64,000 bases of DNA from Bdellovibrionales bacterium (GCA_031370005.1 JANMPT010000003.1:32987-96986); one strand, 5' to 3'. Positions 1-64,000 are shown, counted from the first letter of the stretch. The notes: generated by a model from the sequence alone, not told the origin. Made by a program: numbers and translations.

Positions 1-369
1 CGATGCAGTTGTGGTATCAAAAGATTCTCGAAGGGTGATGAAGCTGGCCTGATGCTTTTTTAACAGATCCCTGATGTCACAAAAATCACGAATATTACGG
101 GATAAACGGGACAGCTCAGTTGCCAAAATCAAATTCACACGGCCGCCCTGGACGTCGGCTAGCATTCTTCTGAACTCAGGCCGATTCATATCTTTGGCAG
201 ATCTACCTTCGTCACAATAGAATTCTACAATGTGACCCCAGTTGGCCTTGAGCTTGTTTTGATATTCCACATACTCAACAATTCGATTTTTCTGCGAGAC
301 CAGGGAGCCATCTACAATTCTGGCCTGCTCTTCCGTCGATACCCGAATGTACACTCCGCAACGCTTCAT
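1..369 (-). CDS. Large serine recombinase (resolvase catalytic domain), 5' part; runs off the window
   Basis: Hand translation from ATG at 369: MKRCGVYIRVSTEEQARIVDGSLVSQ...YCDEGRSAKDMNRPEFRRML...TELSRLSRN. Shows the YxRVST catalytic Ser, DEGxS and SRLSR motifs. Absent from the ORF track because the stop lies outside the window. Confidence 0.93.
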   Translation of the reverse strand, partial: MKRCGVYIRVSTEEQARIVDGSLVSQKNRIVEYVEYQNKLKANWGHIVEFYCDEGRSAKDMNRPEFRRMLADVQGGRVNLILATELSRLSRNIRDFCDIRDLLKKHQASFITLRESFDTTTAS

Positions 370-560
370 GCGACCTCGCTTTCGATAAAGTCCTTTTGAA
401 TGGCCTCAGTTTTATCATGGTCATTGCCCATTTCAAGTAGGCATTTTATGACGCGAGCTACGCGCTCGTTATAATCTTCCTCAGTTATTTTAATCTTCAC
501 GACCGCCACATTTTCTTCGTAAACGTAATCATTTTTAGAACCCATTATTTTAATCCCCAC
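366..560 (-). CDS. Small hypothetical protein translationally coupled to the recombinase (candidate directionality factor)
   Basis: 64 aa. The TGA stop overlaps the recombinase ATG (ATGA at 366-369). GGAGGT lies upstream. Confidence 0.55.
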   Translation of the reverse strand: MGIKIMGSKNDYVYEENVAVVKIKITEEDYNERVARVIKCLLEMGNDHDKTEAIQKDFIESEVA

Positions 561-640
561 ATACCAATCACCTCCCGGCTCAAGTTTTATTTTTCAAATT
601 TTCATGCCTCCGTTTTTCCTTTCTTCGTTTTCAGTTTTAG

Positions 641-1630
641 TTATCCACATTTCTCATAACCCCTCTCCGTCACATCTTTATCAGTCCCAGATCCCTCTTC
701 TCCGGCCACAGCTTCTGACCCCAGTCCACCTTTCGTTGGGGGAGTGGGGTCAGAAGCGATCAGTGGCCGGTTCCCAGGTTCTGTTTTTTCTGAATTTATT
801 TGTGATGGAGAGGGGTTATCTGCAATTTCCGCGTTCAAATTTTGGTCGGCTTTGTTGCTCACCCCTTGAGTAGCTTTGTTTCCCTCTGATTTCCACACAT
901 CAAAGGCCAATTCGCCAAATGAGACAAAGCGGCTATCTTTTAAAAAGAAAACTTTTGAGTCTCTTTTATTCTTAAAAAAGTCATTAAGGTGGCTCACAAA
1001 GATATGCTGCCGATCATTTCTAAAACTTTGCTTTTGCCAACCGGCTTTAAGTGCATGGACAAGGCCCTTGTCTTTGATGAAGTACCAAATAATATCAATA
1101 CGGTTTTTGTCAGCGTACTCAGTGAATGTTTCCCGGTATCTCAAGTGGCTTTTCTGAGTAAGCTCTAGCTCCACCGCAATCACCAAAGCTTTGCCATTCA
1201 TCATCTCCGCCATGAGCCCATCTGGGATGATTTTGTTACGGGCTTTTTTATAATCATGTCTGAAAGCTCCTGCCTTCATGACACATTCGGAAGTCCACTC
1301 AAGGCCAAGATTCATTGCCTCAAAGGCAAGTCTCAAGTCATTCAAAAGCACATCATGTTCAATGGTGTTGCGGTTTGAAAATTTAAATGAGTCTTCTAAA
1401 CCGAGAAGTCTTCGGCCGCCAACATCAAGCCGCCAGGTGTTTGTGCCATTCTTTAATGTCACTCCGCGAGAGATAAAACGCCCTTCCTCTAAAAGGCGCA
1501 GCCGCTTCATGACAGTGGTGTGGGCAACACCCTTAAAAAAGAGAGCCCCAATTTGACGAGTCGAGAGGACTCCAAATTTATAAATACTGGCAATAATTTC
1601 TTTGTCCCTTGCCTGTAACTTCATCCCCAA
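641..1630 (-). CDS. Replication-relaxation (Replic_Relax / MOB-C-like, PD-(D/E)xK) protein
   Basis: N-terminal wHTH (RDKEIIASIYKFGVLSTRQI...KRLRLLEEGRFI), then HDVLL, IPDG and AVELELTQKS (D...ExExxxK). Low-complexity C-tail. Confidence 0.82.
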   Translation of the reverse strand: MGMKLQARDKEIIASIYKFGVLSTRQIGALFFKGVAHTTVMKRLRLLEEGRFISRGVTLKNGTNTWRLDVGGRRLLGLEDSFKFSNRNTIEHDVLLNDLRLAFEAMNLGLEWTSECVMKAGAFRHDYKKARNKIIPDGLMAEMMNGKALVIAVELELTQKSHLRYRETFTEYADKNRIDIIWYFIKDKGLVHALKAGWQKQSFRNDRQHIFVSHLNDFFKNKRDSKVFFLKDSRFVSFGELAFDVWKSEGNKATQGVSNKADQNLNAEIADNPSPSQINSEKTEPGNRPLIASDPTPPTKGGLGSEAVAGEEGSGTDKDVTERGYEKCG

Positions 1631-2229
1631 TGTCCTTTGATGATTTCATTGATGGCTTTTTTGCTCACGACTTTAAGACTTTTCTCGTGAGCTTGACGGG
1701 CCAGCTCCTCGGAAATCTTGCGCTCATATTCAACCTCCTGGGCCTTCAGAATTTCCAACTGCTTCGCCTCATACTTTTTACGGCGTTCATTGGCCGCAGT
1801 GATTTTGGCTTGTTCCATCTGCTGACGCTGTTCTTCCGGCAAAGCCATATAGGCATTTTCTTTTTCAATTCGCCCCAACTCAATCCGCTGAAGAATAGCC
1901 TGGCATTCCAGTTCATCCAGCTCGGCTTGGGTGAGACGCTTTTCTTCGGCCAATTGCTTTTGCTTGTGGGTCCAATTATTCAAAAAGAATTTCAAGGCAG
2001 GGGTAGAAATCAGAAATAGAAAAAATAGGCCAGCGCAGATCAGGCAAAGGTAAACTGCATTGACCTCCATGCGCCATAGAGGCCCAACAAGACCATCCCA
2101 AAGGAAATGGCCCCTGTGATCAAGACCACTGATCCAAAAGCCCCAACGAAGCACGTTAAAGAGAAATACACACATGCCCAGTTTTATTAAGAGCACTTTC
2201 TCAAAATTTTTTATAGGCACCTCCCTCAT
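1621..2229 (-). CDS. Hypothetical membrane protein with two TM segments and a coiled-coil C-terminus
   Basis: Two hydrophobic stretches followed by an E/K/Q-rich helix. Overlaps the relaxase start, so likely the same operon. Confidence 0.65.
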   Translation of the reverse strand: MREVPIKNFEKVLLIKLGMCVFLFNVLRWGFWISGLDHRGHFLWDGLVGPLWRMEVNAVYLCLICAGLFFLFLISTPALKFFLNNWTHKQKQLAEEKRLTQAELDELECQAILQRIELGRIEKENAYMALPEEQRQQMEQAKITAANERRKKYEAKQLEILKAQEVEYERKISEELARQAHEKSLKVVSKKAINEIIKGHWG

Positions 2230-2354
2230 TTAAAAATCACTCGCTTCTCATAGGTAATATCAAAAACGATGCCGTATTCGTGTCGCAGAGTGATTTTTCT
2301 ATAAGCCTTTGTTTTCAAGACACAAAAATGATTTCCATACTTTTTGTGGCCCGC

Positions 2355-2723
2355 TTTAAGTGACGAAACTTCGTCACTTAAAATTTAGGCTCGCCCTCGG
2401 TTTTGAACCTCAATTGAATCAATTCACCAACTTAGCAACGACGAGACCTCGACACGATTTGACGAACATTCGTCGCACACGACTTTTTAAAATTGCAAGG
2501 CCATGCCAGCATGACCGAAAAGTGATTTAAGTTTTGGGAAACTCAAACGAATATTGAGATCCATCTCAATATGATAGGGCTGAAAAGTTTCAAATAATTT
2601 GAAACTTTTTTTTGGGTCTTGAATGAAATCATAGACTTGAGTCATTTCAAATTTCTTGAAGACTTTCAGGAAATTTGAAACCTCAAGCTCTGGCTGGGTT
2701 TTTCGGGTGACGAAATTTCGTCA
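2355..2723. promoter_or_regulatory. Cluster of inverted repeats; candidate oriT/origin and operator region of the element
   Basis: GACGAA-NN-TTCGTC occurs three times (2355-2382 with 13-bp arms, 2461-2474, 2708-2723). Also ATATTGAGAT-CC-ATCTCAATAT at 2551-2572 and TTTCAAAT...ATTTGAAA hairpins at 2583-2609 and 2645-2680. Confidence 0.6.
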
Positions 2724-2840
2724 TTTCAGAGGTCGACTTTACCGGTAATCGCAGTGGGTATAAGTGCTTAAAATTGTTGAGGTAAATCGGCTACGTTTTT
2801 AGACTAAAATTTCGATGCCGATGAAATCAATTTATCCGTG

Positions 2841-2866
2841 GGGTTCGAATCCCTCCCTCTCCGCCA
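2841..2866 (+). mobile_element. tRNA-Ser-like 3' fragment (T-loop to CCA); probable attR
   Basis: GGGTTCGAATCCCTCCCTCTCCGCCA with G discriminator. No matching GGAGAGG 5' acceptor strand or D/anticodon arms upstream. Confidence 0.8.
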
Positions 2867-2960
2867 TTTCCGAAAGTCTGGTTGTGAAAGGCGACCTCAA
2901 TAAGGACGGTTGGGAATAAACCCTCGGGGGAATAAAGAAGAGAGCAAGCCCAAACGGCCG

Positions 2961-3827
2961 TCACAATAGTGATGAAAGATTTTCGGTAAGAAATTTTTTA
3001 AATGAAATAGCATCTCGCTTCAAAATATCGGAAACCACAGATGTTGGTTTAGAGAACTGGCCATTTGCGATGTTCTCACCCAGTTTCGTGAGATCGCTTG
3101 CCAACCAAGCGGGATATCCCATAGCAGTTAGCCCCTGCACGAGTTGTTGAGAAGGCATGTTTACATAATTTATTTCTCTTTTTAAAAGTGAAGTTAGCGC
3201 CTCTGCCGCATCGCTGAACGAAATCGCCTCACTTCCCGAGATCACATAAGTTTTTCCCGCGTGACCGTTTTCCTGAAGGCAGGCGACGGCTACTGCGGCA
3301 ATGTCGCGAGCATCAACCATTGCGAGTAAACCATCACTATAATTTCCATACACTGCATTCTGTGATTTAATCGCCCCAGCCTGTGCAATGAAGTTCTGCA
3401 TAAAAAAATAGGGTTGCAGGATTGAAAATGAAATTTCAGAGTTTTTTAGGTAATCGTCAGCTTTGGCATGCTGTTGTGCTTGTGATATTGGAGAATCCTT
3501 ACTTGCTCCAGCCCCGGAAAGCATAACGATTCGCCTTACGCCAACCTTTTTAGCAACATCAATAGCATTTTTCTTCAATTCAGCTTCATTTTGAGTAGGG
3601 GGTGCCAACAAAAAAAGCCTTTCAATTCCGGTGAGTGCTTTTTCCAGGCTAGACAAATCCTCTAAATCCCCAGTTACCGCTTCGATATTGAGTTCCTCCG
3701 CCATCTTCGCGGATTTGGAACTGCGAGAAAGCATTTTTGTTTGAATATGCGATTTAGAAAGTTGTTTGAGAACCTCGATTCCAACTTTGCCCGTACCGCC
3801 AATAACGAGAATCATATTACGCTCCAT
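2961..3827 (-). CDS. NmrA-family / SDR NAD(P)-binding oxidoreductase
   Basis: ILVIGGTGKVG Rossmann motif, LQPYFFMQN, VDARDIAAVA. Confidence 0.9.
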   Translation of the reverse strand: MERNMILVIGGTGKVGIEVLKQLSKSHIQTKMLSRSSKSAKMAEELNIEAVTGDLEDLSSLEKALTGIERLFLLAPPTQNEAELKKNAIDVAKKVGVRRIVMLSGAGASKDSPISQAQQHAKADDYLKNSEISFSILQPYFFMQNFIAQAGAIKSQNAVYGNYSDGLLAMVDARDIAAVAVACLQENGHAGKTYVISGSEAISFSDAAEALTSLLKREINYVNMPSQQLVQGLTAMGYPAWLASDLTKLGENIANGQFSKPTSVVSDILKRDAISFKKFLTENLSSLL

Positions 3828-3842
3828 CTTGCTAATGTGGGT

Positions 3843-4283
3843 TTAAGTCAGAAGCTTGTGCAACTTCTCAAATGAGCTTTCCCAGCCATGGGTGTGGCCG
3901 GAGCAATCCTTTTCATCAATGAATCCAGTTTGACTAAGCGTGATTTCAGTCCCATCAGCTACTTTTCGAAATTCAACTGTCACCGTTGTGTGTGGCGCGG
4001 GACCTCTCCAAGTACCTGTGCAATCAAATACAAGGCGCTCATTTGGAACAATTTCCATGTAGGTGCCAGACATGTTGCCGGTAGTCTGTTGGCCACGCAT
4101 CTCTCCTTCCATAGAAATAACAAATTTTCCGCCCACTTTAAAATCAACTTGGACCTCAGGAATTGATAATGTTCCCGGAGCAAACCAGCTTTTTAGTAAA
4201 TTTGGGCTTTTCCAAGCATCAAAAACTTTCTCCGGGGACGCCTTTATCGTCTTTTTCATTTGTACTTTAATGTTTGGGTTCAT
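3843..4283 (-). CDS. SRPBCC (AHA1/START-like) domain protein
   Basis: IKASPEKVFDAW...W, Y.EIVPNERLVF, GWESSFEKL. Start moved to MNPNIK, which has a GGAGG RBS. Confidence 0.88.
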   Translation of the reverse strand: MNPNIKVQMKKTIKASPEKVFDAWKSPNLLKSWFAPGTLSIPEVQVDFKVGGKFVISMEGEMRGQQTTGNMSGTYMEIVPNERLVFDCTGTWRGPAPHTTVTVEFRKVADGTEITLSQTGFIDEKDCSGHTHGWESSFEKLHKLLT

Positions 4284-4611
4284 GTTTTTTCTCCTCCAAA
4301 AGTTCTTGAAGCGCGTCCAAACGATTGCCCCAAAATTGTTGATAATATGAAATCCATTGATCTGCCGTCTTAAGAGTCTCGGCATTGAGACTGACAATCT
4401 GATAACTGCCCTCTTTTTTCCTGTCGATTAACTTTGCGTTCTCAAGCACCTTGAGATGCTTCGATACAGCCGCTAAAGACATTGTAAATGGCTTGGCAAT
4501 TTCGCTCACGGTTTTTTGCTTCTTCGATATGCCTCGCATTATGGAGCGACGAGTAGAATCTGCCAAAGCATGAAAAATTAGGTCTAATTGTCCTATTTCA
4601 GATTTAACCAT
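4267..4611 (-). CDS. ArsR/SmtB-family transcriptional regulator
   Basis: LDLIFHALADSTRRSI...MSLAAVSKHLKVLE; typical partner of SRPBCC genes. Confidence 0.92.
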   Translation of the reverse strand: MVKSEIGQLDLIFHALADSTRRSIMRGISKKQKTVSEIAKPFTMSLAAVSKHLKVLENAKLIDRKKEGSYQIVSLNAETLKTADQWISYYQQFWGNRLDALQELLEEKKHEPKH

Positions 4612-4657
4612 ATGGTTTAATGATAACAGATTCTACTATAGAGTCAACCATTTGGTT
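4606..4657. promoter_or_regulatory. Two AACCAT(A/T)TGGTT palindromes (likely ArsR operators) flanking a sigma70-like promoter
   Basis: AACCATATGGTT at 4606-4617 overlaps the start codon. AACCATTTGGTT at 4646-4657 overlaps TTGACT on the minus strand. Confidence 0.7.
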
Positions 4658-4777
4658 AAATCATTGAAAAGGTTCGGAATTAATCGAGCTCTCGGAAATA
4701 ATCTCAGAATTCAGCATTGGGCATTACCGGACAGAAGTGCCACCCAAGTTACTCTTTTAAAGAAAATCGAGAGCGAA

Positions 4778-4849
4778 TTAAGATTTGCGCTTTTTTCCCC
4801 AATCGTACATGGCATCCAATATCGGTCGAAGGCTCCTGCCTGAATCCGT
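4778..4849 (-). pseudogene. C-terminal remnant of an HxlR-family regulator
   Basis: Hand translation TDSGRSLRPILDAMYDWGKKRKS*, the characteristic HxlR C-terminal helix. The rest of the gene is absent. Confidence 0.7.
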
Positions 4850-5290
4850 CTTCTATTTTTATTTGTTTCTCAAGCCTTTGCCCAGAATATCCCGACCGAG
4901 TCTCCGGTGCTTGAGGATGTGATCATCAACTCGATGAGCGTCACTTACCCTTCTCCTTATAAGATTTCGATGGCAACTTATCTTGGACAAGCTCCGAAAT
5001 ATCGGCAGACGGCTACATATAATTGTGGACTGAGTGCACGCAACGGCTATGACCTCTGGTGCTGGGGATTTTCTGGGGGCGGCGCCCAATTGCGTATGTT
5101 TCCAGATTTGGGAATCGATTCGAAAAATTTGCGCCTTCCCCCCGAGTCAGGGAACACCTTTGCCCGTATGAATACGACCAAGACCAATTGCGAGAAAATG
5201 CAACAGGATCTTGCAAATGCGAGCTCAGAGAAACAATTTGTTCTCCGCGTTTATGGCAACAGAAGCTTTACTTTAACTCCACGGCCTTAA
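4850..5290 (+). pseudogene. 5'-truncated secreted hypothetical protein
   Basis: The frame of ORF 4907-5290 extends upstream as LLFLFVSQAFA|QNIPTES (signal peptide h/c region) with no start codon. Confidence 0.55.
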
Positions 5291-5305
5291 ACGAAGTTGC
5301 AACCC

Positions 5306-5548
5306 CTATGCTTTCTTTCTAAAAACGGTCTGCTCAAGCTTTTCTAGACGGTCCTCTACAGAGTCATGGGACTCAATAGATTTTCTGAGAAACCAATTTA
5401 AGAAGGTTTGGTATCCCATTCCTTGTTTCTCGCCCTCAGATTCCAACCATTCAATGACCTCAGCATCAAGCCGAAAAGTCTTGATGACTTTGATGTCTTT
5501 TGCTTTTTTACCCCTTTTTGCCTTTGAGAAATCATATTCATTTTTCAT
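5306..5548 (-). CDS. brnA: BrnA-like antitoxin (RHH/CopG-type)
   Basis: MKNEYDFSKAKRG...TFRLDAEVIEWL...GMGYQTFLNWFLR; directly downstream of brnT. Confidence 0.85.
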   Translation of the reverse strand: MKNEYDFSKAKRGKKAKDIKVIKTFRLDAEVIEWLESEGEKQGMGYQTFLNWFLRKSIESHDSVEDRLEKLEQTVFRKKA

Positions 5549-5551
5549 AAC

Positions 5552-5830
5552 TCACCTCGAAAGATATTGGTTTGACTCGGTTTTGGTGGCTGGTCTTGCA
5601 GAGATAATTCGGACCCGCTCACCCTCAATTTTTTCACAATAAACAACCACTAACAAATTGGCCTTTCGTGATATCCCCAGCCTAAGCCATCTCTCTTCAT
5701 CATGAGAGTGTTCTGGGTCTGGAGTTTCTAGGGCAGAATTATCAAGCCAAATGGTTATTGCCTCAGAAAAGCGAATCCCATGCTTTTTATAGTTGCTGTC
5801 TGCCTTGGTGTCGTCCCACTCAAAGTCCAT
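5552..5830 (-). CDS. brnT: BrnT-family ribonuclease toxin
   Basis: MDFEWDDTKADSNYKKHGIRFSEA...EERW...RIISARPAT. Confidence 0.93.
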   Translation of the reverse strand: MDFEWDDTKADSNYKKHGIRFSEAITIWLDNSALETPDPEHSHDEERWLRLGISRKANLLVVVYCEKIEGERVRIISARPATKTESNQYLSR

Positions 5831-5879
5831 AATTCACTATATTATATTGTTATTACTTTGTAAATACATTTTTAAAATC

Positions 5880-6119
5880 TCATATAGTTGGTTTTAAAGC
5901 GTTTTGCCGCACAAAGGCCTCTGAAGCCCCAATGGCCCTCGCTGTTTTCCCGGAATTCCCATATTTCTTGATAAGCGTCAGCAGGTCGGCCGGCAAAAGG
6001 GCCTTCGGCTCCGCAACAACCTCAAATTCAGCTTGAAACACCGGCTCAGATCGAAATAAAGTGCTCGCAGAGATGGCGAGCGGTTCGTCTACTTCGGTGA
6101 CTTTGGCACCATTTAACAT
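5880..6119 (-). CDS. Small putative HTH protein spanning an att-like junction
   Basis: 79 aa. C-terminal LIKKYGNSGKTARAIGASEAFVRQN looks like an HTH. A related tail, GASQAFVGQN, recurs at 7685-7720. Confidence 0.45.
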   Translation of the reverse strand: MLNGAKVTEVDEPLAISASTLFRSEPVFQAEFEVVAEPKALLPADLLTLIKKYGNSGKTARAIGASEAFVRQNALKPTI

Positions 6120-6180
6120 TTTCAGTCACTTGTACCAATACGGCGAATGGCTTTTTCAATTCAAATTCAATACTTACACC
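6046..6180 (-). pseudogene. Probable C-terminal remnant of a large serine recombinase
   Basis: Hand translation GVSIEFELKKPFAVLVQVTENVKWCQSHRSRRTARHLCEHFISI*. Bases 6135-6176 (42 bp) are identical to 7732-7773. Family assignment is by recalled resemblance only. Confidence 0.6.
6073..6111 (+). repeat. att-like junction, copy 1
   Basis: ATGGCGAGCGGTTCGTCTA-N13-GGCACCA; ungapped match to 6901-6939. Confidence 0.6.
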
Positions 6181-6269
6181 CTTCTAGCCCCTGATATACG
6201 TTGGACATATTTACGACGGCTTTCGAAGTGCCGAGGGGCAAATGGCTAAGAAAGGCAGTGTAATTGATT

Positions 6270-6467
6270 TTAACGCCATTCATAGTGTCCCATGTGAGGT
6301 GTTTTTTTCAAATGTAATTTAAGGCCGTTGATATCTTGCTCAAGTTCAAGAAACTTTCGGTCCGCGAACTCTTGAGACTGCTCAAGGTTGTGAGTGTAAA
6401 GCCAGAATGCAGCCTCTTCTAGCTCAGCTTTGAACTTGTCGGATTCGAGGATTTCAAATGCTTGCAT
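6270..6467 (-). pseudogene. Truncated RelE/ParE-like toxin
   Basis: Adjacent to a Phd antitoxin. Stops just after LKKTPHMG, the P-x-MG midpoint of ParE/RelE toxins. Confidence 0.55.
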
Positions 6468-6764
6468 TTAGCCGACGGCTTTCTTCGTTCTCTTTGCATT
6501 GAGGGCTCGTGTTTTGGCGCGATTCAAAGTGTCCTTTGTCGATTGGTCCGTGACACGACTCACTCGTCCTTGAGCAATATCAACAAGGCCAACAGTCAGC
6601 CCATGCAGCCTAGCAAGATCGAGCTGCATTTTCTCAAAAACGTCGGCATTAAGAAGAACGAAGGCTTCCCCAGATTTTCGAGTGATTTTAACAGGCTCAA
6701 CCCTTGCGGCTTCCATCCACTCTTTCATATTTGATCTGAAGTCATTGGCATTTGTTCTGTCCAT
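6468..6764 (-). CDS. Phd/YefM-family antitoxin
   Basis: NANDFRSNMKEWME...EPVKITRKSGEAFVLLN. AGGAGG RBS before the ATG at 6764. AGTAC-N8-GTACT operator-like palindrome at 6786-6803. Confidence 0.88.
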   Translation of the reverse strand: MDRTNANDFRSNMKEWMEAARVEPVKITRKSGEAFVLLNADVFEKMQLDLARLHGLTVGLVDIAQGRVSRVTDQSTKDTLNRAKTRALNAKRTKKAVG

Positions 6765-6900
6765 AGACACCTCCTATTCTTAAATAGTACACTTAACCGT
6801 ACTGTTAGCCAAGATGCTATTTTATCAGAAAAGTACCGTGTCTTGACTGGTAAAGCGAATACAACGTGATTGCATCCACTGTATAGGATACGTTTTATCC

Positions 6901-6939
6901 ATTGCCAGAGGTTCTTCTAGCCTACGGCCGTGGGCACCA
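6901..6939 (+). repeat. att-like junction, copy 2 (ends like a tRNA-Leu/Phe 3' end)
   Basis: ATTGCCAGAGGTTCTTCTA-N13-GGCACCA. The right end CGGC-CGTGGGC-A-CCA parses as part of a T-stem strand, an acceptor strand and NCCA. Confidence 0.6.
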
Positions 6940-6993
6940 CTGATTTTCGGGTCCACCCCGAAGACATAGGGAACACTTTTCGGTATCTGCGGT

Positions 6994-7305
6994 TTAGCTC
7001 GCCTTAGAAAAACTAAAACCAAACTCAAAGTGACCACCACAAGCGGCCGCTATGCGAGCCAACAGCGGAATAGACGGCACTCGCTTATCAGAACCACCCT
7101 CAAGTCTTGCAATCACACTTTGAGTCGTTCCAATCAGTTTAGCTAATTGAGCCTGAGTTAAGTCAGCTTTCATGCGCGCAGCTCTAACCGCATGCGCGAT
7201 TTCAGTTTTAGATTTTTCTTCTTCAAACTGAATACGAACTTCTTTGTCTTTTAATATTTTTTGAAAAAATGGCTTTGCTGATTTGTATGATTTTTTATTT
7301 TTCAT
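6994..7305 (-). CDS. XRE/HigA-type HTH antitoxin
   Basis: ARMKADLTQAQLAKLIGTTQSVIARLEGG; ATGA overlap with the upstream toxin. Confidence 0.9.
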   Translation of the reverse strand: MKNKKSYKSAKPFFQKILKDKEVRIQFEEEKSKTEIAHAVRAARMKADLTQAQLAKLIGTTQSVIARLEGGSDKRVPSIPLLARIAAACGGHFEFGFSFSKAS

Positions 7306-7637
7306 AATCCTAAAACCTCTTTCATTCTTTTTTCAGCGATTTCAAGATCGCCCGTTGGTGTTTTCTGAGTTTTCTTTTTAAAAGCATGAAGCCAAACCAT
7401 CGTATTTGTTTCAACAACAACATAGGCTATGCGGTAGCTGCCGCTTGGTGTATTAAACTTTACTTCCCAGAGTTTACCGCGAAGCTGCCTAAACTGAACA
7501 CGCGGACAACCTAATCCATATTTTTCAATACCTTCAAAGACATCAGCAAAACGTGCTTGATCTGCTTTTGGCAGATCACTGATAAAATCTTCGATTGGGC
7601 TTCGTCCTGACGACGTTTCGTAAAGAGCTACTTTCAC
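7302..7637 (-). CDS. HigB/RelE (Gp49-like) toxin
   Basis: YETSSGRSPIEDFI...LRGKLWEVK...YRIAY...LHAFKKKTQKTP...AEKRMKE. Confidence 0.92.
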   Translation of the reverse strand: MKVALYETSSGRSPIEDFISDLPKADQARFADVFEGIEKYGLGCPRVQFRQLRGKLWEVKFNTPSGSYRIAYVVVETNTMVWLHAFKKKTQKTPTGDLEIAEKRMKEVLGL

Positions 7638-7672
7638 ACCCTTAATATAGCCAAAAGGCTATATTAAGGCAA
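7638..7672 (-). promoter_or_regulatory. sigma70 promoter with an overlapping 13-bp-arm operator palindrome; probably leaderless
   Basis: TTGCCT-N17-TATATT-N6-GTG start. CCTTAATATAGCC-AAAA-GGCTATATTAAGG at 7640-7669. Confidence 0.75.
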
Positions 7673-7684
7673 GATTTTTTTAAT

Positions 7685-7795
7685 TTAGCTATTCTGCCCT
7701 ACAAAGGCCTGACTAGCGCCGACCGTGTCAGCCAATACGGCGAATGGCTTTTTCAATTCAAATTCAATACTTAAGCCATTTAATATTGGGTTAGG
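7685..7795 (-). pseudogene. Second recombinase C-terminal remnant fused by deletion to the HTH tail
   Basis: NPILNGLSIEFELKKPFAVL|ADTVGASQAFVGQNS*. The segment between KKPFAVL and GASxAFV seen at 5930-6135 is missing here. Confidence 0.6.
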
Positions 7796-8145
7796 AGAGT
7801 ACATTATCACCCTCGACAATTTCTCGGAGCACATTTTGGGCAGCAATGACGTCGGACTCTGGGGTCCAATAGTCTTCGTAGCAGAGACAGTTCGCGCAGT
7901 GCGAATTTGCAAAACAGCTGCTGATACAATCAAGGCATTTTAAGTGGCTATTTTGCTATGAATAGTTGTGAATTTGTATAGACAATAAATATCAAGTAAA
8001 ATCATATGGTTATATTATAACTGTATAATATAACATTCAAAATATCGTTAATTGGCCATTATATTAGTCATTATTTAGTTAGCTTATTTTGATGTGAATA
8101 ATATAGTTGCCAAAACGCCAGTAATTGGATACTATATTATCCATT

Positions 8146-8484
8146 ATGGGAAAGAAGACAGCTACACAGACACCAAAGCTAATAGCCCTTCTTAAAGCAC
8201 TGGGTGAAAACATCCACCTAGCACGTCGTCGTCGTCGCCTCTCGTCCACAATGCTTGCTGAAAGGGCCGGAATGACTCGAATGACCTTGCGGGCAGTTGA
8301 AAGAGGCGAGCCAACAGCAAGCCTTGGTGCGTATGCAAATGTACTTTTTAGCCTCGGACTTGAAAAAGATCTGTCGACTGTTGCGAAAGACGATGAGCTG
8401 GGTCGAAGACTTCAGGATGCAAGCTTAGTCAGAAGCAAAAAAACTAAGTCAAAAAAAGATCCCTCAAAAACAGAGCTAGAGTAA
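8146..8484 (+). CDS. HipB-like XRE antitoxin
   Basis: LGENIHLARRRRRLS...LAERAGMTRMTLRAVERGEP...LGRRLQDA; directly upstream of a hipA fragment. Confidence 0.88.
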   Translation: MGKKTATQTPKLIALLKALGENIHLARRRRRLSSTMLAERAGMTRMTLRAVERGEPTASLGAYANVLFSLGLEKDLSTVAKDDELGRRLQDASLVRSKKTKSKKDPSKTELE

Positions 8485-8488
8485 AATT

Positions 8489-8755
8489 ATGGGAAAGAGC
8501 AAGACTGGGCAAAAAATAGTTTATATTTATGCCAATTGGGAGACGCTAGAAACTCCTCAGCTTACGGGATCTCTATTTGTAACCCTCTCACGCGGTAAAG
8601 AAATTTTTTCATTTGAGTATGATCCAAAATGGCTGAAGTCAAATTACGCCCACGATCTTGATCCAAATTTAAAATTTTTTGGCGGTCCTCAGTATCCTAA
8701 ATCCGATCACGCAAACTTTGGTCTTTTTCTTGATTCGTCTCCAGATCGTTGGGGG
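8489..8755 (+). pseudogene. hipA: Truncated HipA toxin (N-terminal coupling domain only)
   Basis: GKEIFSFEYDPKWL...LDPNL...FGLFLDSSPDRWG. Homology ends here and the frame then reads through the tRNA. The kinase domain is missing. Confidence 0.85.
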
Positions 8756-8763
8756 TTGATAAA

Positions 8764-8838
8764 TGGTGGACCCAACCAGAGTCGAACTGGTGACTTATCC
8801 ATGCCATGGACATATAATCCCAACTTCACCATGGGCCC
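8764..8838 (-). tRNA. tRNA-Ala(GGC)
   Basis: GGGCCCA TG GTGA AGTTGGGA TTAT A TGTCC ATGGCAT GGATA AGTC ACCAG TTCGACT CTGGT TGGGTCC A CCA. Full 75-nt cloverleaf with G3:U70 and encoded CCA. Confidence 0.93.
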
Positions 8839-9102
8839 GTTTTTCATTCTACCTATAGTCACTCCGCAGACGACTAACAATGGTTTTAATATAGACTCTT
8901 GCAGCGGCAACATACGTTATAACTATCGCCCCTAGCGCTCCGAAAAAAGTCAAAACTACCTGCACCAAAAATGTACTCAATATTCAGCAAAACCTTGGCG
9001 TAGATGTCGCGCGCGCGAGTAAATAGGACTTCCCTTTCAAAAAAATGAGTCAACTGTCTGGCTTAGCTTGCTCCTTCAGAGGTGAAGAGGTAGATTTACC
9101 TG

Positions 9103-10350
9103 ATGAGTACGAAATTCCAAAGAGTCCGTGGGACTCGTGATTTGCTGCCAGAGGATAATATTAAATTCCGATTCGTGGAGGCTACAGCCCACGCGCTTTC
9201 ACTCTTATATGGCTATGGCGAAATTGAAACCCCTATCTTTGAGTTTTCAGAGATCTTTCATCGCACACTTGGCGAGACTTCAGATGTCGTCAGTAAAGAA
9301 AGCTACACCTTCCAAGATCGTGGCGGCGATAGTATTACCTTGCGCCCTGAGGGCACCGCCGGAGTCGCCCGTGCTTTTGTCTCTGAGGGCATGGCTCAGA
9401 GCTTGCCATTAAAATTTTATTACTATGGGCCCATGTTTCGCTATGAGCGACCTCAAAAAGGCCGCTATCGTCAGTTCAAACAATTAGGCGTTGAATATTT
9501 GGGCGTCGAATCGCCACTGGCCGATGTCGAGTGTATCACTATGGCTTGGGATCTACTTAATAAAATTGGTATTGCTGGAAAATGCCACCTTGAGATTAAT
9601 ACTTTGGGTGATGCTGAAAGCCGTGCTAATTACCGAAAAGCTCTTGTGACTTACTTCACTCAACACCAGGAGAAACTTTCTGCCGATAGTAAAATTCGGT
9701 TAAATAAGAATCCCCTTCGCATTCTTGACTCTAAGGACGATGGCGATCGCGCTCTGATTGCCAATGCTCCAGCATTGCATGAGCATCTAAATGAGGCCTC
9801 GAAAAAATTCTTTGATGACCTTTTAAAGGGAATCAAAATTTTGGGGATTCCTTACGAGATCAATCAAAAGCTTGTGCGCGGCTTGGATTACTATTGCCAC
9901 ACTGTTTTTGAATTCGTGACCACCGAGCTAGGCGCGCAAGGCTCAGTGCTTGGTGGTGGGCGCTACGATGGGCTTATTGAAATAATGGGGGGACCAAAAA
10001 CTCCAGGCATCGGCTGGGCCGCCGGCGTTGATCGTCTATCTGATTTAGTTCCCTTAGAAAAATATCAAAAACACGAAGTTTTTCTCGCCATTATTCCCGC
10101 TGATGATATTGGAGAAACAGAGGCCCTCAAGATCGCTCACAAATTGCGTCTTAATGGCTTCAAATCAGAGATTTTAATTTCAGGAAAAATGAGTAAACGC
10201 TTTCAAAGAGCTGATAAAATCGGAGCCACTCATGCTCTGATTCTTGGTGAAAACGAAGTCAGCGCCCATTCCATCGCAGTAAAGAATTTAAAATCTGGCC
10301 TGCAAGAGAATTTGTCCTTGGATGAGCTCATGAAAAAAATTAAAATCTAA
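9103..10350 (+). CDS. hisS: Histidine--tRNA ligase
   Basis: [38 protein letters not shown]. Confidence 0.98.
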
Positions 10351-10351
10351 G

Positions 10352-11413
10352 CTATTTCCTGCCCAACTTAATACTATGCCCACGACTCCAGCCTGGAATA
10401 TTGAGTGAGTTGGATCTCATCCACAGGAACATCATCGAAATGCCAATCATAAGCATCCCCCCACTCAACCACTGGCCACGTGTCAAACCCAGCCATTGGT
10501 AACCAATCTGCACATCGGGCATGCGGAAGTACTCATCACTAATGCGAACAATGGCATATAGAATAATAAACGATGCAGCAATAAATCCTGGCTTACGGCC
10601 CTTTCTCCATAAAAAAAATAGAAACAAGAAAAGAAAAAGGCCCTCCCCTACGGCACCAAAAAGCTGTGACGGATAGCGAGCGGTCAGAAGGGGAGCTAAA
10701 GCATCTCTGACCCCATGATTTCCAGATTGAATTTCAGTAATTATTTTTTGAAGTGCTTCATAAACCTGAACACGAGACAAGGTATCAACTTGGTATTTTT
10801 CAAGCATGCTATGCCATTGCCCCTGATTGATGCTGATCTTATCCACCACATCAGCTAACCCATTGAGCTTTGAGAAATCCATAGTCGGCCAATTCAAAAT
10901 ATCTTGAGGAAATTTCACAGAATAGGGAAAGTCAGCCGGAGCTGGGCGCCCAACAAGTTCCCCATTAATGAAATTCGCAATACGCCCAAAAAACACCCCG
11001 ATGGGTCCAGACACGGAAACTAAATCCAGTAAATACAAAAAATTCACACCATATCGACGAGCAAATATCAGGCAGGCAATAACTATCCCGATCATACCAC
11101 CATGACTAGCCATGCCTCCCTCATTCACTGCAAAGACCCCCCAAAAAGGAAAGTCTGCTTTGAATTTTAAAAGCAAATCGGGAGCATAAAAAAACACGTA
11201 ACCAAGACGGCCACCAACTAAGGTGCCAATAGCAACATAGGTAACAAAATCCCCCACTAAGTTCGGAGTGAGCCCTACCCGCTGGCGTTGGATCAGCCAA
11301 CGAATAAGCAAATAGGCACAAATAAAGCCCACCATGTACGACAAGCCATACCAGCGAATACCAAAATTCTCAGAAAACTGTATAGCAAATGGATTTAAAT
11401 CATGAACATACAT
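10352..11413 (-). CDS. lgt: Prolipoprotein diacylglyceryl transferase with a periplasmic insertion
   Basis: IRWYG, GGRLGY, GGMASHGG, GRIANFINGEL, YPSQL. Confidence 0.96.
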   Translation of the reverse strand: MYVHDLNPFAIQFSENFGIRWYGLSYMVGFICAYLLIRWLIQRQRVGLTPNLVGDFVTYVAIGTLVGGRLGYVFFYAPDLLLKFKADFPFWGVFAVNEGGMASHGGMIGIVIACLIFARRYGVNFLYLLDLVSVSGPIGVFFGRIANFINGELVGRPAPADFPYSVKFPQDILNWPTMDFSKLNGLADVVDKISINQGQWHSMLEKYQVDTLSRVQVYEALQKIITEIQSGNHGVRDALAPLLTARYPSQLFGAVGEGLFLFLFLFFLWRKGRKPGFIAASFIILYAIVRISDEYFRMPDVQIGYQWLGLTRGQWLSGGMLMIGISMMFLWMRSNSLNIPGWSRGHSIKLGRK

Positions 11414-11499
11414 AAAACCTCAGTCTCAATCTTGGACGAATAGATAAAATCTTAGACCCAAGTGACCCTAAAGTGCAAAATTAAAAATGGAGGACTCTA

Positions 11500-12267
11500 A
11501 TGATTCACTTCAGATCACTTCTGACACTCAGTGTGGTATTCCTTTCACTTAACAGCCATGCACAGTCCTCCTCCCAAGGAGGTGGAAATAGCAACTTTTT
11601 CCAAAGAGCTGAGCGCCGCGAAAGCAAGCGCTGGACCCTACAGGAATGGATGGCCCAAAAAGATAAAAATCACATGATGGATGTATGGCTCTCTATGAAC
11701 TCACCCTCGCCCTATGAATTGATGCTTGGCATCTCATATAATAGTTACAGCTTAGAAAGCACCGGCAACGCCAGTTCAAACAATCACACCTCCTATCAGG
11801 GAAGCTTTTCTGCCTATGCTCAACTTGTAGGCCTTACTGCAGAATATGAAAACAACAGCCAAGAAAACTTTAATGACCTGAGTGGGCTCTTTAACCTTCG
11901 GCTTTTAGGAAATACAATCCAAGGCTCCTATTTAACTCTGCACTACGGCTTGCGCACGCGAACACAAGAGGCACTCCAAGCAGTTCCTCAGGTGCGCTAT
12001 AGTCAGCAATTTGCGCAAGCGAGTATTCAAATATATGTAATCAAGAACTTTGGTATGGATGGACTCTATCGGCTTTATTCGCCGGTAACCGATAACACTC
12101 TAGGCGAAATTAAGGGCAACCTGGTTGAAATAGGAAGTTTTATTGATTTCAAAAACTTTCGAGTTTTTGGTTCCTGGTACAAAGAATCTCAAAGTAACGA
12201 AATCAATGCACTCATCACCAATAATACCCGAACGGGTATTCGCAGTGGTCTAAAAATCTTCTTCTAA
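11500..12267 (+). CDS. Secreted hypothetical protein, probable outer-membrane beta-barrel
   Basis: Signal peptide, alternating beta pattern, C-terminal Phe, GGAGG RBS. Confidence 0.65.
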   Translation: MIHFRSLLTLSVVFLSLNSHAQSSSQGGGNSNFFQRAERRESKRWTLQEWMAQKDKNHMMDVWLSMNSPSPYELMLGISYNSYSLESTGNASSNNHTSYQGSFSAYAQLVGLTAEYENNSQENFNDLSGLFNLRLLGNTIQGSYLTLHYGLRTRTQEALQAVPQVRYSQQFAQASIQIYVIKNFGMDGLYRLYSPVTDNTLGEIKGNLVEIGSFIDFKNFRVFGSWYKESQSNEINALITNNTRTGIRSGLKIFF

Positions 12268-13616
12268 AATTCTTCCACTCCATAAAGATGATGACTCAAA
12301 ATATACTGAACTACAACGGGGTGCAGGATGCTGGCCTCAGGGCGTTCGCCTTGCTTTAGAGCATTGCGAATACCTGTGGAGCTAACTCCAAAATAAAGAG
12401 CTTTCCCAATCTCAACCTTGTCGCGAATGTCGTCAGGCACAGGAATTACTTCCGAAAGTTCTCGCGGAAATACAATGTACGAACGATTGGAATCCTTGAT
12501 CTTGTTTTCTTTAACCAAGTTCCCGAAGGAGTCTGATCCAATCACTTGATAAATACTTTTCGTTCCATAAATTTGCGAAATACGTTCAAAAATTGGATCT
12601 CGGCCAAACTGATCAACAATTTGCTTCGCATCCCCAACATAAAGATTCACTCCCTCTTCGAGAGCCAATCGTTCCTTCAGCATCGCTGTGCGAGTGTTTT
12701 CACTCGAGGCACTCGGCTTGTGCGGCGTCGAGGGGTTCGCAATGAGGATAACCTCATCGAGACCAAATTGTTGTTTTGCACTTTTCGCCGTGCTGATATG
12801 TCCTTCGTGAACAGGATCGAATGTTCCAAATAGAATACCAATCTTTGGCTGACGTGAACTAAATGTATTCGTAAACAACTGCCCAATGGTATTACGAGAG
12901 CCGAGTTCAAAATTCGTCAGACGGCCATCCACAGAGACCGTCCCCGGCCTGATGTCTCCGCCAACTGGAACTGTCGAATAGTCCTTCATCATCGCAGGGT
13001 CTAAAGCAGCAATTGACAAGAAGTGCCCCCACATCTCACCATTTTCGCTGACACCATTGATCAGAATTTTTAAATTTTCTGCCGGAATCTGGCTAAGGGT
13101 CAGATAGCCCGCCTTCATATAAGCCACCAGCCTGTGGTGAGCATTCCATAGGTCAACAGTACGAATACGACCATCTATACCAGTCACCACATTTAGCAAT
13201 AAGGGATCGTGCTGAAAATTGCCGCCTGCCGAACTAGAAATATATTGAACGAGTCCATCGATTTGCTTCGGATTCCGCAACAAACGGTGCCCAGGGGCGG
13301 CAATAACCGCACCAATTTTGAGCACTCCAAGTGTGCGGCGACGCTCTTGGCTCGAGCTTCCAGATGTCAGTATCACCTTCCGAAAGGCTGTAAATTCTGG
13401 TTGGCTTCCAAGGTTACTCAGGGGGTCCGTGACCCCACGATTTTGCAAAGGTGCTTTCATTAGATCTTGAAAAAGAGGCGAGCTTACCAGCTGCGTACTA
13501 GAAAAAACCTGTGCGCAAGAGAGGACCACCGAGGCCGATGCTCGCTCCGATAATAAAAAAATCGAAGTCGGCAGCAAGATAAGACTCAATAAAATAGATC
13601 GAATAATACTAGACAT
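12264..13616 (-). CDS. Secreted ParB/Srx-like domain fused to a NadD-like nucleotidyltransferase
   Basis: Signal peptide. VDLWNAHHRLVA resembles the DGHHR motif. C-terminal GTFDPVHEGH, PHK, IGSDS, VSSTGIR, YILSHHLY. Confidence 0.75.
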   Translation of the reverse strand: MSSIIRSILLSLILLPTSIFLLSERASASVVLSCAQVFSSTQLVSSPLFQDLMKAPLQNRGVTDPLSNLGSQPEFTAFRKVILTSGSSSQERRRTLGVLKIGAVIAAPGHRLLRNPKQIDGLVQYISSSAGGNFQHDPLLLNVVTGIDGRIRTVDLWNAHHRLVAYMKAGYLTLSQIPAENLKILINGVSENGEMWGHFLSIAALDPAMMKDYSTVPVGGDIRPGTVSVDGRLTNFELGSRNTIGQLFTNTFSSRQPKIGILFGTFDPVHEGHISTAKSAKQQFGLDEVILIANPSTPHKPSASSENTRTAMLKERLALEEGVNLYVGDAKQIVDQFGRDPIFERISQIYGTKSIYQVIGSDSFGNLVKENKIKDSNRSYIVFPRELSEVIPVPDDIRDKVEIGKALYFGVSSTGIRNALKQGERPEASILHPVVVQYILSHHLYGVEEF

Positions 13617-13973
13617 AAAACTCTCCAAGCCTAAGTATTATGCGACAATCATGCCGCCCCAGAGGCGATCAATCCTTAGTTAATAACAAAAGCCTGTCTA
13701 AGTTTTTCACAATATGCCGCAAAATCGGTTTGGCATCTGGGCCTTGCTGTATCCAGGATGCGGAGAATCTATATGGTTTTCCATTGAGTTTTCATCAGCT
13801 CAGAAGAGCCATTAAAAATATTTTTAGCGAAGGACATGACTTTGTCGAGACCAAAGTGAATGCGCGAATCCAAGCCCCTGCCTTTGAAGACAGGGTTCAT
13901 TATGAACTGATTCAAACAAAAAAGATCATGGCTCAGAATCGCTGCGAGATGGTTTTCTAACTTAGCTAGAAAA

Positions 13974-14696
13974 CTATTCTAAGTGTTTCATCGTGTTATC
14001 GCCACCCACGTAGAAGGTCTCTGCCCGCTCAATGTGACTCATGACCGTGTCAACCGACCATTTCATTAACAATTGCATTCCAGCAATTGGCTGCTCTTTT
14101 GTTCCAGTGTTGAATACGCTTGGCACTTCGGCATGGGCGTTGAAGGTAAAGCCCCATGAAACGTTCATGTTTGCTGGCATGATGGTCGCATTCGTTATGT
14201 ATTTCCCTTGGCCATTCACAGAACCACCAGCGGTGAAAACAACGCGGTAAGCGAAATCAACCACATTCATGCCATAGGCATTCTCATATTGTACGCGGTA
14301 AACTCTTGATTGAGGAATTTGCCAGCCAGTAATATCGGACCAACTTCGCAAACCTTGTGGAAGAGCGTTTGCTGTATTTGTTTGAACATTCACAACAGGA
14401 CGTCCCATTTCAATAACAGCCCAAATCTTTTGACCAATATTGATAATCTTATCAAGGCTAATATTTACTTGATCTAAAGGGTCTAAACTCAAGTTCGGAA
14501 CTATTTTATTATCAAGTGAAACCATATTATCCTGAATTTGACTTGAATTATCGGCTTTAATCAGACCAACATATTGTTCAGTCACGTCAGTCATTTTAAC
14601 TTTTGTTAATTCAAAGTATTTCGCATCAACTTTTTCCATGGCTTGAACATTGATTGCCAAGGAAGTTATAAACACTAAAGAAAGAATTTTTATCAT
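13974..14696 (-). CDS. Secreted hypothetical protein
   Basis: Signal peptide, long ORF, RBS. Confidence 0.75.
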   Translation of the reverse strand: MIKILSLVFITSLAINVQAMEKVDAKYFELTKVKMTDVTEQYVGLIKADNSSQIQDNMVSLDNKIVPNLSLDPLDQVNISLDKIINIGQKIWAVIEMGRPVVNVQTNTANALPQGLRSWSDITGWQIPQSRVYRVQYENAYGMNVVDFAYRVVFTAGGSVNGQGKYITNATIMPANMNVSWGFTFNAHAEVPSVFNTGTKEQPIAGMQLLMKWSVDTVMSHIERAETFYVGGDNTMKHLE

Positions 14697-14875
14697 AAGC
14701 GCCCCCTATTTGTTTGATTGGCGCTGTTCTAGCAGGGACCATTGTTTTTTCAATCATTTTTAGTTTTTATATTTTAATGCTTCGTATTAAAATATCTCGA
14801 AAGAAGTCTCCATAGACGCTGTCGTATTTAGGCTACGAACTCTGTAAAATTTATCATCGCAAACCAAACCCAGAG

Positions 14876-16114
14876 TTAGCTCCTGCGAGCCAAAAGTGCT
14901 CCATAAAATCCATCAAAACCTTCGCGATGTGGAAGGACATGCATCTGCTGGACTAAGCTCCAATCTTGACCATTATGAGCGAGAAACCTCTCGATTTGGA
15001 GTTGGTTTTCTCCAGGCAATATACTGCAAGTCGCATAAACCATCATGCCGCCTGGCTTTACCATTTTAGAATAGCTCTCAAGGATCTCAGCCTGGAGTTC
15101 CTGAAGTTTTTTAATTTCATCTAAAGAAATTTTCCACTTAGTATCTGGATTGCGGCGAAGGACTCCTAATCCGGAGCATGGGACGTCCAAAAGCAAACGA
15201 TCCACATCTGATTCCAGTCGCTTGATCGCCTTCGTGGATTCAATCTCTCGAGTTTCAATAATCTCGACGCGATTGCGATTAGCACGCTCTTTCAAATCAT
15301 TGAGCTTCCAGTCATGAATATCCATGCAGATAAGCTTTCCCTTGTTTTCCATAAGAGCTGCCAGATGAAGACTCTTGCCTCCTCCACCTGCACAGGCGTC
15401 GACAACCTTCATTCCTGGTTCTACTCGAAGCATCGGAGCCACAAGTTGCGAAGCTGCGTCTTGAACTTCGAAATATCCCTGTTTGAAGGCTTCCGTAACC
15501 ACAACATTTTTTCTATCTGAAAGCATCACTGCGGACTCGACCCCTGGAACTGCAACAGCATCAACGCCTTCGGCCTGAAGCTTTTTAATCAAGTCGTCAC
15601 GAGTGCCGCGAAGAGTATTTGCACGCAAAAAAACTTCCGCCGGCTTATTAAGAGATTTAATAATTTCATCCCACTCGGGACCTAACTCCTGAAGGCCATA
15701 ATCATATAGCCACTGGGGAACCGACTCTAAGAGTGCGACGGATGTAATGCTCTTTTTTCGTTGCTCAAAGACAGTCTTGTCGAAGGATTTGAATTCATCC
15801 CAGTCGGGCAGAGTGTGGTAATTATCAAAGCACCAGACGGCCCATAGTTGCCAAACATCGGCTCTGGTCACAGCTCTTTCTGTGGGATCAAAACCAGCAA
15901 GCGCACCAAGGTATCTCCACCAGCGAACCATCTCGTAAACACTTTCAGCGACGAAACGACGATCACGAGCACCCCATTTTTTTTGAGATTTCAAAACACG
16001 CTCAATGACCTTATCTGCATAACGGGATTGATTGAAAATTTCATCTACGGCACCGACCACATTTTCGACTAAGTGACGGTGAAACTTTAATTGTGAATCT
16101 GTTTTATCTATCAA
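14876..16114 (-). CDS. RsmB/NOP-family RNA m5C methyltransferase
   Basis: FEVQDAASQ, DACAGGGGKS, DVPCSG, YATCS, DGFY. Confidence 0.94.
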   Translation of the reverse strand: MIDKTDSQLKFHRHLVENVVGAVDEIFNQSRYADKVIERVLKSQKKWGARDRRFVAESVYEMVRWWRYLGALAGFDPTERAVTRADVWQLWAVWCFDNYHTLPDWDEFKSFDKTVFEQRKKSITSVALLESVPQWLYDYGLQELGPEWDEIIKSLNKPAEVFLRANTLRGTRDDLIKKLQAEGVDAVAVPGVESAVMLSDRKNVVVTEAFKQGYFEVQDAASQLVAPMLRVEPGMKVVDACAGGGGKSLHLAALMENKGKLICMDIHDWKLNDLKERANRNRVEIIETREIESTKAIKRLESDVDRLLLDVPCSGLGVLRRNPDTKWKISLDEIKKLQELQAEILESYSKMVKPGGMMVYATCSILPGENQLQIERFLAHNGQDWSLVQQMHVLPHREGFDGFYGALLARRS

Positions 16115-16770
16115 AACGTGAACACCACTCCTGCGGAAAGGAAGGTGCCATTAAATTGACCCGAATTCCACAACTGCAAATGATTTTTTAAACCAGTCTC
16201 GATGAAAAAGCCAGCATTCTCAAAAACATCGAAAAAACGAGCACCTGCAATTAACTGATAATCCAAAGACAAAGAGGCCTCTCCGTCTGTTTGGCGAAAA
16301 AAAACTCCAGGGCCAGCGCCAAAACCAAAGTACAAAGGAAACTTAGAGGCCGCATCGGGAAAAGTGATGAGCGGCACAATAGACATTTTTAGAGGCTTAG
16401 GCTCTCCATCGCCAACAATATTGAATTGAATAAAATCAATACGGACGTTTAGGTCCATTGAATTTCGCCACTCACCCACTCGGTAGGTCAGACCCGCAGT
16501 AAAGTCGCCAACATTAGTTTGTTTGCTTTGTGTGCCCCACTCATAAGCCGTAGAGTTCATCATTTTACCAAAATGCAAGGCGAGGTAGTGATCACTAGTT
16601 CCTGAGTTAACATGTGAGCTGGCATTGCTTAGATCTTCTTCGCTGGAATCTTGATTGTGTTTTTCAAAATACTTCGACGCGGCCCCTCGGCCCACGCGCG
16701 GGGCCTCGTCCGCCAGTGCAATATCCAGGAGGCCTAATGTAAAAAGCAAAAGTGGCAGAAATAATCTCAT
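16111..16770 (-). CDS. Secreted hypothetical protein, probable outer-membrane beta-barrel
   Basis: Signal peptide, LYFGFGAGPG, C-terminal VVFTF. Confidence 0.7.
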   Translation of the reverse strand: MRLFLPLLLFTLGLLDIALADEAPRVGRGAASKYFEKHNQDSSEEDLSNASSHVNSGTSDHYLALHFGKMMNSTAYEWGTQSKQTNVGDFTAGLTYRVGEWRNSMDLNVRIDFIQFNIVGDGEPKPLKMSIVPLITFPDAASKFPLYFGFGAGPGVFFRQTDGEASLSLDYQLIAGARFFDVFENAGFFIETGLKNHLQLWNSGQFNGTFLSAGVVFTF

Positions 16771-16912
16771 GGATCCATAGTAATCAAAAAGATGCTGCAA
16801 TGTAAGCAAATGACCCGATCCGTCATAGCTTAGCTTTTATTAGGGTCTGATTGACGCCCGTATCGAGGCCTTTGTACTCTATAAACTAGCCCAAGGAACG
16901 AGACTTTAGACT

Positions 16913-17479
16913 ATGAAATGTCCTTATTGCAGTCACAGTGAAGATAGAGTTTTAGATACTCGAGTCCAAAAAGACGGTTCTACCCGCCGCCGCCGCGAGT
17001 GCCTTGAGTGCAAAGCTCGTTTCTCAACATTGGAAACCCTGATGTTGAGCTTCCCCTTTATTATCAAAAAAGATGGACGCCGCGAGCCCTTCAGTAAAGA
17101 AAAAATTCTCAAAGGACTTCAAGCCTCTTGTCAAAAGCGACCTGTCAGCCTTGCTCAACTTGAAACCGTTGTTGAGCGCATCGCCTCTTGGATCATTAGC
17201 TGTGGTGAAAATGAAATCCCAGCACGCCTATTGGGGCTTCGGGTTATGGCAGAGCTCAAACAACTCGATGATGTGGCCTACATTCGTTTTGCAAGTGTCT
17301 ATCGCGCCTTCAAAGACGTTCAAGAATTCGTTGAGACTCTGGAGGACATGGAGCTGGTCGAGCTCACGGATCCAAATAGCCCACAATTAACATTAACCTC
17401 TGTTAACCATTCTGGAAAGCCTGAAGACAATGCGAAGACAATCCCGGGAACTAGCGCTCCAAGTCCTCTTTCAAATTGA
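16913..17479 (+). CDS. nrdR: Transcriptional repressor NrdR
   Basis: MKCPYC...RRRRECLEC zinc ribbon, ATP cone, DDVAYIRFASVY. Confidence 0.97.
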   Translation: MKCPYCSHSEDRVLDTRVQKDGSTRRRRECLECKARFSTLETLMLSFPFIIKKDGRREPFSKEKILKGLQASCQKRPVSLAQLETVVERIASWIISCGENEIPARLLGLRVMAELKQLDDVAYIRFASVYRAFKDVQEFVETLEDMELVELTDPNSPQLTLTSVNHSGKPEDNAKTIPGTSAPSPLSN

Positions 17480-17828
17480 ATTTGCTCCACAGATTTCCAA
17501 TGTTGATCTTATGGATGTACTCGGTGCATCTATGGAGCCAGAAATCACAAAATTCGCTGAAGACCTAATTCGCGGAGTGCAATCCCAAAAGAATGCTATC
17601 GATGCTAAAATTCAATCTGCCAGCTCTCATTGGAAGCTTGAGCGCATGGCCACCATTGATCGCAATATCCTTCGAGTGGCGGTTTATGAAATGCACTTTG
17701 GCCCAAATCCCTTAAAAGAAAACATCGTTATTAATGAAGCTGTTGAAATCGCAAAAAAATTTGGGACCACTGAGTCTGCAAGCTTTGTAAATGGGCTTCT
17801 TGATCAGATTGCAAAGGCGCATGGATGA
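17430..17828 (+). CDS. nusB: Transcription antitermination factor NusB
   Basis: RRQSRELALQVLFQ, DRNILR, INEAVEIAKKFG, FVNGLLD. Confidence 0.96.
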   Translation: MRRQSRELALQVLFQIEFAPQISNVDLMDVLGASMEPEITKFAEDLIRGVQSQKNAIDAKIQSASSHWKLERMATIDRNILRVAVYEMHFGPNPLKENIVINEAVEIAKKFGTTESASFVNGLLDQIAKAHG

Positions 17829-18271
17829 ACGTTTTATCTTTGGCCAGTGCTTTCAACCCCGGTTCTGATCTCTGGATTGTTCCTGATTCAAACAACTGCC
17901 GCTGGACGCATAAACTCGATTGGTATTTAAATTTTCAAATAATAAAAAACCAAAGGCATCTCAGCCCTGAAACTCGCAACTTTACAAAGCTTATTCAAAA
18001 AGATACTGGACTTGAAGTGTATGAGCACACTATACCCAAAAATACTCCTTTAATGATAACATCTGAACCCTTCTTTCCTAATAAATGGGTGGTCGTAGTG
18101 CCTATGGCTGCAAGTTTTTCGACTTGGGTGCACGAAGCATCAAATATCTGGGAGAATCTGAAACACCCTTCTTTAAGAGTTTTTCTTCCAACTGGACAAA
18201 ATGCTGGGTCCTTCAACAAAGAGTGGCAGAATCACCATAGCTTCGAAGATTTCACACTCGTGCTTGATTAA
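17825..18271 (+). CDS. Hypothetical protein
   Basis: ATGA-coupled to nusB; 148 aa. Confidence 0.7.
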   Translation: MNVLSLASAFNPGSDLWIVPDSNNCRWTHKLDWYLNFQIIKNQRHLSPETRNFTKLIQKDTGLEVYEHTIPKNTPLMITSEPFFPNKWVVVVPMAASFSTWVHEASNIWENLKHPSLRVFLPTGQNAGSFNKEWQNHHSFEDFTLVLD

Positions 18272-18298
18272 TCTCCTCAAACTTGAGGAAATAATTAA

Positions 18299-18835
18299 AT
18301 GAACATCATTACACACCTCCAAAAGCGCATTGAGTCCATCCTTGATCACGACCCTGACGTACCCCGTGACGAAGTTCTTCTTGCAATGAAAAGCTTTGAA
18401 GCTCTCACTGACCCCCACTTACTTCGTGGACTTTCGGAAGGTCTACCACAAAACAGCACTGACAAAGCCGTCATTCTTTTTTCGCGTTTGGCTCTTTTTT
18501 TCGATGCCGGCGTCTTTCTTGAATCTGATAAAAATCTTTGGGAGCCTCAGGCTCACTTTCATCGCGGACACATATACATCCCTAAAAGCTCGCAAAAAAA
18601 GTCAATCTCACTTCCAAATATAGATTTGATGACTGTTCTTCGTACTGACGCCAAACCTATTTTTCAGAAATTGAACTTACAACACTTTGATACAGAAACC
18701 GGAACGGCTTGTTTATTCTTAAGGCCTGGGACGGATTTTTCTTTTTTACTTTTCTCTTCCTTGCCTGATCTTTGGTTAAAAGAACATATCCGCCTTGTGA
18801 CTGAGACGATTCGCCGCGGAATTAACAACGAATGA
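18299..18835 (+). CDS. Hypothetical protein
   Basis: Operonic, ATGA overlap with the next gene. Confidence 0.7.
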   Translation: MNIITHLQKRIESILDHDPDVPRDEVLLAMKSFEALTDPHLLRGLSEGLPQNSTDKAVILFSRLALFFDAGVFLESDKNLWEPQAHFHRGHIYIPKSSQKKSISLPNIDLMTVLRTDAKPIFQKLNLQHFDTETGTACLFLRPGTDFSFLLFSSLPDLWLKEHIRLVTETIRRGINNE

Positions 18836-19665
18836 CAACATGGACAATTTATATTCTTTCTGACGGAACTGGCGAAACAGCCGCAACCATGATTCGCGCT
18901 GCTCTGGTTCAATATACCAATAAAGATATCAATATCATCCGCTGCAAAAATGTTCGTAGCGATGCTCAAGTCGAAGCCATTATTGAAGAATGCTTCGAAC
19001 TCCGTGGTTTTATTGTCTATACAGTCGCGGGCCCAAGCATGCGTAAGAAAATTCATGAGCTTTCCAGCGCTAAGGGCCTTCCCTCTTTTGATCTACTTGG
19101 ACCCTTGCTAAATACTCTTGATAATTTCTTTGGTGACGCAAACACCAGCACCGTAAATGTTCTTCGCACCGTTGATGAAACTTATTTCAAACGCATTGAA
19201 GCCATCGAGTATACTGTAAAACATGATGATGGCAAAACCTTGAGTCATCTTGACAAAGCGGACATCGTATTGGTGGGCATTAGCCGCACAAGTAAAACAC
19301 CGCTTTCAATTTTTCTCAGTCACAAGGGTTGGAAAGTCGCCAATGTCCCAATGGTATTAAATACCCCTCTCCCAGAAGAACTTTTCAAAATCGATCAGCG
19401 ACGCGTTGTAGGATTAATTATCGACATCGAAAGCCTTCATCGAATTCGTAAAAACAGACTTGAAAAATTCGGTCAGGATCCCGGCGGTGAATACGCCTCG
19501 ATCTCTCACATCATGAAAGAGATCGAATATGCGCACGAAATTTTTAAGCAAAACAAGCGCTGGCCCGTTTTTAATGTCACAGAACGTGCTCTTGAGGAAA
19601 CCGCCGGCGAGATTGTCAGAATTATTTCGGCACGTTTAGGGCTTCCGGACTCAGTGCTGTTTTAG
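18832..19665 (+). CDS. PPDK/PEP synthase regulatory kinase-pyrophosphorylase (DUF299)
   Basis: SDGTGETA, HDDG, GISRTSKTPLS, ANVP. Confidence 0.94.
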   Translation: MTTWTIYILSDGTGETAATMIRAALVQYTNKDINIIRCKNVRSDAQVEAIIEECFELRGFIVYTVAGPSMRKKIHELSSAKGLPSFDLLGPLLNTLDNFFGDANTSTVNVLRTVDETYFKRIEAIEYTVKHDDGKTLSHLDKADIVLVGISRTSKTPLSIFLSHKGWKVANVPMVLNTPLPEELFKIDQRRVVGLIIDIESLHRIRKNRLEKFGQDPGGEYASISHIMKEIEYAHEIFKQNKRWPVFNVTERALEETAGEIVRIISARLGLPDSVLF

Positions 19666-20119
19666 AAAAACAAATTTGAGCTACGCTATATGCATCACTA
19701 AAAACTTCTGGATGGACAAAGCTGGTGCGCATGGGCCAGAAAATCTGAAGCTTATCCTTGGCGCTGAGATCACAAAACCCTGTGGAAACATAGCAGTCAA
19801 CATGACTGCTAAATGATTTTTTTTTGATTTCACCGCAGGTCCTTGCAGCAGTGTCATTGATTGCCTCAAGCTTCTTCATCAAGCAAACTCGAACTTTGCG
19901 AAGCCATGCGTGAGCTTCTGGTGAATAACTCTGCTCAGTATTTAGATAAACTTGACAGAATTTAAAACCAAAACCCAATGGATACCCCTTAGGTCCGCAC
20001 CGATAATTCTTCTCTTCGCAAAGATAGTAGCCGCAGGACTCAACTTGTGGAGTGCATCTCTCAGCAAATGAAAGTATTGGAGCAAAAATAAATAAGATAA
20101 AATAAATAAAAAAATTCAC
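19622..20119 (-). CDS. Secreted Cys-rich hypothetical protein
   Basis: Signal peptide; CGYYLC...CGPKGYPLGFGFKFC...CL...C...FSSHVDCY..GFC. Confidence 0.75.
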   Translation of the reverse strand: MNFFIYFILFIFAPILSFAERCTPQVESCGYYLCEEKNYRCGPKGYPLGFGFKFCQVYLNTEQSYSPEAHAWLRKVRVCLMKKLEAINDTAARTCGEIKKKSFSSHVDCYVSTGFCDLSAKDKLQIFWPMRTSFVHPEVFSDAYSVAQICFSKTALSPEALNVPK

Positions 20120-20177
20120 AGCGTCTTTTTAATCAACTTTGCTTGCGCTGTCGAGAGGATATTCGGGCCTTAAGGAC

Positions 20178-21083
20178 CTAAGCCTTCTCCTGTGTCGCAA
20201 TAGTTTGATAGAGGATCTCTGCCAACTGACGAGCCTCAGAAGTCTTACGAAAGTAGTAAGTCATATCGATTTCATAGTGAAATTCTTTCACATGGACGTG
20301 ATGTAAGCGCCCCGAACGCACTTGTTTGCGGATAGAGTGGGCCGGTAAAAATCCCCAGCCAAGGCCCGACTCGATGACGCGTTTAAGTGTACCAACATTT
20401 GAGGATTCAAAAATCAACTTTGGACTAACTCCTGAATTGCTCAATAATTTTTGTAATTTTGCATTAAAGCCAGGAAACTCATCAACAAAATTTACTAGTG
20501 GAAAGCGGCTAAGTTCTTTTGCTGCAATTTGTGATGGCACATCCGTTTCTTTGCCGGAGACCACTAACCACATCTCTTCTTTTAAAAGAAACTTTTCTTC
20601 AATATTATCAAGCTCAATCCCAAACTCTTCTTGCAGCTGAGGCAAAATTAGAACATCGAAATTACCTTTTTTAAAGCTCTTCACTAAGTCTTCACCCGGC
20701 TTGTAGTCAACTTTGATTTGTAAATCAGGATTATGACGCATTAAACGTCCCATTATCGGACTCATGATATGAAGACCTATAGAGTTCAGGGTTCCAATAC
20801 GAATTTGACCCTTAAGCTCTGCGCCAATAGATTTAATTGCAATCTCGGTCTGCTGAGCAAGCTGAAGAATTTTACGTGCCTGTTCATACAGGACCTCGCC
20901 TTGAGGACTGGCTTTAATTTGTCTGACTCCGCGAACTAAGAGTTCGACTCCTAGATCTTCCTCCAGATTTCGAATCTGCTGACTTACGGCTGGTTGAGTC
21001 AGGTAAAGCTTATCTGCTGCGGCAGTCATGCTGCCTTCGCTAATAACAGTTACGAAAGTCGTCAGCTGATAAAGGTTCATCAT
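20178..21083 (-). CDS. LysR-family transcriptional regulator
   Basis: GSMTAAADKLYLTQPAVSQQIRNLEEDLG. Confidence 0.96.
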   Translation of the reverse strand: MMNLYQLTTFVTVISEGSMTAAADKLYLTQPAVSQQIRNLEEDLGVELLVRGVRQIKASPQGEVLYEQARKILQLAQQTEIAIKSIGAELKGQIRIGTLNSIGLHIMSPIMGRLMRHNPDLQIKVDYKPGEDLVKSFKKGNFDVLILPQLQEEFGIELDNIEEKFLLKEEMWLVVSGKETDVPSQIAAKELSRFPLVNFVDEFPGFNAKLQKLLSNSGVSPKLIFESSNVGTLKRVIESGLGWGFLPAHSIRKQVRSGRLHHVHVKEFHYEIDMTYYFRKTSEARQLAEILYQTIATQEKA

Positions 21084-21154
21084 GGGTTTTTCTCCTTTGA
21101 TCAGAAGAAATTAATTAACTATACTATGCTATAACCACAAATGAGGTTCCAAAC

Positions 21155-21892
21155 ATGAAATGTCAATTTCTCAAATATCCTCTGATTACTTTGCTATCCA
21201 TCCTACTCACAAGTTTTGCCAACGCCAAATCTTTTCGTAATGCTTATATCTCCTTTGAACTTCCTCAATCCTGGAATTGCAACCTCGAACAAACCGAATG
21301 GGTCTGTCGTAGCGAAAGCACAAAGGAGTCCAAGGAAGCAATTATCATTTTAACTGCTAAGGAAATTGGTCCGACAGATTCTCTACAGTCATATGAATCC
21401 CACTTAAATAACCCCATCACTTTGAATTTGAAAACCGGCGGGACATCAGAGTCAAAAATAGTATACAAAGCCAAAACAGTTCAAATCAACGACCAGGCTT
21501 GGATCGATGGCCTACATATGGGCAGCGAAGTCCCAAACTACTTCACTCGTTATCTTGCCACTCTCAAAGGTCGCATTGCTGTTCTTGTGACCTTTAGTGC
21601 GCACAAACAGTTTTATACAAAATATAGTCAGGATTTCTTTAAAGCTGTCATGAGCCTACGAGCGATTGAAACTAAAAATCTCATTAATAATCCTGAAATC
21701 CGTCCTGGCAATGGCACACTAGGACCTGGCAGCTTTCAGGACAAAATGCCCATAGATATGATCAATTCAGATGACCTCCAAGCAAATGGAGGCGGGGGCC
21801 GGGGCTCCAGTAAGATGATGCTTTTAGGGATCGCATTAATCTTGGCCGCAGCCGGTTTATATATCTTCCTCAAGAAGAAACAAAAAAAATAG
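21155..21892 (+). CDS. Exported hypothetical protein with a C-terminal membrane anchor
   Basis: Signal peptide; GGGGRG linker, TM helix and KKKQKK tail. Confidence 0.75.
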   Translation: MKCQFLKYPLITLLSILLTSFANAKSFRNAYISFELPQSWNCNLEQTEWVCRSESTKESKEAIIILTAKEIGPTDSLQSYESHLNNPITLNLKTGGTSESKIVYKAKTVQINDQAWIDGLHMGSEVPNYFTRYLATLKGRIAVLVTFSAHKQFYTKYSQDFFKAVMSLRAIETKNLINNPEIRPGNGTLGPGSFQDKMPIDMINSDDLQANGGGGRGSSKMMLLGIALILAAAGLYIFLKKKQKK

Positions 21893-21909
21893 ACAGAAAA
21901 AGGTCCCGT

Positions 21910-23343
21910 TTACTTTAATTTTTCTATGACCAGATTGTATTTGCTCAACTGATCAGCGACCTTCTTTTCGTCAGCGTAAACTAGCACTCGCAGGTTTTTC
22001 GCATCAAGGTGTTTTTGGATCGCTAGATTGACGTCACTTAATGATAGGGCTTCAACATTTTTCATGAAATCTTGCAAATAACTAAGCGAAACTCCATAAA
22101 AATTCAAAACTAAAATATTGTATGCCAGGAGATCCGCAGTTTCGATCGCCCGAGGAAATTGGCCCATCATTTGCTCTTTCGAGGCCTTCAATTCTGCTTC
22201 TGTTATTCCTTTTTTCACAAAATCAGTGAAGATTTTTAGGCTCTCATCCACGGTTTTCCCCACAGTATCATTTTTTGTGAAGGTACTGATCACAAAGGGG
22301 CCACGATCTATACGGGAATCAAAGTAAGAATATATGGAATAGGTGAGCCCTAAGTTGTCGCGAATGTGCTGATTCAAACGACTTCCAAACTCCCCACCCA
22401 GAGCCACGTTTGCAAGGCGTAGCTTTAAAAAATCTGGATCAATGCGGCGAATTCCGTACTCGCCAATACGAATTTGAGCCTGCTGCAAACCTGGCTTACT
22501 AACAAGCTTCACCTCTATGCCTTGAATAGGCTTTAGCTCGCGAACTGCAAATTCTTTAATTGGTTTTTCCGTCCACTTTTTAAAAATATCAGATACTTTC
22601 GCTTCAAAATCTTTGTTAAATCGCCCCACAACCGCCAATTCAGCATTATTTGGGCGGTAATTATTCAAGTAATGACGAATAGCATCTTGTTTCCTGATTT
22701 TTTTAATAGAGACAGGGGTTCCCATAATGTCATTTGCATAAGGATGACCTTTGTAAAGGAACTCATCAAAAGCATCATTGGCAAAGCTTGAAGGATTATC
22801 GATTTTCTTTTGCAGCTGTGCGATCACCTGAGATTTCGTACGGACCACCTCAACGTCCAAAAAGGCTGGATTCATAATGATATCAGAGTATAAATCTAAA
22901 AGCTTAACTGCAGAGTTCGACAAAGAATCCATGGAAATAATGGTAAAATCATTTCCAGGATCAATCCCAATCTCCGTCCCCAAATTGCCCAGTTCATCCG
23001 CCAATACTGTTGCACTTTTGGACTGAGTGCCTTCCGCAAGAAGCCGGGAGGTTAAACCATTAACTCCCTCTTTCCCCTTGGGATCTTGGCGAGCTCCCAC
23101 CTTCACAAGCATCGTCATGCTCACTCGTGGCAAAGAATTGTCAGTAATAAAAATAATCTTAAGACCATTTTCTAATTGCACCTCACGCATTGGGCGAAGT
23201 TTAAACTGACTTGTCGTCACGACGGGGGCTGCAGAAACTTTATCTGCTTTCACGATTTCTGTTTTCTTTCCTGGGGCGATACAACCCGCTAAAAAAACAC
23301 CAACAAGTAAACTCAATATGATTCTCATTTGAAACTTTCCCAT
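21910..23343 (-). CDS. M16 peptidase, non-catalytic subunit (lipoprotein)
   Basis: LENGL, LGGEFGSRL...R.NLGLTY; lacks HxxEH; LAGC lipobox. Confidence 0.9.
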   Translation of the reverse strand: MGKFQMRIILSLLVGVFLAGCIAPGKKTEIVKADKVSAAPVVTTSQFKLRPMREVQLENGLKIIFITDNSLPRVSMTMLVKVGARQDPKGKEGVNGLTSRLLAEGTQSKSATVLADELGNLGTEIGIDPGNDFTIISMDSLSNSAVKLLDLYSDIIMNPAFLDVEVVRTKSQVIAQLQKKIDNPSSFANDAFDEFLYKGHPYANDIMGTPVSIKKIRKQDAIRHYLNNYRPNNAELAVVGRFNKDFEAKVSDIFKKWTEKPIKEFAVRELKPIQGIEVKLVSKPGLQQAQIRIGEYGIRRIDPDFLKLRLANVALGGEFGSRLNQHIRDNLGLTYSIYSYFDSRIDRGPFVISTFTKNDTVGKTVDESLKIFTDFVKKGITEAELKASKEQMMGQFPRAIETADLLAYNILVLNFYGVSLSYLQDFMKNVEALSLSDVNLAIQKHLDAKNLRVLVYADEKKVADQLSKYNLVIEKLK

Positions 23344-23345
23344 GG

Positions 23346-24680
23346 TTATTCCTTTTTCCCTTTGGGCTCTAAAACAACAATCGATCTTTGATTTTGATTC
23401 AGATATTTATTCGAGACGTCTTTAATCTGCTCCGCCGTCACCGCATTGTATTTATCAAGATCTTTAAAGAGGTTCTCATAGGAACCCGTCATTATCTCAT
23501 TTACGGCCAAGGCACGAGCCTTCCCATCAATAGTGGCTAAACCATCAACCAACTCTTTCATCACTTGAGTCTTTGCTTTCATAAGCTCTTCACTTGTCAC
23601 AAGCTTGTTACGCATCTTCCAGATTTCTTGATAAACCAAATCCAGACTTTCCTGCATTGGCATATGGGGCTTCAAATTCACACCTACAGCAAAAACACCT
23701 TGATCTTGCATTGTTGTATCATAGGCATAGGCCGAAGTTGCAGATTGCTTGGTATAGACCAAATGTTTGTAAAGGCGGCTTGATGAACCATTGCCAAGAA
23801 TATTTGCTGCAAGATCCAAAGCATACATATCAGGATGAGCGTTTGGCACCCCGTCATAAGCTACCGTAAAAGAAATCCCCTGAACGTCCTTTCTAACTGT
23901 GGCATTCCGTTGAACGTCCTGAGTCGCTTCACGGGGATATTCGCGGCGAGGCAAGGGTCTGGAGGCAATCGGGCCATAATACTTTTCAATCAATCGCTTA
24001 GCCTCAGGTATTTTAAAATCACCTACCAAAACGAGGACCGCATTGTTCGGCACATAATAAATACTATGAAAATTCCTAAGTGTTTCTATCTTGTAATCAG
24101 AAATGTCCTTCATTGTACCAATAACAGGCCAGCGGTAATTCGAGGTCTTAAAAACCGTCCCCATCACTGTTTCCATTAAAAGTCCCATTGGATTGTTATC
24201 AACCCGCCATCTGCGCTCTTCCTTCACCACTTCTCGCTCACTCTGAAGATCCCCAGGGTTTAGATTGAGGTTGCTCATTCGATCAACCTCAATCTCCATC
24301 ATCATCTCGAGCTTTGAACTTGGTAAACTTTCATAGAAACCCGTATAGTCATAGGTGGTAAAGGCATTATTAACAATTCCATTTTCATGAAGAATACGAT
24401 CAAACAATTTACCTGGATATTTCTTTGATCCCTTAAACATCATATGCTCTAGCATATGGGCCGAACCAGTGATCCCAGGTGACTCATCGCGAGAGCCGAC
24501 TTTATACCAGGTATGGTAGGAAATCAGAGGAACTGAGTGATCTTCATATAGCAAAACAGTCAGGCCATTTTGCAACTTATACTTGGTCACGGGAAAATTG
24601 ATTTTTAGACTGTCCCTCTCTTGGCCGTGAGCTAGAGATGTTATAAACAGAAACAAAACGGAAAAAATAAGTTGTTTCAT
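23346..24680 (-). CDS. M16 zinc peptidase, catalytic subunit
   Basis: VGSRDE...AHMLEHMMFKG, NAFT. Confidence 0.95.
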   Translation of the reverse strand: MKQLIFSVLFLFITSLAHGQERDSLKINFPVTKYKLQNGLTVLLYEDHSVPLISYHTWYKVGSRDESPGITGSAHMLEHMMFKGSKKYPGKLFDRILHENGIVNNAFTTYDYTGFYESLPSSKLEMMMEIEVDRMSNLNLNPGDLQSEREVVKEERRWRVDNNPMGLLMETVMGTVFKTSNYRWPVIGTMKDISDYKIETLRNFHSIYYVPNNAVLVLVGDFKIPEAKRLIEKYYGPIASRPLPRREYPREATQDVQRNATVRKDVQGISFTVAYDGVPNAHPDMYALDLAANILGNGSSSRLYKHLVYTKQSATSAYAYDTTMQDQGVFAVGVNLKPHMPMQESLDLVYQEIWKMRNKLVTSEELMKAKTQVMKELVDGLATIDGKARALAVNEIMTGSYENLFKDLDKYNAVTAEQIKDVSNKYLNQNQRSIVVLEPKGKKE

Positions 24681-24746
24681 AGATGAACTCCCAATAATCC
24701 ACTTATTGTAGGAGGTCCCCTATTAAAGGCAATATATTTAGTCAGT

Positions 24747-25259
24747 CTATTGAACAATAAAATCCGAAAAGAAAACGTCTTTCACAATACCATCACTGAG
24801 CACACTGTTCACTTCCATTGCGATTGTATCCTTCAAAAAAAGCTTCCCCTGGATGCTCTCAAGCTCCGAAAAAGTTTTATCATTTAATACGCGCACAATC
24901 TTATCACGAGCTTTGGCTCGGCTATCTGGACTCATAATCTCTTCATAGCCCTCTTTGCCGAGCATTTGTAAACTAACCTCAAGGCGGATGGTTCTCTTAG
25001 GCTCTCCCCCTAAGTTCACGGTAAATTTGTCCATTGTGAAAATATATGGAGCATAGCGCTCATCCTCGGACTTTGACGCCATATCGGACTGCAACATATC
25101 TTCGGTAATCTTTGGACTCTGCCAAGCTATAGTTGAAGCATAGACTAAATAGGCACCCCCGCCAATGACCCCTAGGTTCAGAAGGGCAAAGACCGCAGTT
25201 AAAATTAGGCCTAGGTTTTTTGGCTTTGCTGGAGGCTGTTCTTGTTTATCACTTGCCAT
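24747..25259 (-). CDS. fliL: Flagellar basal body-associated protein FliL
   Basis: Single TM, FTVNL, GKLFLK, VFFSDFIVQ. Confidence 0.92.
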   Translation of the reverse strand: MASDKQEQPPAKPKNLGLILTAVFALLNLGVIGGGAYLVYASTIAWQSPKITEDMLQSDMASKSEDERYAPYIFTMDKFTVNLGGEPKRTIRLEVSLQMLGKEGYEEIMSPDSRAKARDKIVRVLNDKTFSELESIQGKLFLKDTIAMEVNSVLSDGIVKDVFFSDFIVQ

Positions 25260-25281
25260 AAAATCCTCGTTTCATATGACT

Positions 25282-25308
25282 CTATCGGCTTTCGTGACCT
25301 TGGTCTTA
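25282..25308 (-). promoter_or_regulatory. sigma28 (FliA) promoter of fliL
   Basis: TAAG-N15-GCCGATAG versus consensus TAAA-N15-GCCGATAA. Confidence 0.7.
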
Positions 25309-25428
25309 AGAACCTTAGGCCTGTTTTATTAAAAAAATTTGATATATTTTGTCGAAGCCTTAAACAGTCCTGGTTCTTTACTGCTGAGTATTGACAAGAT
25401 GGAGCAGAATTCTTTCTAATAGAGATAT

Positions 25429-26454
25429 ATGATCAGAAAACTCTACGCCGGGATTATCTCCCGCATTGCTGTCAGTGCTTTTTTGGGACTCACCACTTCA
25501 TTGGCTTTTGCTATTGATGAGCAACCCGCATCTCAAAATACATCTCAAAATAAGACAGGAACCGAGCTCCTCCCCTCTGATCTTTTGCAAATTTCTAATA
25601 CGGACGCTTTTAGTAAATACGTTTTTTTGGTCGACAAAACAGAACGCCATCTCCAAGTTTTTGAGCGCAAAGGCGAGACCATTGAAAAAATCCTCGACGT
25701 GCCGTCCGATATGGGAAAAAATGTCGGCAACAAAATCAAACGTGACGACGCCCGCACCCCTGAGGGAATTTACTTTTTTGAGAAAAAATTAAATCAGCCA
25801 GAAATTCCATTCCGCTTATATGGTGAATTGGCCTTCACCACAGATTACCCAAATATCTTTGATCGCCGTGAAAGCAAAACAGGATCTGGGATCTGGCTTC
25901 ATGCCGTTCCAGATACTGTGCCATTAACTCGAGGCTCACGTGGTTGCGTTGTGGTTCGCAACAACGTCATTAAAAAACTCAAAGAGTACATTAAGCTCAA
26001 AGAAACACCGATTTTGATTTTTGATAAGGTCAGCTATGTCCCTAAGGAGGAGCACGACAAGCGACGCATTGCTCTAAATACTTTTATCGAGGGCTGGAGA
26101 AACGCATGGCAGTCACAAAATATCGATGAGTACATGGCTTATTATGATCAAAATTTTAAAGCTCCTGGATATAATTACTCAAGCTGGCGGGAGCACAAAA
26201 ACAAGCTCAAAGATCAATATGAGTTTATCAAAGTTCAGCTTTCACAGCCTTTTTTACTTCTACATAAGGATCAATTGATCGTAAAAACTTTCCAAAAATA
26301 CCAATCAAACAACCATACGGACTTTGGAATAAAAACGCTATATGCGGTAAAGTCCGATTCAGGTTATAAAATTATTCGTGAGGAGTGGGTGCCGGTCCAT
26401 GAAAACCTAAGCTCTACCTCTACTACTGCCTCTGCCACCCCTAATGCTGACTAG
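25429..26454 (+). CDS. L,D-transpeptidase-family (YkuD) protein with an NTF2-like C-terminal domain
   Basis: DARTPEGIY, GIWLH...SRGCVV; W..AW...YMAYY C-domain. Confidence 0.9.
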   Translation: MIRKLYAGIISRIAVSAFLGLTTSLAFAIDEQPASQNTSQNKTGTELLPSDLLQISNTDAFSKYVFLVDKTERHLQVFERKGETIEKILDVPSDMGKNVGNKIKRDDARTPEGIYFFEKKLNQPEIPFRLYGELAFTTDYPNIFDRRESKTGSGIWLHAVPDTVPLTRGSRGCVVVRNNVIKKLKEYIKLKETPILIFDKVSYVPKEEHDKRRIALNTFIEGWRNAWQSQNIDEYMAYYDQNFKAPGYNYSSWREHKNKLKDQYEFIKVQLSQPFLLLHKDQLIVKTFQKYQSNNHTDFGIKTLYAVKSDSGYKIIREEWVPVHENLSSTSTTASATPNAD

Positions 26455-26626
26455 GCTCTTTATCAGAATCATCTTCAGAACCGGCAAGGTCAATATTGTG
26501 GCCCATGTCGGGAAGAGTTTTAAGGTGAGCCTCAAGCTCTTCTTTAGTGAGCTGTCCGTTGTCGATGTACCATTCGGTCAATCGCTTATCGAACTTCAGG
26601 TTTTTCATTGCTTTGTCTAAAGACAT
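26441..26626 (-). CDS. Small hypothetical protein
   Basis: AAGGAG RBS; FDKRL...EELEAHLKTLPD. Confidence 0.75.
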   Translation of the reverse strand: MSLDKAMKNLKFDKRLTEWYIDNGQLTKEELEAHLKTLPDMGHNIDLAGSEDDSDKEPSQH

Positions 26627-26665
26627 GAGAAGACTCCTTTTGAAGAATCACTTATATATAAGAAA

Positions 26666-27424
26666 TTAGTTCCAATATCTAGGACCATTATCTGATTTTT
26701 TCGAATTTTCATTATCCACTACTAGACGCAAATTGCGTCCCTTCTTCTTGCTCTTTTTAAGATTCTCATAGTTTTTCCAACGACTCATTAGTAATAGTGC
26801 CACATAACCTGATGCTAAGCCTCCAATATGAGCCAAGTAAGCGACCTCGCCACCGCTAATACCCGAGGTCAGCATCGAAGCGATCTGAATGCCCCCCATG
26901 ATCATAACGAAGTAGCGGGTTTTCATCGGAAAAAGCATGAAGAAGTAAATAATACGGTCTCCGAAAAGAATCCCCTGCGCCAGCATCAGGCCAAAAATAG
27001 CTCCCGAGGCACCAATTACTGGAATAATCAGACCTGTCTGCGATCCCGTGGCCACCGCATACCCGGCCATACCTAGGCAATAAAGCACAGCAGCACCCAC
27101 TCCGGTAAAGAGGTAGTAAAATAAAAAATATTTCCCACCCCAGCGCTGCTCGAGCTCAGCTCCAAAGAACCAAAGCATCAACATATTAAACAAAATATGC
27201 GTGATCTGCATGGAGTGCAGAAACATGTAGGTGAAGAGCTCCCAAATCTGAAACTGAAAAATCACTCGTGAGGGCACAAGGCTTAGAAAATTTGTGAACG
27301 GGACTTTAAAAAAGCCTTCCAATAAAACCTGGAAAGCAAACCAAATTGCAACATTGACTATAATTAACCATTTTACCACAGGAGTAAATGGAACTGCCAT
27401 GCTCATTTGTGATCCACGATTCAC
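26666..27424 (-). CDS. Rhomboid intramembrane serine protease
   Basis: HILFNM, GASG, AHIGG. Confidence 0.95.
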   Translation of the reverse strand: MNRGSQMSMAVPFTPVVKWLIIVNVAIWFAFQVLLEGFFKVPFTNFLSLVPSRVIFQFQIWELFTYMFLHSMQITHILFNMLMLWFFGAELEQRWGGKYFLFYYLFTGVGAAVLYCLGMAGYAVATGSQTGLIIPVIGASGAIFGLMLAQGILFGDRIIYFFMLFPMKTRYFVMIMGGIQIASMLTSGISGGEVAYLAHIGGLASGYVALLLMSRWKNYENLKKSKKKGRNLRLVVDNENSKKSDNGPRYWN

Positions 27425-27436
27425 AGTGATTCTCCT

Positions 27437-28018
27437 CTAAAACTTCCTACTAAAATACCCCAAAAAGCGATCGTACGTCTGCTCTAGACTTTCAACAACG
27501 ACTTTGGTCTCGGCGATAAGCGGAAAAAAGTTCAAGTCACCGGACCAACGGGGAATCACGTGATAGTGAAGGTGATTGGGAATCCCAGCTCCCGCCACTG
27601 CCCCGTGATTCAGCCCCACGTTCACCCCACCGGGCTGATAAATGTCCTGCAGGGCTTTCATTGCCAAACGCAAAGTATCGTGCAAGTCATAATGCGCCTC
27701 TTTACTAAGTGCCAAGAGATCCCCCTGATGCTTAAGTGGAATCACCAATAAGTGACCGCTATTATATGGGTATTTATTTAAAACAATCATACAGTGCTTT
27801 GTTTTATAAACACAAAGGGTGTCAAATGAAGTCTCGTTTTTAGCCGCTTTACAAAAGACACATGCTTCGGGCTTAATCAGCTTGCGAACATACTTGAAGC
27901 GATCCGGGCGAAATAAAACATCTCTTTCGAGGGGCCAAAGATCCTTCGACATCTTCAAAAACAACTCCGGCTCTTTGGCTTTCTTTTTCTTTTTTTGAGG
28001 GAGCTTCTTCTCTGCCAA
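27437..28018 (-). CDS. HIT-family hydrolase
   Basis: CVFC, NKYPYNSGH, HLHYHVIPRW. Start uncertain (TTG at 28018 or ATG at 27952). Confidence 0.92.
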   Translation of the reverse strand: MAEKKLPQKKKKKAKEPELFLKMSKDLWPLERDVLFRPDRFKYVRKLIKPEACVFCKAAKNETSFDTLCVYKTKHCMIVLNKYPYNSGHLLVIPLKHQGDLLALSKEAHYDLHDTLRLAMKALQDIYQPGGVNVGLNHGAVAGAGIPNHLHYHVIPRWSGDLNFFPLIAETKVVVESLEQTYDRFLGYFSRKF

Positions 28019-28026
28019 AAAAACCC

Positions 28027-28998
28027 CTACTCCCAAAAACCTGGCATAATTAGCATTGGCTGATTCAAATATTGAGCTCTGAAAACTTTGCGCAGGGTAC
28101 CTTCAATAGCTTTGTCACCGGTATGCTTAGAAAACAATTGGGCAATTTCATCAATCGAATTCAAATCGTCCTCGTCCTGTTTTTCAAAAAAATCCCAGAT
28201 CCCTGAACGCTTCTTTGGGACCTCAAAAAGCTTATAGTCATCCCCCAGGTTCGCCACTTTGGCAGCCACCTTAACCGCATCATCTAATGTTCCTAAGGAA
28301 TCCGCAAAACCCAATTGTACAGCTTGCCTGCCGGTCATCACACGTCCGTCAGCGTATCGACCGACAACCTCAGGACTCAACTTACGACCTTCAACAACAG
28401 CCTGCTTAAACTGGTCATAGACATCATTGATCAAGTCTTGGAACAAGACCTTTTCATCCGGACGCATTGATCTGTACTCCGCACCAGAGTCTTTGAATTT
28501 TCCAGAGTTAATCGAGAAGCGAGAAACCTTTGCCCAATCGTAGAGTTTCTCGAGATTTGCAAACTCCATGATCACACCAATAGAGCCAACTAGAGCACCT
28601 GGCGCAACGACGATTTTATCACAAGCCACCGCAGAGTAGTAAGCACCACTGGCAAGTAGACCTGAAGAGGAGCAGATGATTGGTTTTTTAGTTTGTTCTT
28701 TTACTGCCTTAATTGCTGCATAGATTTCTTGAGAGGGCCCAACCGCCCCACCTGGAGAATTGATATTAATAACAATTGCCTTGATCTTATCCTCATCTTT
28801 GTACTTTTTAAGTTTCTTCATGAACTTTTTGCCGTTCATAATTACACCTTCAAGGTCCAACTGAAGAATACTATTTTTAGAAACTAGAGTCGTTTGTTCA
28901 GCTTTTTCACCAACGAAACTGCTGCCCCACTTCACCACGCTAAAAAGACCAACAATAACTAAAACAACGATAATAAAACGAATAAAAGGATTTTTCAT
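28027..28998 (-). CDS. sppA: Signal peptide peptidase SppA (36K type)
   Basis: INSPGG, ASGAYY, GSIGV, SGKFKD. Confidence 0.95.
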   Translation of the reverse strand: MKNPFIRFIIVVLVIVGLFSVVKWGSSFVGEKAEQTTLVSKNSILQLDLEGVIMNGKKFMKKLKKYKDEDKIKAIVININSPGGAVGPSQEIYAAIKAVKEQTKKPIICSSSGLLASGAYYSAVACDKIVVAPGALVGSIGVIMEFANLEKLYDWAKVSRFSINSGKFKDSGAEYRSMRPDEKVLFQDLINDVYDQFKQAVVEGRKLSPEVVGRYADGRVMTGRQAVQLGFADSLGTLDDAVKVAAKVANLGDDYKLFEVPKKRSGIWDFFEKQDEDDLNSIDEIAQLFSKHTGDKAIEGTLRKVFRAQYLNQPMLIMPGFWE

Positions 28999-29030
28999 TT
29001 GTACTCCATTAAGATTGTTAATCTTAACAG

Positions 29031-29068
29031 GCAAAAAAAAAGGGAGTCTATGAGACTCCCTTTTTTGC
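29031..29068 (-). terminator. Rho-independent terminator after rpsA (bidirectional shape)
   Basis: A-tract, GGGAGTCT-ATG-AGACTCCC hairpin, T-tract. Confidence 0.85.
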
Positions 29069-29087
29069 GCCTTGCGCCTTAATAGAA

Positions 29088-30890
29088 TTAATTCTTACCT
29101 TCTGGTTTTTGCATATTTTTAAGCTGCTCAGCAAACAAATCGCCAAGTGTTGACTTTGAAGTTGCTGTTGCCTTCTTCACATAGTCTTCAACATCCGATT
29201 TTGACTCTCTCAACTTGATCAACTTTGAAGAAAGACCGATTTTACGAGCGTCTTTATCAATAGAGATTACTTCAGCCTTCAACACAGTACCTATCTTAAC
29301 AAAGTCTTCAGTCGTATTGATTTTATCAGTTGTTAGTTCAGAAATATGGATCAGACCTTCAATATCAGACTCAAGCTCAACAAAAGCTCCAAAATCAGCA
29401 ATTTTAGTTACTTTTACTTCGTGTTGGGTACCAATAGTGTATTTGTTCTCGATATTTGACCAAGGGTCAGACTCAAGCTGCTTGATGCCTAAAGAGAATC
29501 TCTCGTTTTCGATGTCTACACCTAAAACAACCGCACGAATTTTTTGCCCTTTAGCATAAAGCTCATTTGGATGATTAACGCGCTTAGTCCAAGAGAAGTC
29601 AGAGATATGCACAAGTCCATCAATCCCCTCTTCAATACCAACAAAGATACCAAAATCAGTTACTGACTTAACCTCGCCCTCAATAATAGTCCCAGGAGCA
29701 TAAGACTCTTTCAACTCAACCCAAGGGTTAGATTGAAGCTGCTTCATCCCCAAACTAATACGGCGGTTTTCAGTGTCAACTTCAAGAACCACTACTTCAA
29801 CTTCTTGATCAACTGTAACGACCTGAGAAGGATGTTTTACTCGCTTAGTCCAAGACATCTCTGAAACATGTATAAGACCCTCAATGCCTTCACCAAGTTC
29901 TACGAACGCCCCGTACTCAGCCAAAGACACAACTTTGCCCTTAAGCTTAGTTCCCGGAGGATAAGAAGCCTTAACAGACTCCCAAGGATCAGGATGCAAT
30001 TGTTTCATCCCCAAAGACACACGTTCTTTTTCTTGATCGTATTTAAGAATTTTAACTTGAATTTCATCACTCACTTTTAATAGCTCTGAAGGGTGCTTTA
30101 CGCGGCCCCAAGACATATCAGTGATATGAAGAAGTCCATCCATGCCGCCCAAGTCAATAAACGCACCGTAATCGGTAATGTTTTTAACTAGGCCAGTAAC
30201 AATAGAACCCTCTTTCATAGTGTCCAAAGTTTCGGCTCTGAGACTGTCACGTTCCTCTTCAAGAAGGGCGCGACGAGAAAGAACAATGTTGCCACGTTTT
30301 TTATTAAATTTGATGACTTTGAATTTATACTTCTTACCAATGTACACGTCCATATTTCGGACGGGGCGAAGGTCAATTTGCGAGCCAGGCAAAAAGGCTT
30401 TAACACCGATATCAACACTCAAGCCGCCTTTAACTTTTGCGACAACAGTTCCTTCGATAACCTCTTCGTTTTCTGCTGCTTTAGAGATGTCAGACCAAGC
30501 ACGAAGCATATCAGCTTTGTCTTTGGAGAGAACGATCATGCCATTTTCATTTTCGATGCGATCAATCAATACTTCCACAGTGTCGCCGGCTCTTACATCA
30601 CGTGCGCCATCTACAAAGCGAAACTCATTAATTGGAATCAAACCTTCCGACTTGTAGTTAATATCTACAAGTACGTAGTCCGACTGTACTTCAACCACTT
30701 TTCCAGTAACAACGTCACCAAGGTTGAAGTCTTGATCTTTAACAGATGCCTCAAATAGCGAATCAAAATCGCCTTTTTCAGCTCTATTTCCATAAATTCC
30801 AGGATTAGATGGAACCTTGGAGTCTTCTGCGTCCAAGAAAGCGAGAACTTTCTGCTTTTCAAGAGCGGCTTTGTTTAAGTTTTTACCCAT
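29088..30890 (-). CDS. rpsA: 30S ribosomal protein S1
   Basis: Six S1 repeats (YGAFIDLGGMDGLLHITDMSW and similar). Confidence 0.98.
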   Translation of the reverse strand: MGKNLNKAALEKQKVLAFLDAEDSKVPSNPGIYGNRAEKGDFDSLFEASVKDQDFNLGDVVTGKVVEVQSDYVLVDINYKSEGLIPINEFRFVDGARDVRAGDTVEVLIDRIENENGMIVLSKDKADMLRAWSDISKAAENEEVIEGTVVAKVKGGLSVDIGVKAFLPGSQIDLRPVRNMDVYIGKKYKFKVIKFNKKRGNIVLSRRALLEEERDSLRAETLDTMKEGSIVTGLVKNITDYGAFIDLGGMDGLLHITDMSWGRVKHPSELLKVSDEIQVKILKYDQEKERVSLGMKQLHPDPWESVKASYPPGTKLKGKVVSLAEYGAFVELGEGIEGLIHVSEMSWTKRVKHPSQVVTVDQEVEVVVLEVDTENRRISLGMKQLQSNPWVELKESYAPGTIIEGEVKSVTDFGIFVGIEEGIDGLVHISDFSWTKRVNHPNELYAKGQKIRAVVLGVDIENERFSLGIKQLESDPWSNIENKYTIGTQHEVKVTKIADFGAFVELESDIEGLIHISELTTDKINTTEDFVKIGTVLKAEVISIDKDARKIGLSSKLIKLRESKSDVEDYVKKATATSKSTLGDLFAEQLKNMQKPEGKN

Positions 30891-31091
30891 AGTAATAATA
30901 TATACCTCCCACGTGATAGATCCTCTAGATGGCTAGCCCTGGGTTGTTAAAGGTATTCGCCGGGCTCTATCCGTTTATAAATTATGAAGATTGGTTGTAT
31001 AAGCCCGTTTTCACTGAGTCAATATAGAAAGCGCTACCTTAGGAGATCTTTTACCTCAATGGATCGAGAAGCATAGTCAGGAGTGGTGATT

Positions 31092-31748
31092 TTAGGGGAG
31101 TTTTGTGCGAATAAACTTTTCTACTTTACTCACAACCTCGTCCAAAGCCATGTCGGTCGTATCCACGACAAATGCATTCTCAGGGATACTTAAGGGAGCC
31201 GCCTTGCGGGTAGAGTCCTGTCGATCGCGCACTTTTTGCGCCTCTTGAGTTTGCTCCTGATCAAGCCCTAACTCGGCTGCACGGCGAGCCGCACGATGCT
31301 CACTGGAAGCTGTTAAGTAGATTTTTACTTGGGCTTGCGGAAACACAACTGTCCCGCAATCACGCCCTTCCGCAACCAAGCCCTGAGGCCCTACGCTGCA
31401 ATTGCGCTGAGCCTCGAGTAGGGCTCTTCTAACATCAGGATAATGAGAAATTTTACTTGCGATATTACCCACATCTTCGTGAAAAATATCATCTGTCACT
31501 TCGTGATTTTTGAAGAAAACTTGAGTGCGGGCCATGCCGATTCTCACGCTCCAAACGGAAGAGCGAGCAAGCTCAGTTAAAGCCTTAACATCGGTAATAT
31601 CAATATTAGAGTGAAGAGCCGCATAGCTCAAGCCACGATAAAAAGCACCTGTTGAAACCCATTGCCAGCCCAATCGCATTGCTAATTCACGGCTTACTGT
31701 GGACTTCCCAGAGGCTGCGGGGCCATCAATTGTAATTACCATTCCCAT
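31092..31748 (-). CDS. cmk: Cytidylate kinase
   Basis: IDGPAASGKST, EGRDCGTVVFP; precedes rpsA. Confidence 0.96.
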   Translation of the reverse strand: MGMVITIDGPAASGKSTVSRELAMRLGWQWVSTGAFYRGLSYAALHSNIDITDVKALTELARSSVWSVRIGMARTQVFFKNHEVTDDIFHEDVGNIASKISHYPDVRRALLEAQRNCSVGPQGLVAEGRDCGTVVFPQAQVKIYLTASSEHRAARRAAELGLDQEQTQEAQKVRDRQDSTRKAAPLSIPENAFVVDTTDMALDEVVSKVEKFIRTKLP

Positions 31749-31785
31749 TTCATTCCTAAACTCTAAGTCGTCTAATTTTTACCTG

Positions 31786-32907
31786 TTATTTCAGTTTTGG
31801 AATTTGCACCAAAACTTCTTCCAAGGCTTTCATCGCGCTGATGTTCTCTTCTTCACGTCCGACACTCAAGCGTAACTGCGTTGGGAAGCCGTAGTTTTTA
31901 ATCGGCCTCATAATGATCCCCTTACGCAACAACGCCTCATTCACCTGGGCCGCGTCACGAAGAGTGTCAAACATTACAAAGTTGCCTTGCGATTCAACAA
32001 ATGGCAGCCCCATTTTGTGTAGTTTCTCATAGAAGTAATCAAGCCCTTTCCACACAGTTTGTTGCGATGCCGCAATGAATTGATAATCTTGCAAAGCGGC
32101 AATAGCCGCAACTTGTACTAAATTATTGACATTAAATGGCTTACGCACTCGATTGAAAACTTCAATGACCGTCTGTGGGGCAACCATGGCTCCTAAACGA
32201 AGTCCAGCTAAGCCATAGATTTTTGAAAACGTACGAAGCGCAATGACGTTTGAGTACTTTCGCATAAATTCATCCGCATTTACATAGTCCTTAGCTCTAA
32301 CAAATTCATTATAAGCTTCATCAAAGACAATCAGAACTTCATTGCGATTACCAAGTTTAGTTAAAAATTCAGCAACCTCATCGCGAGTTGCATAGGTACC
32401 CGTCGGATTGTTTGGATTTGCAATGAAAATCAAACGAATTTTAGCAGCTGGGTGAGCGAAAAAATAGTCCGATATAGCCTTAAGATCAAATTTATAATTG
32501 GCCTTTAATGGAAGGGTATGAATCTTTGCACGATTGGCTTGAGCACTGATTTCATAAGCCGAAAATGCTCCTTGTGAAGTTAAAACGCCGTCACCAGCTT
32601 CGCAATAAATACGCACAAGAATATCAATAAGCTCATCTGAGCCATTCCCAAGTCCCAATTGTTGAGTGGGAAAACCCCATTTCTTTGAAAGCACTTGAAG
32701 CAAATCGTATGCAGAAGAATCTGGATAGCGATGCAATTGTTGTAAAAGATTCTTAATTGCGATCAGGGCCATGGGGCTCGGACCCAATGGATTTTCATTG
32801 CTAGCCAGTTTAGCTACTTTCGTAAGTCCGTATTCTCTCTGCGTTTCTGCGATGGGCTTGCCTGGTATGTAGGGAATCAAATTATCAATTTCTGGTGAAA
32901 CTTTCAC
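31786..32907 (-). CDS. hisC: Histidinol-phosphate aminotransferase
   Basis: KLASNENP, NPNNPTG, DEAY, RTFSKIYGLAGLRLG. Confidence 0.94.
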   Translation of the reverse strand: MKVSPEIDNLIPYIPGKPIAETQREYGLTKVAKLASNENPLGPSPMALIAIKNLLQQLHRYPDSSAYDLLQVLSKKWGFPTQQLGLGNGSDELIDILVRIYCEAGDGVLTSQGAFSAYEISAQANRAKIHTLPLKANYKFDLKAISDYFFAHPAAKIRLIFIANPNNPTGTYATRDEVAEFLTKLGNRNEVLIVFDEAYNEFVRAKDYVNADEFMRKYSNVIALRTFSKIYGLAGLRLGAMVAPQTVIEVFNRVRKPFNVNNLVQVAAIAALQDYQFIAASQQTVWKGLDYFYEKLHKMGLPFVESQGNFVMFDTLRDAAQVNEALLRKGIIMRPIKNYGFPTQLRLSVGREEENISAMKALEEVLVQIPKLK

Positions 32908-33011
32908 AGGGGGCCCCTTTCGGACTACCTTTTAAGAACTCTTTTAGTTATATTGGTCCTCAGCTTTTTACAACTTGCATTAACAATAATCTCGCAGATA
33001 CTCAAGGACAC

Positions 33012-34406
33012 ATGGCTCAAGCGAAAACGGATGTTAATTTAGCACTCTACATTGGCGAATCCTTTGTGGAAGCCCACCTCTTCCATAATCAAAAATCACT
33101 TCACTTTAATCGATGGCATCTCGATAAAGAAGGCTTTAAGAGTGGTCTGCAAAAGTTTTTTCTAGAATCCGGAGTTAAAACAATAAGTAAAGCCATTGTA
33201 GCCTCTCGTTTTATTGAAAAAATCTTCTCCTATCGTCTTGGTGGCAGCGTTGCAACTCTAACAACCAAAGGCTTTGAAAGTTGGCCAAGTGCCCGCCAAC
33301 CAATCAATCTGGCAATAAATCAGAAGGTGGGACCTCTTTCTTCTATAGAGCTAGTTTTTGCCGTAGACGAACGCTGCACAGCACAGGGCGAAATATCCAA
33401 AGAGGTCTCGGACGAGGAGATCGCAGAGCTTGTGGAAAAACTCCGTCAGAAGCAGGCCAAACGCATTTGTATACACCTTTTAAATGCCCATAAAAATCCA
33501 CACAATCAAAACAAGCTCAAAGAAGCTTTGTTGAAAGAAAATTTTGAAATTTTTGTTCCAACATTTGACTCAGAAAATACAGATGAAGTTTCTCGGTGGC
33601 GAAAAAATATTCTTAACGCGTCTTTGAGCGGCACTTTTGAAGAAGTCCAAGCTGAACTCAATGAAGGTCTGAAGGATTTTTTACCTGAAGGACAAAGGGC
33701 TTCCTTTATATCCGCGGAGGCCGCCGCATTTGACAAAGAGAGTGATCAACGTCTTAGTTCTCTTTGGGGTTCCTATAGCGTTTGGGCTCATAATCTCAAA
33801 AGACAATACTCTGATAAAATTGATATCCTCTATTTGGGCCTTGAACAATTTTGTCTTCTAAATCCTGAAAAAAAAATTCAAATATGGAAGAGCCCCTGGG
33901 GCGAGGTCCATGCTCCTCAGGTGCAAAACCATTTGCTTTGTTTGCAGCCGACCACGGCTATCGAGATCAGCCCCTGGGGAGAACTCTCATTTTCGCAAGC
34001 AGCCTTGGGCTATGAGCCCGGGCCAATGTTTATGGGACGGGGACAGATCCCTACGCTCTTAGATCTTTGGGAAGATAAAACAAGCACTATAAAAGGCATT
34101 GCCGAAAGATATTCAGCCCAAGGTGTTCAAAAGTTTAGGAATCAACTTTTGGCATTAAATAAAACCTCTTCTCAGCAACTGGATTCTGTGGAAAGTACTC
34201 TTCCGCATCTCCGCCAACTCGCCCTACATAAGCTAACGGTGGATATCGCTCTTCGTGCAGAAAATACAAAAATTATTTGTATGGGAGCCTTAGCGCCACT
34301 CTTTGCACCTGAACTCAAAAAAAGAATCCCTCAACTTCAGTTTGAACTGACGCTGGAAACAGAAACTTCCTTTTTATTTAGTAAGGAATATGATCATGTT
34401 ATCTAG
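33012..34406 (+). CDS. Degenerate hydantoinase A/5-oxoprolinase-like protein
   Basis: VATLTTKGF, VDER...G, NPHNQ, NASL and PGP...GRG...PTLLD are retained; the ATP-binding DxGGT motifs are lost. Confidence 0.75.
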   Translation: MAQAKTDVNLALYIGESFVEAHLFHNQKSLHFNRWHLDKEGFKSGLQKFFLESGVKTISKAIVASRFIEKIFSYRLGGSVATLTTKGFESWPSARQPINLAINQKVGPLSSIELVFAVDERCTAQGEISKEVSDEEIAELVEKLRQKQAKRICIHLLNAHKNPHNQNKLKEALLKENFEIFVPTFDSENTDEVSRWRKNILNASLSGTFEEVQAELNEGLKDFLPEGQRASFISAEAAAFDKESDQRLSSLWGSYSVWAHNLKRQYSDKIDILYLGLEQFCLLNPEKKIQIWKSPWGEVHAPQVQNHLLCLQPTTAIEISPWGELSFSQAALGYEPGPMFMGRGQIPTLLDLWEDKTSTIKGIAERYSAQGVQKFRNQLLALNKTSSQQLDSVESTLPHLRQLALHKLTVDIALRAENTKIICMGALAPLFAPELKKRIPQLQFELTLETETSFLFSKEYDHVI

Positions 34407-35742
34407 TTGGATCCACGAGTTCGCCGAATTATTTTTGAGGACCGAAAAATGTGCAGCATTGGTCTCAAGTGATGGAGATATCATTCATGCTAAATCCGAT
34501 CTTGCTTTTGAGGTCACTGGTTTTAAAAACATCGTTGACACCTCTCTTAAATACATTGCCTTACTGCCAGGCGAAATTTTAATAACTAATGATCCTTATG
34601 GCGGCGGCAGTTTCCTCCATCGCTATGCTTTCTTAGTTCCTCTCACTCAAGCCGAAGGCAGTCAACCTGGCTTGCTGCTTTGTGTGCGCCGTGAATTTAC
34701 GCCAGGACTCAACATCAGTGACAAACTCGATTACGAAGGCCTTCGCATTCCACCGACTCCCATTTTTCAAAATGGACAACTCATCACACCTATTGTTGAA
34801 GCTATGTCGATGCACCCGTTGTGCCCTCAGGGCTTTAATCTTTGGTTACAAAAAATAGTAAGCGATCTTAATCGACTTTATGCCAAATGGAATCAGACTG
34901 AAAAAAACTGTAAACCTCAAATTAGCGCCATGGAGCTTAAGAAGTTTTTAGCTTTTTCCAGGAGGTTCACCACAGAGAGAATTCTAGAAAAGGCTCAAGG
35001 TGAAGCTCGGCATGAGGTGCGTTTAGATAGCCACGAGGTTCTCAAACTTCATCTTGAAATCAACAATGGGCTCATCAGGGCAGATTTTAGTGGCACTTCT
35101 GCTGGAATTAAAAATCACCTCCCTGATCTTGCGACTTTTGGAGCTTGCTATGAAGCACTCGCTAGTTTTTATAATCTTAACTGCCTTAAAAATTCAGGAA
35201 GTTTCTCGGTTCTACAGGTAACAAAGCCTTTAAGCTGCTTTCTAAATGCCAAGTATCCTGCCCCCACTTACCAGGGTTTTCAAATCGGCGTGGCTGCTGT
35301 ACGGATGGCAATGACTTTGGCACTTCACCAAATAGTTAAAAGTACTCAAGCCATTTTAACCGAGACGGACTTAAAAATGGAAATGTCATTTCCTGGAGGC
35401 GCACGATGGTTCAGCTCTTGGTCCGCCCAGTCATTCAATGAAGATCTCTCACTAGAAAGAATCGAATCGCAATATCCTATTCAGTTTATACGACTAGAAA
35501 AAAATATCGATAAAGCGCATCTGGAATTAGAGTTTAAAACTCTTGCAGCTTGCCAAATTCGTTGGCTTTCAGATTTCACCAAATATCCCTTGAAGGCACC
35601 CCGAGGATCAAAGGCCCCAGAGCCTACCCTGATTGAAACTATGAGTGACAAGGGCGAGTGGACTTCACTGCTCTCTCAAGGAAACACAGACTTGGCCCCG
35701 GGCACAAGCCTGCGCATAAATCTTTGGGGACTTTTCGCCTAA
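34390..35742 (+). CDS. Degenerate hydantoinase B/oxoprolinase-like protein
   Basis: PGEILITNDPYGGG, EGLRIPP, DFSGTS, NAKYPAP, E.IE.QYPI. Confidence 0.78.
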   Translation: MIMLSSWIHEFAELFLRTEKCAALVSSDGDIIHAKSDLAFEVTGFKNIVDTSLKYIALLPGEILITNDPYGGGSFLHRYAFLVPLTQAEGSQPGLLLCVRREFTPGLNISDKLDYEGLRIPPTPIFQNGQLITPIVEAMSMHPLCPQGFNLWLQKIVSDLNRLYAKWNQTEKNCKPQISAMELKKFLAFSRRFTTERILEKAQGEARHEVRLDSHEVLKLHLEINNGLIRADFSGTSAGIKNHLPDLATFGACYEALASFYNLNCLKNSGSFSVLQVTKPLSCFLNAKYPAPTYQGFQIGVAAVRMAMTLALHQIVKSTQAILTETDLKMEMSFPGGARWFSSWSAQSFNEDLSLERIESQYPIQFIRLEKNIDKAHLELEFKTLAACQIRWLSDFTKYPLKAPRGSKAPEPTLIETMSDKGEWTSLLSQGNTDLAPGTSLRINLWGLFA

Positions 35743-35745
35743 GCA

Positions 35746-36948
35746 CTAAAGAATTTTACCGCCGGCAAGAATCAAAGATTCTTTAATTTTTTCGATATGC
35801 TCTGGGCTGCTAGTCTCAAGAACAAAATCAATCCGCGTTTCACGCAAGAAAAGCCCTTGAGAAATACGGTCATGATGAACTTCGAGAATATTGGCCTTTT
35901 GCTCAGCAATCGCTTTCGTCAAGCGATGAAGATTTCCAGGAAGATCATCGACGACGACTGAAAGCTCTACCAAACGACCGCGCTTGGTCTGGCCTTTTTC
36001 AATAATTTTTGAAATAATGTTAAGATCGACGTTACCACCACTTAGGATCACACAGGTTTTTTTACCGAGATCTAGTTTTTTATTCATAATAGCTGCCATA
36101 GCGGCAGCCCCTGAACCTTCCGTCATGGTTTTTGCTCGTTCCAGCAAAAAAACAATTGCCTCAGCAAGCTCATCATCACTCACCGTCACGACTTCGTCGA
36201 CATTCTTAGAAATAAAGGTGTCATAGATATACTTAGAAGGATGTTTGATCGCAATCCCATCTGCAATCGTTGAGATCCGCTTTTTAGCATTCAGGGCTTG
36301 CTTATAAAAAAGTTGCGACATCCCAGGCGCTTGGTCAGATTGTACACCGATGATTTTAATTTTTGGATTTAGGGCTTTGAGTGCCACGGAAATACCACTA
36401 ATCAGGCCGCCACCACCAATAGGAATCACTACAGAGTCTAAGTCTGGCAAATACTCGTGAAGCTCTAGACCAATCGTCCCTTGGCCGGCAATGATATGAG
36501 GATCTTCATAGGGATGAACAAAAACAAAGCCCTTTTCTTTTTCGAGCAAGCGCGCATACTCGTAGGCGTCATCATAGATTTCGCCTTTTAAAATAACATT
36601 GGCACCATAGCCTTTAGTGGCATTAACTTTAGTGAGTGATGCATTCTCCGGCATGACAATAGTGGCTTGAACTCCAGCAAGGGAGGCACTCAAAGCCACT
36701 CCCTGAGCATGGTTCCCAGCAGAGCTGGCAACGACACCGCGTTTTTTCTCCTCAGACGTTAAATTGGCAATCTTATTATATGCGCCACGAATTTTAAAAC
36801 TTCCGGTACGCTGTGTATTTTCAAATTTCAAATACACACTGCAACCAATAAGTCTACTGGCACTGGTTGATAAATCAATTTCCGTATTTTGCGAAACATT
36901 TTTTAAGGTTTCGCGAGCTCTGCGGATATCATCCAACGTGACCTTCAT
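35746..36948 (-). CDS. ilvA: Threonine ammonia-lyase with a C-terminal ACT domain
   Basis: QRTGSFKIRGA, SAGNHAQG, GGGGL, SGGN. Confidence 0.95.
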   Translation of the reverse strand: MKVTLDDIRRARETLKNVSQNTEIDLSTSASRLIGCSVYLKFENTQRTGSFKIRGAYNKIANLTSEEKKRGVVASSAGNHAQGVALSASLAGVQATIVMPENASLTKVNATKGYGANVILKGEIYDDAYEYARLLEKEKGFVFVHPYEDPHIIAGQGTIGLELHEYLPDLDSVVIPIGGGGLISGISVALKALNPKIKIIGVQSDQAPGMSQLFYKQALNAKKRISTIADGIAIKHPSKYIYDTFISKNVDEVVTVSDDELAEAIVFLLERAKTMTEGSGAAAMAAIMNKKLDLGKKTCVILSGGNVDLNIISKIIEKGQTKRGRLVELSVVVDDLPGNLHRLTKAIAEQKANILEVHHDRISQGLFLRETRIDFVLETSSPEHIEKIKESLILAGGKIL

Positions 36949-36970
36949 GAAAAAAAACCTTTAACACTTT

Positions 36971-37204
36971 CTACCAGTAGGCTGTCAGTCCCCAAATCGG
37001 CGGGTATGATTTATAGGGGAGTATCGATTTTGTGTTTGGCCTAATCGCGCTCCTTAGGGGTAACCCCATGAAGATACTTTCATCGAAATAATGAAAAGGT
37101 GCAAGGTACTTCCCACAGCTCGTACAATTGGAAACCAACTGTCCTGGAGCCTCATTAAGGGTTCCGCAGATATGGCAGCGCCTAAAATGAATTTTTGATT
37201 CCAT
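36971..37204 (-). CDS. Small zinc-ribbon hypothetical protein
   Basis: CHIC...CTSC; GGAAGG RBS. Confidence 0.7.
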   Translation of the reverse strand: MESKIHFRRCHICGTLNEAPGQLVSNCTSCGKYLAPFHYFDESIFMGLPLRSAIRPNTKSILPYKSYPPIWGLTAYW

Positions 37205-37516
37205 AGTGTTTTTCCTTCCCTATGATATTCGCCTTTAGCTTTTGGTCTTGCAAGTTTGATGGCCAAATCTAACTTATTGAAATCTCACAAAATAGCGTTC
37301 GATGACTTTACGCGTTAGACACAATTTGCTGAAGTTACAGTTGCTTGATCAAAGGCCCTGGGGAGATGTAAATATGCAAAAATAAACCTCTTTACATCCC
37401 TGGCTGATACGATGAATGGGCTTAGGTCCTGAGAGCGTGACTAATTCTATGGAAATCAGCCGGAAGGCTTTAAAATAAAACCCATAGAAATGAATTTTTA
37501 CTGAAAGGTTAGAACG

Positions 37517-38992
37517 ATGAAAATTTGGGTTCTTGCTCCCCTTCTTGTATTTCTGTTTTCTTTTCAAACATATGCGGCGGCAATAGTGGAAGAAGCGGAG
37601 ACTCCAATTCTGCTAACCTACGAGCAGTTCTCCCATCTAACAAATGCTGAACAAAAAACCTATGTTAAAAAATTGCGCGAAATCATGGAAGAAATGAGTG
37701 CGGCTTTCCCCGAGCTTGCCCGAGAGATTTCAGCCCGCTCTAGCTTCTTTGCGCAGATGTGGAGTCTGAACTTTCAAACTGCTTTGGGCGAAGAGACAGA
37801 TAGCATCCCAATTGAGGCTATTGAAAGCTACGTCAAGTACGCCAACGGGGAGGCTAGAAAATACTCTCAAAATATAACTCAGACAAAAATCTCAAATCTC
37901 TCTGAAAAAGAAAAAGGCCTCTTGGTTGAGCAATATCGTCAATCCCTTTACTGGTCTGCCTCAGCAGCAGCACAGACTTACAATATCACTGATAAGAACA
38001 TACGCGAGCAGTTACTTAAAAACTATGTTAATCCAACTAAGAAAAAAATCGAAGACACCGAAGAACGCGTGAAACAATTTGCAAATGAAGCAGAGTATTC
38101 TGAAGCCCGAGATCAATACTTTAAAAAAGCACACCGAGGCGAACTTCTTCCCGGCCAAGACGGCTTCCCCTCAGGCGCACTTTTGGCCTATGGCGAACGC
38201 TTAAATCCTCATTCTAACTTAGCCAACACTCCCGATAAAATAGAAGTGCCTAAGGCTGCTAAGGCCGATGATGAAAAAAAGATTCCACCAGTAGAAAACA
38301 AAGTAGAAAACAAAAAAACAGAGAATAAAGATGAAAAAAAAATAGAGAAAAAAATATCTGCTAAGAAAAATACTGCTACCGAGATATTGAACACTTCCAA
38401 CAGCTCCTATTATCGCTGTATGTATGCAGGCTTTATCCTTAAAAATGGTCCTGTGTGTATGGCGCCAAGCACTCTTCCATGGGATCTCGATGGTCTTGAT
38501 AAGAAAACATTTATCTGTGAAAATGGAACTATTATGTGCAACCCATTTCTCTTTGGGTTTAAAACAAACTGTGACTGGGGCGATGCCATTGAAAAAAATA
38601 AAACGGATGCTTGTATGAAGTCTGCAACTCCTTACTGCGTAAAAACGGGACTCTATGCAACGAAAAATTGTGGTTCCATCAGCAATAACGAAAGTGCACT
38701 TCAAGCTGCTGTTCAGCTCATTAATAGAAATATCGCGGCATTCAACCAATTCGGTGTCAGCTTTGGAGAACTTTGCAACAAGGGTCTGATCGACTTTAAT
38801 AGCTATAAGGGAAAACGAACCCCGATAAACATCAAAAAAACCAAAAATGATATCAAAAGAACTTGTGACAGCGCCCGCGTCCGCATGGCTGAAATTGAAA
38901 AACGTTTCCTCGTCACTAAGGGCTCAAAAACCAAAAAGAACAGCCCTAGCCCTGCTGCCGAAAAGGCTTCAAAAAATAAAGCCGTTCAATAA
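37517..38992 (+). CDS. Secreted hypothetical protein with a K/E-rich linker and a Cys-rich C-domain
   Basis: Signal peptide; CMYAGF...C...CNPFLFG...C...ATKNC. Confidence 0.8.
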   Translation: MKIWVLAPLLVFLFSFQTYAAAIVEEAETPILLTYEQFSHLTNAEQKTYVKKLREIMEEMSAAFPELAREISARSSFFAQMWSLNFQTALGEETDSIPIEAIESYVKYANGEARKYSQNITQTKISNLSEKEKGLLVEQYRQSLYWSASAAAQTYNITDKNIREQLLKNYVNPTKKKIEDTEERVKQFANEAEYSEARDQYFKKAHRGELLPGQDGFPSGALLAYGERLNPHSNLANTPDKIEVPKAAKADDEKKIPPVENKVENKKTENKDEKKIEKKISAKKNTATEILNTSNSSYYRCMYAGFILKNGPVCMAPSTLPWDLDGLDKKTFICENGTIMCNPFLFGFKTNCDWGDAIEKNKTDACMKSATPYCVKTGLYATKNCGSISNNESALQAAVQLINRNIAAFNQFGVSFGELCNKGLIDFNSYKGKRTPINIKKTKNDIKRTCDSARVRMAEIEKRFLVTKGSKTKKNSPSPAAEKASKNKAVQ

Positions 38993-38993
38993 T

Positions 38994-40361
38994 CTATTGG
39001 CCTTCAATAAATTTCTGATGAAGTTTTTGAACGGCCAACACCCCCTGCTCTTCATTCACAATAAAACAAAAGTTGTGCTTGCTGGCTCCTAGGCAAATCA
39101 TACGAACGTTGATGTCCGAAATGGCTTCAAAAACCAGCTTTCCAAGTCCAGGCGTATGATTAATATTATTGCCAATTAATGATACCAAAGCCAAATTTTC
39201 CTCCACCTGCACGTCCGCAATAACCGAGAGGTCCGAGATTAACCTCTTGTTCAGTAAGGTCGAATCATCCAAGGTAACGCTGATTGAAATCTCAGACGTA
39301 GTAATGGCATCAATACTGATTTTATGATCATTGAAAATTTTAAATATTTGAAACAAGAAGCCGTGAGCATGCAACATCTCCGGAGTTGAAAGCGTTACCA
39401 GGATCTGCTTCTTACGAAGGGCAATAGCACGAATCAAAGGGTGGGTACGGACTTCTTTACGTACCCAGGTCCCACCAGCTTCTGCGTTAAAACTTGAACC
39501 AACGAAAACGGGAATATTCTTGCGAATAGCCGGTAAAAGAGTTGCTGGGTGCAAAACCTTTGCGCCAAAAGTAGCAAGTTCGGAAGCTTCTTTAAATGAA
39601 ATCTCATCAATAGCTTTTGCTTTCGGGCAAAGTCGAGGATCGGTGGTTGCAATACCCGCCACATCCGTCCAAATCTCAAGAATGTCCGCACCAAGAGCCT
39701 CTGCCAAAATGGCTGCAGAATAGTCGCTACCGCCTCTTCCCAAGGTCGTCGTCATACCGTCTTCCGTGCGCCCTATATATCCTTGAGTAACCGTGATTTT
39801 TTTACTGTTACGAATATCGCCGAAATGTCTCTCACAAAGGATTTTAATCTCAGAAATCAAAGGTCTTGCCTTGCCGAAGGCATCATCGGTACGAAGAACC
39901 TCACGAATGTCAAAAAGCTCAGCCTCTAAGTCTAAGCTGTGTTTTTGTAAAATCTGCTTAATAGCTTCAGCAAATAAAACTGAAGACATACGTTCACCAA
40001 GACTCATCAATGCATCCTGAGCCTTCACGGAGCAGTCTTTCAGGAGGTAAATGCCCCGAGACAAAGACTCCATCTCTTCGAACAAATATTTTAGTTGAAT
40101 GTTAAGCTGGGAGGAAAGTTTTAAATCATCGGCAATCTTGACATGTCTTTGATAAATTTTCGATAAAATTATCTCGGCCTCAGGCCAAGACTTCGTTTGA
40201 GAGGTCTTTCCCAGCTCAATCAAATCATTAGTTGTACCTGAGCTTGCAGAAACCAACACAACTTTCGCTTTTTGTTTAAGGGATAACTCTGCACTGCGAA
40301 GCATGCAAGAGGCATCTCCCATAGAGGTTCCACCAAATTTAGAAACGATGATTTTATTCAA
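38994..40361 (-). CDS. lysC: Aspartate kinase (AK-III-like)
   Basis: KFGGTS, TLGRGGSDYSA, TDVAGI, two ACT domains. Confidence 0.96.
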   Translation of the reverse strand: MNKIIVSKFGGTSMGDASCMLRSAELSLKQKAKVVLVSASSGTTNDLIELGKTSQTKSWPEAEIILSKIYQRHVKIADDLKLSSQLNIQLKYLFEEMESLSRGIYLLKDCSVKAQDALMSLGERMSSVLFAEAIKQILQKHSLDLEAELFDIREVLRTDDAFGKARPLISEIKILCERHFGDIRNSKKITVTQGYIGRTEDGMTTTLGRGGSDYSAAILAEALGADILEIWTDVAGIATTDPRLCPKAKAIDEISFKEASELATFGAKVLHPATLLPAIRKNIPVFVGSSFNAEAGGTWVRKEVRTHPLIRAIALRKKQILVTLSTPEMLHAHGFLFQIFKIFNDHKISIDAITTSEISISVTLDDSTLLNKRLISDLSVIADVQVEENLALVSLIGNNINHTPGLGKLVFEAISDINVRMICLGASKHNFCFIVNEEQGVLAVQKLHQKFIEGQ

Positions 40362-40418
40362 TTTTGCTCACCGCCCTTCCTGAAAGGCCGCCATGATTGT
40401 CGAAAGTAAAAAAGACGA

Positions 40419-41150
40419 CTAAACGCTGCAGATCTTTTGAAATGAAGCGACCTCAAGTGAGGCGCCTCCGACGAGAAAGCCATCCACATGGGGGATACGA
40501 ATCAAAGCCGCAGCGTTGTCAGGTTTCACACTCCCGCCATACAAAATCGGTGCAGTGAAGCCTAGACTCTGCAAAATTTCAAAAACATCTTTATGGGTTT
40601 CTTGAACTTGCTCTGACGTCGCCACCTTGCCTGTGCCAATCGCCCAAACAGGTTCATAAGCCACCACCAAGGGTTTTAGTTTATCCGCTTTTAAAAGGCC
40701 TTCCGTCAGTTGCACTCTCAAAATATCTTTAGTCTTTCCACTTTCGCGCTCTTCCAGGGTCTCGCCCACACATAGCATTGGCACAAGCCCAAGACTGTGC
40801 GTGTAGTTGACTTTATTTGCCAGCAATTCATTTTTTTCAGCAAACAACTGACGACGTTCACTGTGGCCAATTAGAACGTACTTCCCCCCAAGTTGCTGCA
40901 ACATAGCGGCCGAGTTTTCACCCGTAAACGCCCCTTGAGCTTGGAAGTAAGAATTTTGCATACCAAAGTGAAGTGCATATTTTACTTTTAGATTTTGAAT
41001 TGCAAGACTGGCAGCTTCCAAAGAAATTGCTGATGGAAAAAAAATCACTTCATTTTCACTTGCTTGAAAGACCTCTCCCCAATGAACAAGGAACTCACGA
41101 GTTTCTTTTGGAGATTTAAAAAGCTTCCAGTTGGCAGCAAAAATTTTCAC
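40419..41150 (-). CDS. tpiA: Triosephosphate isomerase
   Basis: ANWK, GHSERR, AYEPVWAIGTG, YGGSV. Confidence 0.98.
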   Translation of the reverse strand: MKIFAANWKLFKSPKETREFLVHWGEVFQASENEVIFFPSAISLEAASLAIQNLKVKYALHFGMQNSYFQAQGAFTGENSAAMLQQLGGKYVLIGHSERRQLFAEKNELLANKVNYTHSLGLVPMLCVGETLEERESGKTKDILRVQLTEGLLKADKLKPLVVAYEPVWAIGTGKVATSEQVQETHKDVFEILQSLGFTAPILYGGSVKPDNAAALIRIPHVDGFLVGGASLEVASFQKICSV

Positions 41151-41151
41151 G

Positions 41152-42363
41152 TTAGCTCCTGATTTTAGTTCGGAGGATTTCTAGACCTGGCAATTTTTCG
41201 CCTTGAAGATACTCAAGGCTAGCCCCGCCTCCAGTAGAAATATGAGTCATTTTATCAGCGTAACCTGAAGCTTCAGCCGCCGCAGCAGAATCACCACCAC
41301 CAACAATTTTCTCACCCTTGCTTTCTGCCAGAGCCTTTGCAATAGCAAAAGTACCTTTAGAAAACTCTGGAGTTTCAAAAATTCCCATAGGGCCATTCCA
41401 AAAGACCATTGCAGCTTGGCTTAAAGCCGCCGTGTATGCTCTTATCGTTTTAGGGCCAATATCTACGCCTAGCTCACTATCACCGATATTCACATCCGAC
41501 GTAATACGGGCAGAAGCTATGTCGCTGATTGAGGTCGTTACAATGTGATCCACCGGCAATAATAGACTCTTGTTCCGCGCCTCAATACGCTCGATCATTT
41601 GGCGTGCATAGTTTAGCTTATCTGCTTCTACCAAGGACTTACCAACACTATGACCTCTCGCCTTCAAGAAGGTATAAGCCATTGCTCCGCCGATAACGAA
41701 GCCATCCACAATATCAAGAAATTTTTCAATTACGGCAATCTTATCTGAAACTTTTGCTCCACCAAGAACCGCCAAATAAGGGCGTTTTGGATTTTCCAAA
41801 AGACCATCAAGCACGGTGACCTCTTTTTCAATCAAAAGCCCAATGGCCTTTTCCTTCATCAGGTTCGGAAGGGCGTGTATGCTTGCATGAGCACGATGGG
41901 AAGCGCCAAAGGCGTCATTTACATAGACATCTGAATAGTTCGCCCATACCTGTGCAAGCTCTTCACTGTCCTTCGTTTCACCAGAAGCAAAACGTACATT
42001 TTCTAGCAACAACAACTGCGTCTTTTTCATATTCAACAAAAGCGCCTTGATGCCATCGCTCGTGATGTCTTCCCACAGAATCACCTCTGCACTGAGAAGC
42101 TCACTTAAGCGTTTTGCCACAGGCTCGAGTGAGAATTGTCTATCATCTTCGTGCTTGGGCCGGCCCAAGTGCGAGCACATCACAATCTTTGCGCCTTTTT
42201 CCATCAAATACTGAATTGTCGGAAGGCTGGCCTTGATACGTGTCTCGTCAGTGATTTTCCCATCTTGTAATGGCACATTGAGATCAAGTCTTAAAAAAAC
42301 AACTTTCCCCGCCACTTCAAGATCGCGAACTGTCTTAATGCCTTTAAGTCCCTTGGTAGCCAT
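41152..42363 (-). CDS. pgk: Phosphoglycerate kinase
   Basis: RLDLNVP, SHLGRP, WNGPMG, STGGGASLE. Confidence 0.98.
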   Translation of the reverse strand: MATKGLKGIKTVRDLEVAGKVVFLRLDLNVPLQDGKITDETRIKASLPTIQYLMEKGAKIVMCSHLGRPKHEDDRQFSLEPVAKRLSELLSAEVILWEDITSDGIKALLLNMKKTQLLLLENVRFASGETKDSEELAQVWANYSDVYVNDAFGASHRAHASIHALPNLMKEKAIGLLIEKEVTVLDGLLENPKRPYLAVLGGAKVSDKIAVIEKFLDIVDGFVIGGAMAYTFLKARGHSVGKSLVEADKLNYARQMIERIEARNKSLLLPVDHIVTTSISDIASARITSDVNIGDSELGVDIGPKTIRAYTAALSQAAMVFWNGPMGIFETPEFSKGTFAIAKALAESKGEKIVGGGDSAAAAEASGYADKMTHISTGGGASLEYLQGEKLPGLEILRTKIRS

Positions 42364-42430
42364 GATTAAAGTCCTAGATTATATAGGTTTAGATGCCCCC
42401 AATTTGAAGCACAGCCCCCCGGAAATCAAG

Positions 42431-42456
42431 AGGTACGGCCTTCTTTTTAGTATTGC
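42431..42456 (+). repeat. Single-arm copy of the 48429-48485 palindromic repeat
   Basis: AGGTACGGCCTTCTTTTTAGTATTGC is identical to 48430-48455. Confidence 0.88.
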
Positions 42457-42511
42457 AGCGCAGTGTTGAGTGTATTATAACGCATAATTTTAAATCAGGA
42501 GTTACTCATCC

Positions 42512-43168
42512 GTGAACTGCCTACTCTGTGAGTCCCCAAAAACTAGTGCATTTGCAGTTAAAATGAACCCCGCCTGCGATTATTTCCATTGTGTGCAGTG
42601 TGATCTTATTTTTATGGATACCAACATGAGAATGTTACCGGAAGAAGAAAAGATCCGTTATGACCTACACCAAAATCAAGATAGTTCGGGCTATCGCCAA
42701 TTCCTACAGCCCCTCATTCATGATATCCAAAACTACAGCTCAAAGGTTTCCAAACCCTTGTCAAAGCTCAAAATTTTAGACTATGGATGCGGACCCACTG
42801 CTTTTTTAAGTAAGCTCCTCCTGGAGTACTCCAACGATACTATTAATTATGATCCCTTCTATTTCCCTGATAAACACACGCTACAGGCCACTTATGACGT
42901 GATCACTAGCACTGAGGTTTGGGAGCACTTCTGCAATCCACGCAAGGAGATCGCAAGAATGGCAAAACTTTTAAAGAATTTTGGGCTTCTCGCTATCATG
43001 ACAGCAAGTCACCCAGGCGTGGGCCCCTTTCATAATTGGCAATATCGTCGTGACATGACCCATGTAGTTTTTTTTTCCGAAATAACAATGAAATGGATAA
43101 GTGATCATTTTAATTTCGATCTTGTAAAAGCACAAACTCCTTACTGGATCTTCCAAAAAAGGGCGTAA
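42512..43168 (+). CDS. Class I SAM-dependent methyltransferase with an N-terminal zinc ribbon
   Basis: CLLC...CVQC, LDYGCGP, EVWEHF, YRRDMTHV. Confidence 0.9.
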   Translation: MNCLLCESPKTSAFAVKMNPACDYFHCVQCDLIFMDTNMRMLPEEEKIRYDLHQNQDSSGYRQFLQPLIHDIQNYSSKVSKPLSKLKILDYGCGPTAFLSKLLLEYSNDTINYDPFYFPDKHTLQATYDVITSTEVWEHFCNPRKEIARMAKLLKNFGLLAIMTASHPGVGPFHNWQYRRDMTHVVFFSEITMKWISDHFNFDLVKAQTPYWIFQKRA

Positions 43169-43171
43169 CCA

Positions 43172-43573
43172 ATGTCTCTACGAACCCATGCTTTTCGTTT
43201 AATCCCCAACCAAGATTTAAAAATAGAGCTGACAAAGTACTGCGTAGATCACAGACTTGAAGCCGCCACAATAATTTCCGGAGTGGGCAGTCTAAAGGTA
43301 GCAGCACTTCGCCTTGCTGATGAAAAAGTAAAAAGCGAGTTACATGGACCTTTAGAAATCGTTTCCCTTATTGGAACCTTGGGGTTGCAAGGCCTTCATC
43401 TTCATATATCGATTGCCGATCGTGACGGCAAAGTCCTAGGTGGGCATTTGCTTGATGGCTGCATTATTCACACTACGGCCGAGATTGTACTTTTAGAAAT
43501 TACAAATTTAGAATTTGCACGAGAGCTTGACCAACAGACAGGATTTAAAGAGTTGGTCATTAGCCGCCGTTAA
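43172..43573 (+). CDS. PPC/DUF296 domain protein
   Basis: GVGSL, EIVSLIGT, HLHISI, GGHL. Confidence 0.92.
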   Translation: MSLRTHAFRLIPNQDLKIELTKYCVDHRLEAATIISGVGSLKVAALRLADEKVKSELHGPLEIVSLIGTLGLQGLHLHISIADRDGKVLGGHLLDGCIIHTTAEIVLLEITNLEFARELDQQTGFKELVISRR

Positions 43574-44267
43574 CATAACCAAAAAGATTATAGATCCTCT
43601 TCCACTTTTCGCAGTGAGATGCTTCTATCTTTAACGTCTTATCTAACCAAGGGTGAGTAAATTCTAAGCTCTGGGCTTTCAAACAAAGCCCTAAGACTCC
43701 TAAGTCGTTTTTGAAAAAACGATTTTGCCGGCAATCACCATGATCCGCATCGCCGATCAAAGGGTGTGATATTCTGTTGAAATGCCGACGCAATTGGTGC
43801 CAACGTCCTGTTAAAGGCTTGGCCTCTACTAAAGAATATCTTGCCGTCGAAAATCTTTTAATCACTGCTACTGGAAACTCCACCGTAGCCATTCTAGAAT
43901 AAGTTGTCTTTGCTTCAACTAAGTCTCCGGTTGAATCCAGCTCCAAAGGCAATTCAATGTCGCCATTTTCAGGAGTATAACCACGAGCCACTGCATGATA
44001 GGTTTTCAGCATGGATTTCTCAGCAAAAAGTTTACACAAAATGCTCGCCGATGCTGACGAAAGAGCGAAAAGCAAAACTCCGCTTGTTCCCGCATCCAAA
44101 CGATGTACTGGATAAACATATTTACCCATCATATTTCGAGCTAAGTAAAGACAAGTTTTATCTCTTGAAATGCGGTTTCTTTTGTCTTCATGGGGGTGAA
44201 CATGAAAGCCCGAGGGCTTATCGACCGCAATAAAATGCTCATCTTGATAAAGAAGTTTCAGGCTCAT
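43560..44267 (-). CDS. RluA-family pseudouridine synthase (TruC-like)
   Basis: VDKPSG, VHRLDAGTSG, TGRWHQLRRH. Confidence 0.92.
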   Translation of the reverse strand: MSLKLLYQDEHFIAVDKPSGFHVHPHEDKRNRISRDKTCLYLARNMMGKYVYPVHRLDAGTSGVLLFALSSASASILCKLFAEKSMLKTYHAVARGYTPENGDIELPLELDSTGDLVEAKTTYSRMATVEFPVAVIKRFSTARYSLVEAKPLTGRWHQLRRHFNRISHPLIGDADHGDCRQNRFFKNDLGVLGLCLKAQSLEFTHPWLDKTLKIEASHCEKWKRIYNLFGYVNGG

Positions 44268-44719
44268 TAAATCTCTAAGCGACAGATAAGATCCATGACA
44301 AAAGAATCTTTGTCGTCTTTGATCTCAACGTGATTCTGAGCCTCTGGAAATCTTTGCGAACAGCTTGCCGACGATATTGATTGAATACCATGGTTTTTGC
44401 ACTCAAGACTTAAAACTCCTAAGGTCTCTCCCTGATAAACTGAGTCCTTTTTAGATTGAATTTTCATATGGCAAACAGAATCAGCTAATGTGAATTCAAA
44501 ATCAGCGGCCTTCTGGTTGACAAGTACTGTGTCCTCTCCATTTTTTGTCACTACAAGAATAAACTTAAAGCCGCGAGATATTAAGACATCAGCATCTGCG
44601 GCTGGTGTTAACAAAGCATTAACGATTGATGCAAGTGAACTATCCTTGCCTGCACCACGCTCAACACTACAGCCAATAAAAAATAAAATCGCTGAAAAAA
44701 CTATGATGATTTGTTTCAA
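44267..44719 (-). CDS. Hypothetical lipoprotein
   Basis: FIGC lipobox; operonic. Confidence 0.7.
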   Translation of the reverse strand: MKQIIIVFSAILFFIGCSVERGAGKDSSLASIVNALLTPAADADVLISRGFKFILVVTKNGEDTVLVNQKAADFEFTLADSVCHMKIQSKKDSVYQGETLGVLSLECKNHGIQSISSASCSQRFPEAQNHVEIKDDKDSFVMDLICRLEI

Positions 44720-44728
44720 TTTATTCCT

Positions 44729-45502
44729 CTACCATTTAATTTTAGGAAACATCTTCATTGCATTTTCCCGAGTTACTTTTGAAAGTTCCTGAAGAGTAAC
44801 ACCCTTCAGCTCCGCAACGACTTTTGCCGTGTGAACAACGAAGGCCGGTGTGTTTTTCCGACCACGCATTGGAATCGGCGCCAAAAAAGGCGAATCTGTT
44901 TCAACATGAATACGATCTATTGGCAAAGTGCGAACCACATCACGCAAAGACTCTGCGCTTTTAAAAGTCACAACTCCACTAATGGAGATATTATAACCAA
45001 GTTTCAAAGCTTGTTCAGCCAACCAAGGGGTGCCGGTAAAACAATGAATAATGCCTTTAACTTGGTCATTGAACTCTTTCATGATTTCAATGGTATCCAC
45101 ATCTGCATCACGGGTATGAATTTGCACCGGCATGCTGGTGCGAGCAGCAATCTCCATCTGAGCACGGAATGCACGCTTCTGCTCTTCGCTTGATGAGTGT
45201 TCGTAGTAATAATCGAGACCGATTTCACCGACAGCAATTACCCACGGCTTAGAGACATTGGTTGCAATAAATCGACCGATTTCATCAGTGTAAATCTGAC
45301 CTTCGTGGGGATGGATACCCAAAGTACAAAAAACGTCTGGATAGTTTTTTTCAGCAAGCTCTAGGACTAAAGGCAAATCCTTGGGCTCTGTCCCGATCGT
45401 AGCAACCTTTACGACTCCAACTTCACGCGCACGTCGCAAAGCCTCTTCTGGTCCTTCTTCCAAGATATTAAGATGAGCATGTAAATCCATCCATTCCAAC
45501 AT
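44729..45502 (-). CDS. tatD: TatD-family deoxyribonuclease
   Basis: DLHAHL, GIHPH, GEIGLDY, HCF, ETDSP. Confidence 0.95.
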   Translation of the reverse strand: MLEWMDLHAHLNILEEGPEEALRRAREVGVVKVATIGTEPKDLPLVLELAEKNYPDVFCTLGIHPHEGQIYTDEIGRFIATNVSKPWVIAVGEIGLDYYYEHSSSEEQKRAFRAQMEIAARTSMPVQIHTRDADVDTIEIMKEFNDQVKGIIHCFTGTPWLAEQALKLGYNISISGVVTFKSAESLRDVVRTLPIDRIHVETDSPFLAPIPMRGRKNTPAFVVHTAKVVAELKGVTLQELSKVTRENAMKMFPKIKW

Positions 45503-45503
45503 T

Positions 45504-46475
45504 TTAAGCTCCGCTTTCGGAATTTTTTTCGTGATTTTGGCGAATCCAGAGCTCCTCCATCAAAAGCTGAACATCACGATTCTGATTAATTTCTTTTTCA
45601 ACTGCCAATAATTTATCAAGAAGCTCCAAAATCAAATATCGACTATAGCAGGATAATGTATTTAGAAGCCCCAGCTGATCCACGCACATAATCAAGTTCT
45701 TCTGATCTTCTTGATAATATAAAACGTCACGTAAGACTGAAATCCAGTAGAAAAGAACTCTTTGAGACTTCCCTCTTTCTTTAAAGCTGTCTCGCCAAGA
45801 ATTATCAGTCAGGAACTCCTTGTCCTCGAAAAATTGCTGCAACAGGGACAAAGCCACCTTGCGAATTTCTTGCTCTGGCCCCTCTTGTAACTGTGCTAAC
45901 TTTTCAAAACTTCCTTGGCTTGCTCGAATTGCCCACTCCGGAGCTGAGCCTGCACCACGAGCAATGTCCTCAACAGCAAGAGGTTTAAAACTTACTATCC
46001 GCGAACGCGAACGAATTGTCGCTAAAACCCCCGCAACACTTGGAGCGATCAAGAAGAAATACGTTTCCGCTGGCGGCTCCTCAAGTGTTTTTAGCAGAGA
46101 GTTCGCCGCCTGCAAATTCAAGAACTGGACCTGATCAATGATAACTGCGCGACGTGTAGTGAGCCCTCTCAAGCTCAAAAACTGAATTAGCTCACGACTT
46201 TCCTCAATTTTAATTTGCGATCCTTCAGCAGCAATAAGCTTAAGCGACTCGTGAGCGCCAGCTGCGACTCTGCGACAAGAACTGCAAAGTCCGCAACCCA
46301 TACGTGTAGTTTCACAAAGCAAAGCTTGAGCAAGACCAAGAGTGACTTTTTTTTTGCCAATCCCACTGGGGCCCACTAACAAAAAAGTCTGCCCAGGCCT
46401 CTGACTGGCGAAAACCCCAAGAAGTTTTGTAATCACATCCTGGTGGCCGAAAACTTGATCTAAAAGTCGAGCCAC
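45504..46475 (-). CDS. holB: DNA polymerase III delta' subunit
   Basis: GPSGIGK, C..C..C, AANSLLKTLEEP, TIRSR; follows tmk. Confidence 0.93.
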   Translation of the reverse strand: MARLLDQVFGHQDVITKLLGVFASQRPGQTFLLVGPSGIGKKKVTLGLAQALLCETTRMGCGLCSSCRRVAAGAHESLKLIAAEGSQIKIEESRELIQFLSLRGLTTRRAVIIDQVQFLNLQAANSLLKTLEEPPAETYFFLIAPSVAGVLATIRSRSRIVSFKPLAVEDIARGAGSAPEWAIRASQGSFEKLAQLQEGPEQEIRKVALSLLQQFFEDKEFLTDNSWRDSFKERGKSQRVLFYWISVLRDVLYYQEDQKNLIMCVDQLGLLNTLSCYSRYLILELLDKLLAVEKEINQNRDVQLLMEELWIRQNHEKNSESGA

Positions 46476-47101
46476 TTTCGCTCCTTCAGAGTTTTTAAAA
46501 GAATTTTTAACATCTCTTCAGTTGCAAAGCGCGCATCCAAAACCAACCAGCTTTGCGCATTTTCCCGAGCTTGTTTTAAAAAACTAGCCCGCACCTGCTC
46601 ATGAAAAAAATCATTCTCTGACTCAATACGGTCTGCGGCCTCCCCGGTTTGAGATGTTCGAAGCGCTTGACGCTTCCGTGATTCCTCAACGCTGAGATCT
46701 AATAAAATCGTAAGATCTGCCTTGAGTCCATCCGTGGCAAAGTGATTCAGCATCTCCACATCTTTCTCATTGATCTTGCGGCCCCCTGCTTGAAAAGCTA
46801 TTGAACTTGCCGAAAAGCGATCGCTTAGTACCCACTCACCTTTAGCGAGCTTCGGTTTAATAGTCTCATGTACATGTTGAGCGCGCCCGGCCTCGTACAG
46901 TAAGAGCTCAGCACTGGGAACAGGGGCCATGCCCTCTTGTTTTCGTAAAATAATATTGCGAATTTCATCGCCTAAAAGAGTCCCACCCGGCTCGCGAGTG
47001 CGGTGAAATAAAATGCCCTGTTTTGAAAGCTCTACTTCCAATGCTCGCATCAATGAACTTTTTCCAGAGCCATCAAGACCCTCAAATACAAGAAATGCCA
47101 T
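46460..47101 (-). CDS. tmk: Thymidylate kinase
   Basis: FEGLDGSGKS, REPGG, DRF. Confidence 0.96.
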   Translation of the reverse strand: MAFLVFEGLDGSGKSSLMRALEVELSKQGILFHRTREPGGTLLGDEIRNIILRKQEGMAPVPSAELLLYEAGRAQHVHETIKPKLAKGEWVLSDRFSASSIAFQAGGRKINEKDVEMLNHFATDGLKADLTILLDLSVEESRKRQALRTSQTGEAADRIESENDFFHEQVRASFLKQARENAQSWLVLDARFATEEMLKILLKTLKERKWLDF

Positions 47102-47240
47102 GAGAGTCTTATGGCAGGCACCCTATCTGAGTGTCAAAACTAATAATATTGCTCTGCATTATATTAAGCGCGACCCATTTTCAGTGGACTTCCCCCGGGG
47201 GTTTTCTGTAGAGTGGCCACCTTTAGGAGATCAGTAAACT

Positions 47241-47585
47241 ATGGGTACATTCATCGCTATTTTGCACGTCGTTGTAGCTCTTGTTCTTATCGGCTTAGTT
47301 TTAGTCCAAGACTCAAAAGGCGGTGGAGCACTTGGCATGGGCGGTGGCGGCGGCGGTTCTAACTCCGTTCTAGGCGCGACGGGCGCTAGTACTTTAGCTG
47401 CTAAAATGACACGTATTGCAGCAGTTGTCTTCGCTTTGACCTCTATCGGCTTAACCATTCTTTCTTCTCGTGAATCAAAAAGTGTTTTAGACAAGCTTCC
47501 GGCTGCTTCAGCGCTTCCTGCAACGCCGACAACTCCTGTGACTCCTGCAGCTCCCGTAGAACCTGCAACAAATCCCACAAAATAA
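47241..47585 (+). CDS. secG: Preprotein translocase subunit SecG
   Basis: Two TMs around VLVQDSKGGG...G. Confidence 0.92.
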   Translation: MGTFIAILHVVVALVLIGLVLVQDSKGGGALGMGGGGGGSNSVLGATGASTLAAKMTRIAAVVFALTSIGLTILSSRESKSVLDKLPAASALPATPTTPVTPAAPVEPATNPTK

Positions 47586-47627
47586 TCCTGTGTGTTCATC
47601 CAAGTTCTTCGCTATACTCTCTACCGT

Positions 47628-48431
47628 ATGGCAAAGAACAAATGGTTTATTCCCTCGTTAATTATAACTGGATTTTTTTTTACTGGCCTATCCTGGTTTA
47701 TGTCAGCTCGACTTGAAAACCAATCTTCCGGCCTCAAACTCCTCGCTCGTATTGCTTACAACTCTGGCGAGGTCTATGTTCTTCATAAAAATATGACTGA
47801 AAAAAAGACTCTCAAAAATAGTGCCTCTCTCTATTATTTAGACACAGTTGAAACCGGCCCCGATGGTGATGCCACCTTCGAATTGGATTCGGGTTACCGT
47901 ATCCGCATCCCCGACAACTCCCTAATTACCTTGGACCAAGAGGGCGAAAAAACTGTTCTCATTATTAAGCGTGGTGATGTGCAAATTGAAAGCTTCGGCC
48001 ATGACAATACTGTGATAATTTCCAAAAATGGTCAACGCCTGACTCCAGCTGAATATGAAAGGACTCTTCGTAAAGAAAATGCTCAGGGCAATTTCCCTGA
48101 GATGGCCCCTATTATTGCCGAGGCTTCCTCTACACCTGCCGTAGGTGGAAGCTTGAGCTCTGAATACATCCAGGAAACACTCAAGTGGCAAATTCCAGCC
48201 TTTGATAAATGCTATAAGCAGCTCCTGCAGAGAACTCCGGAAGTGGTTGGTCGAGTTGTAATGACCTTCACAATTGAAAAGAGTGGAAAAATAGCCAGTG
48301 CCGATGCCACGACTTCAACAATTTCGAACCCAGAATTTAAACATTGCCTCAGCGAGGCCCTCCGGCGCATTGAATTCAAGTCCTTTAGGGGTGACCCAAT
48401 CACCAGCACTTTTCCGCTGAGTTTCGAGTAG
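47628..48431 (+). CDS. FecR-like plus AgmX/PglI (TonB-C-like) domain protein
   Basis: N-terminal TM, DTVETGPDG, C-terminal CY...G.VVMTFTI...C...FP..F. Confidence 0.75.
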   Translation: MAKNKWFIPSLIITGFFFTGLSWFMSARLENQSSGLKLLARIAYNSGEVYVLHKNMTEKKTLKNSASLYYLDTVETGPDGDATFELDSGYRIRIPDNSLITLDQEGEKTVLIIKRGDVQIESFGHDNTVIISKNGQRLTPAEYERTLRKENAQGNFPEMAPIIAEASSTPAVGGSLSSEYIQETLKWQIPAFDKCYKQLLQRTPEVVGRVVMTFTIEKSGKIASADATTSTISNPEFKHCLSEALRRIEFKSFRGDPITSTFPLSFE

Positions 48432-48485
48432 GTACGGCCTTCTTTTTAGTATTGCGACGCAATACTAAAAAGAAGGCCGTACCTA
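48429..48485. repeat. 57-bp perfect palindrome (REP/MITE-like)
   Basis: 28-bp arms TAGGTACGGCCTTCTTTTTAGTATTGCG around a single A. Contains both TAG stops of the flanking convergent genes. Confidence 0.92.
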
Positions 48486-49559
48486 ACGGCTCTCGTGGAG
48501 ATAGTCTACGTGTTCGTGAACCCAGGGCTCGTGGACCCCTTCCATCTCAAAAACCTTACCAGCAATAATGTGCTTTTCCTTTAAGGGCACCATCGATGGT
48601 TCAAAGTCATGAAAAATGAGTCCCTTTTCTTCCAAGAAAGGACGGACTTTTTCATAGCAAGACTGACCAAGTACCCCACGGCGAATAAGCTCGTCGAAAG
48701 TCTTCATTAGTTCTTCAGGAGAAAAACCATAATTATAAATCATATCTTGGGCCACAGCATACAGCCCCTCAAAAGAAAGGCGCTGATCCTGCACTAAATC
48801 CAAAGCGACTTGATAGGTATTATACGTAGCCAAAGTGCGACGACCAAATTTCAAATAATAGTCAGGGTCCGTATCTGTGGCAAGATTGATATAAATCTTC
48901 TCAACAGGATCGTTCTCAGGGATTTGTGATTGCAACACCATAATTTGATCTACCTGCTCACCAGTCACATGAAGTTTTTCCAGAATATTACGAATCTCAT
49001 GGGGGCCAATACGGCGAGCACAAATATCTGAGTAAAGATTGTAAATAACCGCATCGGATTCACTATCATCACCCCAGCAAATTTGGCGAACACTGGGATG
49101 CAAACGAGTTCTTAACTGCAACATAGCCTGAAGCTTATAACCCACCTGCTTTGTCAGACGCCAAAACCGACCAGGACGAAGATTTTTCAAATTGTCTTTA
49201 TAAAAACAACCAAAAGGGTGAATCTCATCTATCAAAAATTTTTCAGAAATCCTCTCCTCCATTTGCGGTGGGGAGGCTGTAATAAAGTAAATTGGGAAAT
49301 ACTTTTGGCCACTTTGTTTAGCTCGGTAAATCGACAAAGCGCGAATCAATGTGCTAGTTCCCGGTATATTACGCTTATTCCAGGCTCGCTCCAAAACTGT
49401 CTGTAGCAATCCCCGTAAGGAATCGATAGTAGTGTCCAAATAGGTTTTATCCAGATCCCAAAGGAAGACCTCTTCACTATTCTTCTCAAGCCCCACAGGC
49501 ACATAGGGAAAGAAAACCACATCTGAATTTATTTCACTGCGACTTTCCCACTCTGCCAT
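48483..49559 (-). CDS. HAD-like (App1/DUF2183-type) phosphatase-domain protein
   Basis: WDLDKT (DxDxT), ITASP, YK, GDDSESD. Confidence 0.7.
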   Translation of the reverse strand: MAEWESRSEINSDVVFFPYVPVGLEKNSEEVFLWDLDKTYLDTTIDSLRGLLQTVLERAWNKRNIPGTSTLIRALSIYRAKQSGQKYFPIYFITASPPQMEERISEKFLIDEIHPFGCFYKDNLKNLRPGRFWRLTKQVGYKLQAMLQLRTRLHPSVRQICWGDDSESDAVIYNLYSDICARRIGPHEIRNILEKLHVTGEQVDQIMVLQSQIPENDPVEKIYINLATDTDPDYYLKFGRRTLATYNTYQVALDLVQDQRLSFEGLYAVAQDMIYNYGFSPEELMKTFDELIRRGVLGQSCYEKVRPFLEEKGLIFHDFEPSMVPLKEKHIIAGKVFEMEGVHEPWVHEHVDYLHESR

Positions 49560-49771
49560 CAAAGTCCCCTTACTTATAGATACAAATCCATAAAACAATA
49601 GTATCACCAGATCCTTATCCTTTGCCAAGGACTAGGCGTGCTGAACGACGCATAAGGAATATTTATAAGTCATATTCAAAAAATATTCCAAAATAAACAT
49701 TGCCGTTCGGTGCCATTTTTGGTCTAAGTTGACCACTTTTTAGTGTTCGGTTTTTGAGGGGGAATCAAAAA

Positions 49772-50704
49772 ATGAAACTACTTACACATTCTTTAATAAC
49801 TGTTGCCTTAGTCATACTATCTGTTGGCTGCACGCCAACCGAAAAGAACAACACAATCAGTTCAACAAGTGCATCATCAATTATTGGTGGTACGGATGTT
49901 CCTGAAGGCGCCTCTCTTCAGAAAAGTATTGTAGCTATTTACGATATGAAAAAGGGTGCGCTTTGCTCCGGTTCCTTGCTTGAAAATAACATCGTTCTGA
50001 CGGCAGCACATTGTATTGGTGCAAATCCTCAGGATCATTTGATCGTTTTCTCTGCAGACCTGACCTCTGTTTTTCAAGGCCAAGACAAAAACCTTATTCT
50101 TCAAAAAGTTCGTAGAGGAGTAAAAACTCTCGTGAATCCAAACTGGGGTAAAAATAATCAATCCGCTGGCCAAGCTTGGGGCGACACCGCTTTGATAAAA
50201 TTCCAAGGCAATGTTCCTGCTGGCTTTAAACCTGCAACAATCTTGGCTTCTTCCACAGGATTGGCTGCCGGTACAACAATCACAGTTGCTGGCTACGGAG
50301 TAAACAGCGATGTCCTGACTGAGGTGAACAAAGCGGACCTCCCTGACTTCAAGCAAAGACAAGCCAAGGGCGAAGTTTTCTGCGAGCAATCTCAAGATGC
50401 CAAAACTGAAAAATGTTATACTGAAAAATTGAGCGGTGAGGGGCACTTGAGAACTACAGAGCTCAAGGTTGCTGACTATTATAATGATACTGAAATCATA
50501 TTTGACCAACAACATGGTCAAGCCTCATGCGAAGGCGATTCCGGCGGTCCTGCCTATGTAAGACAAGCAAATGGCGAATACAATTTGTTTGGAGTAACAA
50601 GCCGTGGAACTCGTGGTTGTAACGGTTATGTTTTATACTCTGATATTGCCTCAACAAAATTGAATGCTTGGCTCAGAGATGCAATGAGCCAACTTAATAA
50701 GTAG
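49772..50704 (+). CDS. Trypsin-like serine protease (lipoprotein)
   Basis: IIGG, LTAAHC, DTAL, GDSGGP. Confidence 0.95.
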   Translation: MKLLTHSLITVALVILSVGCTPTEKNNTISSTSASSIIGGTDVPEGASLQKSIVAIYDMKKGALCSGSLLENNIVLTAAHCIGANPQDHLIVFSADLTSVFQGQDKNLILQKVRRGVKTLVNPNWGKNNQSAGQAWGDTALIKFQGNVPAGFKPATILASSTGLAAGTTITVAGYGVNSDVLTEVNKADLPDFKQRQAKGEVFCEQSQDAKTEKCYTEKLSGEGHLRTTELKVADYYNDTEIIFDQQHGQASCEGDSGGPAYVRQANGEYNLFGVTSRGTRGCNGYVLYSDIASTKLNAWLRDAMSQLNK

Positions 50705-50777
50705 ATTTTGTCAATTTATTAAGATTGATATCCGCCTCCCTTTCAATTATCGTGCGAACGTAAATGGAGGCTTTTCT

Positions 50778-51323
50778 ATGAAACTTATGCAAATTCTCAC
50801 TTCAATTTTGGCGCTCACAGCGATTGCTGGTTGCAAAACTGTCGATATCAAAGATGGTCGTGTTCCGAGCCAATATCTCTCACAAGCAAAAAAACTCGAA
50901 GGCACCTATAGAGGTGAATTTAACGGAGTAGCAGGAAGCCTCGTTATCAGCTTTAATGGCAATAAACCTAATGTTAGATATCATAATAGCCATGGCGATG
51001 ATCTCTTAAACAACAATTGCAATTCGTCCTTTGGTGATCTTTTGAAGGTGTCCATAAAGGGTAACAGTAAAAATCCACAAGTGACCGGCGCTCTTTTTGA
51101 TTTCGATGCTGCAAATTGCAGCATTATGGTTCGCGGTCGCGAGATCTCCTTTGGTTTTAAGCAAACGAATCGTGGCATGAGAGTGGATTTGTCCCTTTTG
51201 CAGGACGTTCGCCTGAGAGAGGTCTGCGCTTTGGATCCAGGGGCTCCACCACAAATTCCGCCTTCACAACGCTGTACTTGGCAACAAGAACCTACCTACC
51301 TTTACGGTAGTTTCATTAAATAG
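50778..51323 (+). CDS. Hypothetical lipoprotein
   Basis: IAGC lipobox; GGAGG RBS. Confidence 0.8.
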   Translation: MKLMQILTSILALTAIAGCKTVDIKDGRVPSQYLSQAKKLEGTYRGEFNGVAGSLVISFNGNKPNVRYHNSHGDDLLNNNCNSSFGDLLKVSIKGNSKNPQVTGALFDFDAANCSIMVRGREISFGFKQTNRGMRVDLSLLQDVRLREVCALDPGAPPQIPPSQRCTWQQEPTYLYGSFIK

Positions 51324-51357
51324 GGGTTTTAATTTTTTTGAGAGAGAGCTGGAAATT

Positions 51358-52236
51358 TTAAAATTTCCAGTTAATCTTCTCTTTAGGAAATGAAATCCAG
51401 TCCTCATTTTTTGGAAATCCTTTCGGACGGGCCTCGCTTTGCCCTTTATATTCCAAAAAAGCCGTCATTGCGCAGATAAATGCTTCAAAAGCATGGTTAT
51501 TTTCGATCATCAAACGTCTGTCTTGATCATAGACAAAGGCGATATTGTGTTCACCTAACTCCTTGAGAATTCCTTTACGACTATCCTCACCCATCACTGA
51601 GTGTTTATGAGAGCGTAACTGTGATTTCAATATGTGCAAAGAAAGGCCAATTCTCCAAATAGAAAGCTTTGGAAAGACCTCTAGAGCCGGGACATTCAAA
51701 CGACGCAAGATAAAGGCGGCTCTTGCTAAGAGGGGAGCCAAGTTTGCCCCCATGGCGTTTGAAACCTCAAAAGGTTCATCAAGTCCTGTTGCCAAATGCA
51801 TTTCCACGGCCCTTTGTGTATAAGGTGTAAAAATTCTTTTCGGTTTTTTTCTGGCATTTTTTTCTTTAATAAAATCCCACATCCATTGGATATGTGGCTC
51901 TTTGCAATCCTCATAGCCTGGGCATTTTAACTTGCAACGAAGACAGTTTGGCAAACTCCATGGAGTGTCCAGTGCCAAGCTATGTATCATACCCCTATAC
52001 TGCTCAAGAATTTCATGAATCTTTAGATCTGCGGAAATATTCTCTTCAATTTTTATTCTATCGAAAATTTTAGCAAGAAAGACCTTGTGGTGCTTGGGGT
52101 AATATTCCAAAATTGCCATACAAGCTTTGTCGGCCTTGCCTCCTCCAAGAGACAAGCCAACGAAACGGATAACATCACCTACGGGAGTGGATTCACGAGA
52201 TGAGTGGCGAGAACTTGAAACCCTGCTTTTTGACAT
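51358..52236 (-). CDS. DUF429-like (RNase H fold) protein
   Basis: FVGLSLGG, LDTP, QRAVE, EVFPK, FEAFICA. Confidence 0.7.
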   Translation of the reverse strand: MSKSRVSSSRHSSRESTPVGDVIRFVGLSLGGGKADKACMAILEYYPKHHKVFLAKIFDRIKIEENISADLKIHEILEQYRGMIHSLALDTPWSLPNCLRCKLKCPGYEDCKEPHIQWMWDFIKEKNARKKPKRIFTPYTQRAVEMHLATGLDEPFEVSNAMGANLAPLLARAAFILRRLNVPALEVFPKLSIWRIGLSLHILKSQLRSHKHSVMGEDSRKGILKELGEHNIAFVYDQDRRLMIENNHAFEAFICAMTAFLEYKGQSEARPKGFPKNEDWISFPKEKINWKF

Positions 52237-53171
52237 GCGATGGCCACTCCTTCCTTTTTATCTTCAGGGGTCCAAACAAGTACGCAGCCTCCCCCACCAG
52301 CTCCACAAATTTTAACAGCCAGAGCTCCATTCTGCAAAGAAAGCTCATTCAACTTTTCAATTTCAGGGCTAGTAAAAGCTGGCGCCAAACGCACACGAGC
52401 CTCAAATTCTTCACGGAAAAGCCCCGGAAGCTCGCTCCAAAGAGACTCGCGAACAACTCTTTCAGTGCGTTCGGCAATATTCTTAATATCATTCAGAGCT
52501 TTAAGCGTCTTTGAGTCTCTGGCAACAGCCGCCTTCATTACTTCAAAATTATTCATGCCCGAATGATGAGTCTTTCCAGTATAAACCAACAAAAAATGTT
52601 GAGCCAAAGGTGAGTCCCCAATGCTTAAGACTTCTTGACGAATTCCGTCATAGTCAAACTTCAGAATATTTAATCCACCACTAACAGCCGGATAGTAATC
52701 CTGAGTCCCCGTGAGCGCATTAAGAGTTTCCGCTTCGATATTATGGGCAATGTTTACCATTTCGTGGCTGTCTTTAAACCTACGTCCACAAAACTGAGCA
52801 AAAGCTTTCATAATTGAAATTGTTAGGCTCGAACTGCCACCAAGCCCTCCACCCACAGGACTGTCTGACTGAGTGGTTAGTTTAAATCCCTGCTGAGGCT
52901 TCCAGTAGCGCAACTGAGTTTGCAAAAGAACCATGCGCGGATCAACATCACTCAAAGCTTCTGTAAGATTTTTATATTCCTTTTGCAGGGATAAATCTTT
53001 GGAGCTTAGAATCACTTGCCCATTATCCAAGGACTCAATAATTGCATGGGTATAAATGTCGATAGCCACATTCACTGTGGTGGTGCCGCCTACGAACAAA
53101 TACAAAGGCCAAAGGTCTAAGGTGCCACCTGCTAAATCAACTCGTGTAGGTGATTTAATATGAATATTCAT
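52179..53171 (-). CDS. GHMP-family sugar kinase (HddA-like)
   Basis: PTRVDLAGG, PVGGGLGGSS, GTQD, GAGGGG. Confidence 0.9.
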   Translation of the reverse strand: MNIHIKSPTRVDLAGGTLDLWPLYLFVGGTTTVNVAIDIYTHAIIESLDNGQVILSSKDLSLQKEYKNLTEALSDVDPRMVLLQTQLRYWKPQQGFKLTTQSDSPVGGGLGGSSSLTISIMKAFAQFCGRRFKDSHEMVNIAHNIEAETLNALTGTQDYYPAVSGGLNILKFDYDGIRQEVLSIGDSPLAQHFLLVYTGKTHHSGMNNFEVMKAAVARDSKTLKALNDIKNIAERTERVVRESLWSELPGLFREEFEARVRLAPAFTSPEIEKLNELSLQNGALAVKICGAGGGGCVLVWTPEDKKEGVAIACQKAGFQVLATHLVNPLP

Positions 53172-54541
53172 GGTGCAGCCTTTTTTTGTTTTTCTTTGGT
53201 TTTCTCCACAGGCAACAACCCCATCAGCCCCCAAGACTCAATCACGCTTGGCTCTAGAGCAAATACATCCTTAAAAAGATTGCTCTTAGCAAGAATCAAA
53301 GTCTTCTCCCCGATCAAAGCCTTTTTCTTAATTGACGGCCCCCATGAAAGGTCATAAAGAATTTTTCCGTCTTCTGCTTTAAGAATAATTCTATTCTCGG
53401 AATCTTTAAAGCCCATTTGCTCACTTTTATCAAGATACTCAGTCACTGAAGAATCACTCAAACGCATGATAAAATTGCGAATCGCATTTTGGTCCATAGA
53501 GGCCTTTGCATCGCCATCGAGATACCATGTCTCTTTATCTTTTGTCAGAATCATTTTTTTAAGTTTTGTATTAATTTCGATACGACGAACAGAAAGATTC
53601 AGAAAATCAAAAGGCTCTTTGCGATCACGAAGGCCCATTAAGGTCATTTCGAAGAACTTATCGGTCTGGCCTGGTTCAAGTTTTAAAATAAATTGAGGAT
53701 CTGACGTCACCGCTATAATAGATTTATCAGCAAGCTGCTTAATTTCTGCTGACCAAGTTTTATCTTTGAGCTTAAGGTCGATCTTGGCCTTCGTTGTTGC
53801 CTTCGCAGGGGCCTGCGCAAGTGCTTTGTCCATAAAATCATTGGCTTGAATTTCATTCAATGATGTCAAAATCTCACGGACTTTATTTTGATCAAGCTTT
53901 AGTTCAGGATTATTTTCACTGATCCACTTATTGCCTTTGTTAATTAGCCGGAACTCATCTTTTTGAGATTTAATATTAATCCCCTCGACCGATGCGATTT
54001 TCCCCCGGAAGAGTCTCTTGTCGCGGAAATCCAGCGGTGACTTCTGACTTCGCAATGCCCACTGTGCCGTTCCGACAAGAACTTTGTTTTCGTCTGCACG
54101 GCGAAGAAAGCTGTTGCCTTCAAAATTCTTTTTTGCAGAAACTTGGATGAGGATCGCGCTTCCTTGTTGATTAATAAAAATCACCTTTGTAAAGTCCTTA
54201 TCAAGACCGAAGATGGACCAATTCAAATTTTTGTCCTTACTCTCGATTGTATCTATGCTTTTCTCGCCGGCTAGTCCGTTAATAAAATCTTCAACAAATT
54301 GATTATCCGCCCAGTCTTTTATGGGCTCTTCCAAGCTCCAACCAGTGTCATCGCGCTTAAGTAAAATTTTTCCAAACTTATTTTCGATTTCTACTTGGTT
54401 GATCTGATCCACGGGAAAGGAAACAATTTTAGATTCGTTGCTTTTACGTATCTCTTCTTTTCCAGATAAATAAAATTCAAAATAATATGTAGCTCCTACA
54501 AGCACAGCTACAAAGATAGCGAACCAAGTCGTTTTCTTCAT
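53168..54541 (-). CDS. DUF4340-domain protein
   Basis: N-terminal TM, repeated domains ending RDKRLF / RDRKEPF; follows gldG. Confidence 0.8.
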   Translation of the reverse strand: MKKTTWFAIFVAVLVGATYYFEFYLSGKEEIRKSNESKIVSFPVDQINQVEIENKFGKILLKRDDTGWSLEEPIKDWADNQFVEDFINGLAGEKSIDTIESKDKNLNWSIFGLDKDFTKVIFINQQGSAILIQVSAKKNFEGNSFLRRADENKVLVGTAQWALRSQKSPLDFRDKRLFRGKIASVEGINIKSQKDEFRLINKGNKWISENNPELKLDQNKVREILTSLNEIQANDFMDKALAQAPAKATTKAKIDLKLKDKTWSAEIKQLADKSIIAVTSDPQFILKLEPGQTDKFFEMTLMGLRDRKEPFDFLNLSVRRIEINTKLKKMILTKDKETWYLDGDAKASMDQNAIRNFIMRLSDSSVTEYLDKSEQMGFKDSENRIILKAEDGKILYDLSWGPSIKKKALIGEKTLILAKSNLFKDVFALEPSVIESWGLMGLLPVEKTKEKQKKAAP

Positions 54542-54542
54542 A

Positions 54543-56090
54543 TTAAGCATGCCTTCTTCTTAACCATAGAGTCACACTTGTTCCAAGCAAGACCAGAGGA
54601 ACTGGGATCGCAAACAGGAATACGAATAGATAAAAATTAGAGGTTGTCATATTCAACTTCGTTACTTGATTTTCTTTTGGAGCAACGCTGATAAGATTCT
54701 CTTCCTTTGCTAAAGAAGCTATAGAGTTTAACACTAGGTCGCGATTTAAACTTTGCATTAAAAGCTGATTACCTAAGAAGTCTGCGTCTCCTGCGACAAT
54801 CATTTCAAAGTCCTTTCCCGCACCACCTGGGAACTTCCCCTTTGCCATGGTCACTAAGGTAAAGGCCCCCTGAGGTCCCTCTCCCTTGATCTCAAGACTT
54901 GAAAAAGACATTGAACTTTCCGGTGCTTTCACCAAATCGTCAATAGTGACGCCCTCAGGCACCTTACCTCGCTTAAAAGACATAGGGTTTCTAAAAATTG
55001 TTGCTTCGTTTTTACCAAAGACTTTGGTGATTTCATTTGTAGTAGAGAAAACAGTTCCCAAGGTCTGTCCCTGTTGAATACCTTTTCCTGCTGCCGTTTC
55101 AACAAGATTTAAAACATAGTTATTCATCGGCTCTAAGCCCACTTGTCCCAAGACTGTCTCTAAACCTTGAGTTTGTTTCGACTTTAAGGCCATGAAAAGA
55201 CTTCCGCCGCGCTTTAGGTACTCCTCAAGACCCTGAATTTCATAGTCGATAAATTTTTGCGAGGGACCAACTATTGCCACAACGTCCGCGTCGTCTGGAA
55301 TCTTTGCGTTTAGATTCAACGCCAAAGTCTTAATTGAATAGCGATTGTTCTCAAGCATTAGCTTCAAGGCATTAATCCCGTTGGCCTCTTTTGCCTCTTC
55401 AAGATCTCTTTCGCCATGGCCTACGATAAAATAAATATTTTTATCTTTTTCACGAGTCACTTTTACAAGGGCACTGGTTACCTCTTGTTCTTCGATTTTC
55501 TCGATTCGGTTTTTGTGCCCCTTATATTCTAGAAAAATTACACCACTACCTTTGGTTACACCATATTGCTCAGCAAGGTCGGGGCGCTCATTTACCTCTA
55601 CAAATTCTAGCTTAATATTTGAACTCTGGTCCTGGTACTTCTTGATTAACTCTCGGAAAGATTTACGATTCTCTTCATTGCCCTCAACTCCTTTTTTATA
55701 AAAAAAACGAATCAAAAGAGGCGAATCCAAGCTCTTCACCAGCTTTATAGATTGGCTAGACAGTGTGTTAACCTGACTACCAGAGAAATCCCACACTTTG
55801 TAGTGCTTCACTGCTAAGAAGTTAGCGACAACCAAAATCACAAACACGAGGCCAATCAAAGCCCCCATGTTCATGCCATGCTTCGTGGTTTTCATAGTTA
55901 GAAATTCAACGATAGTTTTTCGTTCTTGCACCAAGGCGCCCACAAAACACGATACAAAAAAAGCTAGCGGAATCCACAAAAAAGGAATCCACGTCCCGAC
56001 CAACAAACGAGTCACAATGAAACTCAAAATACTAATACCAGAAATACCAAATAAGATTTTACTAATGCGATTCACAGGAACTACCTCCAA
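54543..56090 (-). CDS. gldG: GldG-like ABC auxiliary component
   Basis: TLSSQS, YFIVGHGE, YLKRGG, GDADF, C-terminal TM ending WLRRR. Confidence 0.88.
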   Translation of the reverse strand: MEVVPVNRISKILFGISGISILSFIVTRLLVGTWIPFLWIPLAFFVSCFVGALVQERKTIVEFLTMKTTKHGMNMGALIGLVFVILVVANFLAVKHYKVWDFSGSQVNTLSSQSIKLVKSLDSPLLIRFFYKKGVEGNEENRKSFRELIKKYQDQSSNIKLEFVEVNERPDLAEQYGVTKGSGVIFLEYKGHKNRIEKIEEQEVTSALVKVTREKDKNIYFIVGHGERDLEEAKEANGINALKLMLENNRYSIKTLALNLNAKIPDDADVVAIVGPSQKFIDYEIQGLEEYLKRGGSLFMALKSKQTQGLETVLGQVGLEPMNNYVLNLVETAAGKGIQQGQTLGTVFSTTNEITKVFGKNEATIFRNPMSFKRGKVPEGVTIDDLVKAPESSMSFSSLEIKGEGPQGAFTLVTMAKGKFPGGAGKDFEMIVAGDADFLGNQLLMQSLNRDLVLNSIASLAKEENLISVAPKENQVTKLNMTTSNFYLFVFLFAIPVPLVLLGTSVTLWLRRRHA

Positions 56091-56857
56091 CGAGAAGATT
56101 CAACGACTCTTTCAGCCAAAAAACAGAACAACGCTACCATACTGAGCAAGAACACAATCGCACTCGTGCGGATAGTCCCCTCAACTAAGCTACTGAGATG
56201 AGTGTTTACAGAAATGTGTTCAAAGATTTGACGAACAGCTTGGCTGTCTGTCATTTCGACTCCGATGCCCACAAACCAGATTGAAATATTAAAAACCACG
56301 GAGGTCACATAGGCCACCAATGCGTTCTCGGTTAAACTTGAACAAAAAAGATTCATTGCTGCATAGGTTGCACCGACTAAGAAAATACCAATAAATGCAA
56401 TCAACAAAGGGCCCCAATTCAATGTCGTCAATGTTGCAGTTGCAATCGGATAAGACAGCGCCAAGAGTACGATGCCGCCGACAGCGGCAAGAGCTGCAAA
56501 ATACTTTCCAAGAATAATATTTGCAGAAGTCACTGGAGATGTCAGCAGCAAATCAAAAGTACGCAACTTGCGCTCTTCTGCCAACAGACGCATCGTTAGA
56601 GCAGGAACGACAAAAATTAGCATTAAGTTCAAATACGAAAGATGTCTGAGAAAAAGACCATAATGAATATTAAGCTGTTGCTGATTAGGCAGACTTTGTT
56701 GAAAAACATAATTTTGCAAAAGCTGTGAGAACAAATTCAATTGAATGGGGTATGACCAACTCAAAACCACTGAAACCAAAAAAGCGATCATATAAAACCC
56801 AGGACTCATATAAAATCCCTTAAGCTCCTTCTTAAATATCGTCATTGTTGCGCTCAT
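56081..56857 (-). CDS. gldF: GldF-like ABC-2 permease
   Basis: KELKGF..SP, PALTMRLLAEERK, LLTSP, GKY. Confidence 0.88.
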   Translation of the reverse strand: MSATMTIFKKELKGFYMSPGFYMIAFLVSVVLSWSYPIQLNLFSQLLQNYVFQQSLPNQQQLNIHYGLFLRHLSYLNLMLIFVVPALTMRLLAEERKLRTFDLLLTSPVTSANIILGKYFAALAAVGGIVLLALSYPIATATLTTLNWGPLLIAFIGIFLVGATYAAMNLFCSSLTENALVAYVTSVVFNISIWFVGIGVEMTDSQAVRQIFEHISVNTHLSSLVEGTIRTSAIVFLLSMVALFCFLAERVVESSRWR

Positions 56858-57798
56858 GATTGCACCTCTATTTGGTCACTGCCATAGGTCAGCTTTAAAA
56901 ACACATCTTCCAAATCGATCTTGTGGAAACTTAATTCTAAAAGCCCCAAGCCCTCGGTCACAACTCGCGTAGAGATTGCATCCACCACTGCTTCATCGCC
57001 CCGGATATTTACTTCCCAGTCCCGACGCGTACTGCCCGAAGCAATATTTAGAACTCCTTCAATCCCAGTGAGAACTTTTTTAAAATCAGGTACTTCCTTA
57101 CGTAGACGAATAGTAAGTCGACTCTGACCGCGATCCTGGGCTGCAAGATTTTCAATACGGTCTTGCGCAACAATTTTACCCTGATGAATGATGATCACTC
57201 GCTCGCAAGTTGCCTGGACCTCACTAAGAATATGAGTTGAGAGGATAATCGTGTGTTGACCGCGGAGTTCTTTAATAAGTTCACGAATCTCTGACACTTG
57301 TTTTGGATCGAGCCCCACTGTTGGCTCATCTAGAATTAAAACCTCGGGATTTGAAACCAAAGCCTGGGCAATTCCAACTCTTTGGCGATAACCTTTCGAA
57401 AGATTGTGAATCAGACGTTTTTCAACACCTGTCAAATTTGTTTTTTCTAAAGCATTATCCACCTGAGTTTTAATTTTTTCCTTGGAAACCTGCTTAAGCT
57501 CGGCCACGTAGGTCAAATAATCACGAACAAACATATCAGTATAAACTGGCGGGGTCTCGGGCAAATAGCCAATTCTCTTTTTGACCTCTAAAGGACTTTC
57601 AAAAACATCAAAACCTGCAATTGTAGCTGATCCCGAACTCGGAGCCATGAAGCCTGTGATTATTTTCATAGTTGTCGACTTCCCGGCCCCATTGGGCCCT
57701 AAAAACCCGACCACCTCGCCCTTACCTATAGTGAAATTCAATTTGTTAATGGCCCGACGAGGACCGTAGTCCTTAGTAAGATCTCGCACTTCGATCAT
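56854..57798 (-). CDS. gldA: GldA-like ABC ATP-binding protein
   Basis: GPNGAGKST, LSKGYRQRVG, DEPT. Confidence 0.92.
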   Translation of the reverse strand: MIEVRDLTKDYGPRRAINKLNFTIGKGEVVGFLGPNGAGKSTTMKIITGFMAPSSGSATIAGFDVFESPLEVKKRIGYLPETPPVYTDMFVRDYLTYVAELKQVSKEKIKTQVDNALEKTNLTGVEKRLIHNLSKGYRQRVGIAQALVSNPEVLILDEPTVGLDPKQVSEIRELIKELRGQHTIILSTHILSEVQATCERVIIIHQGKIVAQDRIENLAAQDRGQSRLTIRLRKEVPDFKKVLTGIEGVLNIASGSTRRDWEVNIRGDEAVVDAISTRVVTEGLGLLELSFHKIDLEDVFLKLTYGSDQIEVQS

Positions 57799-57886
57799 AA
57801 TGTCTCCCATGAGTGATAAAAAAATTCTATTCCGACTATAGAAACAGTCAAGGCAACGCCGCATGAAGCGAAGGGTCAATTAAAAA

Positions 57887-59170
57887 TTAAGCAGTCACTG
57901 TGAATTGTTTTTCCGAGTGATAAGTCACACGGCCCAACTTATCACCCTTAATTGGACGAACAAAACGACACTCTACTAGCACCACAGCGTACTTTTCGCC
58001 CGCCATAAGTGCTCTTGAAGACAAGGACTCTTTGAGTACCCAAAGCGCAGCCTTTTGAATCTCATCAAATGAAAGCTCTTGATCGCGAGTGCGGTGAACG
58101 ATAGCATGGGCTCCTGGGTAATCCTTAAGATGAAGCCAATAATCCCAAGCCTTGGCTTTGCGAAGCAGTGCCAAGTTATCAGCACCGGATTTCCCACAAT
58201 AAATGATGGCCCCGGATTCCAAATTAAGTTTTCTCCCTTTGGCCTCGATATTTTTCATTAAATCGTCGATTTTGGGACGAATACCTTCGCAACGTTGGCT
58301 TGATTCATATGTCGCCCTCTCGAGATTCACAAGTTCTTCCATCACAATAAGCCTGCGAGCTTGTGTGCCTTCGACCTTATTAGCCGCGAGCTTGGCTTTT
58401 GCAAAAATGATTTCCATATTGGCGAAAATATTTTGTTTGAAATCAACCAGTCCATGCCACTGCTCGGGTAGCTGCTCCGGATTAAAAGCATGTGGCATTA
58501 TAGTTTTTAAGTAACTTCCAAGTTCGTAAAATTTTTCAGAGGGGTTCTCTCCCAGAATCTTTTCAATTTCGCTAAGAGCTTTGCGCTTTTTCTCTATATC
58601 TTTTGCCTGCCGCTTTTCCCACTGCGCTTTGGGATCTATAGAGGGACGAGCTCCGCCTCCCTGGAACTCTGCGAGCCACTCTCGGTGAATTTCCCAAAGA
58701 TCCCGAGGCTCTGGCATAGGCCCGGGAGTTGACTGAGTGCGCAGCCCTCGGGGCCTTTCCCAAGCAATTTTTTTGCCCTCCGCCTCGACTAAAAGATTGG
58801 CCTGACCTGGAATAAGTATCAGCTCCATTAGGCAATTTTGCTGAGAGTTTCCAAGCTCAATTTTTAAAACTCGGCCATAGTTCTCATCCAGCCATATCCT
58901 CCGAAGGTAGAGATTTTTTCCATGAGAATTCAAGAACAAGGCCACCGGTTTGGGCTTAGATGCCTTCTTGAAAGGACAATGCTCGGTATAAAGCAGACAA
59001 AATGGATTTGAGGGGTTCATGTCCAGCGTCAGCCAAAAATGGCTCTGCCCACGAAAGCCCAGGGCTAAACCTCGGTCATTGGAAATAACATCCTGCAGTT
59101 GAGTATCAGCAAGCTGATTTCCCAATTCAGTGACCAAGGTCTTAAGCTCTAATAAACTCATAGCTTTCAT
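57887..59170 (-). CDS. NFACT (RqcH/FbpA-like) RNA-binding protein, shortened
   Basis: C-terminal GKS...N, DYWLHLKDYPGAH, G.VTY; N-terminal NFACT-N-like region. Confidence 0.8.
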   Translation of the reverse strand: MKAMSLLELKTLVTELGNQLADTQLQDVISNDRGLALGFRGQSHFWLTLDMNPSNPFCLLYTEHCPFKKASKPKPVALFLNSHGKNLYLRRIWLDENYGRVLKIELGNSQQNCLMELILIPGQANLLVEAEGKKIAWERPRGLRTQSTPGPMPEPRDLWEIHREWLAEFQGGGARPSIDPKAQWEKRQAKDIEKKRKALSEIEKILGENPSEKFYELGSYLKTIMPHAFNPEQLPEQWHGLVDFKQNIFANMEIIFAKAKLAANKVEGTQARRLIVMEELVNLERATYESSQRCEGIRPKIDDLMKNIEAKGRKLNLESGAIIYCGKSGADNLALLRKAKAWDYWLHLKDYPGAHAIVHRTRDQELSFDEIQKAALWVLKESLSSRALMAGEKYAVVLVECRFVRPIKGDKLGRVTYHSEKQFTVTA

Positions 59171-59204
59171 TTAGTTTTCCAAAGGCCTACCGATAAAATA
59201 GCAT

Positions 59205-59477
59205 ATGGCAACAGATCTACTCTTTCAAATCTTTCATCAGCACCTTCATGATCCCGATTGTCAAATTGAATCTGCCAAGGAGCTGATCCAAAAAACTGTA
59301 GGCACCTATTTATTATTTATATCGCGCACCGCCAATATTCCCGATGGCCATCTCCAAGATGTCATTGAGGACCTGCAGGAAGAAGTCATCGAGATGTATC
59401 GCAAAAAAACCTATGGGCACTACAATCTCAAGGACTATCGCGAAAGTCTTAAAAAAAAACTGGATGAATCAACATAG
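59205..59477 (+). CDS. Hypothetical protein; possible sigma28 promoter at 59170-59196
   Basis: 90 aa with a RKKTYG motif; TTTA-N15-ACCGATAA upstream. Confidence 0.7.
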   Translation: MATDLLFQIFHQHLHDPDCQIESAKELIQKTVGTYLLFISRTANIPDGHLQDVIEDLQEEVIEMYRKKTYGHYNLKDYRESLKKKLDEST

Positions 59478-59539
59478 ATCTAAGGCCGGTATTTTAAGGG
59501 TCCGCTGACAAATCTCGCCGAACTTGCGACAATAGTATT

Positions 59540-60745
59540 GTGGAATATCGACACCTTAGATTTTGCTATATTATAATTATGCTTTTCACCTTTTGTCTTA
59601 TCGAAAGCATAAGCTTACAGGCACTGGCTATCGAAACTTCCTCATGGTTAGAAACTCAAGACAATACGAACAAGCTCGGTGTAGAAAAAATATGGTTCAG
59701 TTCTGATCTTAACAAAGCCGTTTTCTTACGCGCCCACCGCCAACAAAAATTAAATTCTCAAAATCAATTCTTAAAAGCTGCTACACAGTTAAATCCAAAA
59801 ATTTCTCAATTAAACGACACTCTATATTTTTATAACATGAGCGATTACGAGATTCAAAACTGGGTGAAAAAAAATATTCCAAACAATAAAACTGCTATTT
59901 GGTTTTCTCTTTTCGCCTCAACGGCGTATGCTAATTCAGCGACCTGTCCAAGTAATAAATCTGCAACCTCCAATGATTCTAGCAACATGGATAGTTTTTA
60001 TAGAAGTTTCGTTGGGATTGTTAATGGTGACTTTCTAAAAAAAATGGTAGGCTGCTCAACTCAGGACCCCACAATTAATGAAAAACAAAATCAATCTCTG
60101 TCCATCGAAAATTTTGGCATGGTGCTAAAGGAACATTGGGAGCAGCTCAAAGAAATCATTTCTCAGCTGCCCAACATGCCATTGCCCGAAGAAATAAAAA
60201 AAGAGCTTCTGTGTGACGGACTCTCCGTAGGTATTTTTATTGCTCAAGGTGCGGCCCTCAGCGGACTTACTGGCGTTGGGGCTTATGTTGTTGTGCCTCG
60301 ACTCTATGTGGCACTTAAAAGGCTTTTACAGACTGCAAAATATTTAAAAAAATTCAAAGTTAAAGCAAAAGGTGCTGTTGCTTTTGAAATATCAAACGTA
60401 ACAAAAACTAAAAATATATACCGAACTCAGAAATCTTACATAAAAAGCTTGCAAGATGGTGCTCGCCAAATCCTAGACAAAGGAAGAATAGCTGAATCCG
60501 GAAAAAACGGAAATTATTTTTCTGAACTTCGAATAACCGCCAATACAGAATTAGAAATGCAAAAGGATTTACTGGTCACTCTGAATAATCTTGAAAAAGA
60601 AAATAAGATTTCGACTTTTGGAAAAAAACTTTCGATAAAAACTGAAAGAGAATCCATAAAAAATAGAATTATCACATTAGAGAAAATCACCGGCCCCGAA
60701 GGCGCCTTAAATGCAGGCGGCGTTTTCAGTGACATCATTTATTAA
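59540..60745 (+). CDS. AT-rich secreted hypothetical protein
   Basis: 401-aa ORF with a hydrophobic N-terminus, an internal WFSLFASTAYA motif and a central hydrophobic helix. Confidence 0.7.
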   Translation: MEYRHLRFCYIIIMLFTFCLIESISLQALAIETSSWLETQDNTNKLGVEKIWFSSDLNKAVFLRAHRQQKLNSQNQFLKAATQLNPKISQLNDTLYFYNMSDYEIQNWVKKNIPNNKTAIWFSLFASTAYANSATCPSNKSATSNDSSNMDSFYRSFVGIVNGDFLKKMVGCSTQDPTINEKQNQSLSIENFGMVLKEHWEQLKEIISQLPNMPLPEEIKKELLCDGLSVGIFIAQGAALSGLTGVGAYVVVPRLYVALKRLLQTAKYLKKFKVKAKGAVAFEISNVTKTKNIYRTQKSYIKSLQDGARQILDKGRIAESGKNGNYFSELRITANTELEMQKDLLVTLNNLEKENKISTFGKKLSIKTERESIKNRIITLEKITGPEGALNAGGVFSDIIY

Positions 60746-60795
60746 ATCATTTATATTGCGGAAATAAAGAGTATTGGAACATCACTTTCTGCGAG

Positions 60796-60990
60796 TATTT
60801 ACGCGTTCGCTATTGCGTGCAAGCACGGGCCGTAGAAAATCAAATGTACGTAATACATTCTCCAACAGTGGGCTCTCTTCCAACTGTGCCGGCGGTTTCG
60901 TTAAATTATGGAATGGCCGCAATTTATTGCCCTAGTGACTATGCCTTTCCTAGGGATGGGCTACTCGCAGAGGGAACTGTTAATCAAGAA
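60796..60990 (+). pseudogene. Internal fragment of a carbon-nitrogen hydrolase (nitrilase family)
   Basis: YLRVRYCVQARAVENQMYV...VGSLP...AAIYCPSDYAFPRDGLLAEG. Confidence 0.8.
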
Positions 60991-61092
60991 AGCAGTAGGA
61001 ATTGCCTGCGGAATGCTCACATCAGGTTAAGCTGCCATGATCGCAACGCATTATTGCTATACCATCAAGATAGGATGTTATATTTGTGCGAG

Positions 61093-62166
61093 ATGGAAAA
61101 TTACTTTCAGCAAATTCAATCATATTATTTCGAAAATAATATCTGGACGTGGCTCTCTTTAGTGCTCATTTCAGTTTTTGCAACCTTCATTGTAAAACTT
61201 ATTTTACATTACCTTTCTAAATATCTAAGAAAGTTCGCACAAAAAACGGCTTCCATTTGGGATGATGTCTTTATTGATCTTATTGATGGTTCCAATAGAA
61301 GTATTATTTTTATTTCTTTATTTTTTTTCTTTACCCAGCCTCTTAGCAGATCGACTAGCTTTGGTAAGCTGTTATCTAGCATTGCAATTATTGCCATTAT
61401 TTTTCAATTTGCTCTTTGGGGCCTACATATCATCAAAAATTGGCGAAAGGCCGTTTTAGATAAAAAAATTGCACAAAATCCATCTTCATCGGCTGCTCTG
61501 GGCTTACTTTATACGGCTATTCAATTAGGTTTTATTGTTCTTCTTATTTTGATTGGCCTTAGCCACTTAGGCATCGACATTACTGCATTGTTAGCAGGGC
61601 TTGGAGTTGGTGGTATTGCTGTCGCCCTAGCTGCACAAAATATTTTAGGTGATCTTTTGGCCTCTCTTTCAATTGTTTTAGATAAACCCTTTGTCGTCGG
61701 TGACTATATTGTCGCTGGAAATGAAAAGGGCACCGTTGAACATATCGGCATTAAGACCACTCGACTAAGAAGTTTGTCCGGCGAGGAATTGATTTTATCG
61801 AATAAAGATCTACTGGAGAGCCGGGTACAAAACTTTAAAAGGATGTGGGTTCGTCGCGTAGTGCAAAATTTTGGATTAACCTATTCAACATCGGCAGAGA
61901 CGATTGAAAAGGTCCCACAATGGGTGCAAAGCATTGTGGAAAAGCAATCAAAGTTACGCTTTGATCGTTGTCACTTTGCTGCTTATGGCTCTTCTTCTTT
62001 AGATTTTGAATTGGTGTTTTACGTTTCTGATTCTGAATACAATGTTTATATGGATCTTCAACAAATAGTCCTTCTTGATATTTTTAAAAAATTTACTGAA
62101 GAACGTGTTGAATTTGCATTTCCTTCGCAATCAATCTATGTGGCAAAGCTTCCGACTCCTGTTTAG
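61093..62166 (+). CDS. mscS: MscS-family mechanosensitive channel
   Basis: LLAGLGVGGIAVALAAQ, DKPFVVGD, GTVEHIGIKTT, FAFP. Confidence 0.94.
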   Translation: MENYFQQIQSYYFENNIWTWLSLVLISVFATFIVKLILHYLSKYLRKFAQKTASIWDDVFIDLIDGSNRSIIFISLFFFFTQPLSRSTSFGKLLSSIAIIAIIFQFALWGLHIIKNWRKAVLDKKIAQNPSSSAALGLLYTAIQLGFIVLLILIGLSHLGIDITALLAGLGVGGIAVALAAQNILGDLLASLSIVLDKPFVVGDYIVAGNEKGTVEHIGIKTTRLRSLSGEELILSNKDLLESRVQNFKRMWVRRVVQNFGLTYSTSAETIEKVPQWVQSIVEKQSKLRFDRCHFAAYGSSSLDFELVFYVSDSEYNVYMDLQQIVLLDIFKKFTEERVEFAFPSQSIYVAKLPTPV

Positions 62167-62409
62167 AAGTTTAAAAAGAGTCGACCATAAGAATATCATC
62201 GAAAACTGATTGGCTTCTTTAAGGCGTTTTAGCTTTCTTGCTTGTTGAGTAGCAAGGGGTTGCAAATGCTATCTGCATCATTTGCAAGCTTGGTTATCAA
62301 GGAATTCGCGACTTACCCCCCAATACATCGCCGGCAAGTTGCGGTTTGCCTTTTGATGTTCTTCCTGCTTTTGAAGGATTGAAATATCCTGTTGACTCAA
62401 CGCTTATGG

Positions 62410-62492
62410 GAGTCCACAAAGTGGGCAGCGATTTCACTCATTCTTCGGGTCCCACAGCTTAGGCAAAATCCCCGGCGCTTACACGAGAAGGC
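62410..62492 (-). repeat. 83-bp duplicate of the IS91-like transposase zinc-finger segment
   Basis: Matches 63673-63755 with 3 mismatches; encodes AFSCKRRGFCxSCGTRRMSE. Confidence 0.9.
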
Positions 62493-62524
62493 GAGCTTAA
62501 TTCCGCGAAGGTTTATGACTTAAA

Positions 62525-63382
62525 TCACTCTTTGCCTTTTTGAATTACAGAATTCGTTGTCGAAGGGGAAGACGACTCCTCAGCACTAAAGTCCTGGGAT
62601 CCTAGATTACAAGTTTGAATGGCCCTGTTCAATGCTTCCATGCCCTTAATCGAGCTGCTAAAGTCTTTAGCCATCTTCGACAAATTTTCAGAGGTGGTCG
62701 GGGTCGAAATAGAGACTGGACTAAATATTTTATTGCCAGTAATTAATTTCATTTGTTTTTCAATGCGGGCGTTATCCGCTTCAATAACGGCCATTTGACG
62801 TTTTTCCAATTGAATGGATTGGTTGCCAAATGCCTTTGCCATAGTGGCATAACTGTCCATCATGTCCATGCATTTTTTTGCGTTCTCCTCATCCAAGGGA
62901 GCTCCGCCTTTTCTTTTTTTTGTTTCAATATTATAGGCCTCATTCAACCGCTTACAAGCACGCTTTGTTGCAGTCACACACTTCATATCACCTTTACTGA
63001 AGGGCGTTGTTCGTGTGTAAGAATTGAGTTCGCCATAGCAAACCGTCGAGGAACGCAATTTCGAGCCATTAAAAGTCGAAGTCCTAACCACGACCTGAGA
63101 ATCGCCTAACTTTTTTGCAGGAGTCACTATGGCCTCGGTAATAGCCAGTATTTTTGTGCCTTCAATATCCTCGTTGTTCCACCGCATTTCATACTCTGAG
63201 CGACCTTGAATATTGGACTTGGCCCATTTTTCCTTATTGTTAAACATTAAGCTGCCATCGGAGCTTGTGATCTTTTCGCCGTTAAATTGAAAATTTCCCG
63301 TGTAGTAATTTTTTAACAAATTGGGGTCATATTCTGCAGACGCGGTCGCAGATATTAGAAAATTTAAAGCACCGCCACCCAC
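62525..63382 (-). CDS. Secreted hypothetical protein, probably 5'-truncated
   Basis: 285-codon ORF. The partial signal peptide LNFLISATASA|EY abuts transposase DNA. Confidence 0.65.
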   Translation of the reverse strand: MGGGALNFLISATASAEYDPNLLKNYYTGNFQFNGEKITSSDGSLMFNNKEKWAKSNIQGRSEYEMRWNNEDIEGTKILAITEAIVTPAKKLGDSQVVVRTSTFNGSKLRSSTVCYGELNSYTRTTPFSKGDMKCVTATKRACKRLNEAYNIETKKRKGGAPLDEENAKKCMDMMDSYATMAKAFGNQSIQLEKRQMAVIEADNARIEKQMKLITGNKIFSPVSISTPTTSENLSKMAKDFSSSIKGMEALNRAIQTCNLGSQDFSAEESSSPSTTNSVIQKGKE

Positions 63383-63995
63383 TGGTATTCTGTAAAGTCC
63401 TTACTGGCATCAAGGCCATAGACACCATCCACAAAGAGCTGATGGAAGTGGACATTGAGATTGATGGCTCCGCCAAAGCGCTGGATCAGCGTTACCGCGC
63501 CGGTTTTGGAGTTGGTTTTCTCAAGCCCGGATTTTTTTCGGTAGTAGTCATTAATCGCAGTAGTCGTGATCTCAAGGCACGGGCCATGACTTTGGGTCTA
63601 ATCGCCAGAAGTGGTCTCAGTGAGATCGGGAACGTCATTACCCATTGCCTGATGGGTTTATGTGGAAGGACCGAGTCCACCAAGTGGGCAGCGGTTTCAC
63701 TCATTCTTCGGGTCCCACAGCTTGGGCAAAATCCCCGGCGCTTACACGAGAAGGCCACCAGATGTTCTTTATGGCAGTTCTCGCACTGATTGCGCAAAAA
63801 CCCGTGGGCCAAGATCCCGCAGCGTAGATACTCGTTAAACTCCTTCACCACGAAGTCCGGAAGACTGCTCCCGGTCTCTTGAGTGAACTCCTCCAGGAAG
63901 CTAGCGAGGTTTTCTTGTATGATTTTGTAGAGAACTGTTTCTTCAGGCTTGTGACGCTCGTAGTGGTACTGCTTCGTGACGAGGGCGGACTGCAT
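63364..63995 (-). mobile_element. IS91/ISCR-family (HUH) transposase pseudogene, frameshifted and 3'-truncated
   Basis: YLRCGILAHGF...C..C...FSCKRRGFCPSC, RQWVMTFP. After a 1-nt frameshift near 63575 it reads GAVTLIQRFGGAINLNVHFHQLFVDGVY (HUH motif) and then ends. Confidence 0.9.
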
Positions 63996-64000
63996 AGAGT

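Follow-up and report, generated by a model that had tools for sequence, protein, structure and literature searches.

Organization of the locus

The window is a 64,000-nucleotide stretch of DNA from a Bdellovibrionales bacterium (GCA_031370005.1 JANMPT010000003.1:32987-96986), read on one strand. Its left part, up to a second copy of a tRNA-Ala gene, includes a group of toxin-antitoxin (TA) genes that the initial annotation had described as four TA pairs, the three on the minus strand each preceded by pieces of one recurring scaffold. The features of this region are the following:

1..369, minus strand: first 123 aa of a family-A large serine recombinase (LSR); the intact ORF has 565 aa
366..560, minus strand: 64-aa gene overlapping the LSR start, a candidate directionality factor by position
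641..1630, minus strand: Replic_Relax (MobC-type) protein (PF13814, E=1.4e-8)
2841..2869, plus strand: 29-bp copy of a tRNA-Ser 3' end, 96.6% to tRNA-Ser(TGA) on contig C3
5306..5830, minus strand: BrnT-BrnA TA pair (PF04365 and PF14384, above cut-off)
5880..6110, minus strand: tail 1, a 76-codon frame lacking a start codon, which continues the family-A LSR frame across attP and ends in GASEAFVRQN
6082..6111, minus strand: attR of element A, TGGTGC core and P' arm AGTA..GAACC of family-A type
6106..6180, minus strand: family-C LSR C-terminal relic 1, with one copy of a 42-bp repeat; the TGG of the core serves as its terminal W codon
6270..6770, minus strand: Phd antitoxin (PF02604), then a 65-aa, apparently cut-short partner ORF
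6876..6939, minus strand: second attR junction, with TGGTGC core, family-B arm GCT..GAACC and tail 2 up to its codon 21
6940..6975, minus strand: IS481-like element end, a motif that recurs beside tRNA 3' ends
6994..7637, minus strand: HigB (Gp49)-HigA pair (Pfam Gp49, HigB-like, above cut-off)
7685..7731, minus strand: final tail helix (ASQAFVGQNS), with a copy at 84% on contig C120
7732..7810, minus strand: family-C LSR C-terminal relic 2, with the second 42-bp copy, 81.6% over 76 nt to L069
8125..8757, plus strand: HipB-like HTH gene and 90-codon HipA-like N-terminal fragment, ending into the tRNA-Ala 3' end
8764..8838, minus strand: tRNA-Ala(GGC), the second copy in this genome, which closes the island

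Among the proteins of the four TA pairs, BrnT, BrnA, Phd/YefM, Gp49 and HTH_3 were recovered above the Pfam cut-offs, while the HipA fragment remained under the cut-off (E=0.044 on Couple_hipA) and the proposed RelE/ParE toxin was without match. The latter, a 65-aa ORF (6270-6467), gave no hit in Pfam or NCBIfam and takes its ParE/RelE label from its position behind Phd; the Phd partners in relatives have 116-123 aa. The single scaffold resolved into at least four sources, namely the C-terminus of a family-C LSR, the tails of families A and B and the end of an IS481-like element, and the HipB/HipA' module carries none of these pieces and lies on the other strand.

Element A and its tRNA-Leu anchor

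The family-A LSR gene runs on outside the window (contig C105 33355-31658) and its product matched PF00239 (Resolvase), PF07508 (Recombinase) and PF13408 (Zn_ribbon_recom), all of them above cut-off. The gene closes with the 3' end of tRNA-Leu(CAG) (C105 31594-31679) read in antisense. This tRNA sits 1.3 kb to the left of the window and is the anchor of the array and the attL of element A. The TGGTGC at 6111 and 6939 is also the antisense of the tRNA-Leu 3' end (GCACCA in the tRNA). Loss of the element body had been proposed for BrnTA as well; since the arm of its junction pairs with the LSR at 1-369, a 7.4-kb element (LSR to BrnTA to 6111) is closed, and BrnTA is the last cargo at the far end of an intact element A. 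In relatives, units of 3.4-5.2 kb comprising one family-A LSR and one tail 1 were found (L044, L046, L047, L049 and L054). No excision joints were seen in one assembled contig set, which is probably the source assembly itself.

Counterparts of the 64-aa gene precede family-A and family-B LSRs in relatives, and the gene has no match in Pfam or NCBIfam. The Replic_Relax protein, whose NF041423 match falls under the cut-off, is a cargo or mobilisation gene of element A, and the tRNA-Ser copy is probably an att relic of another element located within element A.

Attachment sites and junctions

The 39-bp junction of the initial annotation was recovered with 25 matching positions out of 39 between 6073-6111 and 6901-6939. 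A scan of the 3.2-Mb genome gave four matches (two in the window, one on contig C114 and one on contig C81, the last probably by chance) versus about 0.02 expected, figures that overstate the significance of a pattern drawn post hoc from the window sites and relatives. The motif GAAC was located at 21-24 from the core centre outward in the LSR-side arm of 10 of 11 LSR ends (GAGC replaces it in the LSR of the window) and in the tail-side arm in the 5/5 cases shown, and at 16-19 in the tRNA arm (11/11). These positions reproduce the 5-bp offset between attP and attB motifs, nearer the centre in attB, that is described for serine integrases in PMC3783163. Judged by sequence, the junction arms thus fit the att sites of these enzymes, of about 50 bp with a short core and the 5-bp attP/attB offset. 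The inner arm motif AGTA links family A to tail 1, and GCT links family B to tail 2 (4/5 family-B arms). Homology among 31 tail-1 copies begins abruptly at TGGTGC, the DNA upstream being either unrelated or an LSR end; the exact core is absent from five of these copies, two of which carry frame-shifting extra bases.

The second junction, 6876..6939, is 95% identical over 64 nt to L042, whose tail 2 spans 94 aa, and the HTH part of tail 2 is gone in the window. The motif at 6940-6975 adjoins tRNA 3' ends in 7/7 loci inspected, in two of which it comes after a 393-395-aa rve/IS481 transposase; its readings as a fourth LSR family or LSR arm, or as the native tRNA trailer, were dropped for an IS481-like end.

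Family-C relics and outer units

The 42-bp repeat is identical over exactly 42 bp between 6135-6176 and 7732-7773. Comparison of its peptide, KKPFAVL..W, with LSR C-termini, by profile and by genome matches, placed it among them. The KPF..W peptide of a relative had matches in 50/151 genomes, and among 11 ORFs submitted out of 18 over 300 aa, Resolvase was detected in all 11 and Recombinase in 10. In a profile of those LSR ends both relics of the window were the top two matches in the genome, and KKPFAVL..W is the C-terminus of another LSR family, family C. Relic 1 showed 84% over 75 nt to L071 (profile match E=8.8e-5), and a weak homology of relic 2 reaches to about 7927. Searched against a protein database, the 46-aa KPF..W peptide found nothing (six candidates), and no intact family-B or family-C LSR was present in this assembly. 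Family-C LSRs were tentatively discarded as owners of tail 1 or tail 2: their frame through the core is a different one, and the candidate far junctions, located by pattern in 4/12 regions, had only frames of 17-35 aa.

Homologues of HigBA (74%) lie directly behind tail 1 in two relatives. The tail helix at 7685..7731 appears to have been joined to relic 2 by deletion, and the Phd and HigBA units have the make-up of deletion hybrids, with the left end of one element type and the right end of another. By sequence they lack two equivalent sites for individual excision and are probably immobile on their own; with no matched end pair, they are not the 'att + TA' cassettes initially proposed. HipBA' is probably a separate relic on the tRNA-Ala side, and its membership of the LSR array was rejected, as it is on the opposite strand and without core or tail. 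The tRNA-Ala(GGC) was absent upstream of hisS in 5/5 same-genus genomes (7-20 kb read). No homologues of 6170-6300, 6770-6880 and 7790-8125 were found among the loci compared.

Arrays in relatives

The orthologous tRNA-Leu(CAG) site in G071 and G038 is occupied by different LSR/tail arrays. Together with the peptide and junction results, this comparison of relatives supports the initial proposal of tandem LSR integration followed by body loss. A Pfam TA match was found at 13/30 tail-1 sites, and 11/30 had no TA-like pair; at tail-2 sites the Pfam TA matches were only 6/22. TA genes are common cargo without being required, and their orientation relative to the tail differs between loci.

The tail

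The two minus-strand occurrences of the GASxAFVxQN tail in the initial annotation, near 5900 and 7700, were confirmed. Tail 1 is present in 35/151 family genomes, with stops inside 6/52 matches. Its pN was 0.32 versus a pS of 0.69, with pN<pS in 465/465 pairs, and tail 2 gave 0.42 versus 0.73; the tails were picked by protein similarity and open frame, which biases these selection figures, and the pairs are not independent. Tail 1 has the signature of a frame under purifying selection. The distance from the LSR ATG to the core, 1,676 nt, places the LSR in the tail frame, the core-to-anchor distance preserves the frame in all copies that could be scored (26/26 and 20/20, with 3 and 4 indel lengths), and natural in-frame LSR-tail proteins exist (P0001, P0005, P0007 and P0008). 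The reading frame crosses att and stays in frame on the far arm, as in attP-in-gene integrases. An independent start of the tail was rejected, with no conserved start codon and an ATG in only 1/31 tail-1 copies.

Structure prediction gave a beta-strand followed by a three-helix HTH for tail 1, and a three-helix HTH was the model for both tails, the best matches being Cro-, DeoR- or LysR-like. No Foldseek match reached E<=0.001 for either tail, the best rows being mostly HTH DNA-binding domains, and Pfam had no match for either. Tail 1 and tail 2 have the same layout, and their comparison (11% probability, E=0.0027) does not establish homology. The last helix contains the most conserved residues.

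The predicted complex of LSR residues 170-515 with tail 1 scored 0.77 (best of three controls, 0.00), with contacts agreeing in at least 81% and partner pLDDT of at least 69, a mark reached by 116/157 solved pairs and 2/215 mismatched pairs. This complex pairs two halves of one split gene, and its score may stem from likeness to full-length LSRs. On the tail the contact is made by residues 23-47, ahead of the recognition helix, and tail 1 is predicted to dock on the LSR zinc-ribbon domain, the place where directionality factors bind. Some units without an LSR also hold an intact tail although stops interrupt the tail frame in their own arm, and the fusion model leaves these unexplained, except by recent origin.

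Discussion

The block is the outer part of an island that is quite likely the product of tandem accretion and decay of small LSR islands at tRNA-Leu(CAG), with a tail that would be fused to the recombinase upon excision. What the sequences show are TGGTGC cores, arms of att type, a 42-bp repeat that comes from LSRs, one intact element and arrays that differ between relatives, and the layout is of the CIME type, with intact element A beside the tRNA and integrase-less LSR relics farther out. Small LSR elements would have inserted repeatedly at the tRNA-Leu(CAG) 3' end, each newcomer displacing the older ones outward, and later deletions would have fused older elements into hybrids retaining their TA cargo. 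TA pairs adjoin the tail because that spot is the cargo slot of the element, and they may outlast the rest because they are costly to lose. The crossover would take place at the GC of the core, inside the LSR gene. On excision of element A the 76-codon tail would take the place of the last six, tRNA-read codons, and the protein would grow from 565 to about 635 aa. In the model a beta-strand of the tail extends the zinc-ribbon domain next to the coiled coil. We tentatively propose, as a possibility that may well prove wrong, that the tail fills the directionality-factor site, the enzyme made from the circle favouring integration and the shortened, integrated form being able to accept a factor, perhaps the product of the 64-aa gene, and excise.

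The same accretion and decay could be combined with a transcriptional role, in which the LSR-HTH protein made from the circle, or a tail translated separately, represses the LSR or TA promoter and direction is unaffected; this fits with the accretion of LSR islands, rivals its last step only, and seems unlikely to us. The three-helix HTH models of both tails, with their Cro-, DeoR- and LysR-like matches, the conservation of the last helix and the TA operons often found just beyond the tail agree with repression, against which stand the lack of a conserved start codon, the predicted LSR contact ahead of the recognition helix and the inconstant TA orientation. That the repeats arose by chance or local duplication in an AT-rich TA graveyard, with no site-specific recombination, is extremely improbable: the 42-bp identity between relics with differing flanks would allow a recent duplication or gene conversion, and HipBA' and the tRNA-Ala copy require a separate event, but the LSR homology of the repeat, the tRNA-end cores, the att arm geometry and the recurrence in dozens of genomes contradict it.

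Integrons with TA cassettes are arrays of short units, several with TA pairs, that grow from one fixed site. An equivalent system, with att+TA units as dedicated, non-autonomous cassettes that an LSR cuts out and reinserts in trans, would account for the LSR-less units of 0.8-1.4 kb in relatives (arm, two-gene pair and intact tail), two of which stand in tandem in each of G011 and G130, for the 1,361-bp unit L051, bearing both family-A arms, i.e. matched attL and attR, and for a left arm of about 60 bp common to six units from four genomes and three genera with different cargo, at least eight TA families occupying the cargo slot. It is nevertheless quite improbable for this locus, where neither the Phd nor the HigBA unit has matching ends, the tails are cut short and the toxin ORF is short, the assembly offers no intact family-B or family-C LSR, and tail-1 sites often lack, and tail-2 sites seldom have, TA genes; moreover, the common left arm is without GGTTC at the LSR-arm position. 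IntI (TIGR02249) had 0/11 matches over cut-off and none on contig C105, and unlike in integrons the att sites are double-stranded LSR sites, not attC, the junctions match tRNA ends and LSR arms, and the units derive from autonomous elements. 'Integron-like' was therefore too strong a term for an array with optional TA cargo, formed by a process published as CIME accretion (PMC5704250) and in Dehalococcoides (PMC3146451).

The Dehalococcoides ssrA islands are described as tandem behind one RNA gene and associated with the serine recombinase DsiB, a CcrB-like LSR of about 540 aa whose gene overlaps attL at its 3' end (McMurdie et al. 2011, PMC3146451). This arrangement is shared by the present array, whose target is tRNA-Leu with a 6-bp core instead of a 20-bp ssrA repeat, and whose elements of 3.4-7.4 kb lack DsiA/ParB/Mom and often carry a TA pair. 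Fifteen Dehalococcoides islands have no integration module, and the authors suggested that a complete enzyme may require the circle or a position behind an adjacent island (PMC3146451); here the missing 3' part would be a predicted HTH tail under selection, a domain not named in their passages on this point. In CIMEs, as reviewed in PMC5704250, integration and decay to a recombinase-less unit are likewise followed by fresh integration at the target gene, and TA systems are common IME cargo; CIMEs keep matched attL and attR, unlike the two decayed units of the window, where three LSR families and an IS481-like end meet at one site. Prochlorococcus tycheposons also form tRNA islands by repeated integration, with fragmented integrases pushed outward (bioRxiv 10.1101/2020.12.28.424599), although 910/937 use tyrosine recombinases and leave partial tRNA repeats, the core here being only 6 bp. 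The TA pile-up is thus ordinary, tRNA accretion and decay having been published already, serine recombinases included.

Archaeal SSV-type 'suicidal' integrases are said to be tyrosine integrases with attP inside the gene, whose C-terminus is altered by integration. The same arrangement is described for IntP of myxophage Mx8, also a tyrosine integrase (PMC6070905), whereas the present enzyme is a serine integrase that, unlike Mx8 and SSV, still has its three canonical domains in the integrated state and would acquire a tail once excised. A search of largely open-access literature found no report of an LSR whose own gene contains attP and that bears an HTH tail, nor of LSR-built TA cassette arrays.

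It is rather improbable that Bdellovibrio-like bacteria harbour a family of minimal LSR islands whose direction is controlled by recombination, through a circle-made integrase with a tail plugging the directionality-factor site and the removal of that tail by integration, and whose 0.8-1.4-kb derivatives, with matched arms and an exchangeable TA pair, are non-autonomous cassettes moved in trans on an IntI-free tRNA-Leu platform. The tail gives a testable form to the 2011 idea of LSRs complete only on the circle, and bears on the question, raised in PMC12286644, of how LSRs with C-terminal extensions control direction. It offers one enzyme in a 565-aa and a predicted 635-aa form, for which a 50-bp att pair has been mapped to the end of a tRNA. 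LSRs that are collected from integrated copies as genome-engineering tools may represent the shortened form.

Island setting and organization of the array

In this 3.2-Mb assembly (window, C105:32987-96986), the island is bounded on one side by tRNA-Leu(CAG), which lies 1.3 kb beyond the left window edge, and on the other by tRNA-Ala(GGC) (8764-8838), the two genes being convergent. Positions 1-369 encode the N-terminal part of an intact 565-aa large serine recombinase (LSR, family A) with Resolvase, Recombinase and zinc-ribbon domains. Its final six codons are supplied by the antisense strand of the tRNA-Leu 3' end. From tRNA-Leu outward, the array is organized as follows.

tRNA to 6111, 7,418 bp: element A, with LSR, 64-aa gene, relaxase-like gene, other cargo, BrnTA and tail 1 (5880..6110, minus strand, start-less 76-codon frame)
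6112-6939: unit 2, in which a family-C end precedes a short toxin-like ORF, then Phd, then codons 1-21 of family-B tail 2 (6876..6939, minus strand)
from 6940: unit 3, beginning with an IS481-like end (6940-6975), carrying HigBA and terminating in the last tail helix fused to a second family-C relic

The AGTA inner arm motif links family A to tail 1, and single 3.4-5.2-kb units with the plan of element A were found in five relatives, two of them with a toxin-antitoxin (TA) pair beside the tail; BrnTA, which the initial annotation took for the residue of an element that had lost its body, is thus still within it. In units 2 and 3 alike, the two ends stem from different types of element, and the assembly yielded no intact LSR of family B or family C. 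The initial observation was largely right: both GASxAFVxQN peptides were found, and BrnT, BrnA, Phd, Gp49 and HTH_3 were above the Pfam cut-offs, whereas the HipA fragment fell below and the ORF behind Phd had no family match in Pfam/NCBIfam searches.

HipB and the HipA fragment are encoded on the strand opposite to the array and run into the tRNA-Ala end. As an ABC-transporter operon is located upstream of hisS instead of tRNA-Ala in 5/5 same-genus genomes, all with a gene order ahead of hisS unlike the one found here, this part probably reflects an event distinct from the LSR array. Two near-identical tRNA-Ala(GGC) genes are present in the genome (window 8758-8852 and contig C50).

The relaxase-like operon is preceded by an intergenic region with palindromic and inverted repeats (2358-2377, 2580-2669 and 2707-2726), and the 2583-2613 motif, possibly an operator or transfer origin, was found again in relatives, in elements of families A and B. 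The IS481-like end was located 8-14 bases past the 3' end of tRNA-Gln, -Val, -Cys, -Leu or -His in 7/7 loci inspected (L146, L147, L151-L154 and L156, from six genomes; full transposase in two), a count biased by a search pattern that demanded a following TGG. This element may be a tRNA-targeting insertion sequence.

Attachment sites and origin of the repeats

Both junctions (6073-6111 and 6901-6939), with 25 of 39 bases in common, start with TGGTGC, the antisense of the tRNA-Leu GCACCA, and plus-strand GCACCA was found between the two tRNAs only at these junctions and in the tRNA's own copy. Tail 1 matched in 35/151 family genomes and 25/301 genomes of a phylum sample, and homology among its copies begins at the TGGTGC core. 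When positions were counted outward from the core centre, GAAC was located at 21-24 on the LSR-side arm in 10/11 LSR ends (GAGC in the window LSR), at 21-24 on the tail-side arm in 5/5, and at 16-19 in the tRNA in 11/11. PMC3783163 describes a zinc-ribbon motif shifted 5 bp between attP and attB, to which the GAAC offset corresponds. By sequence, the junctions are serine-integrase att sites, and a putative crossover position was deduced from the symmetry of the GAAC arm spacing.

Comparison of the 42-bp repeat (6135-6176 and 7732-7773) confirmed that it is exact, and the proposed LSR origin was borne out, the KPF..W peptide being the C-terminus of Resolvase/Recombinase ORFs. A 46-aa version from a relative matched in 50/151 genomes, often terminating a 500-660-codon frame that runs into a tRNA. 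Among 18 family-C ORFs longer than 300 aa, 11 were subjected to domain search, which revealed Resolvase in all 11 and Recombinase in 10. The best matches in the genome to a profile of family-C ends were both window relics (LSR C-terminal remnants holding the repeat), and 6106-6180 is 84% identical to a family-C LSR ORF end. The core reading frame differs between family C and the window's family-A LSR, and the repeat is the C-terminus of an LSR from a family other than that of the window LSR. Family-C elements with candidate far junctions (L159, L160, L164 and L165) showed 17-35-aa frames in the W frame and no HTH tails.

Coding evidence and possible role of the tails

A conserved start is absent in tail 1 (ATG in 1/31 copies). 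In tail sets picked by similarity and open frame, with three partial or frameshifted loci and the genome's broken copy on contig C114 excluded, pN was 0.32 vs pS 0.69 for tail 1 and 0.42 vs 0.73 for tail 2; invariant tail-1 residues were encoded by many synonymous codons, with a similar result for tail 2. Stops were present in 6/52 matches of the initial family-genome tail-1 search. Core-to-HTH indels were frame-preserving in all scorable copies (26/26 for tail 1, 20/20 for tail 2). Because the LSR reads into the core in the same frame as the tail, excision would yield an LSR with added tail of about 635 aa, not 565. Public data hold in-frame LSR-tail proteins, which probably derive from tandem arrays.

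Both tails gave three-helix HTH models with weak structural matches. The predicted complex of LSR residues 170-515 with tail 1 scored 0.77 (best of three controls, 0.00). As LSR and tail are halves of one split gene, this score may reflect likeness to full-length LSRs. The score mark was reached by 116/157 solved and 2/215 mismatched pairs, rates that are rough for the alignments used here. Contacts agreed in at least 81%, with partner pLDDT of at least 69, and tail residues 25-32 were predicted to pair with LSR strand 503-509, with more contacts at 346-380. According to PMC12286644, this LSR domain gains a strand from most directionality factors, close to the coiled coil, and the directionality-factor site may be blocked by C-terminal extensions. 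The preferred reading, put at somewhat below even odds, is that the tail sets recombination direction.

Variation among relatives

In G071 (same genus), the orthologous tRNA-Leu(CAG) is occupied by a family-B LSR with a frameshift, together with tail 2 and a family-C relic; in G038, it carries an 8-kb family-B-like element. A stack of three elements was found at a different tRNA-Leu (L042), where tail 2 reaches 94 aa. Thirty of 31 tail-1 sites had downstream sequence; next to the tail, 13 carried a Pfam-supported TA gene, six a single small gene or a pair that looked TA-like but matched no TA family, and 11 neither. Sequence was sufficient at 22 of 24 tail-2 sites, six of which had a TA match.

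LSR-less units of 0.8-1.4 kb occur in relatives. Six of 0.8-1.0 kb (L038, L039, L040 and L143; four genomes, three genera) have a common left arm of about 60 bp with a GTATC..GATAC palindrome, and these units, outside this window, are the best support for the proposed cassettes. In three genomes (L038:9225-10255, L039:2997-4020 and L051:7878-8532), the TA slot holds a pair of genes (products of about 95 and 125 aa) with no Pfam match, a candidate undescribed TA system.

Elsewhere in this genome, the second tail-1 junction (L002:5419-6373, contig C114) contains both a stop and a frameshift and leads into an RHH-PIN pair; 3.6 kb away, a 29-codon family-A LSR scrap adjoins tRNA-Pro. On contig C5 (L171:2835-3730), a second decayed array lies behind tRNA-Leu(TAG): about 12 codons of a family-A LSR arm, then a DUF4160-type two-gene pair and the contig end. 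On contig C120 (L004:8426-9510), the 3' end of a methyltransferase gene, which we take to be UbiE-like from sequence motifs, is present as an exact 88-bp direct repeat, and its copies bound a 1-kb unit that holds HigBA and the end of a tail but no recombinase.

Relation to known systems

PMC3146451 already describes tandem serine-recombinase islands, members without recombinase and an LSR gene that overlaps att and is perhaps only complete in the circular form; accretion and CIMEs are described in PMC5704250. As is deduced for the window LSR, attP lies inside the integrase gene in Mx8 (PMC6070905) and, reportedly, in SSV (PMC7253208) integrases. A literature search found no published report of an HTH tail joined across attP in an LSR. 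At this locus, units 2 and 3 have ends of different types and a profile search of the genome revealed no integron integrase; the integron analogy and the single recurring scaffold proposed initially are unsupported here, and the sequence evidence indicates that the locus was built by LSR elements.
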